A stretch of DNA of 64,000 bases from a virus. Positions within the stretch are counted from its first letter, which is position 1; the number at the start of each line of letters is the position of its first letter. Of the stretch, positions 1 to 64,000 are shown piece after piece. The stretch covers positions 1 to 64,000 of the IMG/VR virus record IMGVR_UViG_3300027971_000031. The stretch is one strand, 5' to 3'. Made by a program: the position numbers and the translations under genes. The notes under the pieces are model-generated. The model saw nothing but the letters and a program-made list of their open reading frames with translations. It was not told the DNA's origin and made no database searches.

Positions 1-95
1 TCATCAAATGCCTTCCAAAATTTAATACATGCCGATTTTAACTCGTCAAAGTATTCTTGTTTTGGTTGTTTGTAGTAGTATTCAATTTTAATCAT
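1..95 (-). CDS. hypothetical protein, runs off the window edge
   Basis: ATG at 95 overlaps the stop of the phosphoesterase gene; open frame MIKIEYYYKQPKQEYFDELK... Confidence 0.6.
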   Translation of the reverse strand, partial: MIKIEYYYKQPKQEYFDELKSACIKFWKAFD

Positions 96-754
96 CCTTG
101 GTCTTTATTAACAACTTCGTCAAGGTGGTGGTCGCTTTCCATTTCAGAAATACGTTCACGTTTAATTAACATTGGTACTACTTCACGAATGATGTTGTAT
201 GGACGAAACTCAGGGTGACCATCCATTCCAACATCCATACGTTGTCCTTTACCAAAACGTAAGTTTGTTGGTAAGTGACAGTGTCCGTGAAGGTGCATAA
301 CACCTTTGTTTAATCCATCCCAAGAACTGATTGGGTAGTGCATCAAACGAAATGTGTGGTCGGCGATTTTTAAGGTGTTGTAGTGAGTAACACTTTTGAA
401 ATAGCCCTGACATCCTTGTCTATTGTTCTCGATGTGGTGGTCGTGGTTTCCAAGAACCAAGTGAATGTTTTTACAAACAATTCGGTCCCAAAATTCTTTG
501 ATGGATTCAAAACCACCAAATGACCAGTCACCAAGACAAATTAAGATGTCGTCTTGCATCACATTCTCGTTGATGTTGTTCACAATTGTTGCATTCATTT
601 TTTCCAAAGTTGGAAAATCACGAGTTTGGTCAACTGCAACTGAACCATCTGGCAAACGCCAGTTTGTTGTACCACGACATATATTTTTGTGGTTGTAGTG
701 TGGGTCTGAAAAAATCCACACATTTCCCTTGAAATCTTTATCAATTTTAATCAT
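92..754 (-). CDS. calcineurin-like metallophosphoesterase
   Basis: motifs SDPHYNH, LGDW, GNHD, HGHCH. Confidence 0.9.
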   Translation of the reverse strand: MIKIDKDFKGNVWIFSDPHYNHKNICRGTTNWRLPDGSVAVDQTRDFPTLEKMNATIVNNINENVMQDDILICLGDWSFGGFESIKEFWDRIVCKNIHLVLGNHDHHIENNRQGCQGYFKSVTHYNTLKIADHTFRLMHYPISSWDGLNKGVMHLHGHCHLPTNLRFGKGQRMDVGMDGHPEFRPYNIIREVVPMLIKRERISEMESDHHLDEVVNKDQG

Positions 755-1244
755 AACACAAATCTAATACTTTTTCTTCAAACCAAAAAGGTTTTTTTCT
801 GTTTTTCCAAACTGCAAATGAAACTTTCGCTCCACGGTAGTAGTTTCTATAAGATTCCACCACAGAATCTACTTTATATTCGTCAGGCATCGCCTTCGGG
901 GGTTCGGTATAACCAATGTCTTGAATATTTGGTTTATTGGTTACACACCATTCGATTACATCCTGAGATTTATGTCTCTTTCCATAACGATAGGTATATT
1001 CATAACACAACTCCAAACCAAGTTCACATAACACCAAATAATTGGTCAATGACTCACGAGTCCAAATCGCACAAGGGTGATTCTTGTGTGATAACTTGTA
1101 CGGTACTTGGTCGGTTACATGGTCGGTTACATGATGAACCCCACATAGAAGTTGTGCGGTTTCCAATATCATTTTTACCACGTGTTTATCACAATGATAT
1201 TGGGCACATTTTTTAATGTCGTTGTCAAGGAAAAATATGTTCAT
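747..1244 (-). CDS. pyrimidine-dimer DNA glycosylase (DenV-like family)
   Basis: MNIFFLD...CAQYHCDKHVVKMILETAQLL and HKNHPC motifs typical of this phage family. Confidence 0.7.
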   Translation of the reverse strand: MNIFFLDNDIKKCAQYHCDKHVVKMILETAQLLCGVHHVTDHVTDQVPYKLSHKNHPCAIWTRESLTNYLVLCELGLELCYEYTYRYGKRHKSQDVIEWCVTNKPNIQDIGYTEPPKAMPDEYKVDSVVESYRNYYRGAKVSFAVWKNRKKPFWFEEKVLDLCYD

Positions 1245-1278
1245 AGTTGAATGTTTAATTATTCAACAAATATACAAA

Positions 1279-1575
1279 TTATTCTGTAACTAAAAAAACT
1301 GCATTTTGTTCTCCAGCGTGTAATCCCAAAATATTGTAGTCATAAAACTCCTCAGCTTCTGACTCTTCCATACCATCACGCTCCATTAGTATGCCAATTA
1401 TTTTGTCTTTGGAGTAAAGAACCCTACGTCCATTACCAAACTCTTCAACGACACCAATAATTGCATCATCCAAACCATCCAATAATATTGCTCCTTCCGC
1501 AATTTCGTTAATATCGTAATCTTCAATAGTACCCATGGTTAAAACATAAATGTTATTTTTTGGTATGTCAAACAA
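1279..1575 (-). CDS. conserved phage hypothetical protein
   Basis: DGLDDAIIG...YS...EAEEFYDYNI pattern; true start may be the internal MGTIE. Confidence 0.6.
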   Translation of the reverse strand: MFDIPKNNIYVLTMGTIEDYDINEIAEGAILLDGLDDAIIGVVEEFGNGRRVLYSKDKIIGILMERDGMEESEAEEFYDYNILGLHAGEQNAVFLVTE

Positions 1576-1610
1576 ATTGACCTTTAAGTGGTATTTATAA
1601 ATAAAAAACT

Positions 1611-3026
1611 ATGAGAGGATATTTCGGATTAGGTCAATTATCTGCAGCTGAAAAGTCAGATATTTTAGACCAACATAAAAGTGTGTATAACGGATACCAA
1701 ACAATGCAACCACAGGTATCAAATACTCAACCATTGTATGTTTATGATGCTGCGGGTGATAAAGAAGGTTTTGTTGTGAATAACAAAGGTGAAGTTAAAA
1801 AATATACCAACATGGGTATTAATGAAACCAAAAAAAGAAAACCATACTTGGCTGATGAAGAAATGAAAAAAGGTGAGGTTGATGAATTCTTCTATTTTGA
1901 CGTAGAAGATGAAGAAACAAAAGAAAAAAAACAAAAAGAAAGACAACAAGATTTAGATGCAATTTTAAGTAGTTTAGGTCATGATGAAGACGATAAAGTT
2001 GAAACCAAAGAAGGCATGGGTGAAACTTGTGAATGTGGTGGAACCATGTATGAAGGAGTTTGTAACGAATGCGGTTCAGGATACATGGAAGAAGAAACAG
2101 GACATTTGGATGACATTTATAATCAAGAAGATTTAAACCCAACAGCAGGATTTGATTACATTCAAGGTTCATCAAATGATGTTGATACTTTTGAGGGAAT
2201 GCACAAGAAATTATATAAAGAATCTGACTCTGACGAGTTTGTTAATTATGATGACAACATGGAAGACGATGATGATTTCCAAGACTATGAATCTTCTTAT
2301 ACTGAAGATGGTATGGATGACCCTGACAATGAAGATGATGGATTTGAAGATATTAATGCATCCGAAGTTACTGATGGTGAATTAGATGAAATTAATATTG
2401 AAGATTTAATTAAAGGTAAAAAATACAAATATAACCACCCATTACATTCATCTGAATTTGAATATGGTAGCGAACACAAATATCCTGAAGGTGAGAACAT
2501 GTATGGTTTTAAAAGTGGTAAAACTGGATATGCAATACCAGGAAAACAAGTTAAAGACTATGTAAGTCATTTGGATGACGAAGAATTCGGTTCAATTGAA
2601 GAGCAAGGTGGAAACGTTGATGATATGGATGATGATGATGTCCAACCAGCATATAATTTTGATTCAAACGGACCTGGTGATGTTTACCCTGTAAACGAAT
2701 TTGAGGATGAGGATATAAAAGAGTATGAACAAATGGAATCAGCCTTTGCTGAAGATGACTTAGAGGAAGGTGATATCTATGGTGATGCGGAATTTAACGA
2801 AATAGATGTTTCAGGAGTTCAGGGTATCTACGGAGCTATGGATAGAGCATATGACTTTGACAGTGGTGGACCAGGTAAAGCTGGACCATACCAAGAATTT
2901 TCTTATGAAAGTGAATTAGACGAAGAAGAAGAATTTGAAGAGGTTGATGAAGATTTAAAAGAGTCGTTCTTAATACAAAAAAACAAGATAACAGAAATGT
3001 TTAATCGTTTTAACAAATATAATTAA
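1611..3026 (+). CDS. highly acidic protein, putative head-internal protein
   Basis: 471 aa, D/E-rich, small Cys cluster, TATTTATA motif upstream, terminator downstream. Confidence 0.6.
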   Translation: MRGYFGLGQLSAAEKSDILDQHKSVYNGYQTMQPQVSNTQPLYVYDAAGDKEGFVVNNKGEVKKYTNMGINETKKRKPYLADEEMKKGEVDEFFYFDVEDEETKEKKQKERQQDLDAILSSLGHDEDDKVETKEGMGETCECGGTMYEGVCNECGSGYMEEETGHLDDIYNQEDLNPTAGFDYIQGSSNDVDTFEGMHKKLYKESDSDEFVNYDDNMEDDDDFQDYESSYTEDGMDDPDNEDDGFEDINASEVTDGELDEINIEDLIKGKKYKYNHPLHSSEFEYGSEHKYPEGENMYGFKSGKTGYAIPGKQVKDYVSHLDDEEFGSIEEQGGNVDDMDDDDVQPAYNFDSNGPGDVYPVNEFEDEDIKEYEQMESAFAEDDLEEGDIYGDAEFNEIDVSGVQGIYGAMDRAYDFDSGGPGKAGPYQEFSYESELDEEEEFEEVDEDLKESFLIQKNKITEMFNRFNKYN

Positions 3027-3030
3027 AACA

Positions 3031-3060
3031 AAAACCCCTAATAAAAATAGGGGTTTTTTT
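3031..3060 (+). terminator. intrinsic terminator
   Basis: aaaccccta/taggggttt hairpin followed by T-run. Confidence 0.8.
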
Positions 3061-3075
3061 ATGCTCTGTTGATTT

Positions 3076-3420
3076 TTGCGTTTTTTCTATATATTTGTTA
3101 GTAAATTAAATGTTATGGAAATTAAAGAAATTGTGTCGTACTTCCTGAATGCGGAGTCAAACATTTTAGAGGTGTCGTTTAGAACTATTGAGGACAGCGA
3201 GGATGTCCTAAGAATGGATAACATAGATTATTCAATTTCTGAAGAATATGGTTATGTTCTTGAGTTTGAAGATTTTGGATTTTACGATGATGAATTTGAG
3301 GATGAGGAGGATTACTATGAAGACCCAAAAATTGAGTTAGATGAAGAAGTTCTTATATCATTTTTAAATGAGTACTACGAAGTAAATCCAAAGTCGATAC
3401 CAAAACCAGAATACTACTAG
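3076..3420 (+). CDS. acidic hypothetical protein (likely start ATG 3115)
   Basis: ORF track; tatatttg promoter-like element just upstream of MEIKE. Confidence 0.6.
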   Translation: MRFFYIFVSKLNVMEIKEIVSYFLNAESNILEVSFRTIEDSEDVLRMDNIDYSISEEYGYVLEFEDFGFYDDEFEDEEDYYEDPKIELDEEVLISFLNEYYEVNPKSIPKPEYY

Positions 3421-3977
3421 GGACCGACCCTTGTTAAATACAATCTGATTTGCCTATTATATGGACCGTAAGGAGTGCTTAGTAGTTTTAAATGTTCAAA
3501 ACCATCTTCTTCAATTTTAAACACCATGGTCTTTATACTATTATTGCCATGTTGTCCGTAATTTAATCTTAAATAACCATAACTATATGAGGTGTTGTTG
3601 GTTATTTCAAAATACGAATAGTTAGATTTCCTACTATCATATTTCCAATTAATTGGAGTGTTAGGTTTGTCTAACCAAATCATTTCAAATTCACCTAAAA
3701 ATGAACTTGATTCAAAATTAATATTAAAATCGTTTGTTTTGATAGTGTCAAACGGTTCATATAAATTACTATCGGTGAATACCTCACCATTTTCGTAAAA
3801 TGAAACGGTATCATTACCTTTATCTTCAACAACTGTGACCCAATCAACAACATACATACCACTTAAGGTCACATCGCTAATTTCAGTAACATATTTCTCA
3901 CAACCTGATAGGAGCACTAAAAACATTAAAATACCAACTATTCTTCTCATATGACAAAGATAAATACTTTTTTCCAA
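3417..3977 (-). CDS. putative lipoprotein
   Basis: MRRIVGILMFLVLLSGC signal peptide with lipobox. Confidence 0.65.
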   Translation of the reverse strand: MEKSIYLCHMRRIVGILMFLVLLSGCEKYVTEISDVTLSGMYVVDWVTVVEDKGNDTVSFYENGEVFTDSNLYEPFDTIKTNDFNINFESSSFLGEFEMIWLDKPNTPINWKYDSRKSNYSYFEITNNTSYSYGYLRLNYGQHGNNSIKTMVFKIEEDGFEHLKLLSTPYGPYNRQIRLYLTRVGP

Positions 3978-3997
3978 TTATAAAAATATTTATTGAT

Positions 3998-4258
3998 ATG
4001 AATTTAGATGTAGATTATTTAATTGACTTTTTCACTAAGAATTCCGAACCAAATAATGATAAGGAAATAGATGGTGAAATTGGAGAACAAGATGCTGCGG
4101 CTGCAGCACCCGCACCATCAACAGGTGGTGGTGGAGGTTCTGTCCCAAAATGGGCAGATTCTTACCAACTAACACGAGGTAAAGCCAATCCTTTAATGAA
4201 GTCAGGTGACAAATGGAATACTGGTCTGACCAGAGGTGCCGCAAATCAAATTTGGTAG
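3998..4258 (+). CDS. hypothetical protein
   Basis: two W...LTRGxAN repeats; TATTTATT upstream. Confidence 0.65.
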   Translation: MNLDVDYLIDFFTKNSEPNNDKEIDGEIGEQDAAAAAPAPSTGGGGGSVPKWADSYQLTRGKANPLMKSGDKWNTGLTRGAANQIW

Positions 4259-4576
4259 ATTATTCTACTATGATTAAATCCATTATATTAAAATCATCAC
4301 TCAAAAAATAATTAAAACAAGAATCCATTGGTATTAGGTCATCAACAGGAAACGCTGTTTTGTCTGACATATAATACAATTCTACACCAAACATAATTTC
4401 AAAATCAATTATTTTTTTGATTTCATTTGTTTTGGATACAAACACACAATCATTTACTTTAAACATTTTGTTTGGATTATTATTTTGACAAAGATAGTCG
4501 AAATAAAGTAATACCACAAATTAAATTGTTATTTGAAAAAAAAATAAGTATTTATATATAAAACGTTTTTAAAATA

Positions 4577-6355
4577 ATGGACTACAGTCATAATGATGGG
4601 TTAAATGCGGTTAATAGGGTTAAATTATTAATGAATTATTCTTTAGACAAAACTCTAAAGGAAAATATTGATAAAATGGAAGTATTGAACGAACAATCTA
4701 ATTCAAAACAAGGCCAACCACCTAGACCCGAAACATCAAAAGGAAATTGGGCGAAAGATAAGATAACTTATCAATCTAAAAATCCTGGTATGGTTTGGGA
4801 CCCCAATTCAGTAAATTACCCATCTGTTGAATATCAAACTCCACAAAAAAATCCTGGTTCTGATTATTTTTTAAATTTAAAAAATACCCAAGCAAACCAA
4901 TTGAGGCAAAAATTAATGACTAAGGGTAATTGGGTTAAAATAAATCCAAAAAATGTTGGGTTAAGAGGAACTCCATTTGGTTTTCACCCATTAGAATATC
5001 CTGGATATCTAAAAAAAGTTGCGGAAATAAATAAAAAATACCCTGATGATAAATCAATTTGGTATAATCCAACTACATGGTTTGACAATGACACTGATAA
5101 TATTAGAAATCAAGAACTTGAAAAATTAAAAAACCAATACTTTCATAAAGAATTTCCTTTTGGAGTAACTCAAGAAGATTATCAAGATTGGTTAAAAGCA
5201 AAAAAAACAATAAGTGATGAACAAGTAAAAGAGTTTAGTAAAATAAAAAAAGGTACTTCTGGATTGTATAAATCATCAGAAGAAATGCCAGGTTCTGATT
5301 ATTTTTTAGATTTACATAATCAAAATATGAAAAAATTGGAACTTTATCAAATGATGACATCACAAAAATCGTTTAAAAATCTTGGTGATTACATAGATGC
5401 CATATTTGAATATAACCCACTTGCATATAGTGAAATAAATAAAGGATGGTTAGACAAATTTTGGGATAATTATGGTTGGGCGGTAGAATTAGTTATGTGG
5501 TTAGTAGTTGATATTTTCAGTGAGGGATTGGCAACACAAGTAAGTGCTGCAAGGCAAGGAGAATTATTGGCAAAACTTATAAGAATTGCTGGTCGTTCAG
5601 GATTTCCTGTTGGTTTGGGTATTGCAAAAACAATTAAAGCAGGACATCTTACTGAAGATGCTGTGATAGATTTTGTATTTGCCATTTTACCTTGGGCTCA
5701 CAATTATTTTGGAATTGCCAAAACTCCATCTGTTGAAGTGGTTGAGTCAATTGTTACAAAAAGAAAAGGTTTAAATTTAAGAAATCTTTCAGACGTAAAA
5801 AAATATATAAAAAGTTTAACTGAGGAAGAAAAATATTTTTTCAAAAAAATTGCAAAACTTGATAAATCTCAATTAGATAGAGGATTAAAAAGTTCTATGA
5901 AAGAATTGGATAGTTTGGTATCAAAAAAAGGTTTGAAACAAGTAAAAAAAATAAATAGACAATCGTTAGTTACTACAGGGACAAAAATTAAACCTAGTAA
6001 ACTAAAATCAGTTGGTAACTTTTTAGGTAAAGTTGTTTATATTGATTTACCCGCAATTGAAATATCTAAGTTGATTGCTCAAAAGTTTGGATTTTTAGAT
6101 AAAGAAGATAAGATAAAAGCATTGGAAGAAGAATTTAAAAATAAACAAGGTAAAGATTTATTGTTTTTGTTGGCTAATGCAATTGAAGTGATTAAAGATT
6201 ATCCTGGATTATCAACAAATGAGACAATAAAAAAAATAAGAGATACTCACACGTTTTCAAATGAAAACGATGCAATAAATGTACTATCACAAAATATAAG
6301 TGAGCTCTTAGTTGATGAAAATGGAAACTCTATTTACCAAAACAAAAAAAAATAA
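4577..6355 (+). CDS. hypothetical protein, putative virion-associated
   Basis: 592 aa; late-type motif upstream; central hydrophobic segments. Confidence 0.6.
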   Translation: MDYSHNDGLNAVNRVKLLMNYSLDKTLKENIDKMEVLNEQSNSKQGQPPRPETSKGNWAKDKITYQSKNPGMVWDPNSVNYPSVEYQTPQKNPGSDYFLNLKNTQANQLRQKLMTKGNWVKINPKNVGLRGTPFGFHPLEYPGYLKKVAEINKKYPDDKSIWYNPTTWFDNDTDNIRNQELEKLKNQYFHKEFPFGVTQEDYQDWLKAKKTISDEQVKEFSKIKKGTSGLYKSSEEMPGSDYFLDLHNQNMKKLELYQMMTSQKSFKNLGDYIDAIFEYNPLAYSEINKGWLDKFWDNYGWAVELVMWLVVDIFSEGLATQVSAARQGELLAKLIRIAGRSGFPVGLGIAKTIKAGHLTEDAVIDFVFAILPWAHNYFGIAKTPSVEVVESIVTKRKGLNLRNLSDVKKYIKSLTEEEKYFFKKIAKLDKSQLDRGLKSSMKELDSLVSKKGLKQVKKINRQSLVTTGTKIKPSKLKSVGNFLGKVVYIDLPAIEISKLIAQKFGFLDKEDKIKALEEEFKNKQGKDLLFLLANAIEVIKDYPGLSTNETIKKIRDTHTFSNENDAINVLSQNISELLVDENGNSIYQNKKK

Positions 6356-6375
6356 TATAAAAATATTTATATATT

Positions 6376-8535
6376 ATGAAACAAAAGTTATTAGAAGAGA
6401 TATATAGAATACATGAAATAATTGGACTACCCCCAACTAAAAATATTGAGTCTTTGATTTTAGAAGCGGCAAATCCAATACCTAAAATTTTTAGAGGGTT
6501 TGAAAAACTTTTGGATAGTGAAGCAATATTAACAGCTGAAAGAATTTTACCCGCAAGTACTGAAAGAAATTTTGAAAAAAGAATTGCAACTTTTGTTGCC
6601 GATAGAATCTCTACGGATGTAGGAAAACAAGAAATTAGGAATTTAATAAAAAAAATGGCTGAAAGTTCTCCAACTTTTGCGAAAAAATTTGTTGAAAAGA
6701 ATAAAACTGAACTTGATAAACTTATAAATGATAAAGGTCTTGACGTAGGAAAAAGAGCTATTAAAATGTCATTTGGTGATAATATTTTAAATCAATATGA
6801 ACAATCCTTAAGTCGAGGTAGAATACCGCCAGAAATAACTCCGACATTACCCGCAGAATTAAAAAACGTCAAGGGTGTAAAAGAATTTCAAGATTGGATG
6901 AATACAAACCACCCAAATTGGGTGCGAGGTAATAATTTAAGTCCAAACGGAAAATCATATGGCAATTACGGACCCTCAACTACAAAGGCTTGGGAGGAAC
7001 ACTCACTTGAATATAAACGTTATTTGATTGGGAAAAAAATTGAAAATTTTGGACTTAACACAGGTGACGATATTCAAAAATTCCAACTTTGGATGGAAGA
7101 AACAGGAAGATGGGATGAAGCAATGGTTGATAAAAATTATCAAAAAGGTCTTACTGAAGATACAAAATATGCTTGGGCTGAATTCAAAGAACCGTATAGA
7201 CAAAGTTTGGGTTATAAATATAATTTACAATTAGCGTCAGAAAAAATTTTAGCAAAACAAATAAAACCAATAAAAAATGGATGGTGGGATAGTAAATTAT
7301 CATTTCTTTACCCTGCAACTAGAATCACAGTATTTAATTCAATTAGGAAAAGTTTATGGTTTTATATTAAGTCAATTGAAGGTAGGTTTTTAGACAAACA
7401 AACTCAAATTGATAACTTAATGTCCAAATTTATTACGGCAACTGACAAACAATCAAAAAATTATATAGCATCAGAAAATTTGTTTAGAGATATCAGTATA
7501 CAAATGGCCTCACTTAGAACTTCTGCAGAACAAGAATATAGTTTATTTTTAGAAGATGTTAGAAAATCTTTGATAGATGCGGGTATAGAGTATAAAACAG
7601 TTGACACGGTCATAAATAATTTAAAAACATATTCGGCATATGATAAATTGTTTAATCCATTAAAATCTAGAGGTGAAAACTACACGTGGATAAATGAAAT
7701 GTGGGAAGACAGTGTTTTTGTAACATTTATAAATGAACTAAGAACTTTTAATAAACAATTTTTTATAAAGTTGTTGAAGTGGATGGAAAGAACTTTAATG
7801 TTTTTAACTACAGGTCATATCAGAACATTATCTGAAATAACTGAATTTTGTGTAAAAAATGGGGTTGCTCCGGGTATAAAAAAATATATTGGTGTATTAT
7901 ATTTTATGAAATTTATGGTACTTCCATCGGTTTGGGGAACATTTAAAGCGGGTAAAAACTTTTTTAATAACGTTTATGATAAAGATGACGGATTTTGGGC
8001 TGAAGATACAAAGGCGCTTCTTGCTAGAGCTTATGGAGAAGCTTTTGAACCGTGGACAAAACTACTTGGTGGAGATGTAACGCAACTTGTACCTTGGAAT
8101 TGGTTATGGGATGATTTACTTAATAAAAGTGATGAAGCTGCAAGACAAGAGATTGAAAGCGCATTTGAAAGAAAATTAAATCAAATAAGAGAACAATATA
8201 ATTTAACTCAAAAACAAGTTGATGAACTTAAAACTGTTTTTATACTTAATGGTACAATTACCGTTGAAGATATTAGAAAAATTGTAAATCCAGATACTCC
8301 ATCTACTACAGACACTACAGTTGATGATGCTGCAAAATTAGAATTATTCTACCAGTTTCTTAAATCAAAAGATAATAGTCTTGGTTCTAATGATAAACCA
8401 TTTATGAAAAAAGACCCAAATACTACTAACACTTTTACATTTGAAGCTTGTGCTGATGAAGATTGTACTCAAACAAAACTTGAAACATACACTTATAACC
8501 CAACGACAAAAACATTTGTAGAAAAAATTAATTAA
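6376..8535 (+). CDS. virion-associated protein with peptidoglycan-binding-like repeats
   Basis: VKEFQDWMN...YGNYGPSTTKAW and IQKFQLWM...LTEDTKYAW repeats. Confidence 0.55.
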   Translation: MKQKLLEEIYRIHEIIGLPPTKNIESLILEAANPIPKIFRGFEKLLDSEAILTAERILPASTERNFEKRIATFVADRISTDVGKQEIRNLIKKMAESSPTFAKKFVEKNKTELDKLINDKGLDVGKRAIKMSFGDNILNQYEQSLSRGRIPPEITPTLPAELKNVKGVKEFQDWMNTNHPNWVRGNNLSPNGKSYGNYGPSTTKAWEEHSLEYKRYLIGKKIENFGLNTGDDIQKFQLWMEETGRWDEAMVDKNYQKGLTEDTKYAWAEFKEPYRQSLGYKYNLQLASEKILAKQIKPIKNGWWDSKLSFLYPATRITVFNSIRKSLWFYIKSIEGRFLDKQTQIDNLMSKFITATDKQSKNYIASENLFRDISIQMASLRTSAEQEYSLFLEDVRKSLIDAGIEYKTVDTVINNLKTYSAYDKLFNPLKSRGENYTWINEMWEDSVFVTFINELRTFNKQFFIKLLKWMERTLMFLTTGHIRTLSEITEFCVKNGVAPGIKKYIGVLYFMKFMVLPSVWGTFKAGKNFFNNVYDKDDGFWAEDTKALLARAYGEAFEPWTKLLGGDVTQLVPWNWLWDDLLNKSDEAARQEIESAFERKLNQIREQYNLTQKQVDELKTVFILNGTITVEDIRKIVNPDTPSTTDTTVDDAAKLELFYQFLKSKDNSLGSNDKPFMKKDPNTTNTFTFEACADEDCTQTKLETYTYNPTTKTFVEKIN

Positions 8536-8566
8536 ATTTTATAATATATTTATATAATATAACAAT

Positions 8567-9544
8567 ATGAGAAACGTAAATCAAAAAACAATAAAAAATA
8601 TTATAAAACAATATTTAAGAGAACAGGAAGATGAATCTGCCCCAAGAAGAGGTAGAGGAGGTGACAGAACAACACCAGAAGACGATAATAGTATTCTTGT
8701 TCCTATAACTGCGGAAATTTTTAAAGGAATTGAAAGTATTTTAGGTAAAGTATCAAATACGGTTAAAAATGGTGTGATGTATGTTCCTGACAAAATAATG
8801 GAAAAATATGAAGAATCGTTAAAGCAAACAAGATATCGTTATATGGTCGATAATAAATCTGTTGATTTTACATATAATGAAATTGGTAATCAAATTTCAG
8901 ATGGGAATGTAAAATTAAATACTCCTGTTAAAAGAATGTTATATAACTCAAACACAAAACGAACAGAACCAGGACCAACAAAAAAAGCCTCAGAATACCC
9001 TGAATTAAAAGAATTTTTTTGGGGTGATGAAAGTCAGATTGAAGCTGAAAAAACAAAACAAGTTGAAAACGAAGCTGAAAAAACAAGACAACTTGAAATA
9101 TTAAGAGGTTATGTGAATAAAGGAGTTTTTGGAAAAAATGGTGTTGATTTTGAGGAAATTACAATAACTACATTACCTGGATATTATATAGGTATAAAAT
9201 TACTTAATCCGAGAGAAGGTAAGACAGTTGTTTTATTGTATGATAATAAAATATCAATAATGAACCCCAACAATACTTTATCTTCACCAACCCCAAATAT
9301 TGAAAATAATGGTACAAGTGGACAAGATAGTTCAACCAAAACCTCAGGTATAATTAAAAGACAGGGAGACCCATACGAATATAAAGTAGAGTCAGATAAT
9401 TGGTTAGCAAAAAAGACGGGTACTCAAAAATGGTTTAATATTACAGGTGTTGATTTTAAGCCAGCGTATCAACAATCTATTGATATATTAGATACTGAAA
9501 ATCCAAAATCAAGAACTGCAAACGCTCCTAAAAGAACAAAATAA
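8567..9544 (+). CDS. hypothetical protein
   Basis: 325-aa ORF, late-type motif upstream. Confidence 0.6.
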   Translation: MRNVNQKTIKNIIKQYLREQEDESAPRRGRGGDRTTPEDDNSILVPITAEIFKGIESILGKVSNTVKNGVMYVPDKIMEKYEESLKQTRYRYMVDNKSVDFTYNEIGNQISDGNVKLNTPVKRMLYNSNTKRTEPGPTKKASEYPELKEFFWGDESQIEAEKTKQVENEAEKTRQLEILRGYVNKGVFGKNGVDFEEITITTLPGYYIGIKLLNPREGKTVVLLYDNKISIMNPNNTLSSPTPNIENNGTSGQDSSTKTSGIIKRQGDPYEYKVESDNWLAKKTGTQKWFNITGVDFKPAYQQSIDILDTENPKSRTANAPKRTK

Positions 9545-9547
9545 TTT

Positions 9548-10012
9548 ATGATGAAAAATTTAAACGAAGAATTTAATATTGATTTTAAAAACGGTACTTG
9601 GTCAATTTCAACAAGTGACGATAATTCAGATGGAGGAAGTGATTCATCAAAGGCAAAAGTTGATTCAACAAATCCAAACAGTGCTGATTATTATAGTGAC
9701 TATCAGACCGATGAAACAGAATCAGAAACGGTAAAAAGGGCTAATAACAACAATAGTGGGGATTATAGCGATTATGGTGCTGCCGAAGAAGATGATGCAA
9801 CAATTAAATCAAATGATTATAGTGATTATAGCGATGCCGAAGAGAATGATGGAGCGGCCACAACAAAGTCAAAAACTACCCAACCTATGACTTTTTCCAC
9901 TTACTATGATGAAGAACCTGTAACCCCTAAAACACCACCAGTTAGTGGTCAACCATTAGACATGGAACTTACACCACAACAAAAGGCTAAACGTTATGGC
10001 TTTGGTCAATAA
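9548..10012 (+). CDS. hypothetical protein with DYSDY repeats
   Basis: ORF track. Confidence 0.55.
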   Translation: MMKNLNEEFNIDFKNGTWSISTSDDNSDGGSDSSKAKVDSTNPNSADYYSDYQTDETESETVKRANNNNSGDYSDYGAAEEDDATIKSNDYSDYSDAEENDGAATTKSKTTQPMTFSTYYDEEPVTPKTPPVSGQPLDMELTPQQKAKRYGFGQ

Positions 10013-10042
10013 AATTAAAGAATAAATAATATTTATAATTAC

Positions 10043-11092
10043 ATGAAAAACAAATTTCAAATCACAGAACAAGAAAAGAAAGAAATTCTTGAACAACATA
10101 ACCTATTTAAAAAAGTTCTTAAAGCTAAATCTGAAGTTAAAAGACTTATGGTCAATGAACAGTCAACACCAACAAGTGGTAGTGGAGTTGAGTTTTTAAA
10201 GGCAGCAAGAGATAAAGGTTGTAAAATTGCCAAAGGTACTGTTTTAAGAAGTGCTCCAGGAAAACCAACAGTATTATATAAAAAGGCTGATTATGATTCC
10301 CCAAATGGTTATTTTAAAATTGGAGATGAACTTTATATTAAAGATAATTTTACATTTGATGTTATTACAACTGATGCGGATGGTAAGAAAACAATGACAT
10401 ATGTTAATAGAGTATGGAATTGTCCTGCATTAACTAAACCTGTTGAAGACCAAAAAAAGGCAAACCTTGAAAAAACAAAAGGTGAAGGTGCTTGGAAAAC
10501 AAAAGAAGAATTACTTACATCAGATACCGAACAAAACATTTTAGACCCTGAAATGTATGATGTGAAAGTTGTTGATGGAGTTACATTATATAGAAATAAA
10601 TCAGGTGCAGGTATTCAACAAGCATTAACACCAAGAGGACAACAAACATTTAACAAATATAAAGCAGCCGGAGGATTAACACAACAAGAAGTTGACCCCG
10701 AAGCATCACTAACCTTTATAAAAGTTAGAATTGGTGGAAAACCAGATTTTTCGGAAGAGTTTTACATGTATTTTGACCCTGAAAAAACAGTTAGGGACCC
10801 ATCGGTAGCACAAGCAATTCAAACAACTATTGAACAAAGAATACCAACAGATAAAAAAGATTGTAAGACAAGTATTGAAAATTATTACACCAATTTCAAG
10901 AAAAAAAGAATGATTGAACCAAATCAACTATCAGCGTTGAAATATAAAGTTCAGGCTTGTAAAAACGAATTTTATGGTGATTGGGGATTCATGGGTGGTG
11001 GAAAAATTGACGAGATTTTAGACATATTAAGTGGAGTAAAAGTTGGTGGACCATCATCTTATGGTGACGATTCTAAATGGAGATTAAAATAA
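10043..11092 (+). CDS. hypothetical protein
   Basis: ITEQEKKEILEQH N-terminus; late-type motif upstream. Confidence 0.6.
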   Translation: MKNKFQITEQEKKEILEQHNLFKKVLKAKSEVKRLMVNEQSTPTSGSGVEFLKAARDKGCKIAKGTVLRSAPGKPTVLYKKADYDSPNGYFKIGDELYIKDNFTFDVITTDADGKKTMTYVNRVWNCPALTKPVEDQKKANLEKTKGEGAWKTKEELLTSDTEQNILDPEMYDVKVVDGVTLYRNKSGAGIQQALTPRGQQTFNKYKAAGGLTQQEVDPEASLTFIKVRIGGKPDFSEEFYMYFDPEKTVRDPSVAQAIQTTIEQRIPTDKKDCKTSIENYYTNFKKKRMIEPNQLSALKYKVQACKNEFYGDWGFMGGGKIDEILDILSGVKVGGPSSYGDDSKWRLK

Positions 11093-11098
11093 TCTGAT

Positions 11099-11788
11099 AT
11101 GTTAAAAAACAACATAAGAAAATCTTTACTTGAAACTAAAGAAAGAAAAGAAACACTTTTAATTGAAAGAAAACTTATAGAAAATAGGTTATCTATTATA
11201 GTTGAACGAGTTAAAACTAAAGAAAGTTTTAAGACTCAATCTAAGAAAAATCAATTAAAAATAAGTGCAAAATTTATTCAAGAACTTTCTTATCTAAAAA
11301 ATGTTGGACTTTTGAATGAAGCGAATTTAACAAATTCGTTACAATCAATTTTTGGTAATTCATTTGGTAATATTACCGAAACAATGTTTGAACCAATATT
11401 AAATGTTATTCTAAAAAAATTAGGATTTGGTGATGGTTCATTTAAAAATTTCATAGTATCATCACTAACATCATCACCAATAGATTTAGTCGATGCTTTT
11501 AGTGATTGTAAAGTCATGACAAAATTATTAGTTAAATCAATAATTGAAGCTCAAGTGATGGTACTACAAAACGAATCTGGTCTTTCAGGTGTCGGATTAA
11601 ATTTTATGAGAAATACTTTAGGAAGTCTTGTTAATGACGAAAGAATGGTAAAAGAACTTGAAGATAAATTATCAATGAATGTTTGTGAGTTAATTAATAA
11701 CTTTATTGATAAAGCTGAAAGTATTAAAGATACATTAAAAGGTAATGTACCAAATACAATGGATATTCTCAATAAAGCCATTGCATAG
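11099..11788 (+). CDS. hypothetical protein
   Basis: ORF track, operon position. Confidence 0.6.
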   Translation: MLKNNIRKSLLETKERKETLLIERKLIENRLSIIVERVKTKESFKTQSKKNQLKISAKFIQELSYLKNVGLLNEANLTNSLQSIFGNSFGNITETMFEPILNVILKKLGFGDGSFKNFIVSSLTSSPIDLVDAFSDCKVMTKLLVKSIIEAQVMVLQNESGLSGVGLNFMRNTLGSLVNDERMVKELEDKLSMNVCELINNFIDKAESIKDTLKGNVPNTMDILNKAIA

Positions 11789-11875
11789 TACAAAAGAGAT
11801 TCACAGGGCGAAGGCTCTTGAATATAAATGAGAACTAAAACGAAGGGGGTGTTCCAAATCTCAAAAAAAGAAGGG

Positions 11876-12580
11876 TTAATTACCCTTCTTTTTTGTTTTA
11901 ACAATCTCGTCAATAATTCCGTATTCAAGAGCCTCGTCAGCACTCAACCACAAATCACGAGTAGCATCTAAAGTAACTTGTTCGGTAGTTTTACCACAAT
12001 AAGAACCCAACAAATCAAAAAGAATTTTATTGGTTTTTTCCCATTCAATCATATTGATACGAGCATCTTGGATATTACCGTAAGCTCCACCTGATGATTG
12101 GTGTAACATTGTCTTAGAGAAACGTAATGATGAACGTTTACCCTTCGTTCCAGCTCCTAACAACACTGAACCCATTGATGCTGCCATACCTGTATTTACG
12201 GTACGAATGTCACAGGAAATGTATTCCATAACATCGACCATAGATAGACCTGATTTAACACTTCCTCCTGGTGAGTCAATGTGCATTGTGATGTCTGATT
12301 TATCACTTGAGTCCAAGAACATTAATTGTGCTTGTACGATTGTTGACATGTGGTCATCAACAGGACCTGCAACCCACAACAATCTGTCTCTCATTAATCT
12401 TGAGAAGATATCCATTTGAGTCGCCCTCATCTCCCTTTCCTCCAAAATATATGGAGTCATAGATGATTGGATTTGGTGTGAGAAATAATCCAAATGTGAA
12501 GATGGTTTCCCTAAGTGTTTTGTGTAATAAGCTTGAAATTCTTTTCCGTAGTCCATGTTTAATATTTTAGTGTGGTACAA
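11876..12580 (-). CDS. clpP: ATP-dependent Clp protease proteolytic subunit
   Basis: MDIFSRLMRDR, IDSPGGSV, GMAASMG (catalytic Ser), MLHQ, RDLWLSADEALEYGIID. Confidence 0.97.
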   Translation of the reverse strand: MYHTKILNMDYGKEFQAYYTKHLGKPSSHLDYFSHQIQSSMTPYILEEREMRATQMDIFSRLMRDRLLWVAGPVDDHMSTIVQAQLMFLDSSDKSDITMHIDSPGGSVKSGLSMVDVMEYISCDIRTVNTGMAASMGSVLLGAGTKGKRSSLRFSKTMLHQSSGGAYGNIQDARINMIEWEKTNKILFDLLGSYCGKTTEQVTLDATRDLWLSADEALEYGIIDEIVKTKKKGN

Positions 12581-12619
12581 ATATAGTTAAAATAAAACAA
12601 ACCTCAAAACAGATTTAGA

Positions 12620-12934
12620 TTATTCTTCAGTATTTGGAGTTTCACCTTCGGTAGATGGTTCAGTCATTTCACCTTCAGCTTGACCTAAGTTTACTGCGGT
12701 ACCTTCTTCAACATCTTCATCACATTTGTAAATGTGTACTTGGTTGTTTTGTTTGAATACAATAACTTTAGTAACTCCTTCACCTAATTTAACATCTCCG
12801 TTAATATCGACAACAATACCTTCATCATCTCTGAAGATAAGTCCTAATGCTCTTGCGAAGATTAATGATGCGTTAATTAGGTCTTGAGGATTTTGTTCTT
12901 CACCTGCTTGTTCTGAGTTTGTGTAATTTTCCAT
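12620..12934 (-). CDS. hypothetical protein
   Basis: ORF track. Confidence 0.55.
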   Translation of the reverse strand: MENYTNSEQAGEEQNPQDLINASLIFARALGLIFRDDEGIVVDINGDVKLGEGVTKVIVFKQNNQVHIYKCDEDVEEGTAVNLGQAEGEMTEPSTEGETPNTEE

Positions 12935-12971
12935 TTTATCAATTGTTTTTTATAAGTTTAATAAATTATTT

Positions 12972-13460
12972 TCAATAAACAAAGGATTCTTGATATTCTG
13001 TCCAAGCTTTGTTTAAGGTTGCATTGTCGTTCATGATGGATGGGACATAAGGTTTATGTTTCATAACCATCTTTGCTTCCTCAGGTGTTTTATTACCTTT
13101 TTTCAAGTTACACTTAAAACAACAAGTCACCAAGTTAGTCCATTCATTAAGTCCTCCACGAGATTTAGGAATAACGTGGTCCAAGGTTAATTGTTTGTTT
13201 GAACCGCAATATACACATTCGTAGTTATCTCGTTTATAAATCCTGTTTCGATTAACCTTTGTTGTTTTTCTGTTGAACTTGATATAACTTAATAATCGAA
13301 TGATTAATGGACGCACGTATGTTGTAAATCCAACATTAATTGGATTCTCATCAGATTTTATAATTTCCGCCTTACCCTTATCGACAAGTACGAAACCCCT
13401 CCTTGTTGAAGTTAAGTTCAAAGGAGTGTAGTCATAGTTTAATACTAATACATTACTCAT
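12972..13460 (-). CDS. HNH endonuclease
   Basis: RDNYECVYCG...LTLDHVIPKSRGG...NLVTCCFKCNLKK. Confidence 0.93.
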   Translation of the reverse strand: MSNVLVLNYDYTPLNLTSTRRGFVLVDKGKAEIIKSDENPINVGFTTYVRPLIIRLLSYIKFNRKTTKVNRNRIYKRDNYECVYCGSNKQLTLDHVIPKSRGGLNEWTNLVTCCFKCNLKKGNKTPEEAKMVMKHKPYVPSIMNDNATLNKAWTEYQESFVY

Positions 13461-13649
13461 TTTTCAATTTTTTAAAAGGATAGTTCATTTTCTCCATAAA
13501 ACAAAAAAAGGGTGAAAAATTTTCACCCCTTAATATAAAGTAGATTTGTTCTCATTTTTGGTTTATCCAAAAGACACCTTTATTTTGTCTTACCAATAAA
13601 TATAAACAAAAGTCATTGTAGTATCAACTTTTTACATTATCTTTGTTGT

Positions 13650-14153
13650 ATGAAAAATCAACTCCCCTACTGCAAAACATCTGAAGCGATTAAAGGTTAT
13701 GGTAATTCTGTAATAGCAAAAAGTGAGGACAATGATTGTGTTGTCCGTTCAATTGCATCGGCATTTGATATTGATTATGATAACGCTCACCAATTTGTTG
13801 CTGACACATTTAAAAGAAAACCAAAAAAAGGTACTTTTGGGTTTGTAACTGGAATGAATAAAATTGCCAAAGAACGTACACGTATTGGACGTAAATGTTG
13901 TAATGTGATGGGTAAACCTATGTTTGAGGGTTCTATATTCAATAGTCTTGATTATAATGTTATTGTTAAAGGTAAAACAGTCACTCGTAAAATGACGGTT
14001 GGGACATTTGCTACCAAATATCCAAAAGGTACTTATATCCTTACAGTTAGACGACACGCATTTACAATTAAGGATGGTATTGTGATTGGTAATTTTGAAG
14101 ATTCAACTAAAAAACGTAAAATTGTTGAATGTGCTTGGAAAGTCGGTAGTTAA
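13650..14153 (+). CDS. hypothetical protein (NDCVVR...H, possible papain-like fold)
   Basis: DCVVRSIA and RRHAFTI motifs; TATCTTTG promoter at 13638-13645. Confidence 0.55.
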   Translation: MKNQLPYCKTSEAIKGYGNSVIAKSEDNDCVVRSIASAFDIDYDNAHQFVADTFKRKPKKGTFGFVTGMNKIAKERTRIGRKCCNVMGKPMFEGSIFNSLDYNVIVKGKTVTRKMTVGTFATKYPKGTYILTVRRHAFTIKDGIVIGNFEDSTKKRKIVECAWKVGS

Positions 14154-14169
14154 TTAATATCTTTGTAAT

Positions 14170-14580
14170 ATGAAAAAAAGAATATATTTGGATGACGTAA
14201 GGACTCCTATTGAAAAAGACAATTGGGTTATTGTTCGTTCTTATGACGAATTTGTTGAGAATATAAATGAAATCGGATTGGAAAACATCGATATGATTTC
14301 TTTGGACCATGATTTGGGTGATACTGCAATGGCAGAATGGCACAAAAATGTATATAAAAATTACGAGTTGAACTACGATAACATCACCGAAAAAACTGGT
14401 ATGGATTGTGCGAAATGGTTGGTTGAGCAATGGATGGATGGGAAACCTGTTGTTGATGTGGTTGTTCACTCTGCAAATGCGATTGGTAGTGGAAATATGA
14501 TGGGTTACATCAACAATTACCGTCATATTGCTCGATTACCTCAAAATTGTATCAGAGTCCGAATCGAGCATACCGTGTAA
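14170..14580 (+). CDS. cyclic-phosphate-processing receiver-domain protein
   Basis: IYLDDVRTP, ISLDHDLG, TGMDCAKWL, VHSANAIG motifs. Confidence 0.8.
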   Translation: MKKRIYLDDVRTPIEKDNWVIVRSYDEFVENINEIGLENIDMISLDHDLGDTAMAEWHKNVYKNYELNYDNITEKTGMDCAKWLVEQWMDGKPVVDVVVHSANAIGSGNMMGYINNYRHIARLPQNCIRVRIEHTV

Positions 14581-14620
14581 AAATTAAGTATTAGGTATTT
14601 AAAGTATAATTTACATTATC

Positions 14621-14788
14621 ATGACGGACCCAACAAATAAAACACAAGAAAAATTTACATACACAACTCAAGATTTAGAAGAGATGAAAGAGTGGGATGT
14701 AACTTTAATGGATGGTTTAGAAAATAAACTACCTCATTATGTTGAAGATGAATGGGATAACATTCACGGAGACATATTCCACTTTTAA
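14621..14788 (+). CDS. small hypothetical protein (55 aa)
   Basis: read by hand: MTDPTNKTQEK...EWDVTLMDGLE... Confidence 0.5.
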   Translation: MTDPTNKTQEKFTYTTQDLEEMKEWDVTLMDGLENKLPHYVEDEWDNIHGDIFHF

Positions 14789-14793
14789 CTATT

Positions 14794-14867
14794 GGACCCT
14801 TAGCTCAGCTGGTCAGAGCAGGTCACTCATAATGACAAGGTCACAGGTTCAAACCCTGTAGGGTCCA
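14794..14867 (+). tRNA. tRNA with CAT anticodon, probably Ile2 (lysidine type)
   Basis: GGACCCT/AGGGTCC-A acceptor, loop CTCATAA, resembles ileX-type tRNAs. Confidence 0.85.
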
Positions 14868-14872
14868 CAAAA

Positions 14873-15259
14873 ATGAATAACAAAATGAAAATTGCGGTAA
14901 TAGCCCACGATGGTAAAAAGGCAGATATGGTTGCCTTCATTATGAAAAGATTGGAGTTCTTTAAACAAGTTGATGTTATTGCAACTGGAACCACAGGAAA
15001 ACATATTGAACATGCGGGATTAGATGTCCAATGTATGAAGTCAGGACCACTTGGTGGAGACGCTCAAATTGCATCCATGATTGCTGATGGTGAGATATCG
15101 GGTGTAGTATTCTTTATTGACCCGTTGGAAGTTCATCCCCACCAAGTTGATGTAAATATGTTATTAAGGATTTGTAATGTATATAACACACCTTTAGCAA
15201 CCAACTATATGACCGCATCATATATTATTTCAGGATTGGAAAAAAAATTGATAAACTAA
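14873..15259 (+). CDS. mgsA: methylglyoxal synthase
   Basis: IAHDGKK, ATGTTG, SGPLGGDAQI, DPL..HPHQVDV, PLATN motifs. Confidence 0.95.
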   Translation: MNNKMKIAVIAHDGKKADMVAFIMKRLEFFKQVDVIATGTTGKHIEHAGLDVQCMKSGPLGGDAQIASMIADGEISGVVFFIDPLEVHPHQVDVNMLLRICNVYNTPLATNYMTASYIISGLEKKLIN

Positions 15260-15276
15260 AAAAAAAAATAAATAAT

Positions 15277-15537
15277 ATGCCAGATTTTAGTACATACATC
15301 GACATCGAACCGTCAGAATATGTTGACGAGTGTTCAAAGAGTGACATTAAAGAACTGATTGATGAATTGGTTTTTCACGGTTACATTAACAAAAGTGATA
15401 GTTTAATTGACAAAGAGAAAATTAGTTTAATGGAACAGGAGTTCCATGAAAAACTTGACAAACTCAAATTAAAATACTACAACTTATCACCTGATGATGA
15501 AGAAACTTTAAAAAACTTATTTTTAAAATACGTTTAG
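15277..15537 (+). CDS. hypothetical protein
   Basis: ORF track. Confidence 0.6.
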   Translation: MPDFSTYIDIEPSEYVDECSKSDIKELIDELVFHGYINKSDSLIDKEKISLMEQEFHEKLDKLKLKYYNLSPDDEETLKNLFLKYV

Positions 15538-15583
15538 GATTGATTTTTTGACTTTTAGAACTATTTATACTATAATTACAACA

Positions 15584-15667
15584 ATGAAAAATTTGAATAC
15601 ACTTACAGCAACTTTAGCACCGACGAATGGCGGGGATAGAGATATGTGCTCAAGTGTTCAGATTTAA
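15584..15667 (+). CDS. leader peptide 1, MKNLNTLTATLAPTNGGDRDMCSSVQI (putative attenuator uORF)
   Basis: 27-aa ORF after TATTTATA (15562-15569) and TTGACT-N17-TATAAT (15548-15576); codons 3-20 match the tRNAs of the downstream block. Confidence 0.85.
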   Translation: MKNLNTLTATLAPTNGGDRDMCSSVQI

Positions 15668-15726
15668 TCAAAGGTAATAAAGCCAAAAATGATAAACCCT
15701 GAACACAAAATGTTCAGGGTTTTTTG
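15654..15726 (+). promoter_or_regulatory. attenuator 1: anti-terminator plus intrinsic terminator
   Basis: terminator aaaccctgaaca(15694-705)/tgttcagggttt(15711-722) plus T-run; gtgttcag(15654-661) is complementary to ctgaacac(15699-706). Confidence 0.85.
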
Positions 15727-15745
15727 TTTTATAAGGATTTTTTAT

Positions 15746-15767
15746 TATCTTTGTAGTGTTCTTTGAC
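15746..15767 (+). promoter_or_regulatory. Bacteroidetes-type -7 promoter element followed by boxA-like sequence
   Basis: TATCTTTG 15746-53 with TTTG at 15723-26; TGTTCTTTGAC 15757-67. Confidence 0.65.
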
Positions 15768-15785
15768 TTATGAGAAAAATATAAT

Positions 15786-15862
15786 CGAGATGTTGGGGAG
15801 TCAGGTTACCCCGCCTGCTTTGGGAGCAGGAGAACTCGCAAGTTCGAATCTTGCCATCTCGA
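15786..15862 (+). tRNA. tRNA-Pro(TGG)
   Basis: cloverleaf; stem cctgc/gcagg, loop TTTGGGA. Confidence 0.93.
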
Positions 15863-15869
15863 CGATTAC

Positions 15870-15941
15870 GTCTTCTTAGCTCAGTGGTAGAGCACTTGGC
15901 TGTTAACCAAGTGGTCCATGGTTCGAATCCATGAGGGGACG
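15870..15941 (+). tRNA. tRNA-Asn(GTT)
   Basis: cloverleaf; loop CTGTTAA. Confidence 0.93.
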
Positions 15942-15993
15942 CAAAGGGTCTGAGGGAGTCCCTAAAACGGATAAATAACGTGTCCCTCTCCAT

Positions 15994-16069
15994 GCGAGAG
16001 TAGCTCAGTCGGTAGAGCTTCAGTTTACCAAACTGAAAGTCGCCAGTTCGAATCTGGTCTCTCGCTCCA
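15994..16069 (+). tRNA. tRNA-Gly(ACC), unusual A34 anticodon
   Basis: GCGAGAG/CTCTCGC-T-CCA glycine-type acceptor; stem tcagt/actga, loop TTACCAA. Confidence 0.88.
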
Positions 16070-16071
16070 TT

Positions 16072-16146
16072 GCGGGTATCGCCTAGTTGGTTATGGCATC
16101 ACACTTCCAATGTGAAATAGGGTCGGTTCGAGACCGACTACCCGCT
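16072..16146 (+). tRNA. tRNA-Gly(TCC)
   Basis: cloverleaf; loop CTTCCAA, U73. Confidence 0.93.
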
Positions 16147-16148
16147 CA

Positions 16149-16515
16149 ATGAGTAAGAGATACTCAGTAGTTTTGGTACCGTTACTGATAAATGGTATAG
16201 CTGAGGCCTCTAACAGCTTAATAGATGAGGTCGTCGGAAAAAAGGCAAGAACACCATCTTGACCTCCGAGTATATGGTTGACTTTTAAGCGGTAAGACGC
16301 GATGGGTTTTGAATCAGGAAAACTATGAATATCTACTCATCATAATCTCATGGTGGGAAATGTGAGAGTAATCGGTCGAGCTACATTTAGCCGTTAATCA
16401 CAATATTGGTTTGGAAACAGAGGTAGCCGTGACTTTTCCAACCGAGCCAACCAAGCTTACTATGATACGGGTTAATACCTGTGGATTAGAGGTGACGGTC
16501 AGGAAAGACTGACAA
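16149..16515 (+). ncRNA. unassigned structured RNA region between tRNAs
   Basis: no long ORF, raised GC, several hairpins; atgagta (16149) can pair with tactcat (ending 16340). Confidence 0.45.
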
Positions 16516-16519
16516 TTTC

Positions 16520-16595
16520 GGTCTCATGGTTGAATGGCTACAATTCCACCCTGTCACGGTGCGAGGTACGGGTTCGAATCCCGTTGGGACCGCCA
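16520..16595 (+). tRNA. tRNA-Asp(GTC)
   Basis: loop CTGTCAC, G73, encoded CCA. Confidence 0.9.
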
Positions 16596-16600
16596 AAATT

Positions 16601-16674
16601 GCCTCCTTAGCTCAGCTGGCTAGAGCAGATGATTTGTAATCATCAGGTCGTGGGTTCGAATCCCTCAGGAGGCT
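16601..16674 (+). tRNA. tRNA-Thr(TGT)
   Basis: stem gatga/tcatc, loop TTTGTAA. Confidence 0.93.
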
Positions 16675-16691
16675 CAAAAGTTTTTTAATAA

Positions 16692-16781
16692 TATGAAATA
16701 TAACGATTTTAAATTTGAACGAAAAATATGTATTGGGTTTGTTCTCATAATTTTTGGACTTATTATTTTATTAATAAGTTG
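16692..16781 (+). CDS. 29-aa single-TM microprotein
   Basis: MKYNDFKFERKICIGFVLIIFGLIILLIS read by hand. Confidence 0.4.
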
Positions 16782-16797
16782 ACAATACAATTTAAAA

Positions 16798-16872
16798 GGG
16801 GTTAAATGTACCAAGGCTTGGCGAGAAACACTTGCAATGTTTCTGAGGTGGGTTCGATTCCCACTAGCTCCA
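16798..16872 (+). tRNA. tRNA-Ala(TGC)
   Basis: G3:U70 pair, loop CTTGCAA; atypical D-arm. Confidence 0.85.
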
Positions 16873-16884
16873 CAAAATAAAATT

Positions 16885-17232
16885 ATGGCACATCCAAACT
16901 TACACGCAAAAAGTTCTGCAAAGAAATTCGGTGGAAAACCTGAAGATTATATTCATTTACACGAATGGTTGGATGAAACCAAAGGTTGGATTGGTGATTC
17001 ATTACACAGGATGTTCCGACACCATAGTGAAGGAATCTTTGAAATGGAAAAACGATTTGGTCCTGAATTTAAAAATAGTGATGGAAAAATTGTTTATACT
17101 CGTTATGTTGGAGAACAACATGTAAGGGAAGATTGTAATAATTACCTTCCATCCGCAAAAGAATGGATTACCAATATCTCAGAAAATAAACGACCTCAGT
17201 GGATGTTAAGGACCATGAACATAGAAGACTGA
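16885..17232 (+). CDS. DUF6915-like protein
   Basis: MAHPNLHAKSSAKKFGG...HRMFRHHSEGIF...VGEQHVREDC; ATG at 16885 (ORF-track start lies inside tRNA-Ala). Confidence 0.7.
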   Translation: MAHPNLHAKSSAKKFGGKPEDYIHLHEWLDETKGWIGDSLHRMFRHHSEGIFEMEKRFGPEFKNSDGKIVYTRYVGEQHVREDCNNYLPSAKEWITNISENKRPQWMLRTMNIED

Positions 17233-17243
17233 TATTTATTAAC

Positions 17244-17960
17244 ATGAAACAAATTTTAACACCAGAAGAGAAACAATACCTTAGAAGAACATCAAATTAT
17301 CTTCAATCTATGGGTATGAGACAAGGATATATAGAAATAGAGCTTGAACAAGAAGCTGGCTCAATTGATTACGATAATATTGACTGGAAGTATGTAAGTC
17401 ATTTTTCAAATAACTATAGTGCCGATATTCCTGAAGGATTATTACCAATATTAAAAAAAGTTGTTAAGTATGCAGATTCTTTAGACAATTTAAATAATGA
17501 TATTGATAATTTAAGTTATCAAAGAATTGAAATTAGAATCGATTCTTTTCAAAAAGAAATCTCCGTAAACCATGAATTTTTTTATTATGGACGAGGTGAA
17601 GAAAATTCAATTGATTATGACTCTAAAGAAGATATGGAACAATTTGACCGATGGATGGATAATGATTTAAAAGAAGTTGAAGTTCCATCTGACGGTAAAT
17701 TAAGATTAGATTATGATGGTGGTGGTGATTCAGGATATATTCATAACGAATTTCAACCAACGGGAGATGCGGTACCAGCGGGAATTGAAGATTGGTGTTA
17801 CCAACAACTTGAACGTCATTTTGGTGGTTGGGAAATCAATGAAGGTTCTGATGGGTCATTCATATTTGATTTCAAAAATTCAGTCGTTACTTTGAGTCAT
17901 ACATACAACACCGAAGAACATGAAAGTGATACTTTATATGAAGAAAGTTTTGACAAGTAA
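17244..17960 (+). CDS. DUF6878-like protein
   Basis: YDGGGDSG...GGWEINEGSDG motif; ATG 17244 after TATTTATT. Confidence 0.65.
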   Translation: MKQILTPEEKQYLRRTSNYLQSMGMRQGYIEIELEQEAGSIDYDNIDWKYVSHFSNNYSADIPEGLLPILKKVVKYADSLDNLNNDIDNLSYQRIEIRIDSFQKEISVNHEFFYYGRGEENSIDYDSKEDMEQFDRWMDNDLKEVEVPSDGKLRLDYDGGGDSGYIHNEFQPTGDAVPAGIEDWCYQQLERHFGGWEINEGSDGSFIFDFKNSVVTLSHTYNTEEHESDTLYEESFDK

Positions 17961-18010
17961 GTTGTATCTTTAAAAAAAATCAATTATATTTGTACCATAG
18001 TAAAATAAAT

Positions 18011-18098
18011 GCTCGGGTGGTGGAATAGGTAGACACGCCAGACTTAAAATCTTGTGGGCCTTGCGCCCGTGCGGGTTCGATTCCCGCTCCGAGTACCA
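18011..18098 (+). tRNA. tRNA-Leu(TAA)
   Basis: long variable arm, loop CTTAAAA, encoded CCA. Confidence 0.93.
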
Positions 18099-18103
18099 AA
18101 TTT

Positions 18104-18177
18104 GCCCTTGTAGCTCAGCAGGATAGAGCAACGGTTTTCTAAACCGTAGGTCACAGGTTCGAATCCTGTCGGGGGTA
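18104..18177 (+). tRNA. tRNA-Arg(TCT)
   Basis: stem acggt/accgt, loop TTTCTAA. Confidence 0.93.
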
Positions 18178-18180
18178 CAA

Positions 18181-18277
18181 TATATCATATCCTCAGGTAC
18201 CCGTACAGCAGTGAGACGGGCTAAGTTAGATACAATTCCTCGGAGCTGGGAGTAGAATGCCTGTACGATGTGATATA
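18181..18277 (+). ncRNA. unassigned structured RNA (~97 nt)
   Basis: tatatcatatc/gatgtgatata closing stem; caggta/tgcctg and cccgt/acggg inner helices. Confidence 0.6.
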
Positions 18278-18280
18278 AAT

Positions 18281-18361
18281 GCCTTGGTGGTGGAATGGTA
18301 GACACGTATGTCTTAGAAACATATGTCTTATGACGTGAGGGTTCGAGTCCCTCCTAGGGTA
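18281..18361 (+). tRNA. tRNA-Leu(TAG)
   Basis: stem tatgt/acata, loop CTTAGAA, variable arm. Confidence 0.92.
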
Positions 18362-18363
18362 CT

Positions 18364-18519
18364 ATGAAATTGAATATATATGCGGTTATTATTGTCGTGG
18401 TAAATGTTGCGTTTTCTATGTTTATGATGAACAAGTCAAAAACCTATCAAACACGTTTAAACGATACAACAATTCAAAAAGATTCAACATTTGCAACAAA
18501 TTTATTTGACAAAAAGTAA
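18364..18519 (+). CDS. small membrane protein (51 aa)
   Basis: MKLNIYAVIIVVVNVAFSMFMMNK... read by hand. Confidence 0.5.
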   Translation: MKLNIYAVIIVVVNVAFSMFMMNKSKTYQTRLNDTTIQKDSTFATNLFDKK

Positions 18520-18551
18520 ACTTTTCCTATATTAGATATAATTATATAACA

Positions 18552-18653
18552 ATGAGAACAACAATGGTCCATATTTCGTCGTTTAAGCAACAAGAGATTT
18601 GTAGCTGGTATCGCTATGTGGAAAATTGTAGTTCGGAAAATATGGTAAAATAA
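18552..18653 (+). CDS. leader peptide 2, MRTTMVHISSFKQQEICSWYRYVENCSSENMVK (putative attenuator uORF)
   Basis: 33-aa ORF; codons 5-24 match the tRNAs of the downstream block. Confidence 0.85.
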   Translation: MRTTMVHISSFKQQEICSWYRYVENCSSENMVK

Positions 18654-18715
18654 CAAGTTAGAAATAACAATAGGTTAAACCCCGAACTTCTAAAAAAAGT
18701 TTGGGGTTTTTTTTT
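18630..18715 (+). promoter_or_regulatory. attenuator 2: anti-terminator plus intrinsic terminator
   Basis: terminator aaaccccgaactt(18677-689)/aagtttggggttt(18697-709) plus T-run; agttcgg(18630-636) is complementary to ccgaact(18682-688). Confidence 0.85.
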
Positions 18716-18746
18716 ACCCGATGGTGCAGGAATAGAAAAAAGTTTT

Positions 18747-18787
18747 TATCTTTGTACCATCAAACAGAATGAAAGAGTTCTTTGACA
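18747..18787 (+). promoter_or_regulatory. Bacteroidetes-type -7 element and boxA-like sequence
   Basis: TATCTTTG 18747-54; GTTCTTTGACA 18777-87. Confidence 0.65.
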
Positions 18788-18803
18788 TGTTGGAAACCAA
18801 AAT

Positions 18804-18875
18804 AGTCCCTTAGCTCAGTGGTAGAGCCCTTGCCTTACATGCAAGTTGTCGTAGGTTCGAATCCTACAGGGACTA
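18804..18875 (+). tRNA. tRNA-Val(TAC)
   Basis: stem cttgc/gcaag, loop CTTACAT. Confidence 0.93.
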
Positions 18876-18881
18876 CAATTT

Positions 18882-18953
18882 GGCCCGTTCGACTATCGGT
18901 TAGGTCGTCAGGTTTTCATCCTGAAAAGAGGGGTTCGACTCCCCTACGGGCTA
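18882..18953 (+). tRNA. tRNA-Glu(TTC)
   Basis: stem tcagg/cctga, loop TTTTCAT. Confidence 0.93.
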
Positions 18954-19003
18954 CGAAAAAAAGATTTGGTAGATTAAAATATTCTACTTATCTTTGTAAG
19001 ATA

Positions 19004-19138
19004 TTGATAGTGGTTTTTCCCACCCAACGGATGTCGACAATCCAGGGTGGAATTAGAATTCATCACCCTCTGCCGAGGCCTTGTAAAACTCAGGAAGCAG
19101 TTAAGATTGGAGCGAGACGGGTACTCCATCACTATCAA
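19004..19138 (+). ncRNA. unassigned structured RNA (~135 nt)
   Basis: ttgatagtg/cactatcaa closing stem, internal hairpins, own promoter at 18965-18996. Confidence 0.6.
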
Positions 19139-19144
19139 CCACAT

Positions 19145-19230
19145 TTGAATGTAAAGGGTACGTGCCGCAGCGGAATGACATTACGAAACCCTTATCCACT
19201 CCAGTCATTCGGTTTTGGATAAACATTCAA
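19145..19230 (+). ncRNA. unassigned pseudoknot or kissing-loop RNA (~86 nt)
   Basis: ttgaatgt/acattcaa closing stem; aagggt/accctt and atcca/tggat arms; gaatgac(19173-79) complementary to gtcattc(19204-10). Confidence 0.6.
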
Positions 19231-19236
19231 TAATTT

Positions 19237-19309
19237 GGTGTGATAGCTCAGTAGGTAGAGCAATAGACTGAAAATCTATGTGCCGCAAGTTCGATTCTTG
19301 CTCTCACCA
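19237..19309 (+). tRNA. tRNA-Phe(GAA)
   Basis: stem ataga/tctat, loop CTGAAAA. Confidence 0.92.
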
Positions 19310-19314
19310 CAAAT

Positions 19315-19420
19315 AGTCAAGTGGACGTAATGCGGGATGGTACCCAAGTCCCCAACTCTTAGGAGGTAAGGTTGTCTACTCCGTCTTGTACGGTATTCGG
19401 TTCGAGTCCGACCTTGACTA
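19315..19420 (+). ncRNA. tRNA-like element A (no canonical anticodon arm)
   Basis: AGTCAAG/CTTGACT-A acceptor and GTTCGAGT T-loop; middle not tRNA-like. Confidence 0.65.
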
Positions 19421-19467
19421 CTAAAAATAAATTTGGTAGATTAAAATATTACCCATATCTTTGTATT

Positions 19468-19746
19468 ATGAAAAATAAGGAAAATTTAGAATATTGGTTT
19501 TGTAAAATAGGTCCTATTGACAGAAGTGAAATACCTCTTGGTGGTGACGGTCCATTGAGAAGTGCAGTTGAAGGTACGTTTATTGATATGTTTGGAGAAC
19601 AAGCGAAAACCTGTGGTAGTGGTTGGGGATTAAAAGAAGAAATGAAAACAAGATTGGATATCATTTCTTACCTACATATCACAGACCCAAGTGGTGAAAT
19701 GTTAAAACAAATTGATGAAATCTTGAGTAAACGACCAATGATTTAA
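19468..19746 (+). CDS. hypothetical protein
   Basis: ATG 19468 directly after repeated promoter 19432-19463. Confidence 0.65.
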   Translation: MKNKENLEYWFCKIGPIDRSEIPLGGDGPLRSAVEGTFIDMFGEQAKTCGSGWGLKEEMKTRLDIISYLHITDPSGEMLKQIDEILSKRPMI

Positions 19747-19754
19747 AATAAAAT

Positions 19755-19912
19755 AGTCAGGTGGCGGAATTGGTAGACGCTAATGGAGTTATACTATCAA
19801 ACACAAAGGGTGCGGCGTAGATGGGAACTACTACATTATCTCTTGGACGCAAGAGAGCAATATAACCCTAACCATTTGGTATAACATGCAGGTTCGAATC
19901 CTGTCCTGACTA
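19755..19912 (+). ncRNA. tRNA-like element B (expanded central domain)
   Basis: AGTCAGG/CCTGACT-A acceptor, Leu-like D-arm GCGGAATTGGTAGACGC, T-arm GCAGGTTCGAATCCTGT, ~105-nt insert. Confidence 0.75.
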
Positions 19913-19958
19913 CAAAAATAAATTTGGTAGATTAAAATATTCGTTGTATATTTGTGGT

Positions 19959-20162
19959 ATGGAAAATAAAGTATGGCACAAGATTGAAATTGCAATTGAA
20001 GAACAAACCGTCGAGGTTTATCCGACTGACGAATTTGATGGTATCATTATTGAAACCAAAGAATTGGATGGAAAAGGAAGTCCGAGGTTGTACCTTAACA
20101 AAGATGAAATGGAATTTTTGATTATCAAAATGCAAGAAATGATGTCATACGTTAAAGGTTAA
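19959..20162 (+). CDS. hypothetical protein
   Basis: ATG 19959 directly after repeated promoter 19923-19954. Confidence 0.65.
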   Translation: MENKVWHKIEIAIEEQTVEVYPTDEFDGIIIETKELDGKGSPRLYLNKDEMEFLIIKMQEMMSYVKG

Positions 20163-20169
20163 AATAAAT

Positions 20170-20247
20170 AGTCAGGTGGCGGAACGGATAGACGCAACCA
20201 CGTAAGTGGTCAAACCGGTATTACAGGTTCGAATCCTGTCCTGACTA
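20170..20247 (+). ncRNA. tRNA-like element C (anticodon loop replaced by GTAA tetraloop)
   Basis: same acceptor, D- and T-arm as element B; accac-GTAA-gtggt hairpin. Confidence 0.75.
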
Positions 20248-20371
20248 CAAACCTCAGGATTAATTACCCTGAGACTGAGAGGTTCGAAACTCTTGATTGG
20301 TTATAGTGTATGGGGCACGGCAGAACGTAGTAGGGACGCAGGAGTAGGGTTCAAATCCTTATTAATCAGCA

Positions 20372-20531
20372 AATGGTAGTAAAAAAGTGTAGGTTGATAA
20401 ACGTGGAGAGACGTGACACAAGGGTACACACTAAGGATAGGTAGTAATACCCAACTCTCTGATGGTGTGTGAAGCTGGGCCCTTTCGAGGTTGCTAAGGC
20501 GAGATTCCTGATAAATTCAACTACTACTATT
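20372..20531 (+). ncRNA. unassigned structured RNA (~160 nt)
   Basis: aatggtagta/tactactatt closing stem, gttga/tcaac inner helix. Confidence 0.5.
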
Positions 20532-20536
20532 TAAAT

Positions 20537-20610
20537 GGTGGTTATAGCTCAGTAGGTAGAGCAAAGGTTTGTGGTACCTTGTGTCATGGGTTCGATTCCC
20601 ATTAGTCACC
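20537..20610 (+). tRNA. tRNA-His(GTG)
   Basis: G-1:C73, loop TTGTGGT. Confidence 0.92.
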
Positions 20611-20611
20611 C

Positions 20612-20708
20612 AAAGTGTTCACAACGGACAAGGCTTAGGCTCAAAGTATGGGCGAGAACTTACCTATATTCCCTGAGGTGGGTAGCGAGTGGTTGACCAG
20701 AACACTTT
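20612..20708 (+). ncRNA. unassigned structured RNA (~97 nt)
   Basis: aaagtgttc/gaacacttt closing stem around a GC-rich core. Confidence 0.5.
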
Positions 20709-20756
20709 TTTTTCTTATAATGTGGTAGTTTTCCTAACCAACACATATTTATATGT

Positions 20757-21101
20757 ATGGAAAAGAAAAACAAAAGAGGTGGTGGAAATAGATTAGCATA
20801 TGAAAACGGACTTCAACAATATGTTAAATCTATTAGATTGACAAACGAAGAAGTTTTTATTGAAAATTCAACGTATGCGAGACATCACATTAAAAGAAGA
20901 ATTATTGAAGAAAATATGGTTGATTACAAATGTGATGAGTGTGGTAATCTTGGTATTTGGAATAATAATCCATTACCATTAATTTTAGACCACATAAATG
21001 GCATAAATAACGATAACAGATTAGAAAATCTAAGATTCGTTTGTAGTAACTGTGATTCCCAATTACCAACCTATAAGAATAGAAGAGGTAGTAAAGGGTA
21101 A
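20757..21101 (+). CDS. HNH endonuclease inserted in the tRNA array
   Basis: CDECG...LDHINGINNDNRLENLRFVCSNC. Confidence 0.92.
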   Translation: MEKKNKRGGGNRLAYENGLQQYVKSIRLTNEEVFIENSTYARHHIKRRIIEENMVDYKCDECGNLGIWNNNPLPLILDHINGINNDNRLENLRFVCSNCDSQLPTYKNRRGSKG

Positions 21102-21110
21102 AATTAATAC

Positions 21111-21198
21111 GGAGAGATGGCAGAGTTGGTCTATTGCGTCAGACTTGAAATCTGAAGTACTTGCAAGGGTACCGTGGGTTCGAATCCTACTCTCTCCG
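21111..21198 (+). tRNA. tRNA-Ser(TGA)
   Basis: loop CTTGAAA, long variable arm, G73. Confidence 0.93.
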
Positions 21199-21203
21199 CA
21201 CAT

Positions 21204-21275
21204 TGTCACGTAACTCAGCGGTAGAGTTCTTCTCTGATACGGAAGCGGTCATAGGTTCAAATCCTATCGTGACAA
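21204..21275 (+). tRNA. tRNA-Ile(GAT)
   Basis: stem cttct/ggaag, loop CTGATAC. Confidence 0.88.
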
Positions 21276-21281
21276 CACAAT

Positions 21282-21356
21282 GTCTTCGTAGCTCAGCTGG
21301 TTTAGAGCACTAAACTTTTAATTTAGGGGTCACAGGTTCGAACCCTGTCGGGGACA
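21282..21356 (+). tRNA. tRNA-Lys(TTT)
   Basis: stem ctaaa/tttag, loop CTTTTAA. Confidence 0.92.
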
Positions 21357-21362
21357 CTAAAA

Positions 21363-21434
21363 GGTCGGTTGGCTGAGTGGCTTAGGCGGTAGTCTGCAAA
21401 ACTATTTACATAGGTTCAATTCCTATACCGACCT
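21363..21434 (+). tRNA. tRNA-Cys(GCA)
   Basis: loop CTGCAAA, U73. Confidence 0.92.
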
Positions 21435-21442
21435 CAATATAC

Positions 21443-21515
21443 ACGTCTGTAGCTCAGTTGGTAGAGCATTGGTCTCCAAAACCAAGTGTCGGTGGTTCGA
21501 ACCCATCCAGTCGTG
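21443..21515 (+). tRNA. tRNA-Trp(CCA)
   Basis: stem ttggt/accaa, loop CTCCAAA. Confidence 0.92.
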
Positions 21516-21588
21516 CAAGACTAACACAGAATGAATGATACGAGTCCCCAAAGCTCGAAAGGAGTCAGGGTTTTGGTTTAACTTATTT

Positions 21589-21670
21589 GGGAGTGTCGCA
21601 TAGCGGCAATTGCTGCGGATTGTAAACCCGCCCTCATTAGAGTTCATAGGTTCGAGTCCTATCACTCCCA
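21589..21670 (+). tRNA. tRNA-Tyr(GTA)
   Basis: loop TTGTAAA, variable arm. Confidence 0.92.
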
Positions 21671-21676
21671 CTAAAT

Positions 21677-21747
21677 TGTCCTCTCGTATAACGGCAGTAC
21701 ATCTGGTTTTGGTCCAGAGAATTGAGGTTCGAATCCTTGGGGGACAA
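21677..21747 (+). tRNA. tRNA-Gln(TTG)
   Basis: stem tctgg/ccaga, loop TTTTGGT. Confidence 0.92.
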
Positions 21748-21752
21748 CAATT

Positions 21753-21827
21753 GGTTTTGTGGTGTAACGGAGAGCACATGAAGCTACGGACTTCAGAGCG
21801 AGGGTTCGAATCCTTCCAAAACCACCA
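21753..21827 (+). tRNA. tRNA-Arg(ACG)
   Basis: stem tgaag/cttca, loop CTACGGA, encoded CCA. Confidence 0.9.
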
Positions 21828-21828
21828 T

Positions 21829-21903
21829 GGCGATGTAGTTCAGTGGGAGAACACTTGATTCATATCCAAGAAGTCGGAGGTTCAATTCCTCCCATCGCCA
21901 CCA
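21829..21903 (+). tRNA. tRNA-Met(CAT), elongator type
   Basis: GGCGATG/CATCGCC-A-CCA; loop TTCATAT. Confidence 0.85.
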
Positions 21904-21932
21904 CTTTTCCAACTGTCATAGTATTTATATGT

Positions 21933-22406
21933 ATGGAAAAAAGAGTAACACTAACAAAAGAACAATTATTTAAAGTAATACAGTTAAATGAGCAGGAAAA
22001 CAAAAAAGAGACTGTTGATGATGTTGTTGAAGATGGAAATATTGTTGATATGATTTCAATATTACTTCATTCAAGAAGTCAGGCCCATATATTTCATTGG
22101 CAAACAAAATCACAATCATCATTTGCTGAACATATGGCGTTAGGTGGATATTATGAAGAAATTGGAGAATTAATAGACGGAATTGTTGAAGGTTACCAAG
22201 GTAAAAACGATTTGTTAACAGGTTATAAAACGATTAAAATGGTTGATTATAAATCAACAGAACAACTAATAACTTACTTTAAAGGATTAGATGATAATAT
22301 TGAAAAAAATAGAAAGGCGGTCAAAGAATCTTATATTCAAAACCAAATTGATACAATTCAAGAATTAATTTATAGTACATTATATAAATTGAGATTCTTA
22401 AAATAA
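21933..22406 (+). CDS. Dps/ferritin-like protein (DUF5856-like)
   Basis: QAHIFHWQT...FAEHMALGGYYE..IDGIVEGYQG...TLYKLRFLK; ATG 21933 after TATTTATA. Confidence 0.75.
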   Translation: MEKRVTLTKEQLFKVIQLNEQENKKETVDDVVEDGNIVDMISILLHSRSQAHIFHWQTKSQSSFAEHMALGGYYEEIGELIDGIVEGYQGKNDLLTGYKTIKMVDYKSTEQLITYFKGLDDNIEKNRKAVKESYIQNQIDTIQELIYSTLYKLRFLK

Positions 22407-22430
22407 TATTAAAATTCACTATTATTAATA

Positions 22431-22466
22431 ATCCCTCTGAGTTTTAAGTTCAGGGGGATTTTTTTT
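22431..22466 (+). terminator. intrinsic terminator
   Basis: atccctctga/tcagggggat hairpin plus T-run. Confidence 0.75.
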
Positions 22467-22479
22467 ATATTTAAATTAT

Positions 22480-22553
22480 TGGAACGTAGCTCAGTTGGTG
22501 AGAGCAGTTGTCTTATACACAACAGGTCATGGGTTCAACTCCCATCGTTCCAA
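22480..22553 (+). tRNA. tRNA-Ile(TAT), rare anticodon
   Basis: stem gttgt/acaac, loop CTTATAC. Confidence 0.88.
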
Positions 22554-22558
22554 CAACA

Positions 22559-22645
22559 GGAAGGTTACCCAAGTGGTGAAGGGGTCAGTTTGCTAAACTG
22601 ATAGGCTGAGCAATCGGCGCGAGGGTTCGAGCCCCTCACCTTCCG
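22559..22645 (+). tRNA. tRNA-Ser(GCT)
   Basis: stem tcagt/actga, loop TTGCTAA, long variable arm. Confidence 0.93.
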
Positions 22646-22706
22646 CAAAAAAATAATTATTCAAATAATTGACGAATCACGGTTTCTAACTTATATTTAT
22701 TATTCA

Positions 22707-22910
22707 TTGAACATGAAAAACATTATGAAAAACACAATTCTTACATTATTCACAATCGTAGCTTTAGCCTCTTGTGGAAACGAAACAACCAAAACTAACT
22801 CAGATTCAACCGTAGTTGTAGATTCAACTATGTGTGACTCATTAACATCAGATTCAACCAAGTGTTGCAAAGACACTGCAAGTGTTGAGAAGATGTCAGA
22901 AAAAAAGTAA
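22707..22910 (+). CDS. small lipoprotein
   Basis: MKNTILTLFTIVALASCG lipobox. Confidence 0.7.
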   Translation: MNMKNIMKNTILTLFTIVALASCGNETTKTNSDSTVVVDSTMCDSLTSDSTKCCKDTASVEKMSEKK

Positions 22911-22959
22911 TTGGTTTTTGACTACAAACAAAAAACCCACTTTTCAGTGGGTTTTTTTA

Positions 22960-23607
22960 TTATAATAACTTTTTAATTTTTTTAATATTTTCCTGAAGTT
23001 TTTTTGGATTACCTTTAAAAGATTCTTCAATTCCAATACTCTTTAAAATTTGACCCCCAATTTTTCTAGCAAATGAACCAGCACCTGATTCTCTATCATC
23101 TGTGTTTGTTGTTGATGTACTTCCTGAAGTTGTAGTCTCATCACTACCATATTGTAAATGATAATGTCCTCCTGTCGATGCTTTACTTGGTTTAGTATAT
23201 TCATCAAGATATTTAAACCCTGGTGTATTTGTTACTGTAGAATTTAATATTTTAAGAAATGCCGCAGCGCTTTGACTATCGTATGGTGATATTACAACAT
23301 CAATTGCGTTACCCATTGTGTGTTGACTTTTGTAACCTAAATTTTGATGATATCTATCATTTCCACTTGTTACAGTAACCATTGCGGTAGGGTAATCGGC
23401 TTTATATTGTTTAAGAATTGTTGCAACTATATCAGTTAACTTATCATTTACATCACCTCCAGTTGTTAAGTCATAATTTTTTTCTTTATAACCTAAACTA
23501 CTTAAGGTTGACCTTAAATTTGATGTTGTTTCATACAAATTATTTTTTTCAAGAATTGTATCGTATAATGATAATATATCATCAATTAATTTTTTTTGCG
23601 CACTCAT
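22960..23607 (-). CDS. peptidase M15-like zinc peptidase domain protein
   Basis: TSGND...SQHTMGNAIDV...HYHLQY. Confidence 0.65.
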   Translation of the reverse strand: MSAQKKLIDDILSLYDTILEKNNLYETTSNLRSTLSSLGYKEKNYDLTTGGDVNDKLTDIVATILKQYKADYPTAMVTVTSGNDRYHQNLGYKSQHTMGNAIDVVISPYDSQSAAAFLKILNSTVTNTPGFKYLDEYTKPSKASTGGHYHLQYGSDETTTSGSTSTTNTDDRESGAGSFARKIGGQILKSIGIEESFKGNPKKLQENIKKIKKLL

Positions 23608-23755
23608 AATAATAAATACATTAGTAATGAAAAAAACCGACTATTGGTCGGTTCTTTTAGTGTAAACCAATCTTTTAATTTCTGGTTTAACAGGTTCATC
23701 AGATTGGATATCTTCGATTTTATTTGTTTTCTTTTTAAAAAACGATTTAAAAAAA

Positions 23756-23980
23756 TTAATAATTTTTTGTATTATTATTGTTATAGAATTCTTCATTGTC
23801 ATCACCTTCTTTTGGTATTATTATCCACATCAATAAGTATGTCATTATTATTGGAAATGGTGTAAAAACTAAAACAATAAAAATAATTCTAATAATTGAT
23901 TCATCAATATTAAAATAATTGGATAGTCCCTGACATACGCCGCCCAATGTACCGCTATTATCTCTAAACAATTTTTTCAT
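23756..23980 (-). CDS. pspC: PspC-domain protein
   Basis: KKLFRD...LGGVCQGLSNYFNID..IIRIIF...YLLMWIIIP. Confidence 0.88.
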   Translation of the reverse strand: MKKLFRDNSGTLGGVCQGLSNYFNIDESIIRIIFIVLVFTPFPIIMTYLLMWIIIPKEGDDNEEFYNNNNTKNY

Positions 23981-24438
23981 TTTCCTAATTTGTCTTTTTC
24001 TGATATTGTAATTTTATTACCTTCACTATGTTGAAAAACTACATTCGACACTGTTGGGTTTTTATACCAAAGCAAACTATGTTCACTTTCGGGGTTATAA
24101 TCACCCTCGACCATGTAAACAACAATTGTATTAGGTTCAAGTGTTAAAAACCCGTGAGCCATCTTATTTGGGACATATACCGCTTGGTTTTCATTAACCT
24201 CACAATAATCAGTTTCACCTGTTTCTAAATCAACCATAAAATCGATAATTGAACCCTGAACTACTTTAACGTATTTTGTCTGTGGTGGATTTGTTTGGTA
24301 ATGTAATCCTCTAAAGGTAAATGGTTCAGCATTGATACTGATTGAACATTGAGTCCAATCAATATCTAATACCTTTGTGTTTATCGGTGTGTAAGACCCC
24401 CTATCGTCTTTAAATGTTTTGTGTTCGTGTTTAATCAT
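23977..24438 (-). CDS. rfbC: dTDP-4-dehydrorhamnose 3,5-epimerase
   Basis: DDRG, RGLHYQ, AHGFLTL, ISEKD motifs. Confidence 0.92.
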   Translation of the reverse strand: MIKHEHKTFKDDRGSYTPINTKVLDIDWTQCSISINAEPFTFRGLHYQTNPPQTKYVKVVQGSIIDFMVDLETGETDYCEVNENQAVYVPNKMAHGFLTLEPNTIVVYMVEGDYNPESEHSLLWYKNPTVSNVVFQHSEGNKITISEKDKLGK

Positions 24439-25006
24439 TTAAAAATTTCAATATTTTATCTTTTATTCCTGTTTGTTTGATGCCTTCATTACCATTTGGA
24501 GTTAATACAAAGTTATCCAATCCCCAATTTTTCCAATCCTCACCATTTTTTCCCATATCAAGGTCATCAACTGCAACCCAATGAGTAACTTCAGGATGGT
24601 CATGCAAGAATTGTTTAATCTCGATAACACGGGTCATTTCCAAATCCCATCGTGGAGACCAAATCCAAGTTTGGTCACTATACCAATCACACTGACCTAA
24701 ATTGGTTGTTAATGCGATTGGTTTCTTAATGATTCCTTTTGATTCATAATATTCTCCCATTTCCTCAACATTTGCCCATCTTTTCCAATCAGATGATACA
24801 ACAATTTCTGCACCTGTTTCTTCCAAAATTTCATTAAGGGTTTGAATGGCTTTTTGATTGAAATTATCAAAACGATATTCAACGGGCATTTCTAATGTGG
24901 TCATAGATAACTTACGACCTCCCCATTTCTTTTGTTTCTTAAAACGATTACCCCACTCTGAAGATAAACAGATTACTCCATCATGGTCCAAAAATATTAC
25001 TTTCAT
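24431..25006 (-). CDS. HAD phosphatase, Swiss-Army-knife RNA-repair-like family
   Basis: IFLDHDGVI, IVVSSDWK, WVAVDDLDM. Confidence 0.8.
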   Translation of the reverse strand: MKVIFLDHDGVICLSSEWGNRFKKQKKWGGRKLSMTTLEMPVEYRFDNFNQKAIQTLNEILEETGAEIVVSSDWKRWANVEEMGEYYESKGIIKKPIALTTNLGQCDWYSDQTWIWSPRWDLEMTRVIEIKQFLHDHPEVTHWVAVDDLDMGKNGEDWKNWGLDNFVLTPNGNEGIKQTGIKDKILKFLND

Positions 25007-25080
25007 AATACAAAGATAGTATATTTATATAAAAACACAAAGCGTAATAAGCATAAAAGTTTAATTTATATCTATGGACG

Positions 25081-25305
25081 ATGATAGTGAAAAACAGAAC
25101 TTGGAGAAGAACGTTTCAGGACAATCTCTCCCAAATCTTTTTAATGTTAGCATTATTCTTCAATCCTTTTGGATTCGATGCCGTTCAATATGCTCTAATG
25201 TTGTGGACAGGGAGTTTATGGAAAGCCAACTTTATCTTGTATTGTGTTGCGGCAGTATTCTTTGGTTTTTACTTATATTTGAGGAAATTATCTAAAAAAC
25301 CTTAA
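25081..25305 (+). CDS. small membrane protein
   Basis: two hydrophobic segments, FFNPFGFD. Confidence 0.55.
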   Translation: MIVKNRTWRRTFQDNLSQIFLMLALFFNPFGFDAVQYALMLWTGSLWKANFILYCVAAVFFGFYLYLRKLSKKP

Positions 25306-26816
25306 AGAGCTTCAAGTTGTCCTTCTTTGAACTTATCAAAGTTTGGTCCTTTTTTCAAATAGAATTGATTACCTTTTTTATTGTAATCTAATATTCCTGC
25401 AAGTTTTGCCGAATTAAATAATCCACTTAATTGACCTCTAAATGCCGATGGTATTTGCCAGTCATTTCTACTTGTATGTGAATAGAATGGTTTACCGTTA
25501 ATTTCTTTTTTCTGTAATGATTTTATATCAACCAAGAAATCTAATTTTGTTCCTTCTTTTCCTGAATCCAAATAATCAACAAGTTGTTTAATCAAACCAG
25601 AATCTTGTCTCTTAAATGTATAACCATAACTTGTTCTATTTGGAGACCATACGGTTTTTCCATCATGTATTTTAGACATAAATTCGGGACTATTTTTTAA
25701 AGAATAAATTACCGATTTACTGATTTCACTACAAAATCTAGTAAATACTTCTTTCTTTGTATTTTGTGGATTTACAAACCAATCAAAATTATATGAATAT
25801 TGTCTAAATCCGTCTTCCATATCAATTCCATAATCATCGGTAAATTCGTCATTGTGCGAAAAATAAACATCAAAATCTAGTTTTGAATTGAAAACAATAT
25901 CATATGTGATTAAAAGATTATAACTATCAACATTATCTTCATCTACTGATATGTTTAAGTGAATCATCCCTTGAGATTCTTCGGCGTCAACTATCTCAGC
26001 CCTATTATATTCTAACCCAATTTTTTTATTAGTTCTAAGTTCTTTACTGATATCAAAAAATGAGTAATTTTCCCAATCGAATACTTTTTTAAAAATTTTT
26101 GATTGGTTTTTTTCTAATTCTTCACTCCATTCATTTCTAATTGTTTCAATTACTTTTGGAGCTCCAAGATTAAATACGTCTTTTTCTCTGTCAGTCATTC
26201 GTTCATCGGTTGAATCATACCATGTCTCTTCGCCTGGTTTTTTGTGAATGGCTATTTTATAGAACTTATTATTCCTATCAAATTTTTTCAAAATCACATA
26301 ATATAATGATTGGTCGTCACCTGATGTATATTGTTTGAAATAATTTGGTGTATTTGCCATGGTTGTACACCATCTTGTTCCTGAACCATATTTACAAGAT
26401 GCTTCAAACGTTAAAGGTTTTACAATTAATATGTTGGAATCTTCATATAATTTTTTGGCATCTGAGGAATCAAACTTATTTTGTTGACTTTTTGAATTTT
26501 CTTCATGTTCTCGAATCGCATTTTGTAATTCCACATATTGATATTGATTAATATCTTTTTTAGTTAATGCAGATTGATATCTGTTGAATTTTTTAAGTAA
26601 TTCGATGCCATCAATAACCTCTTCAACTGATGAGTTTGGATTTAAATTTTTTAATAAGAAATCTCCATATTTAAAATTAGTTTGTGCTAGAAAAGGATGT
26701 CCTAATGCATAATCTATTGTATCAAGATTGTCTTGGTCTGCTGAAAATTTTTGTTTGTATTTTTTACGTAAATCTTCTTTACGACCCTCTTGTATAAGGA
26801 TTGGAGTTAATCTCAT
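25302..26816 (-). CDS. hypothetical protein, paralog of 27363-29243
   Basis: KDINQY and ASCKYGSGTRWCTT motifs. Confidence 0.7.
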   Translation of the reverse strand: MRLTPILIQEGRKEDLRKKYKQKFSADQDNLDTIDYALGHPFLAQTNFKYGDFLLKNLNPNSSVEEVIDGIELLKKFNRYQSALTKKDINQYQYVELQNAIREHEENSKSQQNKFDSSDAKKLYEDSNILIVKPLTFEASCKYGSGTRWCTTMANTPNYFKQYTSGDDQSLYYVILKKFDRNNKFYKIAIHKKPGEETWYDSTDERMTDREKDVFNLGAPKVIETIRNEWSEELEKNQSKIFKKVFDWENYSFFDISKELRTNKKIGLEYNRAEIVDAEESQGMIHLNISVDEDNVDSYNLLITYDIVFNSKLDFDVYFSHNDEFTDDYGIDMEDGFRQYSYNFDWFVNPQNTKKEVFTRFCSEISKSVIYSLKNSPEFMSKIHDGKTVWSPNRTSYGYTFKRQDSGLIKQLVDYLDSGKEGTKLDFLVDIKSLQKKEINGKPFYSHTSRNDWQIPSAFRGQLSGLFNSAKLAGILDYNKKGNQFYLKKGPNFDKFKEGQLEAL

Positions 26817-26871
26817 AACGATAAATATATCGTAATAAAAAAAACCCCATCTTTCGATGAGGTTTTAGTTG

Positions 26872-27269
26872 TGGAGATAGGCGGATTCGAACCGCCGTCT
26901 TGCCCATCTTGACAATAAATGACTACACGCTTAGGTCAAGGTTTTTCATACCTTCCGAAATATCTGAATTCTCACACCGTTCAGTCACGGTGGTAGGACT
27001 TAAGGATGCCCTACACCCTGTTTGTTCCTTTTAAGATAGAAACCACATCTTACAAAGACTTCTGTTCCTGGGTTAATGTCTTTTCGACCCGATGGTTTTT
27101 CCTAATTGCTCAGGCTGTAACCGTAGCATCTTCACGAACTAATCCGATTGCTGCCATTTTGTTTAAAACGTTGCCGTTTAATTTTTATCTCCGTAGATTT
27201 AAGTGATAGGAAACTTCTCACTGCGTGCCACGTATCCCCAACTATGTCAATCGATACCAGTGTACCCCC
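26872..27269 (-). ncRNA. ssrA: tmRNA
   Basis: 5' GGGGGTACACTGGTATCGA; 3' GACGGCGGTTCGAATCCGCCTATCTCCA; G3:U70; internal tag ORF 27175-27110. Confidence 0.92.
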
Positions 27270-27288
27270 ATATTTTCAAAGAACATTA

Positions 27289-27369
27289 AAATCACTTTCG
27301 CCCCCTGTATAGACATAACGTCAGATGCTTAAGGTCAGCCTTAACTATTAAGGGAGCCACCCGTGATTT
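27289..27369 (-). ncRNA. unassigned structured RNA upstream of tmRNA
   Basis: aaatcac/gtgattt closing stem; lies between promoter (27376-83) and boxA (27273-85). Confidence 0.4.
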
Positions 27370-29243
27370 GTTATACAAAGATAAGTATAAATATGAATAT
27401 TCCAAACAGAATTGGTATTTATAGTAAAAAATATCCTGTGATTATAGTTGAAGGTAAAAAGGAAGATGTTGCGAAACGACTTAAACAAAGGTTTGAGTAT
27501 GATGGTCCATTCATAGACAGGATATTAAATGTCGACCCCACAAAATACAAGTACGTTGAATACATTGCGAAGAAACTTGAAAAAATTATACCTGAATTAG
27601 CGGGTGAAAGGGGTGGATTGAATGTTCAACAGGGAGAAGCTCTACAAGATTTATTTGGAACAATCATTCCTTGGTTCCATGCAAATGTTAATAGAATCAC
27701 TGAAGATGATGTTTGGACTGCTGAAACGGCATTTAGAAACGACATGAACAATAGTTATGTTGTACCAAATATTGAGGGGATTGCTCGTTCACCAAAAGAC
27801 ATCAATCAATATGAAAACCCACAATTCATTAAAAAGTTGATGAATACTATTGATGCAAGAAAAACTCAAAGGGAAATTGAAAGGGAGATTAAAACTCAAG
27901 CCGATAAGATTTATGAAGATAATGATGTCTTAGTTGTTAGGCCTAAATCACATGCGGCATCATGTTATTATGGTGCCAATACAAAATGGTGTACAACACA
28001 AACGGGAAACCCTGGTTATTTTGAAAAGTATTTCAGAGATGGAAACTTATATTATTTCTTAAATAAAAAAACCAATAATAAACTTGCACTATATCGAAAC
28101 AAAAGTCAAAGACAAACCGAAGTATATGATGCTCAGGACCGAAATATTTCTATAGAAATTTTAAGAGAATCGTTTCCAAATCAAATCGAACTTATTGACG
28201 ATTTACTTGGTATAGGTGAATTTATTAAAAAATTAAGAGAATTCTCAAAAGGTAAAATTGATTCCCGTGAATTGGAAGATTCTGATGATGCAATTCTTCA
28301 GGTTAAGGTTTCAGACATATTAGGTCAAAGTGCTATTGTAATTGATTTTGGCGATGATGAAAAATTCTTTAAAAATTTTGATGTAAGTGAAGATGATATG
28401 TGGTTCATGAACTCAATAAATTCAAGTTATAGCGATTATGAATTTATTGATTCTTATACTGTTGAAGAGGATTGGAAAGAAGGATATATTGTTTTTGGTG
28501 ATTTGAATGATGAAAATAATGAAAAATTAAAACAAATTGGAGAAATTTTAATATCATCAAAAGAGTTTAATTTAAATAGTGAGGAATATAGACAAGAGTT
28601 ATCGGCAACATTATTAGATTTATTTGAAAGGGAAATCGATAACATTCTTAGTGATTATTTTGTGGAAAAAAATAGAGAAATGAGTGTTACTGCCAGAGAA
28701 TCTATTGAAAAAGAAATTAACAACGTTTTAGAATCTGCAGGATTTACACTTAAAAGAAGCTACAATGAAATCGTGACAACACCGGCAAATCTACTAATGT
28801 GGTCTGCAAGACTTGGAATTAATAAAAGTGATGTTATTTCATTATTTAACCAAATTGTTGAAAACAATGGTGGTAGTATTGGTGGATGGGCTGAAGACCA
28901 ATATGAATATCAGGATTCTGATAATTTTGATAGTGATTCATTCAACAACGAAGTTGAAAGACAACTAGATTCAATTATTGAAAAATTAGATGAGGATGTA
29001 AATGTCACGGAGTTTTTGGAATTTAGAAAAAAAATATTATCTAAATATGATATAGGTAAGGTGTATGAATTACCAAAAGATAAATCATTAAAATTTAGAA
29101 TTAACAATTTTGACAAAGACAACATTCAAGTTGTTGTTGAAATAGGCGGACCAAAAGGAGTTATTACTCGTAAATTTAATGAAGAACAATTCAATAATTT
29201 ATTATATCAACCAGAATTATTTGATTTATTTGGTGAAGTGTAA
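27363..29243 (+). CDS. hypothetical protein, paralog of 25302-26816 (true start may be GTG ~27438)
   Basis: KDINQY and ASCYYGANTKWCTT motifs. Confidence 0.7.
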   Translation: MICYTKISINMNIPNRIGIYSKKYPVIIVEGKKEDVAKRLKQRFEYDGPFIDRILNVDPTKYKYVEYIAKKLEKIIPELAGERGGLNVQQGEALQDLFGTIIPWFHANVNRITEDDVWTAETAFRNDMNNSYVVPNIEGIARSPKDINQYENPQFIKKLMNTIDARKTQREIEREIKTQADKIYEDNDVLVVRPKSHAASCYYGANTKWCTTQTGNPGYFEKYFRDGNLYYFLNKKTNNKLALYRNKSQRQTEVYDAQDRNISIEILRESFPNQIELIDDLLGIGEFIKKLREFSKGKIDSRELEDSDDAILQVKVSDILGQSAIVIDFGDDEKFFKNFDVSEDDMWFMNSINSSYSDYEFIDSYTVEEDWKEGYIVFGDLNDENNEKLKQIGEILISSKEFNLNSEEYRQELSATLLDLFEREIDNILSDYFVEKNREMSVTARESIEKEINNVLESAGFTLKRSYNEIVTTPANLLMWSARLGINKSDVISLFNQIVENNGGSIGGWAEDQYEYQDSDNFDSDSFNNEVERQLDSIIEKLDEDVNVTEFLEFRKKILSKYDIGKVYELPKDKSLKFRINNFDKDNIQVVVEIGGPKGVITRKFNEEQFNNLLYQPELFDLFGEV

Positions 29244-29264
29244 ATAATTTTCTATATTTGCTCT

Positions 29265-30104
29265 ATGGAACAAAATTTAGAATTACTTAAAGCCGTTTTG
29301 AGCGTGCCTACCGCAACGTATCACGAAGACAAAATGGTTGCATTTTTGGTTAATTGGTTAACTGAAAATAATATTGAACACTACGTAGATGAATATAAGA
29401 ACGTCTATGCAACAAAACAAGAATCCAAAGAACTTCCTGAAGGTTTTTATTTCCCATGTGTAATTTCACATACAGATACGGTACACGGACTTAACGATAT
29501 TAATATTCGTGAAGAAATGTTACCAAACGCACAAAAAGAAATTAAATTGTCTTATAAGGCATACGATAATGATGGTACTCCAACAGGTATTGGTGGTGAT
29601 GATAAATGTGGCGTATTTGCATGTCTAACACTATTAAAAGAATTACCTTATGTTAAGGCAGCATTCTTTGTATCTGAAGAAACAGGATGTCATGGTTCCA
29701 TGAAAGCCGATTCAACCTTCTTTGAAAATGTTGGTTATGGGATTCAATTTGATGCACCTGAGAACTGGATGATTACAGAAAAATGTTTTGGTCAAGTTTT
29801 GTTTGATAGGGAGACAGAATTCTTTGATGCTTGTGATGAGGTATTAACTGAAGGAATGGGTAATAGAATGAGATACATGGTTCACCCCTACACTGACGTA
29901 TATGCGTTAAGAGGTAAGTTTGACTTCTCTTGTATTAACTTCTCAATTGGATACTACCAATACCACACAAGCCATGAATACGTCGTTGTTGAAGACGTAA
30001 TTAATGGTATCGACATGGGTAAGAAAATGATTGATAAACTTGGTCATAAATTACACTATAAAGAAATGGTTGAACATGGTTGGAAATCCAAATGGGTTTT
30101 TTAA
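29265..30104 (+). CDS. zinc peptidase, M20/M28 family
   Basis: SHTDTVH, GGDDKCG, SEETGCHGS, YHTSHE. Confidence 0.85.
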   Translation: MEQNLELLKAVLSVPTATYHEDKMVAFLVNWLTENNIEHYVDEYKNVYATKQESKELPEGFYFPCVISHTDTVHGLNDINIREEMLPNAQKEIKLSYKAYDNDGTPTGIGGDDKCGVFACLTLLKELPYVKAAFFVSEETGCHGSMKADSTFFENVGYGIQFDAPENWMITEKCFGQVLFDRETEFFDACDEVLTEGMGNRMRYMVHPYTDVYALRGKFDFSCINFSIGYYQYHTSHEYVVVEDVINGIDMGKKMIDKLGHKLHYKEMVEHGWKSKWVF

Positions 30105-30856
30105 ATAAAGTTTTCTAACTTATCTAAATGTCTTTTAATCATCGGGTGGTCTTGAATATCAGTATATTCCTCACCCGATTTTTTTATTTGTTTAATTCCG
30201 TTTACAATTTGTTGTAAAGACATCATCACCATTTTTGATGCAAAAGGATAGTTTTCAATGTATAGAGATAATGTGAATTGTGTTTTGGCAACATCAATTG
30301 GTATGTTTAATTTAATTACTAATTTTGCAATCATTTCTTTTGCAAATCTATCGGCATCTAATTCTAAATCCCAGTAATTTCTTGATAATTCTTCAAAATC
30401 TTCTAAATCGCCTGTTAGTGGGTTTTCTAATTTAAGGTTTGTCATTTGTTCTTCATGTCTTATCTCATGAAAAATTGTATAAATAAAATCACCAATAGTT
30501 TTTATATTCATTGGAGAACATATTATTATTTGGTCTTTGGTTCTAACACCAGCAAATCCAGTTGAACATGAGTTAAGAAACTTAACGGTAAAGTTGTGGT
30601 CTTGGATGTAGTTCACAACAAACTTTTCAATAACATCAACTTTAGATTTTAATTCTTCAGGAAAATTATTTTTAAATTTTTCCAATAATCTGTTTAAATT
30701 AGATTGAGATTTTGGTGTGTTATCGTGACCACATTTGTGGCACATATATAAGTCATCACCACCATCAGAAATATCCCATGACCATCCACATTTGTCACAA
30801 ATTACTTCTTTATTTGTTACAGTTTCTATGATAATTCTCCTGATTAAATCTTTCAT
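30101..30856 (-). CDS. zinc-ribbon plus HExxH metallopeptidase-like protein
   Basis: CDKCG..CHKCG; FHEIRH...ELDADRFA. Confidence 0.65.
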   Translation of the reverse strand: MKDLIRRIIIETVTNKEVICDKCGWSWDISDGGDDLYMCHKCGHDNTPKSQSNLNRLLEKFKNNFPEELKSKVDVIEKFVVNYIQDHNFTVKFLNSCSTGFAGVRTKDQIIICSPMNIKTIGDFIYTIFHEIRHEEQMTNLKLENPLTGDLEDFEELSRNYWDLELDADRFAKEMIAKLVIKLNIPIDVAKTQFTLSLYIENYPFASKMVMMSLQQIVNGIKQIKKSGEEYTDIQDHPMIKRHLDKLENFI

Positions 30857-30901
30857 TAAATATAAATATAAAAAAAGGGGGAATAAATCCCCCCTTCTTA
30901 A

Positions 30902-32917
30902 TTAACGTCCTTTCTTTTGGATAATCACTTCTTCATCCACTACTTTGATGAGATAGGTTTTACCCTCAATCATCTTACCAGTTAGAACTTCTTCAGACAA
31001 TAGGTCTTCGACCTTATCCTGAATAGCTCTTTTCAATGGACGAGCTCCGTACAATTCATCGTACCCAATCTTTGCCAAGTATTCAACCAAAGATTCGTCG
31101 TAAGTAATATTGTACTTCATGTCTACAAGACGAGTCATCAACTTCTTCAATTCGATGTCTGTAATCTTCTTGATGTCTTCTTTACCCAACGAGTTGAATA
31201 CAACTGTATCATCAATACGATTAATGAACTCAGGTGAGAAGAAGTTTTTCATTTCCTTCATCAACAATTGTTTCTTAGCTTCTTCATTACTATATGAATT
31301 ACTTGAGAAACCAATACCTGTTCCAAAGTCTTGTAGTTTCTTAACACCCAAGTTTGATGTCAAGATAATCAAGGTATTCTTGAAGTTAATCTTACGACCC
31401 AAACTGTCGGTTACGTGACCATCATCCAAAATTTGAAGTAGGATGGTGAACACATCTTTGTGAGCCTTTTCAACCTCATCGAATAGGATTACAGAATAAG
31501 GTTTGTTTTTAACTTTCTCAGTTAACAATCCACCTTCTTCATAACCTACGTATCCTGGAGGGGCTCCAACCAATTTAGATACTGTGTGTTTCTCTTGGTA
31601 CTCAGACATGTCGACACGAATAAGAGCATCTTCGGAACCGAACATTTCTTTTGCCAATTGTTTTGCCAAATAGGTCTTACCAACACCTGTTGAACCCAAG
31701 AATACGAACGAACCAATTGGACGATTAGGGTCTTTGATACCCAAACGATTTCTCTTGATTGCTTTTGCAATGGTAACCACTGCATTGTTTTGACCGATAA
31801 CTTTGTCAATCAAAGTTTTGTCCAAGTCCAACAAAGCTTTGGTGTCATCCACACTCATTTTACTTACAGGGATTTTCGTCATGTTTGATACAACATCATA
31901 AACATGTTCCAATAAGATGAGTTGTTTTTCTTTGGACAACTTTTCCTCAAACTTTAACTTTTCTTGGTCCAACTTAACCAACAACTTTTTCTCTTTGTCT
32001 CTAAGTTCTGCCGCTTGTTCGTAGTTTTGTTTTTTAACTACTTCTAATTTTTGAACTTTAATTTCTGCGGCCCTTTTCTTCAACTCCTCAATTGCTTCAG
32101 GAGTCTTTAACTCGGTCTGCATTCTTGCCCCAACCTCATCCAAGATGTCAAACGCTTTATCAGGGAACTCACGGTCCGTGATATAACGGTCTGCCAACTT
32201 AACACAAGTCTCGATTACTTCATCGCTGTAATTCACCTTGTGGAAATCTTCGTATTTGTCACGAACATTCTTAAGGATTTGAATTGTTTCTTCAACTGAT
32301 GATGGTTCAACAATTACCTTTTGGAAACGACGCTCCAATGCCCCATCTTTTTCAATGTTCTTACGGAACTCATCTAATGTAGTTGCTCCGATACATTGAA
32401 CTTCCCCACGTGCCAATGCGGGTTTAAAGATGTTTGAACCGTCCATTGAACCTGAAGAGTTACCTGAACCAACCAAAGTGTGAATCTCATCGATGAATAC
32501 GATGATGTTCGGGTTTGCTTGAAGTTCTTCGATAATCACCTTCATACGTTCCTCAAATTGTCCACGATACTTTGTACCGGCAACTACTGAAGTTAAGTCA
32601 AGATTGACGATACGTTTGTCAACCAAATTACGAGGACAATCACCGTTTACGATTTTAATTGCCAATCCTTCAACTAATGCAGTTTTACCACAACCAGGTT
32701 CTCCAAGGATAATCGGGTTATTTTTCTTTCTACGAGAAAGGATTTGAGCAATCCTCAAGATTTCTCTGTCACGACCAATAACGGGGTCAAGTTTACCTGC
32801 TTCAGCTAGTTTCATTAAATCTCTACTGAAATTGTCTAACACGGGTGTGTTTGATTCTGCAGATGATTTAGTTTTTTTGTTCATCATTTTGTCGTCGTCG
32901 TCCATTAAGTCGTTCAT
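30902..32917 (-). CDS. clpC: ClpC-type AAA+ chaperone lacking the N-terminal Clp-repeat domain
   Basis: two Walker A motifs (GEPGCGKT, GSTGVGKT), UVR-type M-domain (QNYEQAAELRD), GAPPGYVGYEEGG. Confidence 0.92.
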   Translation of the reverse strand: MNDLMDDDDKMMNKKTKSSAESNTPVLDNFSRDLMKLAEAGKLDPVIGRDREILRIAQILSRRKKNNPIILGEPGCGKTALVEGLAIKIVNGDCPRNLVDKRIVNLDLTSVVAGTKYRGQFEERMKVIIEELQANPNIIVFIDEIHTLVGSGNSSGSMDGSNIFKPALARGEVQCIGATTLDEFRKNIEKDGALERRFQKVIVEPSSVEETIQILKNVRDKYEDFHKVNYSDEVIETCVKLADRYITDREFPDKAFDILDEVGARMQTELKTPEAIEELKKRAAEIKVQKLEVVKKQNYEQAAELRDKEKKLLVKLDQEKLKFEEKLSKEKQLILLEHVYDVVSNMTKIPVSKMSVDDTKALLDLDKTLIDKVIGQNNAVVTIAKAIKRNRLGIKDPNRPIGSFVFLGSTGVGKTYLAKQLAKEMFGSEDALIRVDMSEYQEKHTVSKLVGAPPGYVGYEEGGLLTEKVKNKPYSVILFDEVEKAHKDVFTILLQILDDGHVTDSLGRKINFKNTLIILTSNLGVKKLQDFGTGIGFSSNSYSNEEAKKQLLMKEMKNFFSPEFINRIDDTVVFNSLGKEDIKKITDIELKKLMTRLVDMKYNITYDESLVEYLAKIGYDELYGARPLKRAIQDKVEDLLSEEVLTGKMIEGKTYLIKVVDEEVIIQKKGR

Positions 32918-33106
32918 ATTTTTTAATTGTTTTACAAATTAACGTCAAATTTCATACACATCCAAATATTTTGACAAATTGTCATAATAATTTTTTTAAC
33001 CTGACATAATGTCATAGATTAATTGAAATTATGTCTTATATTTATCATCGGTATGATACTTGACAATAACAAAGATAATGAATAAATTTAAATAAAACAA
33101 AAAAAT

Positions 33107-33511
33107 ATGTTTAACAGAAGAAAATTTAACCTTAACATTGACGACCTAATGGCTCGTTACGACAAAATGATGGAAGATTTCAATAAACAGGATTGGGAAA
33201 CCAAAACTTTTGAATCTGCAGATGGAAATTACAAATACACCAGTTATGTAAAGGTGTTTGATTTATCTAACTTAGATGATGACAACTCAAAAAAAATGGA
33301 TAAAGAAGAATACCTTAAGATTAAACTTAACAGGGCAATTGAAATGGAAGATTTTGAAGAAGCCGTTAAGTTGAGAGACCAAATTAAAAATTTGGGCACC
33401 AATCAAGAAGAAATTGAAAAACTTGAATTGGAATTAAAACAATCAATTGAAAAACAAAACTTTGAAAAATCAATTGAGATTCGAGACCAATTAAGAAAAT
33501 TAAAGTCTTAA
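33107..33511 (+). CDS. UVR-motif protein, putative Clp adaptor
   Basis: AIEMEDFEEAVKLRDQIK and SIEKQNFEKSIEIRDQLR. Confidence 0.75.
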   Translation: MFNRRKFNLNIDDLMARYDKMMEDFNKQDWETKTFESADGNYKYTSYVKVFDLSNLDDDNSKKMDKEEYLKIKLNRAIEMEDFEEAVKLRDQIKNLGTNQEEIEKLELELKQSIEKQNFEKSIEIRDQLRKLKS

Positions 33512-33555
33512 CATAATAACCCTCACCAAACAGTGGGGGTTTTATATTTATAAAC

Positions 33556-33888
33556 ATGAAACCATACGAAATATATTTGAATGAGTCGTTCACGTTGAAA
33601 AAAATACTTGAGACGTATCTTGAGTTACGACAACATTTTCAAGAGCTGGAACTTAGTGAAGACCAATTAGAAAAGCCACCAATACATACTCCAAATATGA
33701 TGAGATTATTTCACAAATTTGGTGATGAAAGGGACACTTTACTTAATGATGCCAAATCTTATGGTTTTGATATGAGTTTTGATGAGTTAACTGATTATCT
33801 AAAACCATTATTAAAAAAAATAAACGAATTAACACCACTTAAAGAAAATGGGAATAATAAAAGAAGAAATCGATGGGACGAAGATTAA
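33556..33888 (+). CDS. hypothetical protein
   Basis: ORF track; late-type motif upstream. Confidence 0.55.
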   Translation: MKPYEIYLNESFTLKKILETYLELRQHFQELELSEDQLEKPPIHTPNMMRLFHKFGDERDTLLNDAKSYGFDMSFDELTDYLKPLLKKINELTPLKENGNNKRRNRWDED

Positions 33889-34090
33889 AAATGTAATTAA
33901 ATCTTCAAATATTAAATCAACAGAATACGATACAGAATCAAAAGATTTGGTCGTAGAATTCAATAACGGAGCCAAATACAAGTACGACAACGTACCTCAC
34001 CAAGTATATACAAAGTTCAGATTGGCAGAATCACAAGGTAAATTTTTCACTACCGACATCGCAAAACAATATTCATATAAAAAAGTTTAA
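33848..34090 (+). CDS. KTSC-domain protein
   Basis: SSNIKSTEYD...LVVEFNNGAKYKYDNVP...AESQGKFF. Confidence 0.9.
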   Translation: MGIIKEEIDGTKIKNVIKSSNIKSTEYDTESKDLVVEFNNGAKYKYDNVPHQVYTKFRLAESQGKFFTTDIAKQYSYKKV

Positions 34091-34111
34091 TTAGCGGACT
34101 ATTTATTAAGG

Positions 34112-34855
34112 ATGAACAATTTTCAAAAAATCCTTAATAGTTTTTCGGTTAAAGATACTTTAAATCCGAAAGTTTGGGAAAATCCAAAAAATCCTGACAA
34201 TGCGGTTATGATACCAAAGGTCAGAAAGGCTCTTATGCTCATCGCTGAAAAGTTTATTGATTATTTGGGTGATGAAGTTTTTGTTGAGGATATTCATCTT
34301 ACAGGTTCATTATCAAATTATAATTGGTCGGAATTTTCAGATTTTGATTTACACGTAATTGTTGATTTACAACAATATGAAAATCAATCGGAACTATATA
34401 AGGAATTATTCAATTTAAAAAAACAAGTGTTTAACGATAAACATGATATTCGAATATTTGGATATGATGTTGAACTTTATGCTCAAGATGCTGAAGAATC
34501 ACATTATAGCTCAGGAGTTTATTCAATTATGAATAATGAATGGATTTCAGAACCAAAAAAATTCAAAAATAATGTTGATAAAGAAGTCTTAACAAAAAAG
34601 ATTGAATGTTGGACAGAAAAGATTGATACCGCAATTGAAGAGGGTAAAGATTTGGAAAAAATCAAAGAAAAATTAAAAGAATATAGACAGTCAGGACTTG
34701 AAAAAGATGGTGAATTATCTTATGAAAATCTTGTCTTTAAATTCTTAAGAAGGTCGGGACATATTGAAAAATTGTTTGATACCGCAAATAAAGAAACTGA
34801 TAAAGAGTTGTCCGTTGAAAGAACAATTCAAGAATATTCAAATAATTCACATTAA
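34112..34855 (+). CDS. Pol-beta-superfamily nucleotidyltransferase
   Basis: LTGSLSNYNWSEFSDFDLHV...VELY. Confidence 0.8.
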   Translation: MNNFQKILNSFSVKDTLNPKVWENPKNPDNAVMIPKVRKALMLIAEKFIDYLGDEVFVEDIHLTGSLSNYNWSEFSDFDLHVIVDLQQYENQSELYKELFNLKKQVFNDKHDIRIFGYDVELYAQDAEESHYSSGVYSIMNNEWISEPKKFKNNVDKEVLTKKIECWTEKIDTAIEEGKDLEKIKEKLKEYRQSGLEKDGELSYENLVFKFLRRSGHIEKLFDTANKETDKELSVERTIQEYSNNSH

Positions 34856-34880
34856 TCGTATATTTATTAAGAAAAATTAA

Positions 34881-37082
34881 ATGGCTTTATATATAACTAT
34901 ACTTGAAGTTGGCGGTAACGTTGTGGTATCGGGTAGCGGTACCGTAAATCTGACAGGATTATCGGCTCCAACTTCTGATGCATTTCCTGATGCAATTGAC
35001 CCATCAACAGCCAGATTAATCATTGCCGATGGTAACGGCTCATATCCTGTTGATGTATACACAGGTTTATCAGGAGTTACTTCATTTGGTAGCGGTACTC
35101 TTACTTTAGGTGACTCAGCGGGTGCTGGTTCAAATACTTTTGGTTTTGATGGTACAAATGGGATTTTATATGTACCATCGGGTTATGTGTCTAATAGTGG
35201 AATAAGTGGTTCAACACAATATGACTTAGGAACTTATTTAAGTTTAGGTGTTACTGTTGGTACATATGTTTTTACATTACCAAATGATATCATAACACTA
35301 CAAATCGGACCTACTCCAACACCTACTCCAACACCAACTGAAACACCTACAAATACTCCAACTAATACTGAAACTCCAACACCTACTGTAACTGAAACAC
35401 CTACAAATACTCCAACTAATACTGCAAGTGTAACTCCAACAGTTACTAATACACCGACAGTAACTAAAACTCCAACAGGAACACCTTTACCTCCAGCAGT
35501 ATTAAATTTTACAATACAAGAAGTAGGTTCTGATGTCGTTGTGTCAGGAAGTGGAAGTGTTAACACATCATTTTTAACGTTTCAATACACTCAATTTGAT
35601 AATGCCTTTATAGCCGAAAACACAGCAACATTACTTGTGGCGGATGGAGATTATGATGCATACTCTCAAATATCAGGCCCAAGAAGGTTTGGTCCTAACA
35701 GTAAGACTAATTTTGCCAATTCATTCAGTGGAGATGCGTTTGGATTTGAAGGTCAAAATGTTTCCAGGTTAGTTTATGTACCATCAGGATATACATCTAA
35801 TTCACCTTTAAATGGTGTATCAACATATAATAATAAAACAATATCAGCAGACTTTGGATTTTCTGCTGTAACGTATACTTGGACATATAGTGGAGGTTCA
35901 ATTAACTTAGATGTTATTTTACCACCAACTCCAACACCAACATCTACACCAACTCAAACTACAACACCTACAAATACACCAACTACTACGGCAACAAATA
36001 CACCAACTAATACTGCAACTCAAACTCAAACAAGTACACCTGCAGTAACTACAACGCCTACAAATACACCAACTACTACGGCAACAAATACACCAACTAA
36101 TACTACGACTCAAACTCAAACCCCAACTAATACTGCGACTCCTACTAATACCGCAAGTAGTGGAGGGGTAACTCCAACTAATACTGCAACCCCAACTAAT
36201 ACACCAACAGTAACTAAAACTCCAACTAATACCGCCACTCCTACTAATACTACAACTAATACCGCCACTCCTACCAACACTTCAACACAAACTCAAACTC
36301 CAACAAATACACCAACACCAAGTAATACACCTGGTGTATGTAAAACATATCAGTTATATGGCGGTTCTACTGACACAACATTTGTAGGTAAAAATTGTGA
36401 TGGATTCCCATTCCAAGTACGAGTTCAAGCATTTCAAACACTTACAACATGTGCAACGGAAGTAATTATAATTCAAGGAGATGGTTATTATGTTTCTATT
36501 GGTTCATGCCCATTACCAACACCAACACCAACAGTAACACCAACAAATACCGCAAGTAATACACCAACACCATCAGTAACAACAACTAAAACACCAACAC
36601 AAACAGGAACTGCTGCAGTCACCTCAACTCAAACTCCTACACAAACTCAAACTCCTACACAAACTCAAACAGGGACTGCGTCTGTAACGTCAACACCTAC
36701 ACCAACTAAAACACCGACACAAACAGGAACTCCAACAGGAACTGCATCGGTTACACCTACACCAACTAAAACACCGACCTCAACTCCAACTCAAACAGGA
36801 ACTGCATCGGTTACACCTACACCAACTAAAACTCCAACACCTACAGGAACTGCATCGGTTACACCTACACCAACACCAACATATTGGTTTACAGGATTTT
36901 CAGCTGACCAACAATATGAATATACTGTTGGGATGTTAGGTAACTTTAGTGGAGGTTCAATCAACGAGGGTGGACCTGCAAACGGAATTGCTCCTCACCC
37001 TATATTCTTAGGTAATGATGGAGTACCAGTACAACAATTAAACGGGATTACCATTGGAGGTTTCCAAGGATTAAATAACTAA
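34881..37082 (+). CDS. Thr/Pro-rich repeat protein with duplicated beta-rich domain (putative virion surface protein)
   Basis: two copies of I.EVG..VVVSGSG.VN...YVPSGY.SN domain separated by long TPTxTPT linkers. Confidence 0.7.
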   Translation: MALYITILEVGGNVVVSGSGTVNLTGLSAPTSDAFPDAIDPSTARLIIADGNGSYPVDVYTGLSGVTSFGSGTLTLGDSAGAGSNTFGFDGTNGILYVPSGYVSNSGISGSTQYDLGTYLSLGVTVGTYVFTLPNDIITLQIGPTPTPTPTPTETPTNTPTNTETPTPTVTETPTNTPTNTASVTPTVTNTPTVTKTPTGTPLPPAVLNFTIQEVGSDVVVSGSGSVNTSFLTFQYTQFDNAFIAENTATLLVADGDYDAYSQISGPRRFGPNSKTNFANSFSGDAFGFEGQNVSRLVYVPSGYTSNSPLNGVSTYNNKTISADFGFSAVTYTWTYSGGSINLDVILPPTPTPTSTPTQTTTPTNTPTTTATNTPTNTATQTQTSTPAVTTTPTNTPTTTATNTPTNTTTQTQTPTNTATPTNTASSGGVTPTNTATPTNTPTVTKTPTNTATPTNTTTNTATPTNTSTQTQTPTNTPTPSNTPGVCKTYQLYGGSTDTTFVGKNCDGFPFQVRVQAFQTLTTCATEVIIIQGDGYYVSIGSCPLPTPTPTVTPTNTASNTPTPSVTTTKTPTQTGTAAVTSTQTPTQTQTPTQTQTGTASVTSTPTPTKTPTQTGTPTGTASVTPTPTKTPTSTPTQTGTASVTPTPTKTPTPTGTASVTPTPTPTYWFTGFSADQQYEYTVGMLGNFSGGSINEGGPANGIAPHPIFLGNDGVPVQQLNGITIGGFQGLNN

Positions 37083-37101
37083 AAAATAAATAAAAACAAA
37101 T

Positions 37102-38403
37102 ATGTCAAACTTAAAACCAATTGGAAGTGAAAAACTTACAGGCCAAGACAAAATAAATAGAATTATGGAAATTGCTCGTTTTAACGAAGTGACTCCTAAG
37201 TCTATAAATGAAAATGCGACTTCAGAGTATTCAATTTCTCTTGCTGACGGAAATAATTATCAAATTGTTAGAGAAAGACAAGGGTATATTATCAAAAAAA
37301 CCATTTCAGAATCTGAAACGGATTATATTGAACCTATGAAAAATAGAAAATACTATTCTTCATATTCTCAAGCATTTAAAAGATTAAATCTTGTTGCTGG
37401 TGAATTAAATAGACTTAATGAAAACGAAGAAGGTGTTTCATTATATGGTGAACAAAAAAGGTTCACTTTAAAAACTCCAAAACCAGCGGCACCTGAAATG
37501 CCTGCAGGACCACCAGCAGAATTACCTGCAGCTCCCCCAGCGGTCCCAAGTCCTGAATTGCCACCATCACCAATGGGTGATATGGGTGGTGAAGATATGG
37601 GTATGGATGACATGCCTATGGATGATATGGATGACATGGGTGTTGAAGATATTGATGTTGACGTAGATGTTGATGCAGAAGAAGGTGGAAACGAAGACCA
37701 AGTAACATTTAAAACAATCCAAAAATTAACAGGAAAATTGACTCAAAAAATCAGAACTCTTGATACTGAACAAGGTATGACATCTGAAGATATTAAATAC
37801 GTTATCAACATGGTATTATCTTCACTTGATTTAACTTCATTATCTGAAGAAGATATGGAGGATATCATGAGTAAATTTGAAGAAGATGAGACTGAAGATT
37901 TTGGTCAAGAAGATGATATGGACGGTGAAGATATGACTGACGATAGTGAAGTTGAAGATATTCAAGCTGATATGGATGTACCTGTTGAAGGTTATGAAAT
38001 GGGTGAAGATTATGAAGATAGTCGTTATTCTGAAGATTATGATGAGGATTATGATTCAAAAAGAGTAAAAGGTTATTCAAACAACGGAGCAATCTTTGAT
38101 AGTATCTTTGGTGAATCACAAGTAGATAAAGTTATTTCAAAATACTTTGAAGTTTCTAAATCAGAAATTAGAGAACAAAAAGAAAAACAAGTACAAAAAC
38201 AAGTACAAAAAAGAACAATCGTGAAAACTATCATGGAATCAGTAACAAAAATGACTGAGACTATCGAACAAGAATTAGCGGCTGAAAAATTTGTAAAAGA
38301 AAATATTAATTCTAAATTTATTGGTGTTACTAATAAAAAGAATTTAGTATTTGAAACTAAATCAGGTCAAGTTAAAATCACACCAAACGGAGAAATTTTA
38401 TGA
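37102..38403 (+). CDS. acidic head-assembly-region protein
   Basis: position upstream of terminase; low-complexity D/M/P segments. Confidence 0.6.
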   Translation: MSNLKPIGSEKLTGQDKINRIMEIARFNEVTPKSINENATSEYSISLADGNNYQIVRERQGYIIKKTISESETDYIEPMKNRKYYSSYSQAFKRLNLVAGELNRLNENEEGVSLYGEQKRFTLKTPKPAAPEMPAGPPAELPAAPPAVPSPELPPSPMGDMGGEDMGMDDMPMDDMDDMGVEDIDVDVDVDAEEGGNEDQVTFKTIQKLTGKLTQKIRTLDTEQGMTSEDIKYVINMVLSSLDLTSLSEEDMEDIMSKFEEDETEDFGQEDDMDGEDMTDDSEVEDIQADMDVPVEGYEMGEDYEDSRYSEDYDEDYDSKRVKGYSNNGAIFDSIFGESQVDKVISKYFEVSKSEIREQKEKQVQKQVQKRTIVKTIMESVTKMTETIEQELAAEKFVKENINSKFIGVTNKKNLVFETKSGQVKITPNGEIL

Positions 38404-38795
38404 GTTATTTAACTTATGTTAATGGACTAGGTCCTAACTATAAGGGAGACAATTTGTATGAGTTTATTTTTTCAGATAGTTTGGATGTTTGGGGAGATTC
38501 ATGGGAAAGTAAACCCTCCAATGGATATCCAACACCACCTGAAATAAAATATATTAAGAAAGTAGGAGTTCTGAAAGATACTGATTTAAAATTGGAATTG
38601 ATTCAGAACTCCGATTTTTTTTGTATGATAGACGCGATAGATGATATTGTTGCATTAGCATGGGAAGCCGAAGAAACTGAAGGACAAAAAAGATTGGTTT
38701 TTAGATTTGGAAGTACCGAACAAGAAATAAAAGATAAACTCTACGAAAGAGATTTAATTTTAGAATTTGAAAAAAAAGTAGTATATGAAAACTAA
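38400..38795 (+). CDS. hypothetical protein
   Basis: ORF track; overlapping start/stop. Confidence 0.6.
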   Translation: MSYLTYVNGLGPNYKGDNLYEFIFSDSLDVWGDSWESKPSNGYPTPPEIKYIKKVGVLKDTDLKLELIQNSDFFCMIDAIDDIVALAWEAEETEGQKRLVFRFGSTEQEIKDKLYERDLILEFEKKVVYEN

Positions 38796-39585
38796 TATAA
38801 AAGCACTCAAGTTGGTTGAAAAAGGATTATCATCCAATACAGTTAGTAAATTAACTGAATCACAAATTAATATTTTATACTCAAAATTATTGGGAGAACA
38901 AGTTCAAGAAATGCCAACTAAAAAAAGTTATCAAGTTGGGCCTGACGGTGGAAATTTGCCTGCAGCTCCAAAAGGATATAATGTAAAAAAAACTACAACA
39001 GGTGATGTTATCGCAACTCCAAATGAATCTGAATTGGAGGAAGATGCCGATTTAGATGATTCTGCAGAAAAAGAAGGTGGTTTTGACCCTTACGCAGGTA
39101 ATAGTGTTGGAAATGACGACGGACCATCTAGTGATGATGGATTTGGTGGTGGAGAAGATGGTATGGGTATGTTTGAAGAAAAAGACGGAGAACCAAATCC
39201 ATGGGCTATTTGTCACGCACAAGTTGGTCCAAGAAAATCAAGGAAATGGGAAAGATGTGTAATGTCAGTAAAAAAACAATTGAAGGAAGGAAAAAATCCC
39301 GTATCTTTGTTCTTAGAATCTCAAATAGAAAAAATAGTGGAAAGAAACATGCCTCCAAAAATCACTAAAGGTGATTTAATCAAGTACATTGTTGAAGCAA
39401 GTCCTGCACCTGCACCAACAACAAAACCAGCACCAACAAAACCTGGCACAAAACCAGGTAAAAGACCAAACCCTTTCAAAAATCCAAATCCTGGTGAAAA
39501 TCCCGCACCAAAAGCGAAAAAAGTTTCACCTGAAGACGCAAAAGAAAAAGTGATTGATGTAATAATGCAACTATTAGAAAAATAA
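38785..39585 (+). CDS. hypothetical protein
   Basis: NPWAICHAQ...KWERCV motif; Pro-rich tail. Confidence 0.6.
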   Translation: MKTNIKALKLVEKGLSSNTVSKLTESQINILYSKLLGEQVQEMPTKKSYQVGPDGGNLPAAPKGYNVKKTTTGDVIATPNESELEEDADLDDSAEKEGGFDPYAGNSVGNDDGPSSDDGFGGGEDGMGMFEEKDGEPNPWAICHAQVGPRKSRKWERCVMSVKKQLKEGKNPVSLFLESQIEKIVERNMPPKITKGDLIKYIVEASPAPAPTTKPAPTKPGTKPGKRPNPFKNPNPGENPAPKAKKVSPEDAKEKVIDVIMQLLEK

Positions 39586-39588
39586 TTT

Positions 39589-40869
39589 ATGGCAAGGAAA
39601 TTAAAAGAACAGATTGATTACGGGACAACTCCTGAAAGAATGGACCCAAATTTAGAAAGAAAATTATCTAGTCCTGATAGTCTTTACGCAACAAACCCAG
39701 CAATGAAAAAAGGTGCTGCGGATGTAGAAAGATTAGTTAGTAAAAGATTTCAAAAAGTTGCAGATAAATTACGTCAAGTAACAGGTATTGAAGATTTGAG
39801 TTCTAAACAAGTACAAGGAATGGTTTATCAAGAAATGATGAGAAAACTTCCTAATATCATGAGAATTGAGGCGGCTAACAGAGATGAGTTAATCGAATTG
39901 GCAAAAGAGGCGTCTTTAGATGATGCTGAAGTCCCTAAAGGAAGATACCAAATTGAAGCTAGTTTAGGTATGCCTGATACTGGTAATTTTAGAATGGAAC
40001 CTGAAGATGATGAAGACGAGGAAGAAGAAGGAGAGGAAAAATTACAATTTCCATCTTTTGACCTTGATGAATTAACTGATGAAGAAATTTTAGAATTAGA
40101 AAAACACAAAAGAAATATTATCAACGCACTTATTCAAGGAGCTGCCAAGAAAGGACATTACCTTTTTCAAAAACCTGAAATTAAATCAAGATTAGATGCT
40201 ATTGACCCATCTTTATATGGAGATTACTTAGGTATTATGGCAATCAATGATTTTTTATATTTTAGTATGGAACAGATGATTGAACAAATGAGTCAAACTG
40301 GTCAAGGTGTTGCAGGTAAAGTTGAATTAGATGATGCCGATGATGAAGGTGAGGAAGGTGAAGAACAACCTGATACTAAAATCATTGCAACAGGATTAAT
40401 TTTCCCAATTCTGTGTCATGAAATTATTAAAGGTTTAGAAGAAGCTAAAGGTAGAGCTGGTTTACCATCAGACCCTGGTATGAGAGAAAAAGTATTAGGT
40501 CAAACTGATGTATTATCAAACGAACCAATGCAATTACGTATCGGACCTGAAATTGTTGAAAAAATACGTTTCGCATTACCTGATGATGTTTTTGAACCTC
40601 AATATAAAGGATTAATAAATTTTTTTCATGTATTACTATATCAAATAGACGCTAAAGAATTCTTAGAAATTATTGGAAATGCCATCTCTGAAGATTCTTC
40701 TAAACTTGGTAAAGCTAAAAAACGATTTGAAGAAATTGTTAGAGAAGCCAAACAAATGCAAGAAGAATTTGAAAATTATAAGGAAGAAGAAGAAATTGAT
40801 TCTGATGAAGACGATGATGAAGGTTTAGATGATTTCTTGAGTGGTTTAGGCATAACAAGACCTAAATAA
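39589..40869 (+). CDS. hypothetical protein directly upstream of terminase
   Basis: 426-aa ORF. Confidence 0.6.
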   Translation: MARKLKEQIDYGTTPERMDPNLERKLSSPDSLYATNPAMKKGAADVERLVSKRFQKVADKLRQVTGIEDLSSKQVQGMVYQEMMRKLPNIMRIEAANRDELIELAKEASLDDAEVPKGRYQIEASLGMPDTGNFRMEPEDDEDEEEEGEEKLQFPSFDLDELTDEEILELEKHKRNIINALIQGAAKKGHYLFQKPEIKSRLDAIDPSLYGDYLGIMAINDFLYFSMEQMIEQMSQTGQGVAGKVELDDADDEGEEGEEQPDTKIIATGLIFPILCHEIIKGLEEAKGRAGLPSDPGMREKVLGQTDVLSNEPMQLRIGPEIVEKIRFALPDDVFEPQYKGLINFFHVLLYQIDAKEFLEIIGNAISEDSSKLGKAKKRFEEIVREAKQMQEEFENYKEEEEIDSDEDDDEGLDDFLSGLGITRPK

Positions 40870-40874
40870 AATGT

Positions 40875-42635
40875 GTGAATAAAGAACAACTGATTATAGA
40901 GTTAACGAAGTGTATGAGGAATACTCCTTATGCACTTCGAACTTATTTACAGACATACGATAATACCGTATCAAAATACGTCCCATTAGATTTATTCCCC
41001 GACCAAGTTAGTTTAATCGAAGATTACGACAAACACAATGAAAATATTGCGTTAAAGTATCGTCAGGCGGGTGTAACAACCGTAACCGCAGCTTGGATAT
41101 CAAAAAAATTGGCATTCGCCCAAAAGAACAAACCTGAAAAAATTCTTATTATTGCCAACAAGTTAGATACGTCAATGGAGATGGCTAACAAAGTTAGAGG
41201 GTTTACCGAACAATGGCCTGCGTGGGTTGGTATTTCATTTTCAAAAGAAAAAAACTCTCAAAGACACTTTAAACTTAATAATAATTGTGAAGTTAAAGCC
41301 GTTGCAACATCAAAAGATGCCTTGAGGGGTTATACTCCTACCATTCTTGTATTTGATGAGGCGGCGTTTATCGAGGCAGACTCAGATTTCTGGTCAGCTT
41401 GTATGGCATCCCTATCTACAGGGGGTAAAGTTATCGTTGTGTCTACACCAAACGGATATGACCAAATCTATTATGAAATCTACGACCAGTCATTAAGAAA
41501 CATGAACGATTTTAAAATATCTGAGATGTTTTGGTATCGTGACCCAAGATATACAAAAGATTTGTATATGGTTAAAACTCCTGACTTGGTACATTTTCTA
41601 TTAAACAGAGAAGAATATAATGATAAAGATATCATTAGTTTGTCGATGGATAATCCATACGAAAGAGACCACTCTGTCGTAACTGACTATATTGAACAAG
41701 GATACAAACCATGTTCTGCTTGGTTTGAGGGGATGGTTAAGAAGTTAAAGTTTGATAGAAGAAAAGTAGCACAGGAATTAGAATGTGACTTTTTAGGTTC
41801 GGGTGATAATGTATTCGAATCTGAATTGATGCAAGAAATATCTAAAAATACTTTACGTGAACCACAAGCCAAACTAATGGGAGGTTCCCTATGGATATTT
41901 AAAGAGCCTGTAAACGGACATAAGTACGTAATGGGTGTCGATGTATCAAGAGGTGACTCTGAGGACTTCTCGTGTATCCAAATCATCGATTTTGATGAAA
42001 GGGAACAGGTATTAGAATATGTTGCCAAAGTTCCGCCAGATGTTGTGGCAGAAATTGCTTATAAATGGGGAACAATGTACAATGCTTACTGTGTTATTGA
42101 TATTACAGGAGGTATGGGTATTTCCACATCAAGAAAATTACAAGAATTATCATATCAAGCCGGATTATATGTTGACAATGTTGATACGACTAATAAATGG
42201 AAATGGGACCCAAAAATTAATGACAGAATACCAGGTATTAACTTTAACTCAAAAAGGGTTCAAATTATCTCGGCGTTTGAAGAAAATGTTAGACATGGAT
42301 TTAAAGTATATTCAAATAGATTATACAATGAAATGAATACATTCATTTATATTAACGGAAGACCTGACCACCAAAAAGGTCATCATGATGACTGTATCAT
42401 GGGGGTTTCTATGGCGTTATATGTTGCGGAAAAATCATTCCAATCTTTGGAAAAGGTTACCAATCATACTAAAGCCATGATTAACTCATGGGCCACTAAC
42501 GTTAATGAAAACAAAAACTCTTCTGAATTCTTTAATCCAATGGTTCCTCAAATGGGTAGAGGTAATGGTATGGGTAATAATGGTGAAGCTACTAAAGCAG
42601 ATTACCAAAAGTACGGATGGCTATTTGGTGGATAA
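40875..42635 (+). CDS. terminase large subunit (T4 gp17-like)
   Basis: LKYRQAGVTT Walker A, LVFDEAAF Walker B, STPNG, GVDVSRG, HDDCIM nuclease motifs. Confidence 0.95.
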   Translation: MNKEQLIIELTKCMRNTPYALRTYLQTYDNTVSKYVPLDLFPDQVSLIEDYDKHNENIALKYRQAGVTTVTAAWISKKLAFAQKNKPEKILIIANKLDTSMEMANKVRGFTEQWPAWVGISFSKEKNSQRHFKLNNNCEVKAVATSKDALRGYTPTILVFDEAAFIEADSDFWSACMASLSTGGKVIVVSTPNGYDQIYYEIYDQSLRNMNDFKISEMFWYRDPRYTKDLYMVKTPDLVHFLLNREEYNDKDIISLSMDNPYERDHSVVTDYIEQGYKPCSAWFEGMVKKLKFDRRKVAQELECDFLGSGDNVFESELMQEISKNTLREPQAKLMGGSLWIFKEPVNGHKYVMGVDVSRGDSEDFSCIQIIDFDEREQVLEYVAKVPPDVVAEIAYKWGTMYNAYCVIDITGGMGISTSRKLQELSYQAGLYVDNVDTTNKWKWDPKINDRIPGINFNSKRVQIISAFEENVRHGFKVYSNRLYNEMNTFIYINGRPDHQKGHHDDCIMGVSMALYVAEKSFQSLEKVTNHTKAMINSWATNVNENKNSSEFFNPMVPQMGRGNGMGNNGEATKADYQKYGWLFGG

Positions 42636-42675
42636 TAAGTATTTATATTATCAAAGTAATTAGTAAAATTGTAAT

Positions 42676-44529
42676 ATGAGTGAACAAAATCTAACGGTCT
42701 GGCAGAGGCTATCGCAAACATTCGGCCCAAATTCACTGTTGAAACAGGACTATCCGACTTTTAAGTTTGATAAAAAAGAACTTCTGCGTACGCCAAATCG
42801 TGATGATTATGAGAGAGAAAAACTTCAAGCACAACAAACATTTTATTTAACAAATCAATGGGCTAAAGTTGAAAACAACTTATATTCTCAAGCGATTTAT
42901 TATGAACCATCAAGATTATCTGCTCAGTATGATTATGAATCGATGGAATATACTCCTGAAATTTCTGCAGCATTAGACATTTATTCTGAAGAATCTACAA
43001 CAACAAATGAAGATGGTTTTATTCTTCAAATTTATTCTGAGTCAAAAAGAATTAAATCAGTATTAGCTGATTTATTTAACAATGCCCTTGACATCAATAC
43101 TAACTTACAAATGTGGACAAGAAACACTTGTAAGTATGGTGATAATTTTGTTTATATGAAATTAGACCCTGAAAAAGGTATTGTTGGTTGTCAACAATTA
43201 CCAACAATTGAAATTGAACGTCATGAGGTTGGTGTAACCGCTAAGATTACTGTGGATATCACACAGGAACAAGACCAGAATAAGAAGGCTCTTCACTTTA
43301 CTTGGAAAAACAGAAACATGGAATTCCAATCATGGGAGATTGCTCACTTTAGATTATTAGGTGATGACAGAAAACTTCCATATGGTACATCAATGTTAGA
43401 AAAAGCAAGACGTATTTGGAAACAGTTATTGTTATCAGAAGATGCCATGTTAATCTATCGTACATCAAGAGCACCTGAAAGAAGAATGTTTAAAGTGTTT
43501 GTGGGTAACATGAATGACGATGATGTTGAAGCATACGTAAACCGTGTTGCGAACAAATTTAAAAGAGAACAAATTGTGGACGCTAAAACAGGAAACGTAG
43601 ATATGAGATTCAACCAAATGGCGGTTGACCAAGATTACTTCATTCCAGTTCGTGACCCTGCAGCACCAGACCCAATTACAACATTACCCGGAGCTACAAA
43701 CTTATCAGAAATTGCCGATATTGAATATATCCAAAAGAAATTATTAACCGCACTTCGTGTTCCTAAGGCATTCTTAGGATTTGAAGAAGTTGTTGGTGAT
43801 GGTAAAAACTTATCATTACAAGATATCCGTTTTGCTCGTACAATCAACAGAATTCAAAAAAGTATGATTGCCGAGTTAAATAAAATTGCAATTGTTCACT
43901 TATTTTTATTAGGATTTGAAGATGAATTACAAAACTTTACATTAGGTTTATCTAATCCATCAACACAAGCCGATTTATTAAAAATTGACGTATGGAAAGA
44001 AAAAGTGTTATTGTATAAAGATTTGGTTGCCGACCCAGGAAATGGTATTCAACCTACATCATCAACTTGGGCTAAGAAACATATCTTTAACTGGTCTGAT
44101 GAAGAAATCAGATTGGATTTACAACAACAAAGAATTGAAAGAGCTGTTGGAGAGGAACTTAAAGCAACTCCGACAGTTATTACCAAAACAGGATTATTTG
44201 ATAATATTGATAAGTTATATGGTAATCCGTCTGGGTCAACTGCAAATGCTGCGACAACTACAGATAGTGAAAATACGGGTGCCGTACCATCATTTGGAGG
44301 AGGAGGTTTTGAAACAGCTCCACCACCAGCAGGTGAAGAAGCTCCACCAGCAGGAGGTGAAACAGCACCGCCACCAGCAGGTGAAGTAACACCTGAATCT
44401 AAAAGAGCAAATATGAATATTTTATTAGAAAATAATTTTGCAGAAAAATCAAGATTTTTAAATTTGAATCAAGGTCAAGATTCTTTGGGAGAAATTTCAA
44501 AAGAATTGGATAAGTTACTAAATTCGTAA
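42676..44529 (+). CDS. portal protein (T4 gp20-like)
   Basis: EDAMLIYRTSRAPERRMF, DYFIPVR, ITTLPG, DIEYIQKKL. Confidence 0.95.
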   Translation: MSEQNLTVWQRLSQTFGPNSLLKQDYPTFKFDKKELLRTPNRDDYEREKLQAQQTFYLTNQWAKVENNLYSQAIYYEPSRLSAQYDYESMEYTPEISAALDIYSEESTTTNEDGFILQIYSESKRIKSVLADLFNNALDINTNLQMWTRNTCKYGDNFVYMKLDPEKGIVGCQQLPTIEIERHEVGVTAKITVDITQEQDQNKKALHFTWKNRNMEFQSWEIAHFRLLGDDRKLPYGTSMLEKARRIWKQLLLSEDAMLIYRTSRAPERRMFKVFVGNMNDDDVEAYVNRVANKFKREQIVDAKTGNVDMRFNQMAVDQDYFIPVRDPAAPDPITTLPGATNLSEIADIEYIQKKLLTALRVPKAFLGFEEVVGDGKNLSLQDIRFARTINRIQKSMIAELNKIAIVHLFLLGFEDELQNFTLGLSNPSTQADLLKIDVWKEKVLLYKDLVADPGNGIQPTSSTWAKKHIFNWSDEEIRLDLQQQRIERAVGEELKATPTVITKTGLFDNIDKLYGNPSGSTANAATTTDSENTGAVPSFGGGGFETAPPPAGEEAPPAGGETAPPPAGEVTPESKRANMNILLENNFAEKSRFLNLNQGQDSLGEISKELDKLLNS

Positions 44530-44537
44530 TATTTATA

Positions 44538-45254
44538 TTGAAAATAGACAAAATGACTTTCGGACAAATTAAATCCATAATTGAAAACAATTTATTAGAA
44601 TCCTACAAAAATGAGCAGGAATTTAAAAAATCGTTAAAAGAGTTCAAACATAATGTTTTGAACAATAAGAATATGTCAAAATTATATTCTTTATACGACC
44701 AATTAACTACACCTCAAGGATTAACCGAAGCCGATGCAAAAGATTTCTTGGAAGAAGGGATTACCTTAATTCAAAAATTGGTGCCAACAATTAAAACACC
44801 AAAAACAACATATGAGAATGTTTCAAACAAATATTCTGATATTGATTCGTTAGTTTATACTAACAAATTGGATTTAATGGAAAGAGTTCAATCAAAGAAG
44901 ACTTTGATTAAGACATTGGTTTCACAAAAACCTGAAACTATAAAGGAATCAATTAATATTCCTTTAAAATCTATGGTTAGTATTGCAAACCAAACAATGA
45001 AGGGTTATCTTGATAATCTTGACGAATCAACCAAAAAAGAATTCATCCAATTAATGTCTGAAGATACTTCATTACTTCAAGAAAAATTTGAAACTTTAAA
45101 AGAAAGTACAATCTCTAAATTGAACACTCTATTAGAAAACGAAAATGAATTTGAAATTAAGACAAAATTGTCTGAAACAATTGATAGATTGAAAGTTGAA
45201 AAATTTGACCAACTTAATTTCCTTAAGTTAAAGAACTTAGAAGAATCAATCTAA
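44538..45254 (+). CDS. hypothetical head-module protein
   Basis: ORF between portal and bS21. Confidence 0.6.
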   Translation: MKIDKMTFGQIKSIIENNLLESYKNEQEFKKSLKEFKHNVLNNKNMSKLYSLYDQLTTPQGLTEADAKDFLEEGITLIQKLVPTIKTPKTTYENVSNKYSDIDSLVYTNKLDLMERVQSKKTLIKTLVSQKPETIKESINIPLKSMVSIANQTMKGYLDNLDESTKKEFIQLMSEDTSLLQEKFETLKESTISKLNTLLENENEFEIKTKLSETIDRLKVEKFDQLNFLKLKNLEESI

Positions 45255-45434
45255 TTTAGATTTCATCTTTTGAACGTAAGAAGCTTTCAACTTTTGTTGT
45301 CTTCTTTCCACCGACTTTTTAACAAATTCTTTTTTACCAAACAACATCTGATTTTGTTTAGTTTTAATTACTTTTGACTTTAATGTCTTTAGGGCCCTTT
45401 CTATCCCATCTTTTTTTACATCTACTTTTAACAT
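45246..45434 (-). CDS. rpsU: ribosomal protein bS21
   Basis: MLKVDVKKDGIERALKTLKSKV...KEFVKKSVERR; basic 62-aa protein. Confidence 0.88.
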   Translation of the reverse strand: MLKVDVKKDGIERALKTLKSKVIKTKQNQMLFGKKEFVKKSVERRQQKLKASYVQKMKSKLD

Positions 45435-45533
45435 ATAATACAAATATCTTAATATTTCAGAAAGTTTTTGACAATAGAACTAATTTTTATTATTATTTTA
45501 ACAAATAAATAAACATTGACAATATGAAACTTA

Positions 45534-45965
45534 ATGAAAAAAGGAAAAAGTGTAAAGTTAAATCTGTATAATCCAATTAAATCTGTCTACGGAACAGTAG
45601 ATTCAAAAAATTTAAAATCATTATACATTAACATACAATCATGGGTAACACCTAAATTTGAACATAACAATTGGAATAGAGTTGTTTGTAATCTTAGCCG
45701 AGATATTAAACATTCGGTATTCAACTCAATAAACCACGAATTATTTAAAGAACAAAGTATAGTTGATTTGGACCTTAGGACAAGTGGTATTTCACACGGT
45801 AAAAAATCTTTTTTAAACTTAGAGGTTAATTTATATACCAACAATGAAATAGATTTTAAATGTCCTGAAATAAAAGATTCGGTTAAAGCAATCATTAAAA
45901 ACATAGTTAAAGAGAATGTAATCCAAAACAAATACTTCGAATTTTCACCTTCTAAAAACGATTAA
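45534..45965 (+). CDS. hypothetical protein
   Basis: ORF track. Confidence 0.6.
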   Translation: MKKGKSVKLNLYNPIKSVYGTVDSKNLKSLYINIQSWVTPKFEHNNWNRVVCNLSRDIKHSVFNSINHELFKEQSIVDLDLRTSGISHGKKSFLNLEVNLYTNNEIDFKCPEIKDSVKAIIKNIVKENVIQNKYFEFSPSKND

Positions 45966-46010
45966 TATTAAAAAGATAGTAATATCGTATATTTATCTTA
46001 AAAAGAATTC

Positions 46011-46733
46011 ATGAAACAATTAAGAATTTTAGAAGCAAGCGAAGTAGGTCATGGAATATTGGTTGAAACCGACGCAGGTTGGATATCACCAAAAGATATT
46101 CGTAACGCCGAGATGTTAAGAGAAGCAAAGGAGTTAGATTATAGAAATCCTTTTGAATTTTATGCGGTATTACAAAAATACGATACACCAAATAGAAACG
46201 GAAGATTTTATCCTGAAAGAATATTAAAGAGAGAAGCAATAAACTATCAAAAAGCAATTGAAAAGGGTTTATCCACTTCAGAACTTAATCACCCTGAATC
46301 GTCTTTAATTGACTTAGATAGGGTATCTCACATCATCACAGAGATATGGTGGGATAGAAATATCTTAATGGGTAAACTTAAATTGTTAACATCGCCAGGT
46401 TTTCATGAAAGAGGTATTGTTTCCACTAAAGGAGACCAAGCAGCTAACTTAATGAGACAAGGTGTTACTATGGGTGTTTCTTCAAGAGGTGTAGGTTCGT
46501 TGAAAAAGGTTGGTGAAAGAAATGAAGTACAAGACGATTTTGAATTAATCTGTTTTGATTTGGTATCATCTCCATCAACACCAGGAGCTTATTTATTTAC
46601 GAATCCTGATGATAGAGATAAGTACGAAGAGAACTTGGAAGAAGAAAAAAAATACAAATCACCTGAAAATTCGGAATTTCAAACTAAAGGAGTTGACTTA
46701 ATGAGAAAATTAACCGATTATTTGGGAAAATAA
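46011..46733 (+). CDS. prohead protease (T4 gp21-like)
   Basis: NRNGRFYP, SELNHP, GVSSRGVGS, FDLVSSPSTPGA. Confidence 0.95.
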   Translation: MKQLRILEASEVGHGILVETDAGWISPKDIRNAEMLREAKELDYRNPFEFYAVLQKYDTPNRNGRFYPERILKREAINYQKAIEKGLSTSELNHPESSLIDLDRVSHIITEIWWDRNILMGKLKLLTSPGFHERGIVSTKGDQAANLMRQGVTMGVSSRGVGSLKKVGERNEVQDDFELICFDLVSSPSTPGAYLFTNPDDRDKYEENLEEEKKYKSPENSEFQTKGVDLMRKLTDYLGK

Positions 46734-46739
46734 TAAATT

Positions 46740-46949
46740 ATGGACGAAAAATATTTTGTAGCGAAAATTCAGTATGACTTACCTGATGAGAATACTGGTA
46801 AAATCAAAAAAATCAGAGAAGAGAAATTAGTTAAAGGTTTTTCAGTAACAGATGTCGAAGCAAAGGTTACGGAAAAATACCAAGGGTTTACAAATGATTG
46901 GAGAATTACTTCAGTATCAGAAAGTAAAATTGATGAGGTAATCGAATAA
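46740..46949 (+). CDS. DUF4494-like protein
   Basis: YFVAKIQY...KKIREEKLV...SVTDVEAKV...ITSVSESKI. Confidence 0.75.
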   Translation: MDEKYFVAKIQYDLPDENTGKIKKIREEKLVKGFSVTDVEAKVTEKYQGFTNDWRITSVSESKIDEVIE

Positions 46950-47103
46950 TTAAATTTTAAACAAATTAAATTAAAGTGGTCATAATCGACCACTTTTTTT
47001 ATGCTCCGAATTTTTTACATAAAATAAAATTAAGATTGTGTTACCCTAAAAGTGAATTTTTTATTATTTGACACTATTTATATTGTAAAAATAATAGATT
47101 TTC

Positions 47104-48663
47104 ATGAAAGAAAACAAATTAGTCCAAGAGGCTCTTATTCAAATGAGACAAGTTGAAGAAGCTATAGCCGAAAATGCAAAAGGAATACTTGCTTCAACTA
47201 TGAAGGAAGAAATCAACCAATTAGTAAAAGAATCTCTTTCTGAACAGGATGATGAAAATGAGATTGATTTAGATGCAGACGTTGATACGGATGCTGATAA
47301 CGATGAAATGGAAATGGATATCGATACAGATATGGACATGGACTCTGATGAAGAGGATATGGATATGGATGTTGACATGGATATGGACATGGATTCAGAA
47401 GAAAGTCCAATAGATTTAACTGACGCTTCTGACGAGGAAATCTTGAAAGTATTCAAAGCTATGGGTGAAGATGACGGTATCATTGTAAAAAAAGATGGTG
47501 AAAACGTTCATTTAACTGATGATGATGCTGACGTAGAATATCTTGTTAAGCTTGGTGAGTCTGAAGAAGACGAATTAATGCAAGAAGACGATATGAATTA
47601 CGACGAACGAGATGAATCTGTTGATGACGTTATTAACGCTATTTTCTCTGATAATGGTGATTCATCAGATGTTGAAGATTTTGACGATGAAGAAGAAGTT
47701 GTTTATGAAATAACTTTAGACGATGATGATGACGAAATGATGGACGATGATGATGACGAAATGATGGACGATGATGATGACGAAATGATGGATGATTCAG
47801 AAATGAGGGAAGAAGATGACATGGACGATTTAACAAATGAAACTTACAAACCTAAAGGTGTTGGAATGGGCTCAGGTCCTAAATTTTCTTACAAAGATAA
47901 AGCTAAAGGCGGATTTGATGAAAAGAAAAAAGTAGGTCCTAAATCAGTTGGTACTGGTAAAGCAAAATTTGAATACAAGAAAGGTGAAAATATGGGAGGT
48001 AAATCCAAAGTTGTTAAAGCAGAAACTAAAGAAGGTGATTACGGAATGAATAGAGGTGATAAATCTAAAACCATGAAAGGTAAAGAAGATTACACTACTA
48101 AAAAAGGTATGACAAATTCTAAAGGAGAAAAAGCTTTTGAAAAAACTGAAACAAAAGAAGCAGCTAGAACATACGGAATGGGTTCCAAAGAAGGTAGAGG
48201 ATTAAGAAAAGGCATCACAAATAACAGAAACTATGTTTATGGTAAAAATGGTGTTAAAGTTGAATCAACTACTTCAGAAGAAGTTAGAATGTTGAGAGAA
48301 AAGAATGAAGAGTACAGAAAAGCATTGAATGTGTTTAGAGAAAAACTTAACGAAGTTGCAATCTTTAATTCAAACTTAGCTTACGCAACAAGATTGTTCA
48401 CAGAGCACTCAACCACTAAAAAAGAAAAAATAAACATCCTAAGAAGATTCGATGATGTTGAAACTTTAAAAGAATCTAAAAATCTTTATAAGTCAATCAA
48501 AGACGAATTAAATACTGTGGATACAAAATCAATTAACGAATCGGTAGCAACAAAACTAAACAAATCAGTTTCTACAGGTTCATCAACAACTCTAATTGAA
48601 TCAAAAACTTATGAAAATCCTCAATTCTTAAGAATGAAGGACTTAATGGGTAAATTAGGTTAA
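47104..48663 (+). CDS. prohead core/scaffold protein
   Basis: acidic coiled-coil protein between protease and major capsid genes. Confidence 0.75.
   Translation: MKENKLVQEALIQMRQVEEAIAENAKGILASTMKEEINQLVKESLSEQDDENEIDLDADVDTDADNDEMEMDIDTDMDMDSDEEDMDMDVDMDMDMDSEESPIDLTDASDEEILKVFKAMGEDDGIIVKKDGENVHLTDDDADVEYLVKLGESEEDELMQEDDMNYDERDESVDDVINAIFSDNGDSSDVEDFDDEEEVVYEITLDDDDDEMMDDDDDEMMDDDDDEMMDDSEMREEDDMDDLTNETYKPKGVGMGSGPKFSYKDKAKGGFDEKKKVGPKSVGTGKAKFEYKKGENMGGKSKVVKAETKEGDYGMNRGDKSKTMKGKEDYTTKKGMTNSKGEKAFEKTETKEAARTYGMGSKEGRGLRKGITNNRNYVYGKNGVKVESTTSEEVRMLREKNEEYRKALNVFREKLNEVAIFNSNLAYATRLFTEHSTTKKEKINILRRFDDVETLKESKNLYKSIKDELNTVDTKSINESVATKLNKSVSTGSSTTLIESKTYENPQFLRMKDLMGKLG
47719..47796 (+). 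repeat. 24-bp tandem repeat x3 (DDDDDEMM)
   Basis: gacgatgatgatgacgaaatgatg three times in the scaffold gene. Confidence 0.85.
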
Positions 48664-48707
48664 AAAAATAAAAATAAAATAAACTTAAAAACAAAACAAA
48701 TACTAAA

Positions 48708-50513
48708 ATGGGAGCATTATTAGAATCAGGTCTTGTAGGTAACATCGGGTTAAAACACCTTAAAGTTATCAAAGAAGACACAATCAACAAATGGGACAAA
48801 TTAGGCTTTTTAGAAGGTCTTAAAGGTCACATGAGAGAAAACGTAGCACAATTATACGAAAACCAAGCATCGTTCTTAATTAACGAAGCATCATCTACAT
48901 CTGACACAGGTGCATTTGAAACAGTTGTTTTCCCAATTGTAAGACGTGTATTCTCTAAATTATTAGCGAATGACATCGTATCAGTACAAGCAATGAACTT
49001 ACCTATCGGTAAATTATTTTACTTTGTACCTAACATTCAGGCTTACACTGACCCAGCTAACTTAGCTACTACAGGTATTCACTACCCACCTTATGGTTCA
49101 CCAAACGCTGCGGCTGACCAAACACCAAACAGTGGTTATGACTACAACAACACTAAAGACCTTTACGATAGATTCTACGAAGGTAACGAACCAGCGTTAG
49201 ACCCACCAGGTTTATTCGACTATTCTAAAGGACAATATTCTGCAATCACAGCTCCAGTTGTAACTGTATCTTGGTTAGCAGACCAATTGGTTCCTTCAGC
49301 TTACACTACAGACAACTATAGAAAAGTTCTTATTGTTATGTCAGGTTTTGCAGCTGATGGTGCTGGTAAATTAATCGGTCCTGATGGTCAACCAATGGAT
49401 AACGAAGCGTTTTTATCTGATTTAACTATCTATGGTGTTGCAGGTAATAACTACACTTCAGGAAACACAAGTAACCCTTACTTATTTAGAGTTGTAACTC
49501 AAAGATATGGTAAAGGTATTGTACAATACGGTAATAACAACTCTACGTTAGTATTCCCTAACAGTAAAACTGATGGTGGTCAATATGACAACATGTGTGA
49601 TGCTGAAGGTAAAATCTACTTAGAAGTTGATTTACAAGTACCAGTTTGTATTACTTGTGGTGGTTCTATGGACGGTTACACAGGTTCAACATTCTCTTCA
49701 GATACAACAAGTAATGATGCATTTACTGCAACTTACAGAATCTACAAAAACTTAGAATTTGAAGATAGAATTGGTGAGGTATCTTTCGACCTTATGTCAG
49801 TTACAGTTTCTGTAACAGAAAGAAAATTAAGAGCTCAATGGTCTCCAGAAATGGCACAAGACGTTGCAGCATTCCACAACATCGATGCTGAAGCTGAATT
49901 AACAGCTTTATTATCTGAGCAAGTTGCGGCTGAAATCGACCGTGAAATCTTAAGAGATTTACGTAAAGGTGCGGCTTGGAACTTACGTTGGGATTACAAT
50001 GGTTGGAAACGTCTTGGTTCAAGTGCAGTTCCTTACACTCAAAAAGACTGGAATCAAACGTTGATTACAGCTATCAACCAAATTTCGGCTCAAATCCACA
50101 AATCTACCTTAAGAGGTGGAGCTAACTGGATTGTTGTTTCTTCTGAAATCAGTGCTATCTTTGATGACTTGGAGTACTTCCACGTATCAAATGCAGCTCC
50201 TGAGCAAGACCAATACAACATGGGTATTGAAAGAGTTGGTACATTAGCTGGTCGTTACCAAGTGTATAGAGACCCTTACTTCCCACCAAACCAAGTGTTG
50301 TTGGGTCACAAAGGTACGTCTTTACTTGACACAGGTTATATCTACGCACCGTATGTACCTCTACAATTAACACCTACAATGTACAATCCATTCAACTTTA
50401 CACCTATCAAAGGTATAATGACGAGATACGCTAAGAAAATGGTTAATAACCGTTTCTACGGACGTATCACGGTTGATGGTGTACGTACATTCGATTTAAG
50501 AGAATTGAGATAA
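48708..50513 (+). CDS. major capsid protein (T4 gp23-like)
   Basis: VSVQAMNLPIG, RKLRAQWSPEMAQD, EIDREIL, YAPYVPL, GIMTRY. Confidence 0.97.
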   Translation: MGALLESGLVGNIGLKHLKVIKEDTINKWDKLGFLEGLKGHMRENVAQLYENQASFLINEASSTSDTGAFETVVFPIVRRVFSKLLANDIVSVQAMNLPIGKLFYFVPNIQAYTDPANLATTGIHYPPYGSPNAAADQTPNSGYDYNNTKDLYDRFYEGNEPALDPPGLFDYSKGQYSAITAPVVTVSWLADQLVPSAYTTDNYRKVLIVMSGFAADGAGKLIGPDGQPMDNEAFLSDLTIYGVAGNNYTSGNTSNPYLFRVVTQRYGKGIVQYGNNNSTLVFPNSKTDGGQYDNMCDAEGKIYLEVDLQVPVCITCGGSMDGYTGSTFSSDTTSNDAFTATYRIYKNLEFEDRIGEVSFDLMSVTVSVTERKLRAQWSPEMAQDVAAFHNIDAEAELTALLSEQVAAEIDREILRDLRKGAAWNLRWDYNGWKRLGSSAVPYTQKDWNQTLITAINQISAQIHKSTLRGGANWIVVSSEISAIFDDLEYFHVSNAAPEQDQYNMGIERVGTLAGRYQVYRDPYFPPNQVLLGHKGTSLLDTGYIYAPYVPLQLTPTMYNPFNFTPIKGIMTRYAKKMVNNRFYGRITVDGVRTFDLRELR

Positions 50514-50534
50514 TCAATATCTTATTTAGATACC

Positions 50535-50566
50535 AAAAAGGGGACAAGAAATTGTCTCCTTTTTTT
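50535..50566 (+). terminator. intrinsic terminator after major capsid gene
   Basis: aaggggacaa/ttgtctcctt hairpin plus T-run. Confidence 0.85.
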
Positions 50567-50636
50567 ATTTACAGGAAAATTAAATTGTATATATTTATTA
50601 TTAGATTTTAGATTATCAGTCCCCAACCCTAAGAAG

Positions 50637-51479
50637 TTGTTGAGTGTTCACGGACACAAAGGTATTGGTAACATAGTCATTAACTATTATAAAATTAAAA
50701 AAAAAAAGTATTACAAAACAACTAGCGCGAGCAAGCCGACTGCTCACATCACAAAGAAAAAGTCGCGTTTAAAAATCTACAATGGTAATGTCGTATTCCT
50801 TAACGACAAAGATAATTTCGAATTCGAAATTCATAATCCAAAACAAACATCGGTTCTTTGTAAAATCAAACTGAATGGTCAGTATATCTCTAAAAGTGGT
50901 ATTATTTTACGACCAGGTCAAAGGGTGTTTTTAGAACGTTTCCTTGACTCAAATAACAAGTTTGAGTTCAGTACCTATGAAGTTAAAGATACGTCCGAGA
51001 ATCGTGATGCAATTGACTTAAATGGAGATGTAATGGTTGAGTTCTACGATGAACAGGAAGTTAGGATTTACCCTCACCTTTCAGGTGGAAATTGGGGTAG
51101 TGGTTGGACAACTATTAATACAGGTTCTCCATATTATGGTGATATAACTTTTACCAATAACTCATCAACTACATATGTTTCTACCACATCTCTTAATAGT
51201 CTGACCAATACAGTTGAAGGTCCAAACATTAGAAGTGTTAAATCTAAAAAATCTATTGAAACAGGTAGGGTTGAAAAAGGTGAAAAATCAAATCAACAAT
51301 TTACCAATTCATCAAATCAAACTTTTAATTTTTTGGTATCTAACTCTATAAGATTTAAAATATTACCATTAGGTAATAAAAATGTCACCACAGAGGATAT
51401 TAAACATTACTGTACCGAATGTGGTATCAAGACAAAATCAAAATATAAATTTTGTCCGTCTTGTGGTAAAAAATTGTAA
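50637..51479 (+). CDS. hypothetical protein with C-terminal zinc ribbon; start uncertain
   Basis: CTECG...CPSCG; no ATG near the expected start. Confidence 0.6.
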   Translation: MLSVHGHKGIGNIVINYYKIKKKKYYKTTSASKPTAHITKKKSRLKIYNGNVVFLNDKDNFEFEIHNPKQTSVLCKIKLNGQYISKSGIILRPGQRVFLERFLDSNNKFEFSTYEVKDTSENRDAIDLNGDVMVEFYDEQEVRIYPHLSGGNWGSGWTTINTGSPYYGDITFTNNSSTTYVSTTSLNSLTNTVEGPNIRSVKSKKSIETGRVEKGEKSNQQFTNSSNQTFNFLVSNSIRFKILPLGNKNVTTEDIKHYCTECGIKTKSKYKFCPSCGKKL

Positions 51480-51514
51480 GATATAAAAAAAGGGGTTCCG
51501 TGAGACCCCTTTTT

Positions 51515-51721
51515 TTATTTTAGCATTCTAAGTGATTTAGAAACAATTTCAGATTCGGTTAACGAATATAATCCATTCTTATATGCCATTTGAACGGCTC
51601 TAATTAACATAAATTTTGCCTGTTCTTCTGTTAAGTTATCTATTAGATTTTCAATATCTTCAGGTTTGTATATTGCAACGTCCTCAAATAGAAAGGCGAT
51701 TGGTTGTTTTTCTTGTTCCAT
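51515..51721 (-). CDS. hypothetical protein
   Basis: ORF track. Confidence 0.55.
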   Translation of the reverse strand: MEQEKQPIAFLFEDVAIYKPEDIENLIDNLTEEQAKFMLIRAVQMAYKNGLYSLTESEIVSKSLRMLK

Positions 51722-51752
51722 AATGTATTAACGATATATTTATAGTAAGTAT

Positions 51753-52445
51753 ATGAAAAGAAATAGAATTAGTGAAGCCACAGGTTCGGGAAGTGCGGGA
51801 AACTTCAAAGTACCAATAGTATTATCTCCACAACCGTGGACAGAAGACCAAGTTGCACCATTTACTAATCCTGTTTATAGTTATAATAATGCAGAGTTGG
51901 CATATGAAGAAGCTGACGGTGATTTTAAAGAAACACCTGAAGAACGAGCTCGAATAGAAAAAAGGACAGATAGAATTGCTCAAGTGGATAGATACCTAAA
52001 AAGTTTCTATACTGGTCAAAATGATGAAGATGGGAGTAATGTTGCGGATATTGAAGACCCTGAGAAAATCATACAACAAGCGGTTGGACCACTTAAAGAA
52101 GATTTAGCTGTTTGGTTTGGAACAAAGAAAAAACCAAAAGGTTCGTCACAACCAAAAGGTCCTTGGGTTAATATTTGTAGAAAAAAAGAAGGTGGTGGTC
52201 ACCCACCATGTGGAAGACCTGAATCTTCAGATAAAGGATATCCAAAATGTAGAGCCGCAGGGGTTGCATCTAAAATGAGTGATTCTGAAAAGAAATCTGC
52301 GTGTGCTCAAAAAAGAAAAGAAGAGAAAAAAGACCCAAAAGTTGGTACAGGTAATAAACCAACTATGGTATCTTACAAACCAAAAAATGAATCATTAAAG
52401 GACGTAATAAAAAATGTTCTTAATGAATATAAAACATCTATTTGA
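51753..52445 (+). CDS. hypothetical protein with basic Cys-rich C-terminal module
   Basis: EDLAVWF...WVNIC...PCGR...YPKC. Confidence 0.6.
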   Translation: MKRNRISEATGSGSAGNFKVPIVLSPQPWTEDQVAPFTNPVYSYNNAELAYEEADGDFKETPEERARIEKRTDRIAQVDRYLKSFYTGQNDEDGSNVADIEDPEKIIQQAVGPLKEDLAVWFGTKKKPKGSSQPKGPWVNICRKKEGGGHPPCGRPESSDKGYPKCRAAGVASKMSDSEKKSACAQKRKEEKKDPKVGTGNKPTMVSYKPKNESLKDVIKNVLNEYKTSI

Positions 52446-52740
52446 TAACACTATCATTAAATGATGTTGTATCTATTTTTTTAGGTTGAATTAATTTAGT
52501 TTCTTTTTTTGGTATTAAAACATTAATTGGTTTTGGACGTTCAATAAAAAGAGTATCGTGTATAATTTCTTTTTCAAAGGTTATTGGCGTTTCAATAACT
52601 TCAATTTTCTCTTTCTTAATTGGGTTATTATTATAAATTGTTTTATAAATGTTAATTGAAACTGATGTAATTAACGCACATACTATTAATATAATTAACA
52701 GCCCAAAATAAAACGTATATTTGAAAGAATTGTTTTTCAT
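52438..52740 (-). CDS. membrane-anchored hypothetical protein
   Basis: N-terminal TM segment. Confidence 0.55.
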   Translation of the reverse strand: MKNNSFKYTFYFGLLIILIVCALITSVSINIYKTIYNNNPIKKEKIEVIETPITFEKEIIHDTLFIERPKPINVLIPKKETKLIQPKKIDTTSFNDSVIK

Positions 52741-53141
52741 TAGATGCTATGTAATATATTTTGAAGTGAATGTTTAATGTTTGACGTAATTTCTTTTTCA
52801 AAAATTTCTCTACGTTTTTCTACCTCATTATCAAACATAGATACAAGATTTTCCCAACAATTTTTTTCTAAAAAAACCGTATAAGAATATACGTGGTTAA
52901 TTACCTTAACGTTGTTACCCTCTAAAATAACAAATATTTGATGTTCTTCATTTCTAATGTAACGTTTATTAGAAATTGGGGTTAATAATAAAATGGTTTC
53001 TTCTTTATCGATAAGTTTTTTACAAATAGAAATACAATCTCTCTCATATTCCGATTTTTGCATAGGTGGAGTTGATAATCTAACTAAAGAAATGTACCAT
53101 TTTTGAATTGCGCGTTTTAAGTTGTGTGGTGAAAGATTCAT
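52740..53141 (-). CDS. hypothetical protein
   Basis: ORF track. Confidence 0.55.
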   Translation of the reverse strand: MNLSPHNLKRAIQKWYISLVRLSTPPMQKSEYERDCISICKKLIDKEETILLLTPISNKRYIRNEEHQIFVILEGNNVKVINHVYSYTVFLEKNCWENLVSMFDNEVEKRREIFEKEITSNIKHSLQNILHSI

Positions 53142-53210
53142 ATGTGTATTTTTATTTGACTACAAAAGTAAACAAAAACTTTAAATAAAAAAACAACTGA
53201 TATAAAAAAA

Positions 53211-53672
53211 TTAACAATAAGCTCCAGAGCACTGTCTTTTACCGTCCAATCCTTTGATTTTACCCTTACATACTTGAACGGCATATCCGTTAGCGTATGC
53301 TGATGGATAAACAGTATATTTTGATTTGGCGGCAGATTTACCTCTTGCACAAAGTGGAGTTCCTGTTTTTTTTCTACCTTCATTCATTTCTTCAAAATCA
53401 ACATATTGTGATTCTTTTTCCATTTCATTTTTTAAGAAATCAAAAACTTGGTCAATATTTGTTTTGGCTTCGGATATATGGTCATCTGCCCAATCATGTC
53501 CATTTTGAAGTATTTGGTCAACTGTTGATGGGTCCATCTCCATAATCATTTCAAGTTGTCTTTTCATCTGTTTTAAATTTGAAAAGAACATATAATTCGT
53601 TTCGTCTTGTTCTGAAAGAACTTTTTTAACAATTCTGTTTAAGTCTGATTCGGTTAATTTTACTGTTTTCAT
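53211..53672 (-). CDS. hypothetical protein with YPSAYANG module
   Basis: KLTESDL N-terminus; CARGK..AK.KY.VYPSAYANG. Confidence 0.6.
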   Translation of the reverse strand: MKTVKLTESDLNRIVKKVLSEQDETNYMFFSNLKQMKRQLEMIMEMDPSTVDQILQNGHDWADDHISEAKTNIDQVFDFLKNEMEKESQYVDFEEMNEGRKKTGTPLCARGKSAAKSKYTVYPSAYANGYAVQVCKGKIKGLDGKRQCSGAYC

Positions 53673-53673
53673 A

Positions 53674-55197
53674 TTATTGTCTGAATGATGTATTATTTGT
53701 TTTGTAATTTACTATGTTAAAAGTTAATTGTCTCTTATAAGTATCTTTCTCTCCTGAAGTGTTCACTTGAATATCAACATAATATTGATTAGGTATTTTA
53801 TCCCTCATATCAAACATGAAATAATATTCATTTGGAGTTCTGTTAACTGGCGTCCAATCTTGAACTAATACTTCAGTTGTTCCTTCTCTAACGTATACTC
53901 TATAAAATGCTGAGATATCTTCTAATGGTGCTTGACCCGTATAAGCCTTTTTAATTGTAACCCCAACCTTTCTAATATCGGTATTAAGGATTTGTTCGTT
54001 TTGTAAAATACCGTAGAACTCAAATCCAAATTTACTTGGTTCTTTGGATGTTGAACCGATTTGAATACCTGCTGTATATTGTTGTAATATAAATTGATTT
54101 GTTACGTTTGGTAATGCTTGACCATTAATTGTTAAACCTGACCATATATCATAAAACATACAAGGAGTTGCCCCTGTAAATCCATTAGGTACAATTACTT
54201 CATAAACTCCTCTTGTTCTTAAACAAGTTGATAATGTTGCCATACCAGGAACGGCATCACCATTTCTGTCTTCAATTCTAACTACAGGGTCAGAATCTAA
54301 ATTGGCAAAATCACCATTTTGATAAATGTATAAATACAATTTATTTGTTTGGTTTTTTAAGAATAGGTTACGGTTGTCTTTAATTAAGTCGTCGTATGTT
54401 GTTTGAAGGAATGGTTGGTAAAATGTTTGAGTATGTCTTGAAAAGAACGCCACACTATAACTGTCAGTTAAACCTGTAATATTTTCAATTTGTGGTAAGT
54501 ATGCAACTCCCCAACCAGTAACACCAGTTATTGTACCATTTAATATACCATTAATTTCATTTGACATATCCATCAATAAATCTTCATTACCAAGTTCAAA
54601 GTGTTGTCTTGCAACAATTGTTAAACCTGAGAAATTTACGGTACCTTCATTCTTGTTGTTATAAACCCCTGGTTGAGACCAATTGTTAATAGTGGATGTC
54701 TGATACCAATTTGATGGTCGAGTCGAATAGGCACGACTATCTACATACGTAAGAGGTGTTGAACCACCATACGGGCTATTTTGATTTTCATTAAAATCTG
54801 TGTAATCATAACCAACACCTTCATCCCAAGTTTGAGGGATTCCTGTTGTTCCTGAAGTTTGAGGAATTCTAAATAAGATTAAATCAAATGATGTCGCTCG
54901 TCTTCTCTCGTTTGACATGAATGTATTTAACAATTCATTATCAAATGATGAGGTGTTTGTCATTTGTAAGACGTGAGTCATACCTGTGGTACATCCTGTA
55001 GAAATTACACCTGATGCAATGTCTTCTCTTAATAAATCTAAATCTAAATCAAATAGGAAACGAGTGTAACCATAATTTGGGATGATATAATCTGACGCAC
55101 CAAAATTTAATTCAACAATAGGGTTTCTACCCGTATTGACATATGAATTTGAAATGATGGTATTGTTCTTATCTATGTACGACCTTAAAATTGACAT
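53674..55197 (-). CDS. putative structural (baseplate/tail) protein
   Basis: beta-rich 507-aa protein, late-type motif upstream. Confidence 0.5.
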   Translation of the reverse strand: MSILRSYIDKNNTIISNSYVNTGRNPIVELNFGASDYIIPNYGYTRFLFDLDLDLLREDIASGVISTGCTTGMTHVLQMTNTSSFDNELLNTFMSNERRRATSFDLILFRIPQTSGTTGIPQTWDEGVGYDYTDFNENQNSPYGGSTPLTYVDSRAYSTRPSNWYQTSTINNWSQPGVYNNKNEGTVNFSGLTIVARQHFELGNEDLLMDMSNEINGILNGTITGVTGWGVAYLPQIENITGLTDSYSVAFFSRHTQTFYQPFLQTTYDDLIKDNRNLFLKNQTNKLYLYIYQNGDFANLDSDPVVRIEDRNGDAVPGMATLSTCLRTRGVYEVIVPNGFTGATPCMFYDIWSGLTINGQALPNVTNQFILQQYTAGIQIGSTSKEPSKFGFEFYGILQNEQILNTDIRKVGVTIKKAYTGQAPLEDISAFYRVYVREGTTEVLVQDWTPVNRTPNEYYFMFDMRDKIPNQYYVDIQVNTSGEKDTYKRQLTFNIVNYKTNNTSFRQ

Positions 55198-55217
55198 TAA
55201 TTGTTTTAATATAAATA

Positions 55218-56753
55218 TTAGTTAAGTCTAATATTTTCATTAAGAATTTTTGTGTAGGCGTTTTGCATTTCAGTTAATATATCCGTAACAGTTGAACCGT
55301 CTTGAGTTACAGGAACTGGAGGTAAACCAGGGTATGCGTGAGTATGAGTAATTAAGAATCTAACAATCAAGTTAATCAATTCTAAAAGTTCTTCCCCTCT
55401 AACTAAACTTGATGTTTTTGGTAATATTTCATCAACAAATTGGTCTAATGAAATTCCATATAATGTGTCATCAAAATTGATTTTACCTTTACCAGGAATT
55501 GCCGACGTATGAGATAACAAATATAAAGTATCCGCCCCAACCGCTCCATATGTGGTTTGAATTGATTTGTATGTCTCCTGAGGTACAATAGTTGTTTTAA
55601 AGTTAAGTGGTTTTCCAACTTTATCCTTAGCATAAATTAAACCATAACCACCTCGTTTAAGGGCGGGGTATAATTTAATTTGATTGTATATGTCAGAAAC
55701 ATTTTTAAATGCGTCCGCTTCGGTTGTTCCTGTTTGAGTGGTTGATGATGGTGTTATAACAGAATAAGTTATATTATTTGGTCTATAAAATATTGCAAAT
55801 TTATTAAGTTCACTTGTAAATAATGTTTTACCTGAAACGGTTGTTGTTTTGGTATTACACGTTTTAATAAAATTATTTATAAATGTAATAGTTTCTGTTT
55901 TTGTTAATCGTGAAAATTTTTCTTCGGCAACTAAAGATTTTAAAGATTCTTTAACAATTGTACCAACTGTTAAATTTGTGGAGTTTGTCGATAGGTCGGG
56001 TTTTAATTGATAAAGATAAACTGACCCAGTAAAATTATCTTGGGTGTTTTCAGGATTTGTGATAACCCATTCAATTAAGTATTTAACTTGAACTACGATT
56101 TCATTTGTCTCTGTTACAATTTTATTTGGTAATGGTACTTTTGATTGATTAAATCTTGAGAGTTGTAAAAATCCTCGTTGTTGGTTTGCCACAGGTGGAA
56201 CATTTGGTACTAATTCAGCACCTTTAAATTTACCTGCTCTAAGTAATACCGTATCTTGTTTTGTAATAACATCGGCACTTCCCCTACCTAAAATGGCATT
56301 ATCACCTGGCTCAGGAAATACACCCTTGTGAACCGCTTTGTCGGTATAAGTACCATCTTGGTTTTTTAAAGGTTTTGGATTTTTTAATTGTGTACCTGTA
56401 CCTGTAAACTTATTACCACCTTGATAATATTCATAACCCGTTGTTGTCGGACTTGAAAATGTATTTTGGACGTAATATTGGTTTTGATATTTAAAATCTT
56501 TATTCACATAAAGTACTTGAGCCATTTCTGTTGGCTTTGGTACTTGATACATGAAATATGGCATAAGGGGACTAAAGACAAAAGGGTCTCTTGTCGTCCA
56601 AATATCTTTTTCTTCATTCCAAGGTGGGTCAGTAATTGACTTGACTATGTCGTTATAGTTATCAATTAAAAGTTTTGCTCGAATCCTACCCAACATCATT
56701 GGGTCTTGATTACTTATAACCGATACCTGAAAAAATATTGTATTATCATCCAT
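55218..56753 (-). CDS. baseplate hub/spike protein (gp5 OB-fold-like N-terminus)
   Basis: VISNQDPMMLGRIRAK; C-terminal HTH motif. Confidence 0.65.
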   Translation of the reverse strand: MDDNTIFFQVSVISNQDPMMLGRIRAKLLIDNYNDIVKSITDPPWNEEKDIWTTRDPFVFSPLMPYFMYQVPKPTEMAQVLYVNKDFKYQNQYYVQNTFSSPTTTGYEYYQGGNKFTGTGTQLKNPKPLKNQDGTYTDKAVHKGVFPEPGDNAILGRGSADVITKQDTVLLRAGKFKGAELVPNVPPVANQQRGFLQLSRFNQSKVPLPNKIVTETNEIVVQVKYLIEWVITNPENTQDNFTGSVYLYQLKPDLSTNSTNLTVGTIVKESLKSLVAEEKFSRLTKTETITFINNFIKTCNTKTTTVSGKTLFTSELNKFAIFYRPNNITYSVITPSSTTQTGTTEADAFKNVSDIYNQIKLYPALKRGGYGLIYAKDKVGKPLNFKTTIVPQETYKSIQTTYGAVGADTLYLLSHTSAIPGKGKINFDDTLYGISLDQFVDEILPKTSSLVRGEELLELINLIVRFLITHTHAYPGLPPVPVTQDGSTVTDILTEMQNAYTKILNENIRLN

Positions 56754-56956
56754 TATTTTCTAGATTGAAACTCTTTAAGAGTATTGTTATATAGTTCTTC
56801 AAGTTTATCCAAATACATTGTTAAATTAATAATGTTTTCTTTGGTCAACTCAAAATCAGTGGTTAAAATATCCATAGCCTCAATTAATTTTGAATTAGGT
56901 TGTTCTTTCAAATTATTTTGTAAATTTACAATATTTTCAAATTCTTCTTTTTTCAT
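56753..56956 (-). CDS. hypothetical protein
   Basis: ORF track. Confidence 0.55.
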   Translation of the reverse strand: MKKEEFENIVNLQNNLKEQPNSKLIEAMDILTTDFELTKENIINLTMYLDKLEELYNNTLKEFQSRK

Positions 56957-56957
56957 A

Positions 56958-59060
56958 TTATTTTGGTTTTATCCAATTTTTAACAAGCATTCCGTCAGAT
57001 GTTACTCCAAATGAGTCAGCAGTTCCATTTTCTGCCTGTTCTTTATCCGCCCCTTTGTTTGCCGATAAGTTAAATAATAACATTACATTTGGTGAACCAT
57101 CAGGTAAAGTACCTGTCGGTATTCCAAGTTTTTGTAATTGTTCTATTGTATTAATAGTTGACCTTTCAGGTGATGTTCCCGGTAAAAACTCTGTTAATAG
57201 TAACAATGCGTTTGGTATTTTTGAACCTGGAGGTGCTAAACTATTTAATAAATTTAGTATTTTTAAAATTTCATCAACTAAAGATTTACATTTTCGATAA
57301 TCATTAACCCCCCTTGCAACTTGTTGAAGAATTAATGCAATATTAACTAATCTTTGAACTGTTAAATATTTTTTCTCTAATCTTCCTTTTGCAATATCTG
57401 TAATAACAGGTTTTAAAAGATTAATTAAATCTTTTTTTAATATTTGAAAAAGTTGTTCTATAAAAATTGAACCAACTCTTGATGTTACTTGGATGTTAAA
57501 AGTTTTGAATGTTTTGGCAAAATCAACTTGATTATTAATGATATTATTAACGATACCATTAATTGTGTTTGCGCTTTGAGTATATGTGTTTGCGGATGTA
57601 ACCGCTTGGTTATAAACATTCGTACCTTGACTTTCAAGTACTTGTAATAAAACAAAAATTGGAAATAAAACTTTTGGACTTAAAATTGAACCAGCAACTG
57701 CCAATGGGATTTGGTTAATAAATTCTTGATTTAAAATTTGACCATCAAAATTTGTTGGTAAAAAAACTTTCCAATCGGGATTTTCAACTAATGTGTTAGT
57801 AATATCAATAATATTTTGAACTTGTTCTTCGGTTGACAAATCTTCTTTATCTCGAAACCCAATTAATTCATCAATTATTGTTTCATAATCAACGGGTACT
57901 TGTACATTATCGCAATCAACAAGTTCTATAATACCATTTTGGATATTATTTATTCTTATGTCAATATTTCTTAAATCGACTTCTGTTGTTTCAAAAAATG
58001 TTTCATCAACACCATCTAACTCTGCAATTTTTGAAATCCCACTAACATCTATTTCTTTTCTTGAATCAAAACAAAGACCTAATATTCTTTGAAGAAAGAT
58101 TAAAAACTTTGTTTGTTCTGTAATCTCTTCGCTACCCAAGTTTGCTTTAATATCAATTGCACCTGAAACAATATTCATTAGTGTTGCGGTAAAATCGACA
58201 GTATCTATTAATTTAATTGTACCGTAATAATCTTGTAATAAATCTATTACTTTATTTACGGTACCTCCAGTTACTGTTGATGTCGCATTTACTTTTGATA
58301 TTAATGCGACTCTATAACATGCTTGGTCAACCCCAAATTGGTTTGTTGGACTATATTGAAAATCAAATAAATCTTGACCTGAAACACCTTGATAATATTT
58401 ACCATATTCACCCTTATATGATTTTGAAAAATTTGAACCGGTTAATCTTTGATTAAATTCTTTATTCATTGGAAATGGTCTTATACCTCCATAAGGTAAG
58501 AAATTACCCGTTTGTACGTTAGGTGTTTGTTTTTCATATATTACTTTACCAACTCTTGAAGTTGTGGATATTTTTAATATACTAGCAATATCCATAGATT
58601 GAATGGGTACGTATATTCCTTGTCCCACAGGTAAAGTTTCTAAAGGATTAGCATCTAAATCTGTGGAAGTAAAAGCTTGAAATGTTTGTTCTTGTGAACA
58701 ACCTAATGCCTTTAACGCTTCTTCACTAATAATTTTTTTAATATCTGGCTCAATTTTAGTTACAGTTTCTAATAATTTTTTCTTAAGATATCTTGAAGTT
58801 TCTGAACCAGAGCCACTTGATAATTTTAACAATTCAAATAATTGGTTAAATGTCGTTGGTTGATTTCTTAAATATCGTTTTTGTTGGTCAGCAACTTTAT
58901 TTAATTGTGATGCAACATCTGGTATTGCTGGTGATTGTGAATTTCCAGCACTACTTTTTAATTTTTTTGCAGATTTAGAAACCTCAGTATAATTTTTAAT
59001 TGAACTGATTTTACTTTGGGAAGAATCGTATCCTTCCGTTAAATCAACAATTGTTCCCAT
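56958..59060 (-). CDS. hypothetical structural protein
   Basis: 700-aa ORF in late operon. Confidence 0.55.
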   Translation of the reverse strand: MGTIVDLTEGYDSSQSKISSIKNYTEVSKSAKKLKSSAGNSQSPAIPDVASQLNKVADQQKRYLRNQPTTFNQLFELLKLSSGSGSETSRYLKKKLLETVTKIEPDIKKIISEEALKALGCSQEQTFQAFTSTDLDANPLETLPVGQGIYVPIQSMDIASILKISTTSRVGKVIYEKQTPNVQTGNFLPYGGIRPFPMNKEFNQRLTGSNFSKSYKGEYGKYYQGVSGQDLFDFQYSPTNQFGVDQACYRVALISKVNATSTVTGGTVNKVIDLLQDYYGTIKLIDTVDFTATLMNIVSGAIDIKANLGSEEITEQTKFLIFLQRILGLCFDSRKEIDVSGISKIAELDGVDETFFETTEVDLRNIDIRINNIQNGIIELVDCDNVQVPVDYETIIDELIGFRDKEDLSTEEQVQNIIDITNTLVENPDWKVFLPTNFDGQILNQEFINQIPLAVAGSILSPKVLFPIFVLLQVLESQGTNVYNQAVTSANTYTQSANTINGIVNNIINNQVDFAKTFKTFNIQVTSRVGSIFIEQLFQILKKDLINLLKPVITDIAKGRLEKKYLTVQRLVNIALILQQVARGVNDYRKCKSLVDEILKILNLLNSLAPPGSKIPNALLLLTEFLPGTSPERSTINTIEQLQKLGIPTGTLPDGSPNVMLLFNLSANKGADKEQAENGTADSFGVTSDGMLVKNWIKPK

Positions 59061-59061
59061 A

Positions 59062-59430
59062 TTATTTCATTTTGTACGATTGTTCATCGTTAGAAACATC
59101 TTTGTCAATTAGATTTTGAATTAAGTCATCATCCAAATCCGCAAGCGAAAATGATTCGGTATTGTTATTATTTGATTTTTCCCAAATACCCGATTGTAAT
59201 TTGGATAAACTAATTTTTTTCTCAACACAATCATTAACAATTTTTTGTTGTTTTTCAATAACGGGTCCAATTGTAGTCATGTCTTCAGGGTCTTTTAACA
59301 TTGTTAACATTTTATTTTGAATCCTTATTGCGGTCTGTCTTTGTTCTACAAGTTCATTATATATTTCTTGCATTAAAGATAATATTGAATCTTTAGTAAA
59401 ATTAATTTCTTTACGTTGTGGTCTTGGCAT
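59062..59430 (-). CDS. hypothetical protein
   Basis: ORF track; late-type motif upstream. Confidence 0.55.
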   Translation of the reverse strand: MPRPQRKEINFTKDSILSLMQEIYNELVEQRQTAIRIQNKMLTMLKDPEDMTTIGPVIEKQQKIVNDCVEKKISLSKLQSGIWEKSNNNNTESFSLADLDDDLIQNLIDKDVSNDEQSYKMK

Positions 59431-59445
59431 ATCTATAAATACTTT

Positions 59446-60195
59446 TTAATCAGTTTTCATTTTTGAATGAATCAAAATATATAATTTTTTAAATCTTTTG
59501 ATTGAACTTCTAATTTCTTTTGTACTAAGATTTGTCATTTCCCTTAAAGATAAAAGGATAACATTTTTATTAAATTTGTTATTATCTGCTCCTGAAAATA
59601 TTGATTCATAATTTTCAAATAAATCTATTAAAGCATAACCTAATTTTCTTTCATTGTCGTTTAAATTTTCATTTTCAATAAAATCTCGTAGTTCACTTAA
59701 ATATTTTGAAATAATTACGGTAGTATCAATCTCTTCCTCATCAATACGATACATCATGTCAGGTCTTTCTTCGATACTTTGAGACATATCCTCATAAGAA
59801 ACTTTTCGATTAGTTTCCTTTTGGTCTTTAATGATTTGACCCATTAAATAATTTTTACAGATAGTTCCAAAATATGAATAAGCCTTTTTTTCTTTTGCAG
59901 GTTTAAATTTATCAACCTTTGTCATTAAAAAAGAATGTGTGTCGCAATGAATTTCAACAAAATCCATATCTTTACGATATAATTTATATCGTCGTATGAT
60001 TGATGAAATCATCTTATCTAAAGGCCCTCGTAAATATTCGTTATATATTTTGTTTTTTTCTTCAGAAGTTTCAGCTAGTAAAAAACTCCTAACAGCATCT
60101 TCCTCTCTAACATCAAAATAATTTACATTTACCGTTTTTCTACCTCTTTTTTTGGATGAAACATCTTCTGTTGTTGCAGATAGAGTTTCTAACAT
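59446..60195 (-). CDS. putative phage sigma factor (gp55-like late sigma)
   Basis: VDKFKPAKEKKAYSYFGTICKNYL resembles sigma region 2. Confidence 0.6.
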   Translation of the reverse strand: MLETLSATTEDVSSKKRGRKTVNVNYFDVREEDAVRSFLLAETSEEKNKIYNEYLRGPLDKMISSIIRRYKLYRKDMDFVEIHCDTHSFLMTKVDKFKPAKEKKAYSYFGTICKNYLMGQIIKDQKETNRKVSYEDMSQSIEERPDMMYRIDEEEIDTTVIISKYLSELRDFIENENLNDNERKLGYALIDLFENYESIFSGADNNKFNKNVILLSLREMTNLSTKEIRSSIKRFKKLYILIHSKMKTD

Positions 60196-61034
60196 TATAC
60201 ATTTTCAGATTGATATTTTATGTTTCTATCTTCAATAAAGAAAAATTCTTTTTTTGCTGTTTGAATCCAAAACTTAACCTCATCTTCAATCATTTTTTCT
60301 TCACCAAATTTATAATTCCAAAAAATAGAACCTTCTCTTAAATTGGTATGTTTGTAACCAAGTTTTGGTATTGTCATAATAGATACAGAGTTATAAGTTA
60401 ATCTCAATAAAAACTCATAAATGAATGTTAATTTAATTGATGGTTTAAACCCTCCAAAATCTTCAATAACTGATTTTTTAATTACAGAACCTGCAGTTTG
60501 AAAGTTTTGATAATCTTGTAATGTTTCATTTGTTAAAAATCCCATTTCTTGAGTGAAATTTGCAGCAAAGGTTGCTTCATTTGTAAATCCTGCAAATATT
60601 CCTTTTTCGTCAGTTTCAACTACAACTGGTAAGAATATTTGTGCCTTTGGGTATGCGTCGATATACTTCGCAACATTTTTAAACCAAATAGATGAATATT
60701 CATCATCAAATTCAAATAACGATATCCAAGAACCTTTTGAGTTTTTAACACCATAATTAACTTGTTCACAATAATTAGGGTCTTTATCCCATAATAATTT
60801 TGTGACGTTTAAATCTCCAAAATCATAACCGTTTAAATATTCAACTAAAGATTCTTCTGAAGTGTGAACGATTAATAATTCTTCAATTCCAACTGTTTGT
60901 GAATTGATTGATGCAATTGCTTTTTCAAAATACTCATCAAAATTTCTTGCTTTTGATGATTTAATTGGTAATATAACTGATATTGGTAATGTAGTATTCA
61001 TATTATTCTTCGGTTTTAGAAATTTGTTCTTCAA
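60195..61034 (-). CDS. glycosyltransferase, GT2-like
   Basis: ISVILPI...SINSQT...NYGV...FEFDDEY. Confidence 0.75.
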   Translation of the reverse strand: MKNKFLKPKNNMNTTLPISVILPIKSSKARNFDEYFEKAIASINSQTVGIEELLIVHTSEESLVEYLNGYDFGDLNVTKLLWDKDPNYCEQVNYGVKNSKGSWISLFEFDDEYSSIWFKNVAKYIDAYPKAQIFLPVVVETDEKGIFAGFTNEATFAANFTQEMGFLTNETLQDYQNFQTAGSVIKKSVIEDFGGFKPSIKLTFIYEFLLRLTYNSVSIMTIPKLGYKHTNLREGSIFWNYKFGEEKMIEDEVKFWIQTAKKEFFFIEDRNIKYQSENV

Positions 61035-62055
61035 ATGAATTTGCCCTTACGTTTAAATAGTCACCAAATAAAGTTGTAACGTTAGTATCAAATTCTTGTT
61101 TATTAGTATAGTTTTCAACAGTTTTTTTCATACTGTCATAAAGTTCAGGTTTGATATTATCTTCTAACCAATTTTGTATAAAATCAGCAATAAAATCACA
61201 CATTAATGTTGGATTAGTAACCCAAACACCATTATTCTCATTCATCCATTCAGGTTGAATGTATGGTACTTTACCAATCACAGGTACTCCTGATGCCATA
61301 GATTCCAATGGGAATGTGCCAAATCCACTTTGTTCATCCATCCAAACACTAACAAAACATTCTCTTAATGAATTTCCAAATTCTATTTCAGAAAGACCTC
61401 TTAAATCTCTAAATGTAAACCATCTATATTGAGGAAATTTTAAGTAAAACGTTTTAATAATATTAATTGTGTCTGATTGTTCTTTAGTATGTACACCAAT
61501 GATAGGCATTGGTGGTAAATTTTTTGGATAAAAATTTTCAGTAATTAAAGGTTTTAATATATCAAAACTACATTGTCTCATTACAGATTCAATATATTCT
61601 TGTTGTTTTTGAGTTGTAGTAATACATTTTAAAAATCCGTATTGAGACCAACTCTGACCTGGTTGTAATGTTTCAACAATGTGAGAATAATTTTGAGTCA
61701 ATACAATTTTACCACAAGGTAAATTTTTAATTTGTTCCATAATGTACCCAAAAAGTTCTGGAATTACAATAAAATCTTCAGGTGAAATTTCTAAATTTTG
61801 ACCTTCAATTGATTGATGTCGGATTGACATATATTCTTCATCCATCCAAGCAACTACACCTGCGTAGTCATTTTTTTCGTGAAGAATAATAGGATTAAAT
61901 CCTGAATCTAAAAGAGTTTTAGCCATTTGATAGATTAATCTAACAGATGCTTTTGCATTCCCTTTAGTGTCTTGAACTAAGAAATAAATTCTTGATTTTT
62001 TATCTCTTAAATTTTTAATTGATTCTGTTACTTTTTCGTTTAACGATGCGTCCAT
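61003..62055 (-). CDS. glycosyltransferase, GT-B/GT4-like
   Basis: GFGTFPLESMASGVPVIG. Confidence 0.75.
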   Translation of the reverse strand: MDASLNEKVTESIKNLRDKKSRIYFLVQDTKGNAKASVRLIYQMAKTLLDSGFNPIILHEKNDYAGVVAWMDEEYMSIRHQSIEGQNLEISPEDFIVIPELFGYIMEQIKNLPCGKIVLTQNYSHIVETLQPGQSWSQYGFLKCITTTQKQQEYIESVMRQCSFDILKPLITENFYPKNLPPMPIIGVHTKEQSDTINIIKTFYLKFPQYRWFTFRDLRGLSEIEFGNSLRECFVSVWMDEQSGFGTFPLESMASGVPVIGKVPYIQPEWMNENNGVWVTNPTLMCDFIADFIQNWLEDNIKPELYDSMKKTVENYTNKQEFDTNVTTLFGDYLNVRANSFEEQISKTEE

Positions 62056-62056
62056 A

Positions 62057-62350
62057 TTAATAGTGATTTATAAGTTTTTTATTTAATAAGCTATTGAACG
62101 ATAATCTAAATGGTATACTAGTATTGTTACTTGATTTCATACCTAATTTTTCGTCAATTTCTTCATGTTCTGTTAAAATGGTATCCATTAACATTTTTAC
62201 CATTTCAAATTTTATTATATTTACTTTCATGTCTGTTGAACCTGAAAATTCATCATCTTCAATATCTTCAACAGGTTTAATTGACATGTCTAAATATTCT
62301 TCGATTTTATCTAAATCAAAATAGTAATTTTCTCCTAATACCTTAATCAT
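62057..62350 (-). CDS. hypothetical protein
   Basis: ORF track. Confidence 0.55.
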   Translation of the reverse strand: MIKVLGENYYFDLDKIEEYLDMSIKPVEDIEDDEFSGSTDMKVNIIKFEMVKMLMDTILTEHEEIDEKLGMKSSNNTSIPFRLSFNSLLNKKLINHY

Positions 62351-62939
62351 ATAGTTCTGTTATTTTTGTTTTTAAATCCTTTAGGGTTGTTATTGTATGT
62401 TCAACATTAATATTTTGGTTATATAATGTTTTATATTTTATAACGGTTTTACCTTTTGGGTGATTTAATAATAGTGTGGGATTTGCTGTAAGTAAAACAT
62501 CTATTGAATCCCAAAGTGAATTAATTGTTGATTCACTATAAAATTTAACAGTTTCAACTAAACAACCAAATTTTGAAATGAAAAATAAAGACGCTGGCTT
62601 TGATTTACCCATTTCATCAGAAACAATTAAAATATCATGAAAATCTCTCATATCTAAATAAAACTCATTAAAATCCATCATACTAGAATGTTCAACTGAA
62701 CCCGCATGACCAAAGATTTCCATAGTATGTTCTTTATATAAAAAATTATATAATTCGTCTTCATCTTTAAATTTAAGATGTTTTGATATATCTAAAGTTG
62801 TTAAATCTGAAATTACTTGATATTCGGATTTTTCTTCATCTTCTTTAAAAGGATTCTCAAGATACCATTTTTCGTACTCTTGTTGTATTTTTTTTAAAGT
62901 ATCTCTTAATACTCCATTTAATTCTATTGCAATTTTCAT
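62343..62939 (-). CDS. HAD-fold 5'(3')-nucleotidase-like protein with degenerate active site
   Basis: MKIAIELNGVLRD in place of the canonical DxDGV. Confidence 0.55.
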   Translation of the reverse strand: MKIAIELNGVLRDTLKKIQQEYEKWYLENPFKEDEEKSEYQVISDLTTLDISKHLKFKDEDELYNFLYKEHTMEIFGHAGSVEHSSMMDFNEFYLDMRDFHDILIVSDEMGKSKPASLFFISKFGCLVETVKFYSESTINSLWDSIDVLLTANPTLLLNHPKGKTVIKYKTLYNQNINVEHTITTLKDLKTKITELYD

Positions 62940-63685
62940 TCTGTCTCGTTATCATATTTGTCTAAAATCTTACTAATCAAAGGATTTCTAACAATGTCTT
63001 TTTTATCTTTAAATTCAAAAGTTGAAATGTGATTAGAGTCTCTAAACTTTTCAATAGCATCCCATAACCCACTGTGTGTTTTGTTTTTATATCTATCAGA
63101 TTGTTCAACATCTCCTGAAATAAAAAACTTACTATTAAATCCAATCCTTGTTAATAAAAGTTTCATCTGACTTGGTGTTGCATTTTGACCTTCTTCAAAT
63201 ATTAATATTGAATTGTCAATATTCATACCTCTCATAAACGCCAAAGCAAAAACTTCAATAACTTCAAGTTCTTTTAATTTTTCCCTCATTTCTTTTCCAA
63301 TAATTTTATTTAATAGATAGTATGATGGAAAAATATATGGGTCTAATTTTTCTTCTACGTTACCAGGTAAACTACCTAATTTTTCTTCAGCTTCAACCGC
63401 AGGTCTTACAATAATAATTTTTTCGTAAGGTGTACTTGGGTCTGATAATAAATCAACTGCCGCTTTCATTGTAATATAACTTTTACCTACACCCGCAGGT
63501 CCTGAACAAATAGTTACCTCACTTGAGGTTAAAACGTCATAATAATTTTTTTGGGTTTGTGTTAAAAATTTTTCTTTTGTTTTTCTTTTTATAATTGAAC
63601 ATATAATTTCTTTTTTTGTTCTTGTACTTTTTTCGTCTGTTAATGGTGTTGGTGTTGGTAATTTTCTACTTGCTTTTGTTGCCAT
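62936..63685 (-). CDS. phoH: PhoH-family ATPase
   Basis: GPAGVGKS, RPAVEAEEKLGSLPG, AFMRG, EEGQN, LLTRIG, GDVEQSD, VRNPL. Confidence 0.95.
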   Translation of the reverse strand: MATKASRKLPTPTPLTDEKSTRTKKEIICSIIKRKTKEKFLTQTQKNYYDVLTSSEVTICSGPAGVGKSYITMKAAVDLLSDPSTPYEKIIIVRPAVEAEEKLGSLPGNVEEKLDPYIFPSYYLLNKIIGKEMREKLKELEVIEVFALAFMRGMNIDNSILIFEEGQNATPSQMKLLLTRIGFNSKFFISGDVEQSDRYKNKTHSGLWDAIEKFRDSNHISTFEFKDKKDIVRNPLISKILDKYDNETE

Positions 63686-63729
63686 TATTTAATATTATTG
63701 TAATAGTTTATTTAAATTTATTTTTTATA

Positions 63730-64000
63730 TTAATATTTTAATAGGATATCACAAACTCTATCAATATCTTCTTTTGTCATTTTATCATGATTTGGAACAT
63801 ATATTCCTCTTTCATCTATAATTGTACATTTAGGTAATTTATTTTCTCCGTATAATTTTTTGTAAAATGGTTGAGTTCCCATTGAACCTGAAATTAATGG
63901 TCGACATACAATGTTGTTCTCATTCAATTCTTTTATTAGTTTTTCTTTATCCTCAATAGTTTTGGTAATAAACGGAATTGCAAAATTTGAAGTATAACTA
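63730..64000 (-). CDS. DegT/DnrJ/EryC1/StrS aminotransferase, C-terminal part (start outside window)
   Basis: SNFAIPF...ENNIVCRPLISG...GIYVPNH...DIDRVC. Confidence 0.75.
   Translation of the reverse strand, partial: SYTSNFAIPFITKTIEDKEKLIKELNENNIVCRPLISGSMGTQPFYKKLYGENKLPKCTIIDERGIYVPNHDKMTKEDIDRVCDILLKY

What the first reader, a model, noticed from the sequence alone, without database searches (positions are those of the whole stretch)
15548..22645. Codon-matched leader-peptide attenuators controlling two phage tRNA arrays (putative tRNA-depletion sensor)
Seen: 25 of the 26 tRNAs fall into two blocks, each preceded by a short uORF, an anti-terminator and an intrinsic terminator. Block 1 (15786-18361) is Pro, Asn, Gly, Gly, Asp, Thr, Ala, Leu, Arg(TCT), Leu; leader 1 codons 3-20 (NLNTLTATLAPTNGGDRD) are 18/18 from this set and cover all 8 amino acids. 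Block 2 (18804-22645) is Val, Glu, Phe, His, Ser, Ile, Lys, Cys, Trp, Tyr, Gln, Arg(ACG), Met, Ile, Ser; leader 2 codons 5-24 (MVHISSFKQQEICSWYRYVE) are 20/20 from this set and cover all 13. Isoacceptors also match: AGA in leader 1 versus CGC in leader 2, and both TCG and AGC Ser in leader 2. Together the two windows sample all 20 amino acids. Established: trp/his-type attenuation works by ribosome stalling that frees an anti-terminator, and hosts cleave tRNAs as anti-phage defence (PrrC, PARIS, some retron and toxin-antitoxin effectors). Inference: loss of any one tRNA stalls the ribosome and turns on the block holding its replacement. That would be a multiplexed, on-demand counter-defence. 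I do not know of a described phage attenuator of this kind.
Basis: partly seen in the sequence, partly recalled or inferred. Interest (0 to 1): 0.97.

Follow-up and report, generated by a model that had tools for sequence, protein, structure and literature searches.

The report
Leader-peptide attenuators gating phage tRNA genes
In this large lake phage each block of tRNA genes sits behind a tiny test gene spelled in the amino acids those tRNAs carry and wired to a switchable transcription stop, so the phage probably makes more of a tRNA set when ribosomes read its codons slowly, a trp-operon-style control I could not find described for tRNA genes.

Summary
Two short ORFs (15584-15667, 27 codons; 18552-18653, 33 codons) each precede an intrinsic terminator and a tRNA block. 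Codons 3-20 of the first use only, and all, of the 8 amino acids of block 1. Codons 5-24 of the second use only, and all, of the 13 of block 2. The real partition is the single best of 50,388.

Both leaders have the three alternative pairings of a classical attenuator, and the antiterminator helix shows compensatory changes in relatives.

The strongest evidence is comparative. In one relative tRNA-Pro has moved behind a third leader/terminator unit. That third leader carries three Pro codons, and leader 1 has none. Over 28 leader/block pairs from four terminator families, a tRNA in the block is represented in the leader in 217 of 225 cases, against 167 of 307 where the block lacks it.

Limits: nothing shows translation or regulated read-through. 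A consensus promoter follows each terminator here, and lake RNA contigs suggest most block-1 RNA starts there. The counter-defence role is untested.

I found no paper on such control of tRNA genes. This scan has noted the same design on other phage DNA.

The parts
15548..15576 (+). Promoter-like site of leader 1 (TTGACT, 17 nt, TATAAT); the ATG lies 7 nt after it.
   Evidence: Best-scoring site of the scan. It is the only exact match to the pattern TTGACW-N16-18-TATAAT in the window. A -35/-10-like pair is kept in relatives while the spacer varies.
15584..15667 (+). Leader ORF 1, 27 codons plus stop. Codons 3-20 (15590-15643) are the test codons for block 1.
   Evidence: The frame is open in all relatives and indels come in threes.
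15590..15604 (+). Region 1 of attenuator 1, which pairs with region 2 when no ribosome is on it.
   Evidence: Minimum-free-energy fold of the full leader. The same pairing is predicted in all family-A variants.
15653..15663 (+). Region 2 of attenuator 1, the antiterminator strand (GTGTTCAG, 15654-15661), in codons 24-27.
   Evidence: It pairs with 15699-15706 in the fold without region 4. Duplex energy is -12.9 kcal/mol, matched by 8 of 1000 shuffles. Compensatory changes are seen in relatives.
15694..15733 (+). Intrinsic terminator 1 (regions 3 and 4, stem 15694-15722) with its T tract.
   Evidence: -16.3 kcal/mol.
15746..15766 (+). Bacteroidota-type -7 box TATCTTTG followed by GTTCTTTGA: the block's own promoter-like site downstream of the terminator.
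   Evidence: The motif pair is common before tRNA arrays and other genes in IMG/VR phages. An RNA contig of depth 224 begins at 15761.
15786..18362 (+). tRNA block 1: Pro, Asn, Gly, Gly, Asp, Thr, Ala, Leu, Arg-TCT, Leu. Two protein genes lie between Ala and Leu.
18506..18533 (+). Promoter-like site of leader 2 (TTGACA, 16 nt, TATATT).
   Evidence: TTGACA, 16 nt, TAYWAT is kept in relatives.
18552..18653 (+). Leader ORF 2, 33 codons plus stop. Codons 5-24 (18564-18623) are the test codons for block 2.
18556..18575 (+). Region 1 of attenuator 2.
18627..18637 (+). Region 2 of attenuator 2, the antiterminator strand (AGTTCGG, 18630-18636), in codons 26-29.
   Evidence: It pairs with 18682-18688. 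The helix is kept in all relatives.
18677..18718 (+). Intrinsic terminator 2 with a run of 9 T.
   Evidence: -16.4 kcal/mol.
18747..18785 (+). TATCTTTG box and GTTCTTTGA motif downstream of terminator 2.
18804..22646 (+). tRNA block 2: Val, Glu, Phe, His, Ser, Ile, Lys, Cys, Trp, Tyr, Gln, Arg-ACG, Met, Ile-TAT, Ser-GCT. It also holds tRNA-like elements and protein genes.
22430..22460 (+). Third terminator-like hairpin inside block 2, after a 187-aa ORF and 20 nt before tRNA-Ile-TAT. It has no leader of its own.

Best explanation
The two units are translation-coupled transcription attenuators of the trp/his type, placed in front of tRNA genes. I take the steps in order.

1. Transcription starts at the conserved promoter-like site and a ribosome starts on the leader at once. 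These phages use no Shine-Dalgarno sequence.
2. The first 18-20 codons after the start are a test strip holding at least one codon for every tRNA species of the block behind.
3. If all are decoded quickly, the ribosome reaches the end of the leader and covers region 2. Region 3 then pairs with region 4, and RNA polymerase stops at the T tract.
4. If any test codon is decoded slowly because its tRNA is scarce, the ribosome stalls at least about 12 nt upstream of region 2. Region 2 stays free and pairs with region 3 as it emerges. The terminator cannot form, and transcription runs on into the tRNA genes.

The result is negative feedback: supply of each tRNA set follows decoding demand.

Shown: the anatomy, its conservation, and the covariation of leader and block. 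Inferred: translation, stalling, read-through and their direction.

In this phage the blocks also have their own promoter after the terminator. The attenuator would therefore add an inducible share on top of a basal level. Attenuator 2 would also gate transcripts arriving from block 1.
For: 1. Composition match far beyond chance, for both leaders.

2. Match at isoacceptor level. In the window, AGA sits with Arg-TCT, CGC with Arg-ACG, and TCG and AGC with the two Ser tRNAs. In contig G001, Ser TCA/TCG codons sit with Ser-TGA and AGT codons with Ser-GCT.

3. A natural experiment. Contig G001 (locus L285) has three leader/terminator units, and tRNA-Pro lies in the third block.
- Leader 1 has no Pro codon. 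Leader 3 has three.
- Leader 2 has lost Trp, Tyr and Lys. Trp and Tyr appear in leader 3, in front of their tRNAs.
- The codon-level matrix is diagonal: 20/27, 14/24 and 20/35, against 2-6 off the diagonal.

4. Substitutions keep the rule. Window versus L287:
- Leader 1 has 9 replacements and 1 insertion, all in-set.
- Leader 2 has 9 replacements and 2 insertions, all in-set. Val and Phe are lost at one place and regained at another.

5. Generality, over 28 distinct leader/block pairs from four terminator families.
- A tRNA in the block is represented in the leader in 217/225 cases. Where the block lacks it the figure is 167/307.
- Coverage is complete in 26/28.
- Shuffling blocks among leaders gives p=5e-5 overall and 7.5e-4 within family D.

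6. Structure.
- All 18 family A and B leader units keep the 1:2, 2:3 and 3:4 pairings.
- The partner of the terminator's 5' arm always lies in the last codons of the ORF, in four unrelated sequence families. Shuffles do as well in 2-81 of 1000 each.
- The antiterminator helix is 99.2% paired, with two compensatory pairs and 0/500 shuffles as good.
- One covarying pair (G:C, A:T) lies in the terminator loop, so it serves only the antiterminator.

7. Geometry. In-block residues are 353/473 in the zone where a stalled ribosome leaves region 2 free, against 145/257 in the tail.

8. In family D the terminator lies 10-20 nt from the first tRNA. The attenuator is then the only way into the array.
Against: - No direct evidence of translation or of regulated read-through.
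- In this window a consensus TAnnTTTG promoter lies between each terminator and its block. In a lake metatranscriptome the contig over the leader and terminator (15322-15748) has depth 11, and the next contig (15761-16455) has depth 224. These are contigs only, which is weak evidence. Under those conditions most tRNA transcription seems independent of the leader.
- More TAnnTTTG boxes lie inside the blocks (17985, 18989, 19456), and a terminator-like hairpin lies inside block 2.
- Without region 4 the fold prefers 2:3 even without a ribosome, so the untranslated state may not terminate.
- The match is not strict everywhere. One lineage (L040) has Phe and Glu in the leader-1 core and another (L289) has Val. 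The L288/L289 arrays have lost tRNAs that leader 1 still tests. Family C is noisy.
- The pairs compared are related, so the pooled p-values overstate independence.
- Each amino acid is tested by only 1-4 codons, not by a run as in his or trp, so sensitivity is uncertain.
Confidence: 0.78

Rival explanations
1. The same sensor, but serving counter-defence. The leaders detect loss of particular tRNAs to host anticodon nucleases (PrrC, PARIS, retron or toxin effectors, Schlafen-like nucleases). They switch on the block holding the phage's replacement copies. This is the first reader's full reading, and it refines the best explanation rather than replacing it.
For: Phage tRNAs are known to rescue infection from tRNA-cleaving defences (PMC11464382, PMC11555353, PMC10264068; listed). 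A test strip with one codon per tRNA suits detecting the loss of any single species. A cyclic-phosphate-processing receiver domain protein (PF20274) lies at 14170-14580, beside the arrays.
Against: Nothing here links the unit to a defence system. No RtcB or T4-type RNA ligase 1 was found in the 107-kb contig, though it is only 36% complete. Plain supply-and-demand control explains the same anatomy, for example when phage codon usage meets a mismatched host tRNA pool.
Confidence: 0.3
2. The leaders sense decoding, but the output is not antitermination. For example, stalling might change the stability or processing of the upstream transcript. It might alter transcriptional interference with the downstream TAnnTTTG promoter. 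Or it might only insulate each block from upstream read-through.
For: Each block in this phage has its own strong promoter-like box just after the terminator. RNA contigs stop in or just after the terminators.
Against: The conserved and covarying 2:3 helix has no role in such models. In family D there is no downstream promoter, so read-through is the only route to the tRNAs. The positional bias of in-block codons fits antitermination.
Confidence: 0.1
3. The short ORFs are ordinary small genes, or untranslated spacers with terminators, and the match to the tRNA blocks is chance or shared descent.
For: Short ORFs are common in AT-rich DNA. The leaders of close relatives are homologous, so part of the match is inherited.
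Against: - The real partition is the unique best of 50,388, and window probabilities are 3e-7 and 1e-8.
- The rule is kept through many substitutions, through the move of tRNA-Pro to a new block, and in sequence-unrelated families.
Confidence: 0.02

Closest known systems
Multivalent leader-peptide attenuators of enterobacterial amino-acid operons (ilvGMEDA leader: Ile/Leu/Val; thr leader: Thr/Ile), and the single-amino-acid trpL, hisL, leuL and pheL (textbook knowledge; Rfam Trp_leader, His_leader, Thr_leader, Phe_leader)
   Same: A short translated leader; regions 1-4 with mutually exclusive antiterminator and terminator; an intrinsic terminator just before the regulated genes; regulatory codons that name what the operon supplies; more than one amino acid sensed.
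   Different: - The regulated genes are tRNAs, not biosynthetic enzymes.
- 8 to 15 amino acids are tested, each by 1-4 scattered codons rather than runs.
- The variable that can be corrected is tRNA abundance, not amino-acid supply.
- There is no sequence or model similarity: Thr_leader scores 25 bits against a threshold of 55.
- The setting is a phage of a Bacteroidota-like host.
- In this phage a second promoter follows the terminator.
pheST attenuator (pheM leader) of E. coli, which controls phenylalanyl-tRNA synthetase (from memory, not checked here)
   Same: Leader-peptide attenuation applied to a gene of the translation apparatus, responding to the decoding of codons served by that apparatus.
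   Different: One amino acid; the target is a synthetase; it is a cellular gene.
T-box riboswitches of Firmicutes
   Same: Terminator/antiterminator switches that read the state of particular tRNAs and control translation-related genes.
   Different: T-boxes bind uncharged tRNA directly, have no leader peptide and control synthetases and amino-acid genes. No T-box match was found in the region.
The trn L-array of Anabaena sp. PCC 7120 (PMC8421152; PMC10272220)
   Same: A long, extra tRNA array that is kept low and induced when translation is impaired. It is the nearest published case of demand-controlled tRNA genes.
   Different: Control is by the repressor TrcR, which binds direct repeats over the -10 box. 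The 2021 paper never mentions attenuation or a leader peptide. There is no codon-by-codon match, and it sits on a cellular megaplasmid, not a phage.
Phage tRNAs as escape from tRNA-cleaving defences (T5 tRNA against PARIS, PMC11464382; retron evasion, PMC11555353; anticodon-loop variants, PMC10264068)
   Same: It gives a reason why a phage would need to replace particular tRNAs quickly.
   Different: From their titles and abstracts, those papers concern the tRNAs themselves; I did not read them in full. No sensing or attenuation mechanism for tRNA genes turned up in my searches.

Membership tests
Leader-peptide transcription attenuators (trp/his/thr/ilv type) | A short ORF lies between a promoter and the regulated genes, on the same strand. 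| tested here: met
   ORFs of 27 and 33 codons at 15584-15667 and 18552-18653, each after a conserved promoter-like site. The frame is open in all relatives.
Leader-peptide transcription attenuators (trp/his/thr/ilv type) | The leader is enriched in codons that name the product of the regulated genes. | tested here: met
   18/18 and 20/20 in-block residues with full coverage. Across 28 pairs the figure is 217/225 against 167/307.
Leader-peptide transcription attenuators (trp/his/thr/ilv type) | An intrinsic terminator (3:4) whose 5' arm can instead pair with an upstream segment (2:3) that overlaps the end of the leader ORF. | tested here: met
   Folds; duplexes of -9.5 to -13.7 kcal/mol in all variants; shuffle controls; compensatory changes.
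Leader-peptide transcription attenuators (trp/his/thr/ilv type) | A 1:2 hairpin that sequesters region 2 when the leader is not translated. | tested here: inconclusive
   It is predicted in the full-length folds of all variants. But the fold lacking region 4 prefers 2:3 over 1:2.
Leader-peptide transcription attenuators (trp/his/thr/ilv type) | Read-through depends on translation and on the supply of the cognate charged tRNA. | not testable with these tools
   It needs reporter, Term-seq or in vitro coupled assays. RNA contigs give presence only.
Rfam leader families (Trp_leader, His_leader, Thr_leader, Phe_leader, Leu_leader) | A match to the covariance model at its gathering score. | tested here: not met
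   The best is Thr_leader at 25.3 bits against 55, over 15605-15728, E=0.23. Nothing matches leader 2.
T-box riboswitch | A specifier loop and T-box motif that bind tRNA, and a match to the Rfam model. | tested here: not met
   No T-box match at E up to 1 in 14500-23000. A translated leader is present instead.
TrcR-type repression of tRNA L-arrays (Anabaena) | Tandem 9-nt direct repeats over the -10 box and transcription start, bound by an RHH repressor. | not tested
   I did not search for the repeats. The papers describe a mechanism without a leader or terminator.

The most novel reading that the evidence does not exclude
These units are a multiplexed tRNA-pool sensor. One test codon per tRNA species lets the phage detect the loss of any single tRNA, for instance to a host anticodon nuclease. 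It then switches on exactly the gene block that holds the replacement. The design has been reinvented or diversified in several terminator families across lake and marine phages. In some lineages it is the only route of transcription into the array.
Probability: 0.3. Interest if true: 0.95.

Novelty: new variant of a known kind. Interest (0 to 1): 0.88.

Why it matters
Why phages carry tRNA genes has been debated for fifty years. How those genes are regulated is almost unknown. A leader that lists the tRNAs behind it shows that the phage measures decoding of those very codons. That turns the question 'what are phage tRNAs for?' into a testable one: change the test codons or remove single tRNAs and measure read-through.

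It also extends classical attenuation from amino-acid supply to tRNA supply, and from one to three amino acids up to fifteen. It offers a compact natural part for sensing the availability of chosen tRNAs. And it gives a sequence rule for finding tRNA regulons in metagenomic phages: a short ORF covering every tRNA of the block, with an antiterminator in its last codons.

Tried and rejected
- Search of deposited phage genomes with 15300-19000 found only tRNA-sized matches and no relative.
- A 14-base pattern from leader 2 was too unspecific.
- A whole-leader MAFFT alignment misplaced region 2 by 3 nt between subgroups. I re-anchored the sequences on region 2 before counting pairs.
- Default ARAGORN misses the tRNA-Ala(UGC) of several relatives. 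This first looked like a counter-example. BLAST (97% and 96% identity) and a relaxed threshold recover it.
- Rfam has nothing at gathering score for the leaders.
- RtcB and T4 RNA ligase 1 were not found in the contig. The contig is 36% complete, and the ligase model rang in no control genome, so this says nothing.
- RNA contigs: no listed contig joins 15748 to 15761 or crosses terminator 2. Contigs cannot show ends or levels, so I use this only as a weak hint.
- The fold of the abundant RNA region 16160-16450 is not clearly better than shuffles (z = -1.8), and no similar DNA exists in deposited phages.
- Chance, and 'ordinary small gene', were considered and rejected on the statistics and the comparative data.

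Full report
**What is there.** The window is the first 64 kb of a 107-kb IMG/VR virus contig judged 36% complete. ARAGORN finds 27 tRNA genes on the + strand between 14794 and 22646, and Rfam agrees.

Two short ORFs stand out:
- 15584-15667, 27 codons
- 18552-18653, 33 codons

Each follows one of the three best sigma-70-like sites of the region (15548-15576 and 18506-18533). Each is followed after 23-26 nt by a strong intrinsic terminator (15694-15722 and 18677-18709, with T tracts). Block 1 (ten tRNAs, eight amino acids) lies between terminator 1 and leader 2. Block 2 (fifteen tRNAs, thirteen amino acids, plus tRNA-like elements) lies after terminator 2.

**Is the match real?** Yes. Codons 3-20 of leader 1 are 18 of 18 from the block-1 amino acids and cover all eight. 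Codons 5-24 of leader 2 are 20 of 20 from the block-2 set and cover all thirteen, including Trp, Cys, His and Met.
- With the phage's own amino-acid frequencies, such windows have probabilities of 3e-7 and 1e-8.
- Among all six-frame segments of the window, no other run combines such length with such coverage.
- Of the 50,388 ways to split the amino acids 8/13 with Arg in both sets, the real one is the single best.
- Whole peptides, with no window chosen, still give Fisher p = 6e-5.
- The isoacceptor detail holds: AGA with Arg-TCT, CGC with Arg-ACG, TCG and AGC with the two Ser tRNAs.

**Anatomy.** Full-length folds put codons 2-8 (region 1) against the last codons (region 2), and then form the terminator (regions 3 and 4). 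Without region 4, region 2 pairs with the terminator's 5' arm:
- attenuator 1: 15654-15661 with 15699-15706, 8 bp
- attenuator 2: 18630-18636 with 18682-18688, 7 bp

This is the layout of the trp attenuator. A ribosome at the stop codon would cover region 2. A ribosome stalled in the test codons would not.

**Relatives.** A protein inside block 1 and short DNA patterns brought in related IMG/VR contigs. Nine contigs give 18 leader units of the two types seen here.
- All keep the open frame, the 1:2, 2:3 and 3:4 pairings (2:3 at -9.5 to -13.7 kcal/mol; terminators at -13.8 to -19.5) and a T tract of six or more.
- On an alignment anchored at region 2, the antiterminator helix is paired in 99.2% of cells. 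Two pairs change on both sides, and no shuffle of 500 does as well. The terminator helix is 94.4% paired.
- An eighth pair covaries too (G:C in the window, A:T in L040 and L287). Its 3' partner lies in the terminator loop, so it can serve only the antiterminator.

**Covariation of leader and tRNA block.** This is the decisive part.

*Substitutions.* Between the window and L287, leader 1 differs by nine replacements and an insertion, all within the block-1 set. Leader 2 differs by nine replacements and two insertions, all within the block-2 set. Val and Phe are lost at one position and regained at another, so coverage stays complete.

*A moved tRNA.* In contig G001 (L285) there are three units.
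- tRNA-Pro lies not in block 1 but behind a third promoter-leader-terminator.
- Leader 1 there has no Pro codon, and leader 3 has three.
- Leader 2 has lost Trp, Tyr and Lys. Leader 3 carries Trp, Tyr, Cys and Gln, with AGT for Ser and CGT for Arg, in front of exactly those tRNAs.
- The codon-level matrix is diagonal: 20/27, 14/24 and 20/35, against 2-6 elsewhere.

*Other terminator families.* A blind scan of all fetched loci for short ORF plus terminator plus tRNA found two more families with unrelated terminator sequences. In each, the partner of the terminator's 5' arm again lies in the last codons of the ORF.

*All pairs together.* Over 28 distinct leader/block pairs:
- An amino acid with a tRNA in the block occurs in the leader in 217 of 225 cases. 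Where the block lacks it the figure is 167 of 307.
- Pro is 7/7 against 3/21, Trp 8/9 against 2/19, and Gln 8/9 against 4/19.
- Coverage is complete in 26 of 28.
- Shuffling blocks among leaders gives p = 5e-5 overall, 7.5e-4 within family D, 6e-4 within families A and B, and 0.03 within family C.
- In-block residues are concentrated where a stalled ribosome would leave region 2 free: 353/473 against 145/257 in the tail.

These pairs are related to one another, so the p-values are generous. The direction is nevertheless the same in every family.

**Apparent exceptions.**
- Missing tRNA-Ala in several relatives was a calling problem. BLAST finds it at 96-97% identity in L005 and L286. A relaxed ARAGORN threshold finds it in L285, L074, L084 and L043, along with a tRNA-Lys in block 3 of L285 that explains the Lys codons of leader 3.
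- Real exceptions remain. The leader-1 core holds Phe and Glu in L040 and Val in L289. The arrays of L288 and L289 have lost tRNAs that the leader still tests. Family C is noisy. Relatives with six tRNAs (L004, L006) have no leader at all.

**Host and promoters.** Only 3 of 56 long ORFs have a Shine-Dalgarno-like motif, and G+C is 32.6%. TAnnTTTGTA is twice as frequent as expected, 18 against 9. TAnnTTTG lies within 80 nt upstream of 10 of the 56 long ORFs. This fits a Bacteroidota-like host, so a leader without a Shine-Dalgarno sequence is normal here.

A consensus TATCTTTG box follows each terminator (15746, 18747), and more lie inside the blocks (17985, 18989, 19456). In family D, by contrast, the terminator is 10-20 nt from the first tRNA and no second promoter fits.

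**RNA.** The stretch occurs in freshwater and lake metagenomes and in six lake metatranscriptomes. These are held as contigs only, which cannot show ends or levels. In the best run:
- One contig covers 15322-15748 (upstream gene, leader 1, terminator) at depth 11.
- The next covers 15761-16455 at depth 224. It begins about 8 nt after the TATCTTTG box.
- A contig of depth 3 runs from tRNA-Leu through leader 2 and stops in the 5' arm of terminator 2.

As weak hints: the leaders are transcribed, block-1 transcripts run into leader 2, and under lake conditions most block-1 RNA comes from the downstream promoter. That is what an attenuator in its off state would look like. It is also what an attenuator of little importance would look like.

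**Comparison with what is known.**
- The closest mechanisms are the multivalent ilv and thr leaders and the trp, his, leu and phe leaders. The units work like these but are not members of any Rfam leader family.
- T-boxes sense tRNA without a peptide.
- The nearest published demand-controlled tRNA array, the Anabaena trn operon, uses the repressor TrcR and promoter repeats. The 2021 paper never mentions attenuation.
- Six full-text searches found no paper on leader-peptide control of tRNA genes.
- Notes of this scan report the same design on other DNA: phiCbK-like Caulobacter phages and marine and lake Bacteroidota phages. I did not check those loci. They agree with what I found independently in IMG/VR.

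**Verdict.** The attenuator reading is well supported by anatomy and by covariation. The regulatory output and the counter-defence role remain inference. In this particular phage the attenuators share control with ordinary promoters.

Noticed in passing
window 16163-16446: A discrete, very abundant RNA lies between tRNA-Gly-TCC and tRNA-Asp. In two lake metatranscriptomes, contigs of depth 350 and 83 span just this stretch with sequencing adapters at both ends. There is no Rfam match and no similar DNA in deposited phages. The fold is only weakly better than shuffles. The stretch overlaps most of a 37-codon ORF (16149-16262).
   Followed up: partly
window 14170-14580 (+): A 136-aa protein matches the cyclic-phosphate-processing receiver domain (PF20274, E=1e-22), just upstream of the first tRNA-Met. 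From memory, this domain keeps company with RNA repair genes.
   Followed up: no
window 19755-19912 and 20170-20248: Two tRNA-like elements lie inside block 2. One matches the Rfam tRNA model at 34.8 bits but is 158 nt long. The other is called by ARAGORN with a two-base 'anticodon' and scores 39.6 bits in Rfam. RNA contigs show joints that skip 19780-19884 and 19780-20222.
   Followed up: no
window 15994-16069: This tRNA-Gly has the anticodon ACC (A at position 34). The same gene in relatives has GCC.
   Followed up: no
L285 (contig G001), leader 3 on the - strand within L285:4770-4957: A third leader/terminator unit. It looks like a diverged copy of leader 2 that has taken over Pro, Ile, Lys, Cys, Trp, Tyr, Gln, Arg-ACG, Met and Ser-GCT. 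All three terminators of that phage share one 3' arm.
   Followed up: yes
L074, L115, L292, L296, L298, L300, L302 (family D); L043, L084, L307, L316, L322 and others (family C): Two further families of leader/terminator units stand before tRNA arrays in other IMG/VR phages. Their terminator sequences are unrelated to those here. In family D the terminator abuts the first tRNA.
   Followed up: partly
window 20693-21101: The third strong sigma-70-like site of the region (TTGACC, 17 nt, TATAAT) precedes a 114-aa ORF with weak HNH matches, inserted between tRNA-His and tRNA-Ser.
   Followed up: no
window 16798-16873 and relatives: The phage tRNA-Ala(UGC) is borderline for default ARAGORN. In Rfam it is listed under tmRNA rather than tRNA. 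It is missed in several relatives unless the threshold is relaxed. tRNA counts for these phages are therefore likely to be underestimates.
   Followed up: partly

Follow-up and report, generated by a model that had tools for sequence, protein, structure and literature searches.

Why and when phages use the tRNA genes that they carry is debated, the explanations put forward being that they compensate for codon usage, take the place of host tRNAs that have been degraded, or allow the phage to evade anticodon nucleases. The DNA analyzed, hereafter "the window", comprises the first 64 kb (64,000 nucleotides) of a 107-kb IMG/VR virus record, which is estimated to be 36% complete; its G+C content is about 32%, and it contains 27 tRNA genes, located on the plus strand between positions 14794 and 22646, and one tmRNA gene on the minus strand. 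The first tRNA block (block 1, 15786-18362, plus strand) codes for tRNA-Pro, Asn, Gly(ACC), Gly(UCC), Asp, Thr, Ala, Leu(UAA), Arg(UCU) and Leu(UAG), and is preceded by a short ORF and a predicted terminator. This element, placed at the head of the tRNA operon of a giant phage, is probably a switch between terminator and anti-terminator that is operated by translation of a leader whose codons match the tRNAs; leader translation, termination, read-through and the share of the latter relative to a downstream promoter-like motif are the parts of this model that we infer. Two tRNA calls in the window have unusual features: the tRNA-Gly with anticodon ACC (15994-16069) has an A34, and the tRNA-like sequence called by ARAGORN at 20170-20248 has an undetermined two-base anticodon loop and the lowest Rfam score of the window tRNAs (39.6 bits).

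The leader ORF (15584-15667, plus strand) starts with the ATG at 15584 and comprises 27 codons, followed by a TAA stop codon at 15665-67; its start context, ATGAAA without a Shine-Dalgarno sequence, is typical for genes of the source phage. Codons 3-20 (15590-15643), here called the sensing codons, encode without exception (18/18) Asn, Leu, Thr, Ala, Pro, Gly, Asp or Arg, which are exactly the eight amino acids of the ten block 1 tRNAs; under strict wobble, these tRNAs read 16 of the 18 codons. Such a run of 18 matched codons has a probability of P=5e-6; within the window, which has 295 small ORFs, no run is longer, and the next in length has nine codons. An initial annotation of this DNA had pointed to GC-rich leader codons that stand out in this genome: indeed, CCG, ACG, GGC and GGG are rare in their synonymous families (3-6%), representing 5%, 5%, 3% and 6% of synonymous codons, respectively, in the 44 long ORFs of the window. 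It had also correctly placed the stop codon at 15665-67 and the end of the last matched codon (codon 20) at 15643, 10 nt before position 15654, where the 5' strand of the putative anti-terminator begins.

The predicted terminator (15694-15722) has a 12-bp stem with five G-C pairs, followed by a T run, and a free energy of -16.9 kcal/mol. Its 5' arm (15694-15705), together with C15706 and an upstream extension (15690-96), forms segment 3 (15690-15706, plus strand), which is common to both alternative structures; its 3' arm (15711-22) and the following T run, TTTTTTGTTTT, represent segment 4 (15711-15730, plus strand). Segment 2, the 5' strand of the anti-terminator, spans 15654-15670 on the same strand, with a core at 15654-61 and an extension at 15663-70. 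The pairing originally proposed, between gtgttcag (15654-15661) and ctgaacac (15699-15706) in the terminator 5' arm, holds, since the two sequences are exact reverse complements at those coordinates; its suggested extension, tttaatca (15663-70) with tgataaa (15690-96), is reproduced, with one bulge, by RNAfold, which gives the 2:3 structure as the minimum-energy fold of 15648-15708 (-14.8 kcal/mol). The match exceeds chance expectation: when the 105 nt upstream were subjected to dinucleotide shuffles, about 0.1% of these contained an exact complement of at least 8 nt to the terminator arm.

Minimum-energy folds add a further hairpin, absent from the initial description, in which leader codons 3-7 (15589-15604, plus strand; segment 1) pair with 15652-15665, i.e., with segment 2, with an energy of -21.5 kcal/mol. 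Because this 1:2 hairpin is added to the 2:3 and 3:4 structures, the four-segment layout of classical attenuators is complete; the whole element folds below shuffles, with z = -5.5. The apex of the 1:2 hairpin is formed by a CCG...CGG mini-hairpin (15620-15633, plus strand), which bears the rarest leader codons CCG, ACG, GGC and GGG; it corresponds to invariant columns in all homologues of this element (attenuator 1, or att1) and is paired in all folds, and it could act as a pause signal, as a rare-codon cluster, or both. A paralogue of the same design, attenuator 2 (att2), is located at 18552-18709 on the plus strand, with its leader at 18552-18653, segment 2 at 18630-36 and terminator at 18677-18709, and the four-segment layout is also predicted for this second copy.

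The effect of ribosome position was modeled by masking a footprint from -15 to +14 relative to the first base of the A-site, a size taken from general knowledge, on the nascent RNA 15584-15710. The initial annotation had proposed that a ribosome stalled on the sensing codons would leave the anti-terminator free, and that one reaching the stop codon would cover it; the model agrees, since the 2:3 structure is predicted to be free with the A-site at codons 1-20 and to be removed from codon 21-22 to the stop. In particular, the summed probability of the eight 2:3 pairs is 7.9-8.0 of 8 at codons 1-14 and 18-19, and the helix is partly formed at codons 15, 16 and 17 (7.3, 5.9 and 4.3 of 8, respectively); the sum then drops to 6.0 (codon 20), 2.5 (codon 21) and finally 0, the value for all positions from codon 22 to the stop. 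The masking boundary coincides with codon 20, the last one drawn from the block 1 amino acids. In attenuator 2, the 2:3 structure is present for codons 1-22 and disappears from 23-24 onward, and the model predicts that with the ribosome at the stop codon the 1:2 hairpin re-forms behind it. Over seven leaders, operon-matching codons represent 137 of 150 in the zone where the anti-terminator is left free, versus 47 of 71 codons of the tail (p=1e-5). When no ribosome is included, the 2:3 structure is already the preferred one of the nascent RNA at equilibrium (5.3 of 8 pairs), and termination of the untranslated RNA is assumed to rest on a kinetic priority of the 1:2 hairpin.

The mechanism suggested by this arrangement would operate as follows. 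The transcript would begin just 5' of the ATG at 15584 and would encode the 27-codon leader, whose codons 3-20 would sample the eight block 1 amino acids. A ribosome slowed within these codons would keep segment 1 unpaired and leave segment 2 (15654-70) free to pair with segment 3 (15690-15706) once this is made; the terminator hairpin would then not form, and RNA polymerase would enter the tRNA-Pro gene and the rest of block 1. With fast decoding, the ribosome would reach codons 21-27 or the stop codon and cover segment 2, or would leave the RNA and allow the 1:2 hairpin to re-form; in either case the terminator would form and transcription would stop at the T run. The outcome would be a negative feedback of aminoacyl-tRNA supply on phage tRNA synthesis: when ribosomes read the matching codons slowly, the phage probably makes more of these tRNAs.

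Related elements were collected by two routes. The first, starting from an MGS-like gene located 300 nt upstream, led to 42 IMG/VR loci, 13 of them with a tRNA array; the second used a pattern consisting only of the T run and the downstream promoter-like motif, and provided 120 more stretches, 29 of which have a tRNA within 250 nt. From both routes, 26 distinct leader-terminator modules lying directly 5' of tRNA genes were obtained. Besides att1-like and att2-like modules, they comprise a "B" type, which heads blocks beginning Leu-Arg-Pro-Asn..., an "A" type, whose terminator sequence is unrelated and which heads Ala-Phe-Lys... blocks, and two more types in locus L110. Cultured phages gave no match for the attenuator region in a DNA search, nor for the large neighboring ORF in a protein search; the matches of the MGS-like gene itself, in records of Listeria, Enterococcus and faecal phages, were all distant (less than 50% identity) and of no value for synteny. 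An ORF of 25-38 codons is present in all 26 modules despite indels, and in all the att1 homologues a leader of 27-29 codons is retained despite both indels and a change of frame relative to segment 2. Conservation is seen in the ORF and its composition, against a background of diverging nucleotide sequence. The 1:2 pairing is predicted in att1, att2 and most relatives, with z = -2 to -4, and is not clear in L145 A, L145 B and L110 B.

The anti-terminator is also conserved. When duplex energies were calculated along the whole leader, the best partner of the terminator 5' arm was found between -22 and +9 nt of the leader stop codon in 24 of the 26 distinct modules; exact Watson-Crick matching alone overlooked anti-terminators containing one G-U pair, which the duplex energies recovered. 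Covariation was analyzed over 19 distinct sequences of the att1, att2 and B types, both homologues and paralogues, aligned from segment 2 to the T run. The 7-pair 2:3 helix is paired in 99.2% of the cells, compared with 93.4% for the terminator by the same count, and pairing falls to 13-52% when the partner is displaced by 1-3 columns; covariation scores 0.328, versus 0.158 in shuffles, none of 500 reaching 0.328. Two of the seven pairs are changed on both sides (U-A/A-U and G-C/A-U), in 16 cells, which, the compared sequences being related, correspond to few independent compensatory events, about 3 to 5 and not 16. An eighth pair, G15654-C15706, found here and in L005, is replaced by A-T in L006 and L012, and C15706 is a base of the terminator loop. 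In the A type, the tcccgagg/cctcggga pairing of L145 corresponds to tctcgagg/cctcgaga in L139, a double change that keeps the 2:3 structure perfect while the terminator stem takes a G-U pair. Since the eighth pair uses a loop base, and since the L145/L139 change spares the 2:3 structure at the expense of a G-U pair in the terminator, the 2:3 pairing appears to be selected for itself. The extension differs in sequence as well, yet it remains complementary (tttaatca/tgataaa here, tttaaat/atttaaa in L012). The complementarity noticed in a single sequence is therefore maintained, with compensatory changes, in related phages; together with the conserved 2:3 and 3:4 structures and the masking results, these changes argue for the mutually exclusive terminator and anti-terminator originally proposed.

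A further line of evidence comes from the match between leaders and operons. Each of the 13 amino acids of block 2 is represented in leader 2 (13/13), and, over seven pairs of leader and operon, the operon's own leader contains 81 of 82 operon amino acids (Fisher p=6e-14), every leader fitting its own operon best. The tRNA genes are partitioned differently in some relatives: L145 and L139 group the Ala, Thr and Asp tRNAs with those for Phe, Lys, Val and Trp, and the Tyr and Gln tRNAs with those for Leu, Arg, Pro and Asn, and in L110 the Asn and Pro tRNAs are grouped with those for Ser, Gln and Phe. The composition of the leaders tracks these altered partitions in L145, L139, L110 and L052. L005, L013 and L117 deviate from this fit: for some residues of their leaders, a matching tRNA gene was not found downstream. 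In L145 (minus strand as stored, at about 11559 in the orientation used), the second block ends with a tRNA with anticodon CTA, labeled Pyl by ARAGORN and possibly an amber suppressor; TAG is not among the codons of that block's leader.

How the leader is transcribed and translated has to be considered in the context of the source phage. A Shine-Dalgarno-like sequence precedes only two of the 44 long ORFs of the window (42 are without), and TATTTAT is found 3-15 nt 5' of the ATG, within 22 nt of the start, in about 15 of them, a position implying that very short or absent 5' leaders would be the rule in this phage. In addition, the TTTG-N17-21-TAnnTTTG motif has 15 matches in the window, against 5.0 expected. 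From the few Shine-Dalgarno sites, the TATTTAT sequences before ATGs and the excess of this motif, we infer a Bacteroidota-type host. The initial annotation had placed the leader behind two candidate promoter elements, and both strings are present: TATTTATA (P1; 15562-15569, plus strand) and TTGACT-N17-TATAAT (15548-15576, plus strand), an E. coli-type promoter with 11 of 12 matches. Only the former is conserved, as TAT(A)TTTATA, 5-8 nt 5' of the ATG in all att1 homologues. Because TTGACT-N17-TATAAT is absent from the relatives and the genes lack Shine-Dalgarno sequences, the TAT(A)TTTATA element is more likely to be the leader promoter; the role of TTGACT-N17-TATAAT as a promoter is doubtful, and E. 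coli-type matches of this kind number 33 in the region versus 35.4 in shuffles. An RNA starting from TAT(A)TTTATA would begin at the ATG or a few nt before it, and translation would thus be leaderless or nearly so.

A second promoter-like motif is located 3' of the terminator. It has the Bacteroidota-type form TTTG-N19-TATCTTTG (P2; 15723-15753, plus strand), overlaps the T run and ends with TATCTTTG at 15746-53; it is conserved in att1 homologues, with its first element inside the T run. It is followed by GTTCTTTGA (15758-15766, plus strand), a boxA-like motif that is likewise conserved in att1 homologues and has four copies in the window, three of which lie just 5' of stable-RNA genes, namely tRNA block 1, tRNA block 2 and the tmRNA gene. 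The last (26869-27269, minus strand) has the same head, TTTG-N19-TATCTTTG followed by GTTCTTTGA (27276-27406), without a leader or a terminator, which suggests that the two motifs may represent a standard stable-RNA promoter plus boxA-like module. Owing to the presence of P2-like and boxA-like motifs between the terminator and the tRNA-Pro gene, the attenuator need not be the sole route to tRNA transcription; likewise, as the same head is found on the tmRNA gene without an attenuator, the tRNAs may be made independently of read-through. The attenuator may add a regulated share to a constitutive tRNA transcription, or the two promoters may serve different times of infection.

These motifs bring in a first alternative, according to which the leader and its terminator are a separate small unit, coding for a peptide or a small RNA, the tRNAs derive only from the 15723-53 motif, and the 2:3 pairing is a by-product of two similar tandem hairpins, with segment 1 resembling segment 3 and segment 2 resembling segment 4. 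The conservation of the P2-like and boxA-like motifs 3' of the terminator, and their occurrence before a tmRNA gene devoid of attenuator, would fit this explanation, as would the resemblance between segments 1 and 3, which does exist in att1. It leaves unexplained, however, why the leader codons correspond to the downstream tRNA set and shift with it between lineages, and why the matched codons end where coverage of segment 2 begins. Moreover, the 2:3 pairing is kept by double changes in the L145/L139 type, where segments 1 and 3 are unlike, and some relatives have no space for a promoter after the terminator. Indeed, only 14-15 nt separate the end of the terminator stem from the tRNA-Ala gene in L145 A, L139 A and L134 A, too few for a promoter, in L110 A the T run directly adjoins the boxA-like motif, and no promoter-like motif is found between the terminator and the tRNA genes in L145 A, L139 A and L110 A; therefore, in these four modules, read-through is the only visible route. 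On balance, we regard a separate unit as improbable.

An alternative to which we give similarly little weight accepts a working attenuator, but considers it a gauge of general translation capacity or amino-acid starvation, and not of the shortage of individual tRNAs, the broad codon sample making it sensitive to any slowdown. In its favor, all 20 amino acids occur in the two leaders of the window taken together, and a stalled ribosome cannot distinguish a missing tRNA from missing charging; each leader, on the other hand, is restricted to the amino acids of its own block, and the partition moves with the genes. This restriction is explained by a block-specific feedback and not by a general gauge.

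A protein- or tRNA-binding, riboswitch-like leader, of the T-box or L10/ribosomal-protein-leader type, with an incidental ORF, could account for the strong structure (z = -5.5) and for the sub-threshold Rfam matches of several leaders, but it is very unlikely, given that no Rfam family reaches its gathering score, that the best match, Thr_leader (25.3 versus 55 bits), is itself a leader-peptide attenuator, that no T-box is matched, and that the ORF and its composition are conserved despite nucleotide divergence.

The Thr_leader match (RF00506; E = 0.0075, below the gathering threshold) extends over the full model at 15605-15728 and is an architectural resemblance, not membership; across the window, Rfam yielded nothing above the gathering threshold except tRNA and tmRNA, and the T-box model had no match at E up to 10. 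The closest known designs include the thr leader (Thr and Ile) and the ilvGMEDA leader (Ile, Leu and Val), which are multivalent enterobacterial attenuators of amino-acid operons, and the classical trp and his leaders. The phage element shares with them a short leader with regulatory codons, which here are predicted, the 1:2, 2:3 and 3:4 structures with a T run, and a stop codon placed so that a finishing ribosome masks segment 2; the energies of the trpL helices are of a size similar to the -21.5, -14.8 and -16.9 kcal/mol given above. Unlike these systems, which control biosynthetic enzymes, the phage element would control tRNAs, and, instead of runs of a single amino acid, the phage leaders sample eight (or 13) amino acids, mostly one to four times each. 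They also differ from the enterobacterial leaders in being phage-encoded, leaderless or nearly so, without a Shine-Dalgarno sequence, and with a promoter-like motif 3' of the terminator.

The E. coli pheST attenuator is a leader-peptide control of phenylalanyl-tRNA synthetase, which links decoding speed to the capacity for tRNA charging. As in pheST, attenuation would act here on a component of the decoding apparatus; pheST, however, is cellular and concerns a synthetase and one amino acid, whereas the target here would be the tRNA genes themselves. T-box riboswitches similarly use a terminator/anti-terminator switch to report the state of a specific tRNA to translation-related genes, but they bind uncharged tRNA directly, without a ribosome, whereas a conserved ORF is central here. 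The putative boxA-like GTTCTTTGA(C) recalls the boxA of rrn antitermination (NusB/NusE) in heading stable-RNA genes; unlike in that system, it is a separate element 3' of the attenuator. The literature was searched for leader peptides or attenuation in connection with phage tRNAs and tRNA operons; no publication describing such control of tRNA genes was found. The nearest published biology found is the trn operon of Anabaena sp. PCC 7120, a supernumerary, horizontally mobile, long tRNA array that is turned on when translation is impaired (PMC8421152). This array is controlled by a repressor acting at its promoter, and, unlike for the phage element, the papers describing it make no mention of a leader peptide, attenuation or a terminator (PMC8421152, PMC10272220).

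Extending the block-specific switch to the phage group is a step that we take with somewhat less assurance, although we lean toward it: these phages would possess a codon-resolved feedback on their own tRNA supply, in which each block is a regulon gated by a leader written in its own codons, and the tRNAs switched on would be precisely those whose decoding fails, for example after cleavage or turnover of the host tRNAs. If this is true, tRNA genes would for the first time be seen as targets of leader-peptide attenuation, and the partition of tRNA genes into blocks would represent a regulatory unit, which would explain why the blocks are fixed. As to the debated use of these genes, a sensor that activates them upon slow decoding of the matching codons would imply that tRNA supply is monitored during infection. 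The textbook mechanism would be extended to a new class of targets and to a Bacteroidota-type translation that is nearly leaderless and devoid of Shine-Dalgarno sequences. Such elements could also yield compact, programmable sensors of tRNA availability, with the leader as a simple readout in which each tRNA shortage would be addressed by one codon change.

Two other sites of the window were considered as candidates and rejected. The first was an ORF at 22291-22368, with a terminator, before the tRNA-Ile(UAU) gene; it is a different frame inside a real gene (21933-22406, DUF5856), to which that terminator belongs. This strong terminator (22431-22457), conserved in relatives, is 22 nt 5' of tRNA-Ile(UAU) (22480), which is accompanied by tRNA-Ser(GCU); as it ends the DUF5856 gene, the Ile(UAU) and Ser(GCU) tRNAs sit behind an ordinary terminator. 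The second was a promoter match at 20693-20721 (TTGACC-N17-TATAAT), which drives an HNH endonuclease gene (20757-21101) and not a leader. With a further gene at 12975-13460 (minus strand), HNH endonuclease genes are found both inside and beside the tRNA array. The region also includes ClpP (11879-12580, minus strand) and, just 5' of the tRNA array, an ORF at 14170-14580 (plus strand) with a match to the Pfam family cREC_REC, "cyclic-phosphate processing receiver domain" (E = 1e-22), a family tied to RNA-repair systems. The presence of this ORF, together with the tRNA array, the tmRNA gene and the attenuators, hints at a common theme of coping with tRNA damage.

Follow-up and report, generated by a model that had tools for sequence, protein, structure and literature searches.

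A candidate second leader-peptide attenuator, matched in codons to the tRNA genes that follow it, in an uncultured phage

Phage tRNA genes are usually seen as constitutive cargo that corrects a mismatch in codon usage or replaces tRNAs destroyed during infection, and, to our knowledge, the control of their expression is largely unknown. The window analyzed here (the whole 64-kb stretch of DNA) is the first part of a 107-kb contig with 32% G+C from an uncultured virus, which is recognized as a phage from the T4-type portal and terminase that it encodes. It carries 27 tRNA genes, every one on the + strand, from 14794 to 22646 (ARAGORN). Directly ahead of the second block of these genes lie a short open reading frame (ORF) and an intrinsic terminator, and the question is whether translation of this leader governs transcription of the tRNA genes behind it. 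A preliminary description had proposed that these parts form a second attenuator (attenuator 2), differently specified from the one ahead of block 1 (attenuator 1) and built to the same design. This proposal is supported by the conservation of the leader frame and its ATG, by compensatory changes in the helices, and by co-variation between leader codons and tRNA block. In the reading that we consider likely, attenuator 2 is ribosome-mediated, and slow decoding of the cognate codons lets more transcription read through into block 2. What can be read directly from the sequences is the set of parts and its conservation, the helix covariation, and the leader–block co-variation; that the leader is translated, that the helices compete kinetically, and that tRNA shortage induces read-through are inferences, there being no expression data.

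The coordinates of the features are collected in Table 1. Shine–Dalgarno motifs are rare ahead of the genes of this phage (5/96, against a background of 7%), so their absence from the leader is normal for a genome that uses none, and TAnnTTTG boxes lie directly upstream of several gene starts. From these two features a host of the Bacteroidota type is inferred, with which they fit. A sigma-70 reading of the leader promoter, TTGACA-16-TATATT, matched 11/12 positions in a scan and was set aside, relatives showing TTTG-N19-TATCTTTG at that place. Since the genome lacks Shine–Dalgarno motifs and relatives show this arrangement, the element is read as a promoter of the Bacteroidota −33/−7 type. No close relative was found in the isolate collection. 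By portal protein, the nearest isolates (35–38% identity) are Microcystis phage Mel-JY01 and the Flavobacterium ‘immuto’ phages; the ‘immuto’ region that was inspected has 4 tRNAs only. For the DUF6915 protein, used as a marker, every isolate copy is less than 60% identical.

Table 1. Features of attenuator 2 and of the tRNA block behind it (positions in the window).
Feature	Position	Strand	Description	Source
Leader promoter-like element	18505..18535	+	TTTG (18505–08), 19-nt spacer, TATATTAG (18528–35); activity inferred	
Leader ORF	18552..18653	+	33 codons and TAA, without Shine–Dalgarno	
Region 1	18556..18574	+	Codons 2–8; pairs with region 2 in the MFE fold	
Sensing window	18564..18623	+	Codons 5–24, MVHISSFKQQEICSWYRYVE	
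Region 2	18616..18636	+	3′ part AGTTCGG (18630–36) is the antiterminator strand	
Intrinsic terminator	18677..18715	+	Region 3 18677–89, loop 18690–96, region 4 18697–18709, T-run to 18715	
Bacteroidota −7-like box TATCTTTG	18747..18754	+	3′ of the terminator; possible internal promoter of block 2	
boxA-like motif GTTCTTTGACA	18777..18787	+	Just before tRNA-Val; called by motif resemblance	
tRNA block 2	18804..21903	+	Val, Glu, Phe, odd tRNA-like gene, His, Ser(tga), Ile(gat), Lys, Cys, Trp, Tyr, Gln, Arg(acg), Met	ARAGORN, Rfam tRNA
Next strong terminator, end of block-2 unit	22430..22460	+	−15.4 kcal/mol	

The terminator consists of a 13-bp hairpin of −15.5 kcal/mol followed by nine T and ranks second among the terminator-like sites of the 14 kb scanned. 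The complementarity first noted between agttcgg (18630–36) and ccgaact (18682–88) is exact: the two are perfect reverse complements, and the second sits in the 5′ arm of the terminator. The MFE fold combines a 1:2 helix (18556–74 with 18616–34, about −25 kcal/mol) with the 3:4 terminator (z = −4.75). When the 3′ arm is removed, the 2:3 pairing AGUUCGG/CCGAACU forms, with −11.3 kcal/mol. This antiterminator has merely 7 bp and spans a 45-nt loop. Under equilibrium folding with ribosome-footprint masks, the terminator was preferred in every scenario and no switching was demonstrated; any switch therefore has to be kinetic, and folding of this kind cannot reveal kinetics. No Rfam family reached its threshold in a covariance-model search of 18505–18715 (Trp_leader, His_leader, Thr_leader, Phe_leader, and Leu_leader), and the T-box model gave no match even at E ≤ 1. 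Near attenuator 1 the best leader match was to Thr_leader, whose score of 25 bits falls short of the threshold of 55.

From these parts a mechanism can be proposed. Transcripts would begin at the leader promoter-like element, and read-through from block 1 may also arrive. Each would carry the 33-codon ORF, in which region 1 (the first codons) can pair with region 2 (the last codons), whose alternative partner is region 3, the 5′ arm of the terminator. A fast ribosome reaching the stop codon, which lies 15 nt past region 2 here, would cover region 2, so that the 3:4 terminator forms and transcription stops at 18715. A ribosome slowed anywhere in codons 5 to about 22 would hold region 1 off region 2; the freed AGUUCGG would then pair with the emerging CCGAACU, no terminator would form, and the polymerase would enter the tRNA genes. 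The input would thus be the decoding speed of exactly the codon families served by the output tRNAs, giving a negative-feedback, supply-on-demand loop that limits itself, since the sensed codons are those that block 2 serves. Possible causes of a shortage are host shut-off, the codon-usage mismatch of a 32% G+C phage, and host anticodon nucleases.

The composition of the leader points to such a sensor. Its 33 residues translate as MRTTMVHISSFKQQEICSWYRYVENCSSENMVK and, as had been stated at the outset, they include no Leu, Ala, Gly, Pro, or Asp, with His, Cys (2), Trp, Tyr (2), and Phe present. The accompanying judgement that this is improbable for an ordinary peptide is borne out, the probability of finding none of these five amino acids in 32 residues being 1.7e-5 under the usage of the phage’s own proteome. 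All of codons 5–24 (20/20) fall within the amino-acid set of block 2, defined by the tRNA genes between the terminators at 18709 and 22430, and they cover 13/13 isotypes. With the same proteome usage, a run of 20 residues wholly within the block-2 set has a probability of about 1e-5; given 20 in-set draws, coverage of all 13 has a probability of 0.0016. Among 548 ATG-ORFs of 20–60 aa in the genome, the leader is the sole one to cover all 13 in one run. Codon 18, AGC, is read by Ser-gct, whose gene lies just beyond the terminator at 22430, as does that of Ile(tat). Residues that do not match block 2 are R-T-T at the start, within region 1, and, among the last nine, of which N-C-S-S-E lie in or beside region 2, only two Asn fall outside the set. 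These off-set residues are attributed to structural constraint from regions 1 and 2; likewise, the conserved M-R/K-T-T start lies in region 1, where pairing would account for its lack of a match to block 2. The block boundaries depend on ARAGORN and on our own terminator heuristic. Between 18709 and 22430, no hairpin of at least −11 kcal/mol in strength was found before a T-run, and small ORFs are scattered among the tRNA genes of the block. A 25-aa ORF before the terminator at 22430 was considered as a third leader and ruled out, being an out-of-frame ORF inside the DUF5856 gene.

The preliminary description had held that the two attenuators share the order of their parts and little of their sequence. 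The common order is confirmed: attenuator 1 (15548–15730) likewise folds into a 1:2 helix and a terminator (z = −5.7 vs. −4.75), and its antiterminator GTGTTCAG pairs with CTGAACAC in the terminator at 15694–15722. Leader 1 (15584–15667) has 27 codons, and its codons 3–20 are all (18/18) taken from the eight amino acids of block 1, covering all eight. The scarcity of shared sequence, in contrast, holds for the sensing codons only; over their whole length the two elements align globally with 59% identity. Region 2 and the terminator are clearly homologous modules in the two attenuators (GT.GTTC[A/G]G and AAACCC[C/T]GAAC). Judged from this alignment, the two are paralogues that differ mainly in their sensing codons. 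A third attenuator was seen ahead of a separate Leu-Arg-Leu block in several relatives (L013:11112–11246, L042:5051–5188, and L051:11097–11232); its leader has 22 codons, about 40% Leu and nearly 20% Arg.

Relatives were found through the DUF6915 gene inside block 1, which has matches in 393 IMG/VR contigs, and the best 80 loci were retrieved. Most of these have syntenic tRNA arrays, and 66/80 (67/81 including the window) carry at least one short ORF and strong terminator directly before a tRNA block. The attenuator family occurs widely among viral contigs from the environment, which reach about 326 kb in size. The DUF6915 gene itself (16837–17232) is 84–97% identical across the best 80 of these 393 matches, and phages of Streptomyces and Bacillus carry more distant copies. 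Attenuators of type 2 were aligned as 34 distinct copies. The leader ATG is invariant in 34/34, gaps in the coding part are multiples of 3, and the stop codon lies at or past region 2 in all 34, directly at region 2 in two clades. A second in-frame ATG (18564) was ruled out as the start, conservation being limited to the first.

Both alternative helices leave a trace in the same alignment. In helix 2:3, 94.5% of the cells are paired and 5/7 pairs are compensatory, with GTTCGG/CCGAAC replaced by GTTCAG/CTGAAC and by GTAGTC/GACTAC; slid controls reach 12–55% and no shuffle attains 94.5%. Helix 1:2, taken from the fold of the window, has 79% of cells paired and 9/16 pairs compensatory, against 22–42% in slid controls. 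Both helices were defined on the window’s own sequence, a choice that favors them over slid controls. RNAalifold run on the relatives returned a consensus of the terminator alone and recovered neither 1:2 nor 2:3, and helix 1:2 is therefore the less secure. The arms of non-cognate terminators proved uninformative as a null for the antiterminator, most arms sharing GAAC, and were replaced by pair counts on the alignment. An exact-motif scan of IMG/VR with region 2 and the terminator arm gave 65 stretches and few new leaders; 31 of them gave no leader ORF. Of these 31, six were inspected and proved to be fortuitous hits to unrelated contigs rich in G+C, and in two others a leader was present after all.

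The leader peptide keeps its composition and those stretches that RNA pairing constrains, and its sequence is otherwise poorly conserved. This bears on the notion that the locus acts through a product in trans, either the 33-aa peptide as a micro-protein or the terminated leader of about 170 nt as a small RNA. Such roles have a precedent in rnTrpL/peTrpL of Sinorhizobium (PMC6614838, PMC7298713), and termination after the leader would yield a structured RNA in abundance. A trans-acting product would not predict the match to the adjacent tRNA block; as the main function this is highly improbable, and an added function remains possible.

The regulatory reading is carried further by co-variation between leader and block, for which 54 distinct leader/block pairs with complete blocks were compared. 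Sensing codons that match only their own block number 498, whereas 98 match only another block of the same locus. When blocks were permuted within an attenuator type, p was below 5e-5 in type 2 (n = 28) and equal to 0.002 in type 1. In type 2, the presence of a residue tracks that of its own tRNA for Val (6e-7), Trp, Glu, Lys, Phe, and Gly. Arginine codons are divided in the same way, AGR occurring only with Arg-tct in the block (21:0) and CGN only with Arg-acg (21:0), with p = 4e-12. In independent pairs on supported branches of the DUF6915 tree, with amino acids pooled, the leader follows the block in 11.9 cases vs. 0.4 in the opposite direction (p = 5e-4). The relatives are not independent samples, and kinship was corrected only in this last test, which has a short tree and pooled amino acids. 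Individual loci give a similar picture. Several have a Leu-Arg-Leu block with its own terminator and a leader rich in Leu and Arg (MRTTLLHTLLLDRQGLLRRLMP), and in these split loci Arg and most Leu are gone from the block-1 leader. A locus with a Pro tRNA in its third block has Pro in the third leader and none in leader 1, and where small blocks have no tRNAs for Val, Lys, and Arg, their leaders lack these residues too. Mismatches occur as well: one leader has Trp with no Trp tRNA called, and an identical leader precedes blocks of differing content.

These data also bear on the possibility that there is no regulation at all, the hairpin at 18677–18709 being simply the terminator of block 1, the ORF incidental, and block 2 transcribed only from a promoter at about 18747. 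Several observations are compatible with it. Block 1 has no other strong terminator before this hairpin, which must therefore also end block-1 transcripts; the terminator is always the most stable fold; and in 35/37 type-2 relatives the stretch from the terminator to the first tRNA contains a promoter-like TAnnTTTG box, in 24 of them with TTTG-N18-21 upstream of it. The absence of regulation leaves unexplained why the ATG never varies and the frame is kept, why helices 1:2 and 2:3 show compensatory changes, why the codon composition defies chance, and why that composition co-varies with the block behind the leader and not with the one ahead of it, and we regard it as improbable. Even so, block 2 probably has a promoter of its own, to judge by these motifs, and more TAnnTTTG-type boxes lie within the block. 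Much tRNA transcription may therefore bypass attenuator 2, which, given the box after its terminator, most likely adds inducible read-through to a basal level instead of acting as the sole gate, an arrangement comparable to that of tandem promoters. In 6/27 type-1 attenuators, the first tRNA starts 9–16 nt past the terminator; with no space there for a further promoter, those tRNAs can be reached only through the attenuator.

A boxA-like motif similar to GTTCTTTGACA is present in 30/37 type-2 relatives. In the window, a TATCTTTG box and a GTTCTTTGAC boxA-like motif follow both terminators (15746–15767 and 18747–18787); most relatives have both, in an order that varies by clade. The TATCTTTG box may be an internal promoter, and the boxA-like motif a signal for rrn-style antitermination. 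In having a boxA-like motif and a second promoter-like box ahead of stable-RNA genes, the locus resembles rRNA operons with their tandem promoters and boxA antitermination, but this likeness is one of motifs only, without data on NusB/NusE binding or promoter activity, and the motif order differs between clades.

What the attenuator would respond to depends on the arrangement of its codons. Theory predicts a sharp response for many regulatory codons and a shallow one for single steps (PMC1183508). With one to three codons per amino acid in the sensing window, attenuator 2 should therefore respond weakly to the loss of a single tRNA unless that loss is severe, and sharply to a collective slowing of block-2 codons. 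The same theory, with all 20 codons being regulatory for the block as a whole, lends weight to a different view, namely that the attenuator is real and gauges general translation capacity or the timing of infection without isotype specificity. Any global slowing of elongation, through host shut-off, ribosome damage, or amino-acid starvation, would then open it, and the codon match would let the phage tRNAs close the loop. The adjoining tmRNA, Clp, and RNA-repair genes suggest general translation stress, and the tRNA array of Anabaena is also induced by general translational stress (PMC8421152). Such a gauge has no need of disjoint codon sets, yet the loci keep two or three attenuators and these are edited when single tRNAs move; this explanation is, in our judgement, unlikely. 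Under the preferred reading, a ribosome-mediated attenuator tuned to its own block, the cross-specificity put forward in the preliminary description stands as an untested prediction: attenuator 2 should respond to Trp, His, Lys, and others and attenuator 1 to Pro, Gly, and Asp, since the leader codons of attenuator 2 match its own downstream block and not block 1.

A wider interpretation is offered tentatively, with doubt slightly outweighing belief. It holds that the island is a modular supply-on-demand system with one leader per block, re-edited as tRNAs come, go, or move, in which each leader specifically senses the loss of its own set, for instance when host anticodon nucleases cleave those tRNAs or when the phage causes host tRNAs to decay, and turns on only the matching block in response. 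If true, this would be a counter-defence coupled to a sensor, and no earlier example is known of tRNA genes governed through translation of the codons they read.

Attenuator 2 resembles the attenuators of amino-acid operons (trpL, hisL, leuL, and pheL, and the multivalent thr and ilvGMEDA/ilvBN) in a short ORF inferred to be translated, in the helices 2:3 and 3:4 and, less securely, 1:2, in regulatory codons upstream of region 2, and in a stop placed where a terminating ribosome masks region 2. Those attenuators control biosynthetic enzymes, whereas attenuator 2 would control tRNA genes and a few interspersed small ORFs; their leaders contain runs of one to three amino acids, while leader 2 has one to three codons for each of 13. 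Unlike them, attenuator 2 is phage-encoded, lacks a Shine–Dalgarno sequence, and has Bacteroidota-like promoters and a second promoter-like box past the terminator. With the T-box riboswitch it shares a cis-acting terminator/antiterminator switch that reports on the tRNA pool and controls genes of translation supply. The T-box, however, binds one uncharged tRNA directly, through a specifier codon and the T-box loop, with no translation involved, whereas attenuator 2 has a conserved ORF, inferred to be translated, and would sense 13 isotypes together.

The nearest published case is the trn array of Anabaena PCC 7120, which has in common horizontally mobile extra tRNA genes, RNA-repair genes nearby, and expression when translation is impaired (PMC8421152). 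That array is silent until translation is impaired, and its control lies at the promoter, where the TrcR repressor acts on direct repeats (PMC8421152; PMC10272220); the paper on the array mentions no leader ORF, attenuator, or terminator (PMC8421152). No account of leader peptides controlling tRNA genes came up in the full-text searches of the literature. If the reading given here is true, a codon-mirroring attenuator would be a direct read-out of the decoding capacity that its block restores, classical trp/his logic would be reused for stable-RNA genes, and the family would offer a natural set of multi-amino-acid sensors of translation speed with swappable specificity. The question of why phages carry tRNAs would become testable as the question of which shortages open which attenuator.

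Several further features of the neighborhood were observed. The phage encodes a tmRNA (26869–27269, − strand; Rfam, 80 bits, full length), ClpP (11876–12580, −), and a ClpB/ClpC-like ATPase (30902–32917, −), together with a cREC_REC (cyclic-phosphate-processing receiver) protein (14170–14580, +) and a protein with a HAD_SAK_2 ‘Swiss Army Knife RNA repair’ domain (24431–25006, −). The tmRNA, Clp, and RNA-repair-associated genes around the tRNA island fit a role in sustaining translation during infection. Two HNH endonuclease ORFs are present (12972–13460, −; 20757–21101, +), the latter within block 2, and are reminiscent of the homing endonucleases that other phages have in their tRNA regions. 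The last ORF of block 2 (21843–22406), which the terminator at 22430–22460 ends, encodes a DUF5856 protein and matches phrog_858 (‘starvation-inducible transcriptional regulator’). Two tRNA-like genes, at 19755–19912 and 20170–20248, have no normal anticodon loop; one of them is called tRNA-??? by ARAGORN, with a 2-nt ‘anticodon’, and the other matches the Rfam tRNA model with a large insert. Finally, the tRNA-Gly gene at 15994–16069 has the anticodon ACC, where a nearly identical relative (L001) has GCC, a G34-to-A34 difference.
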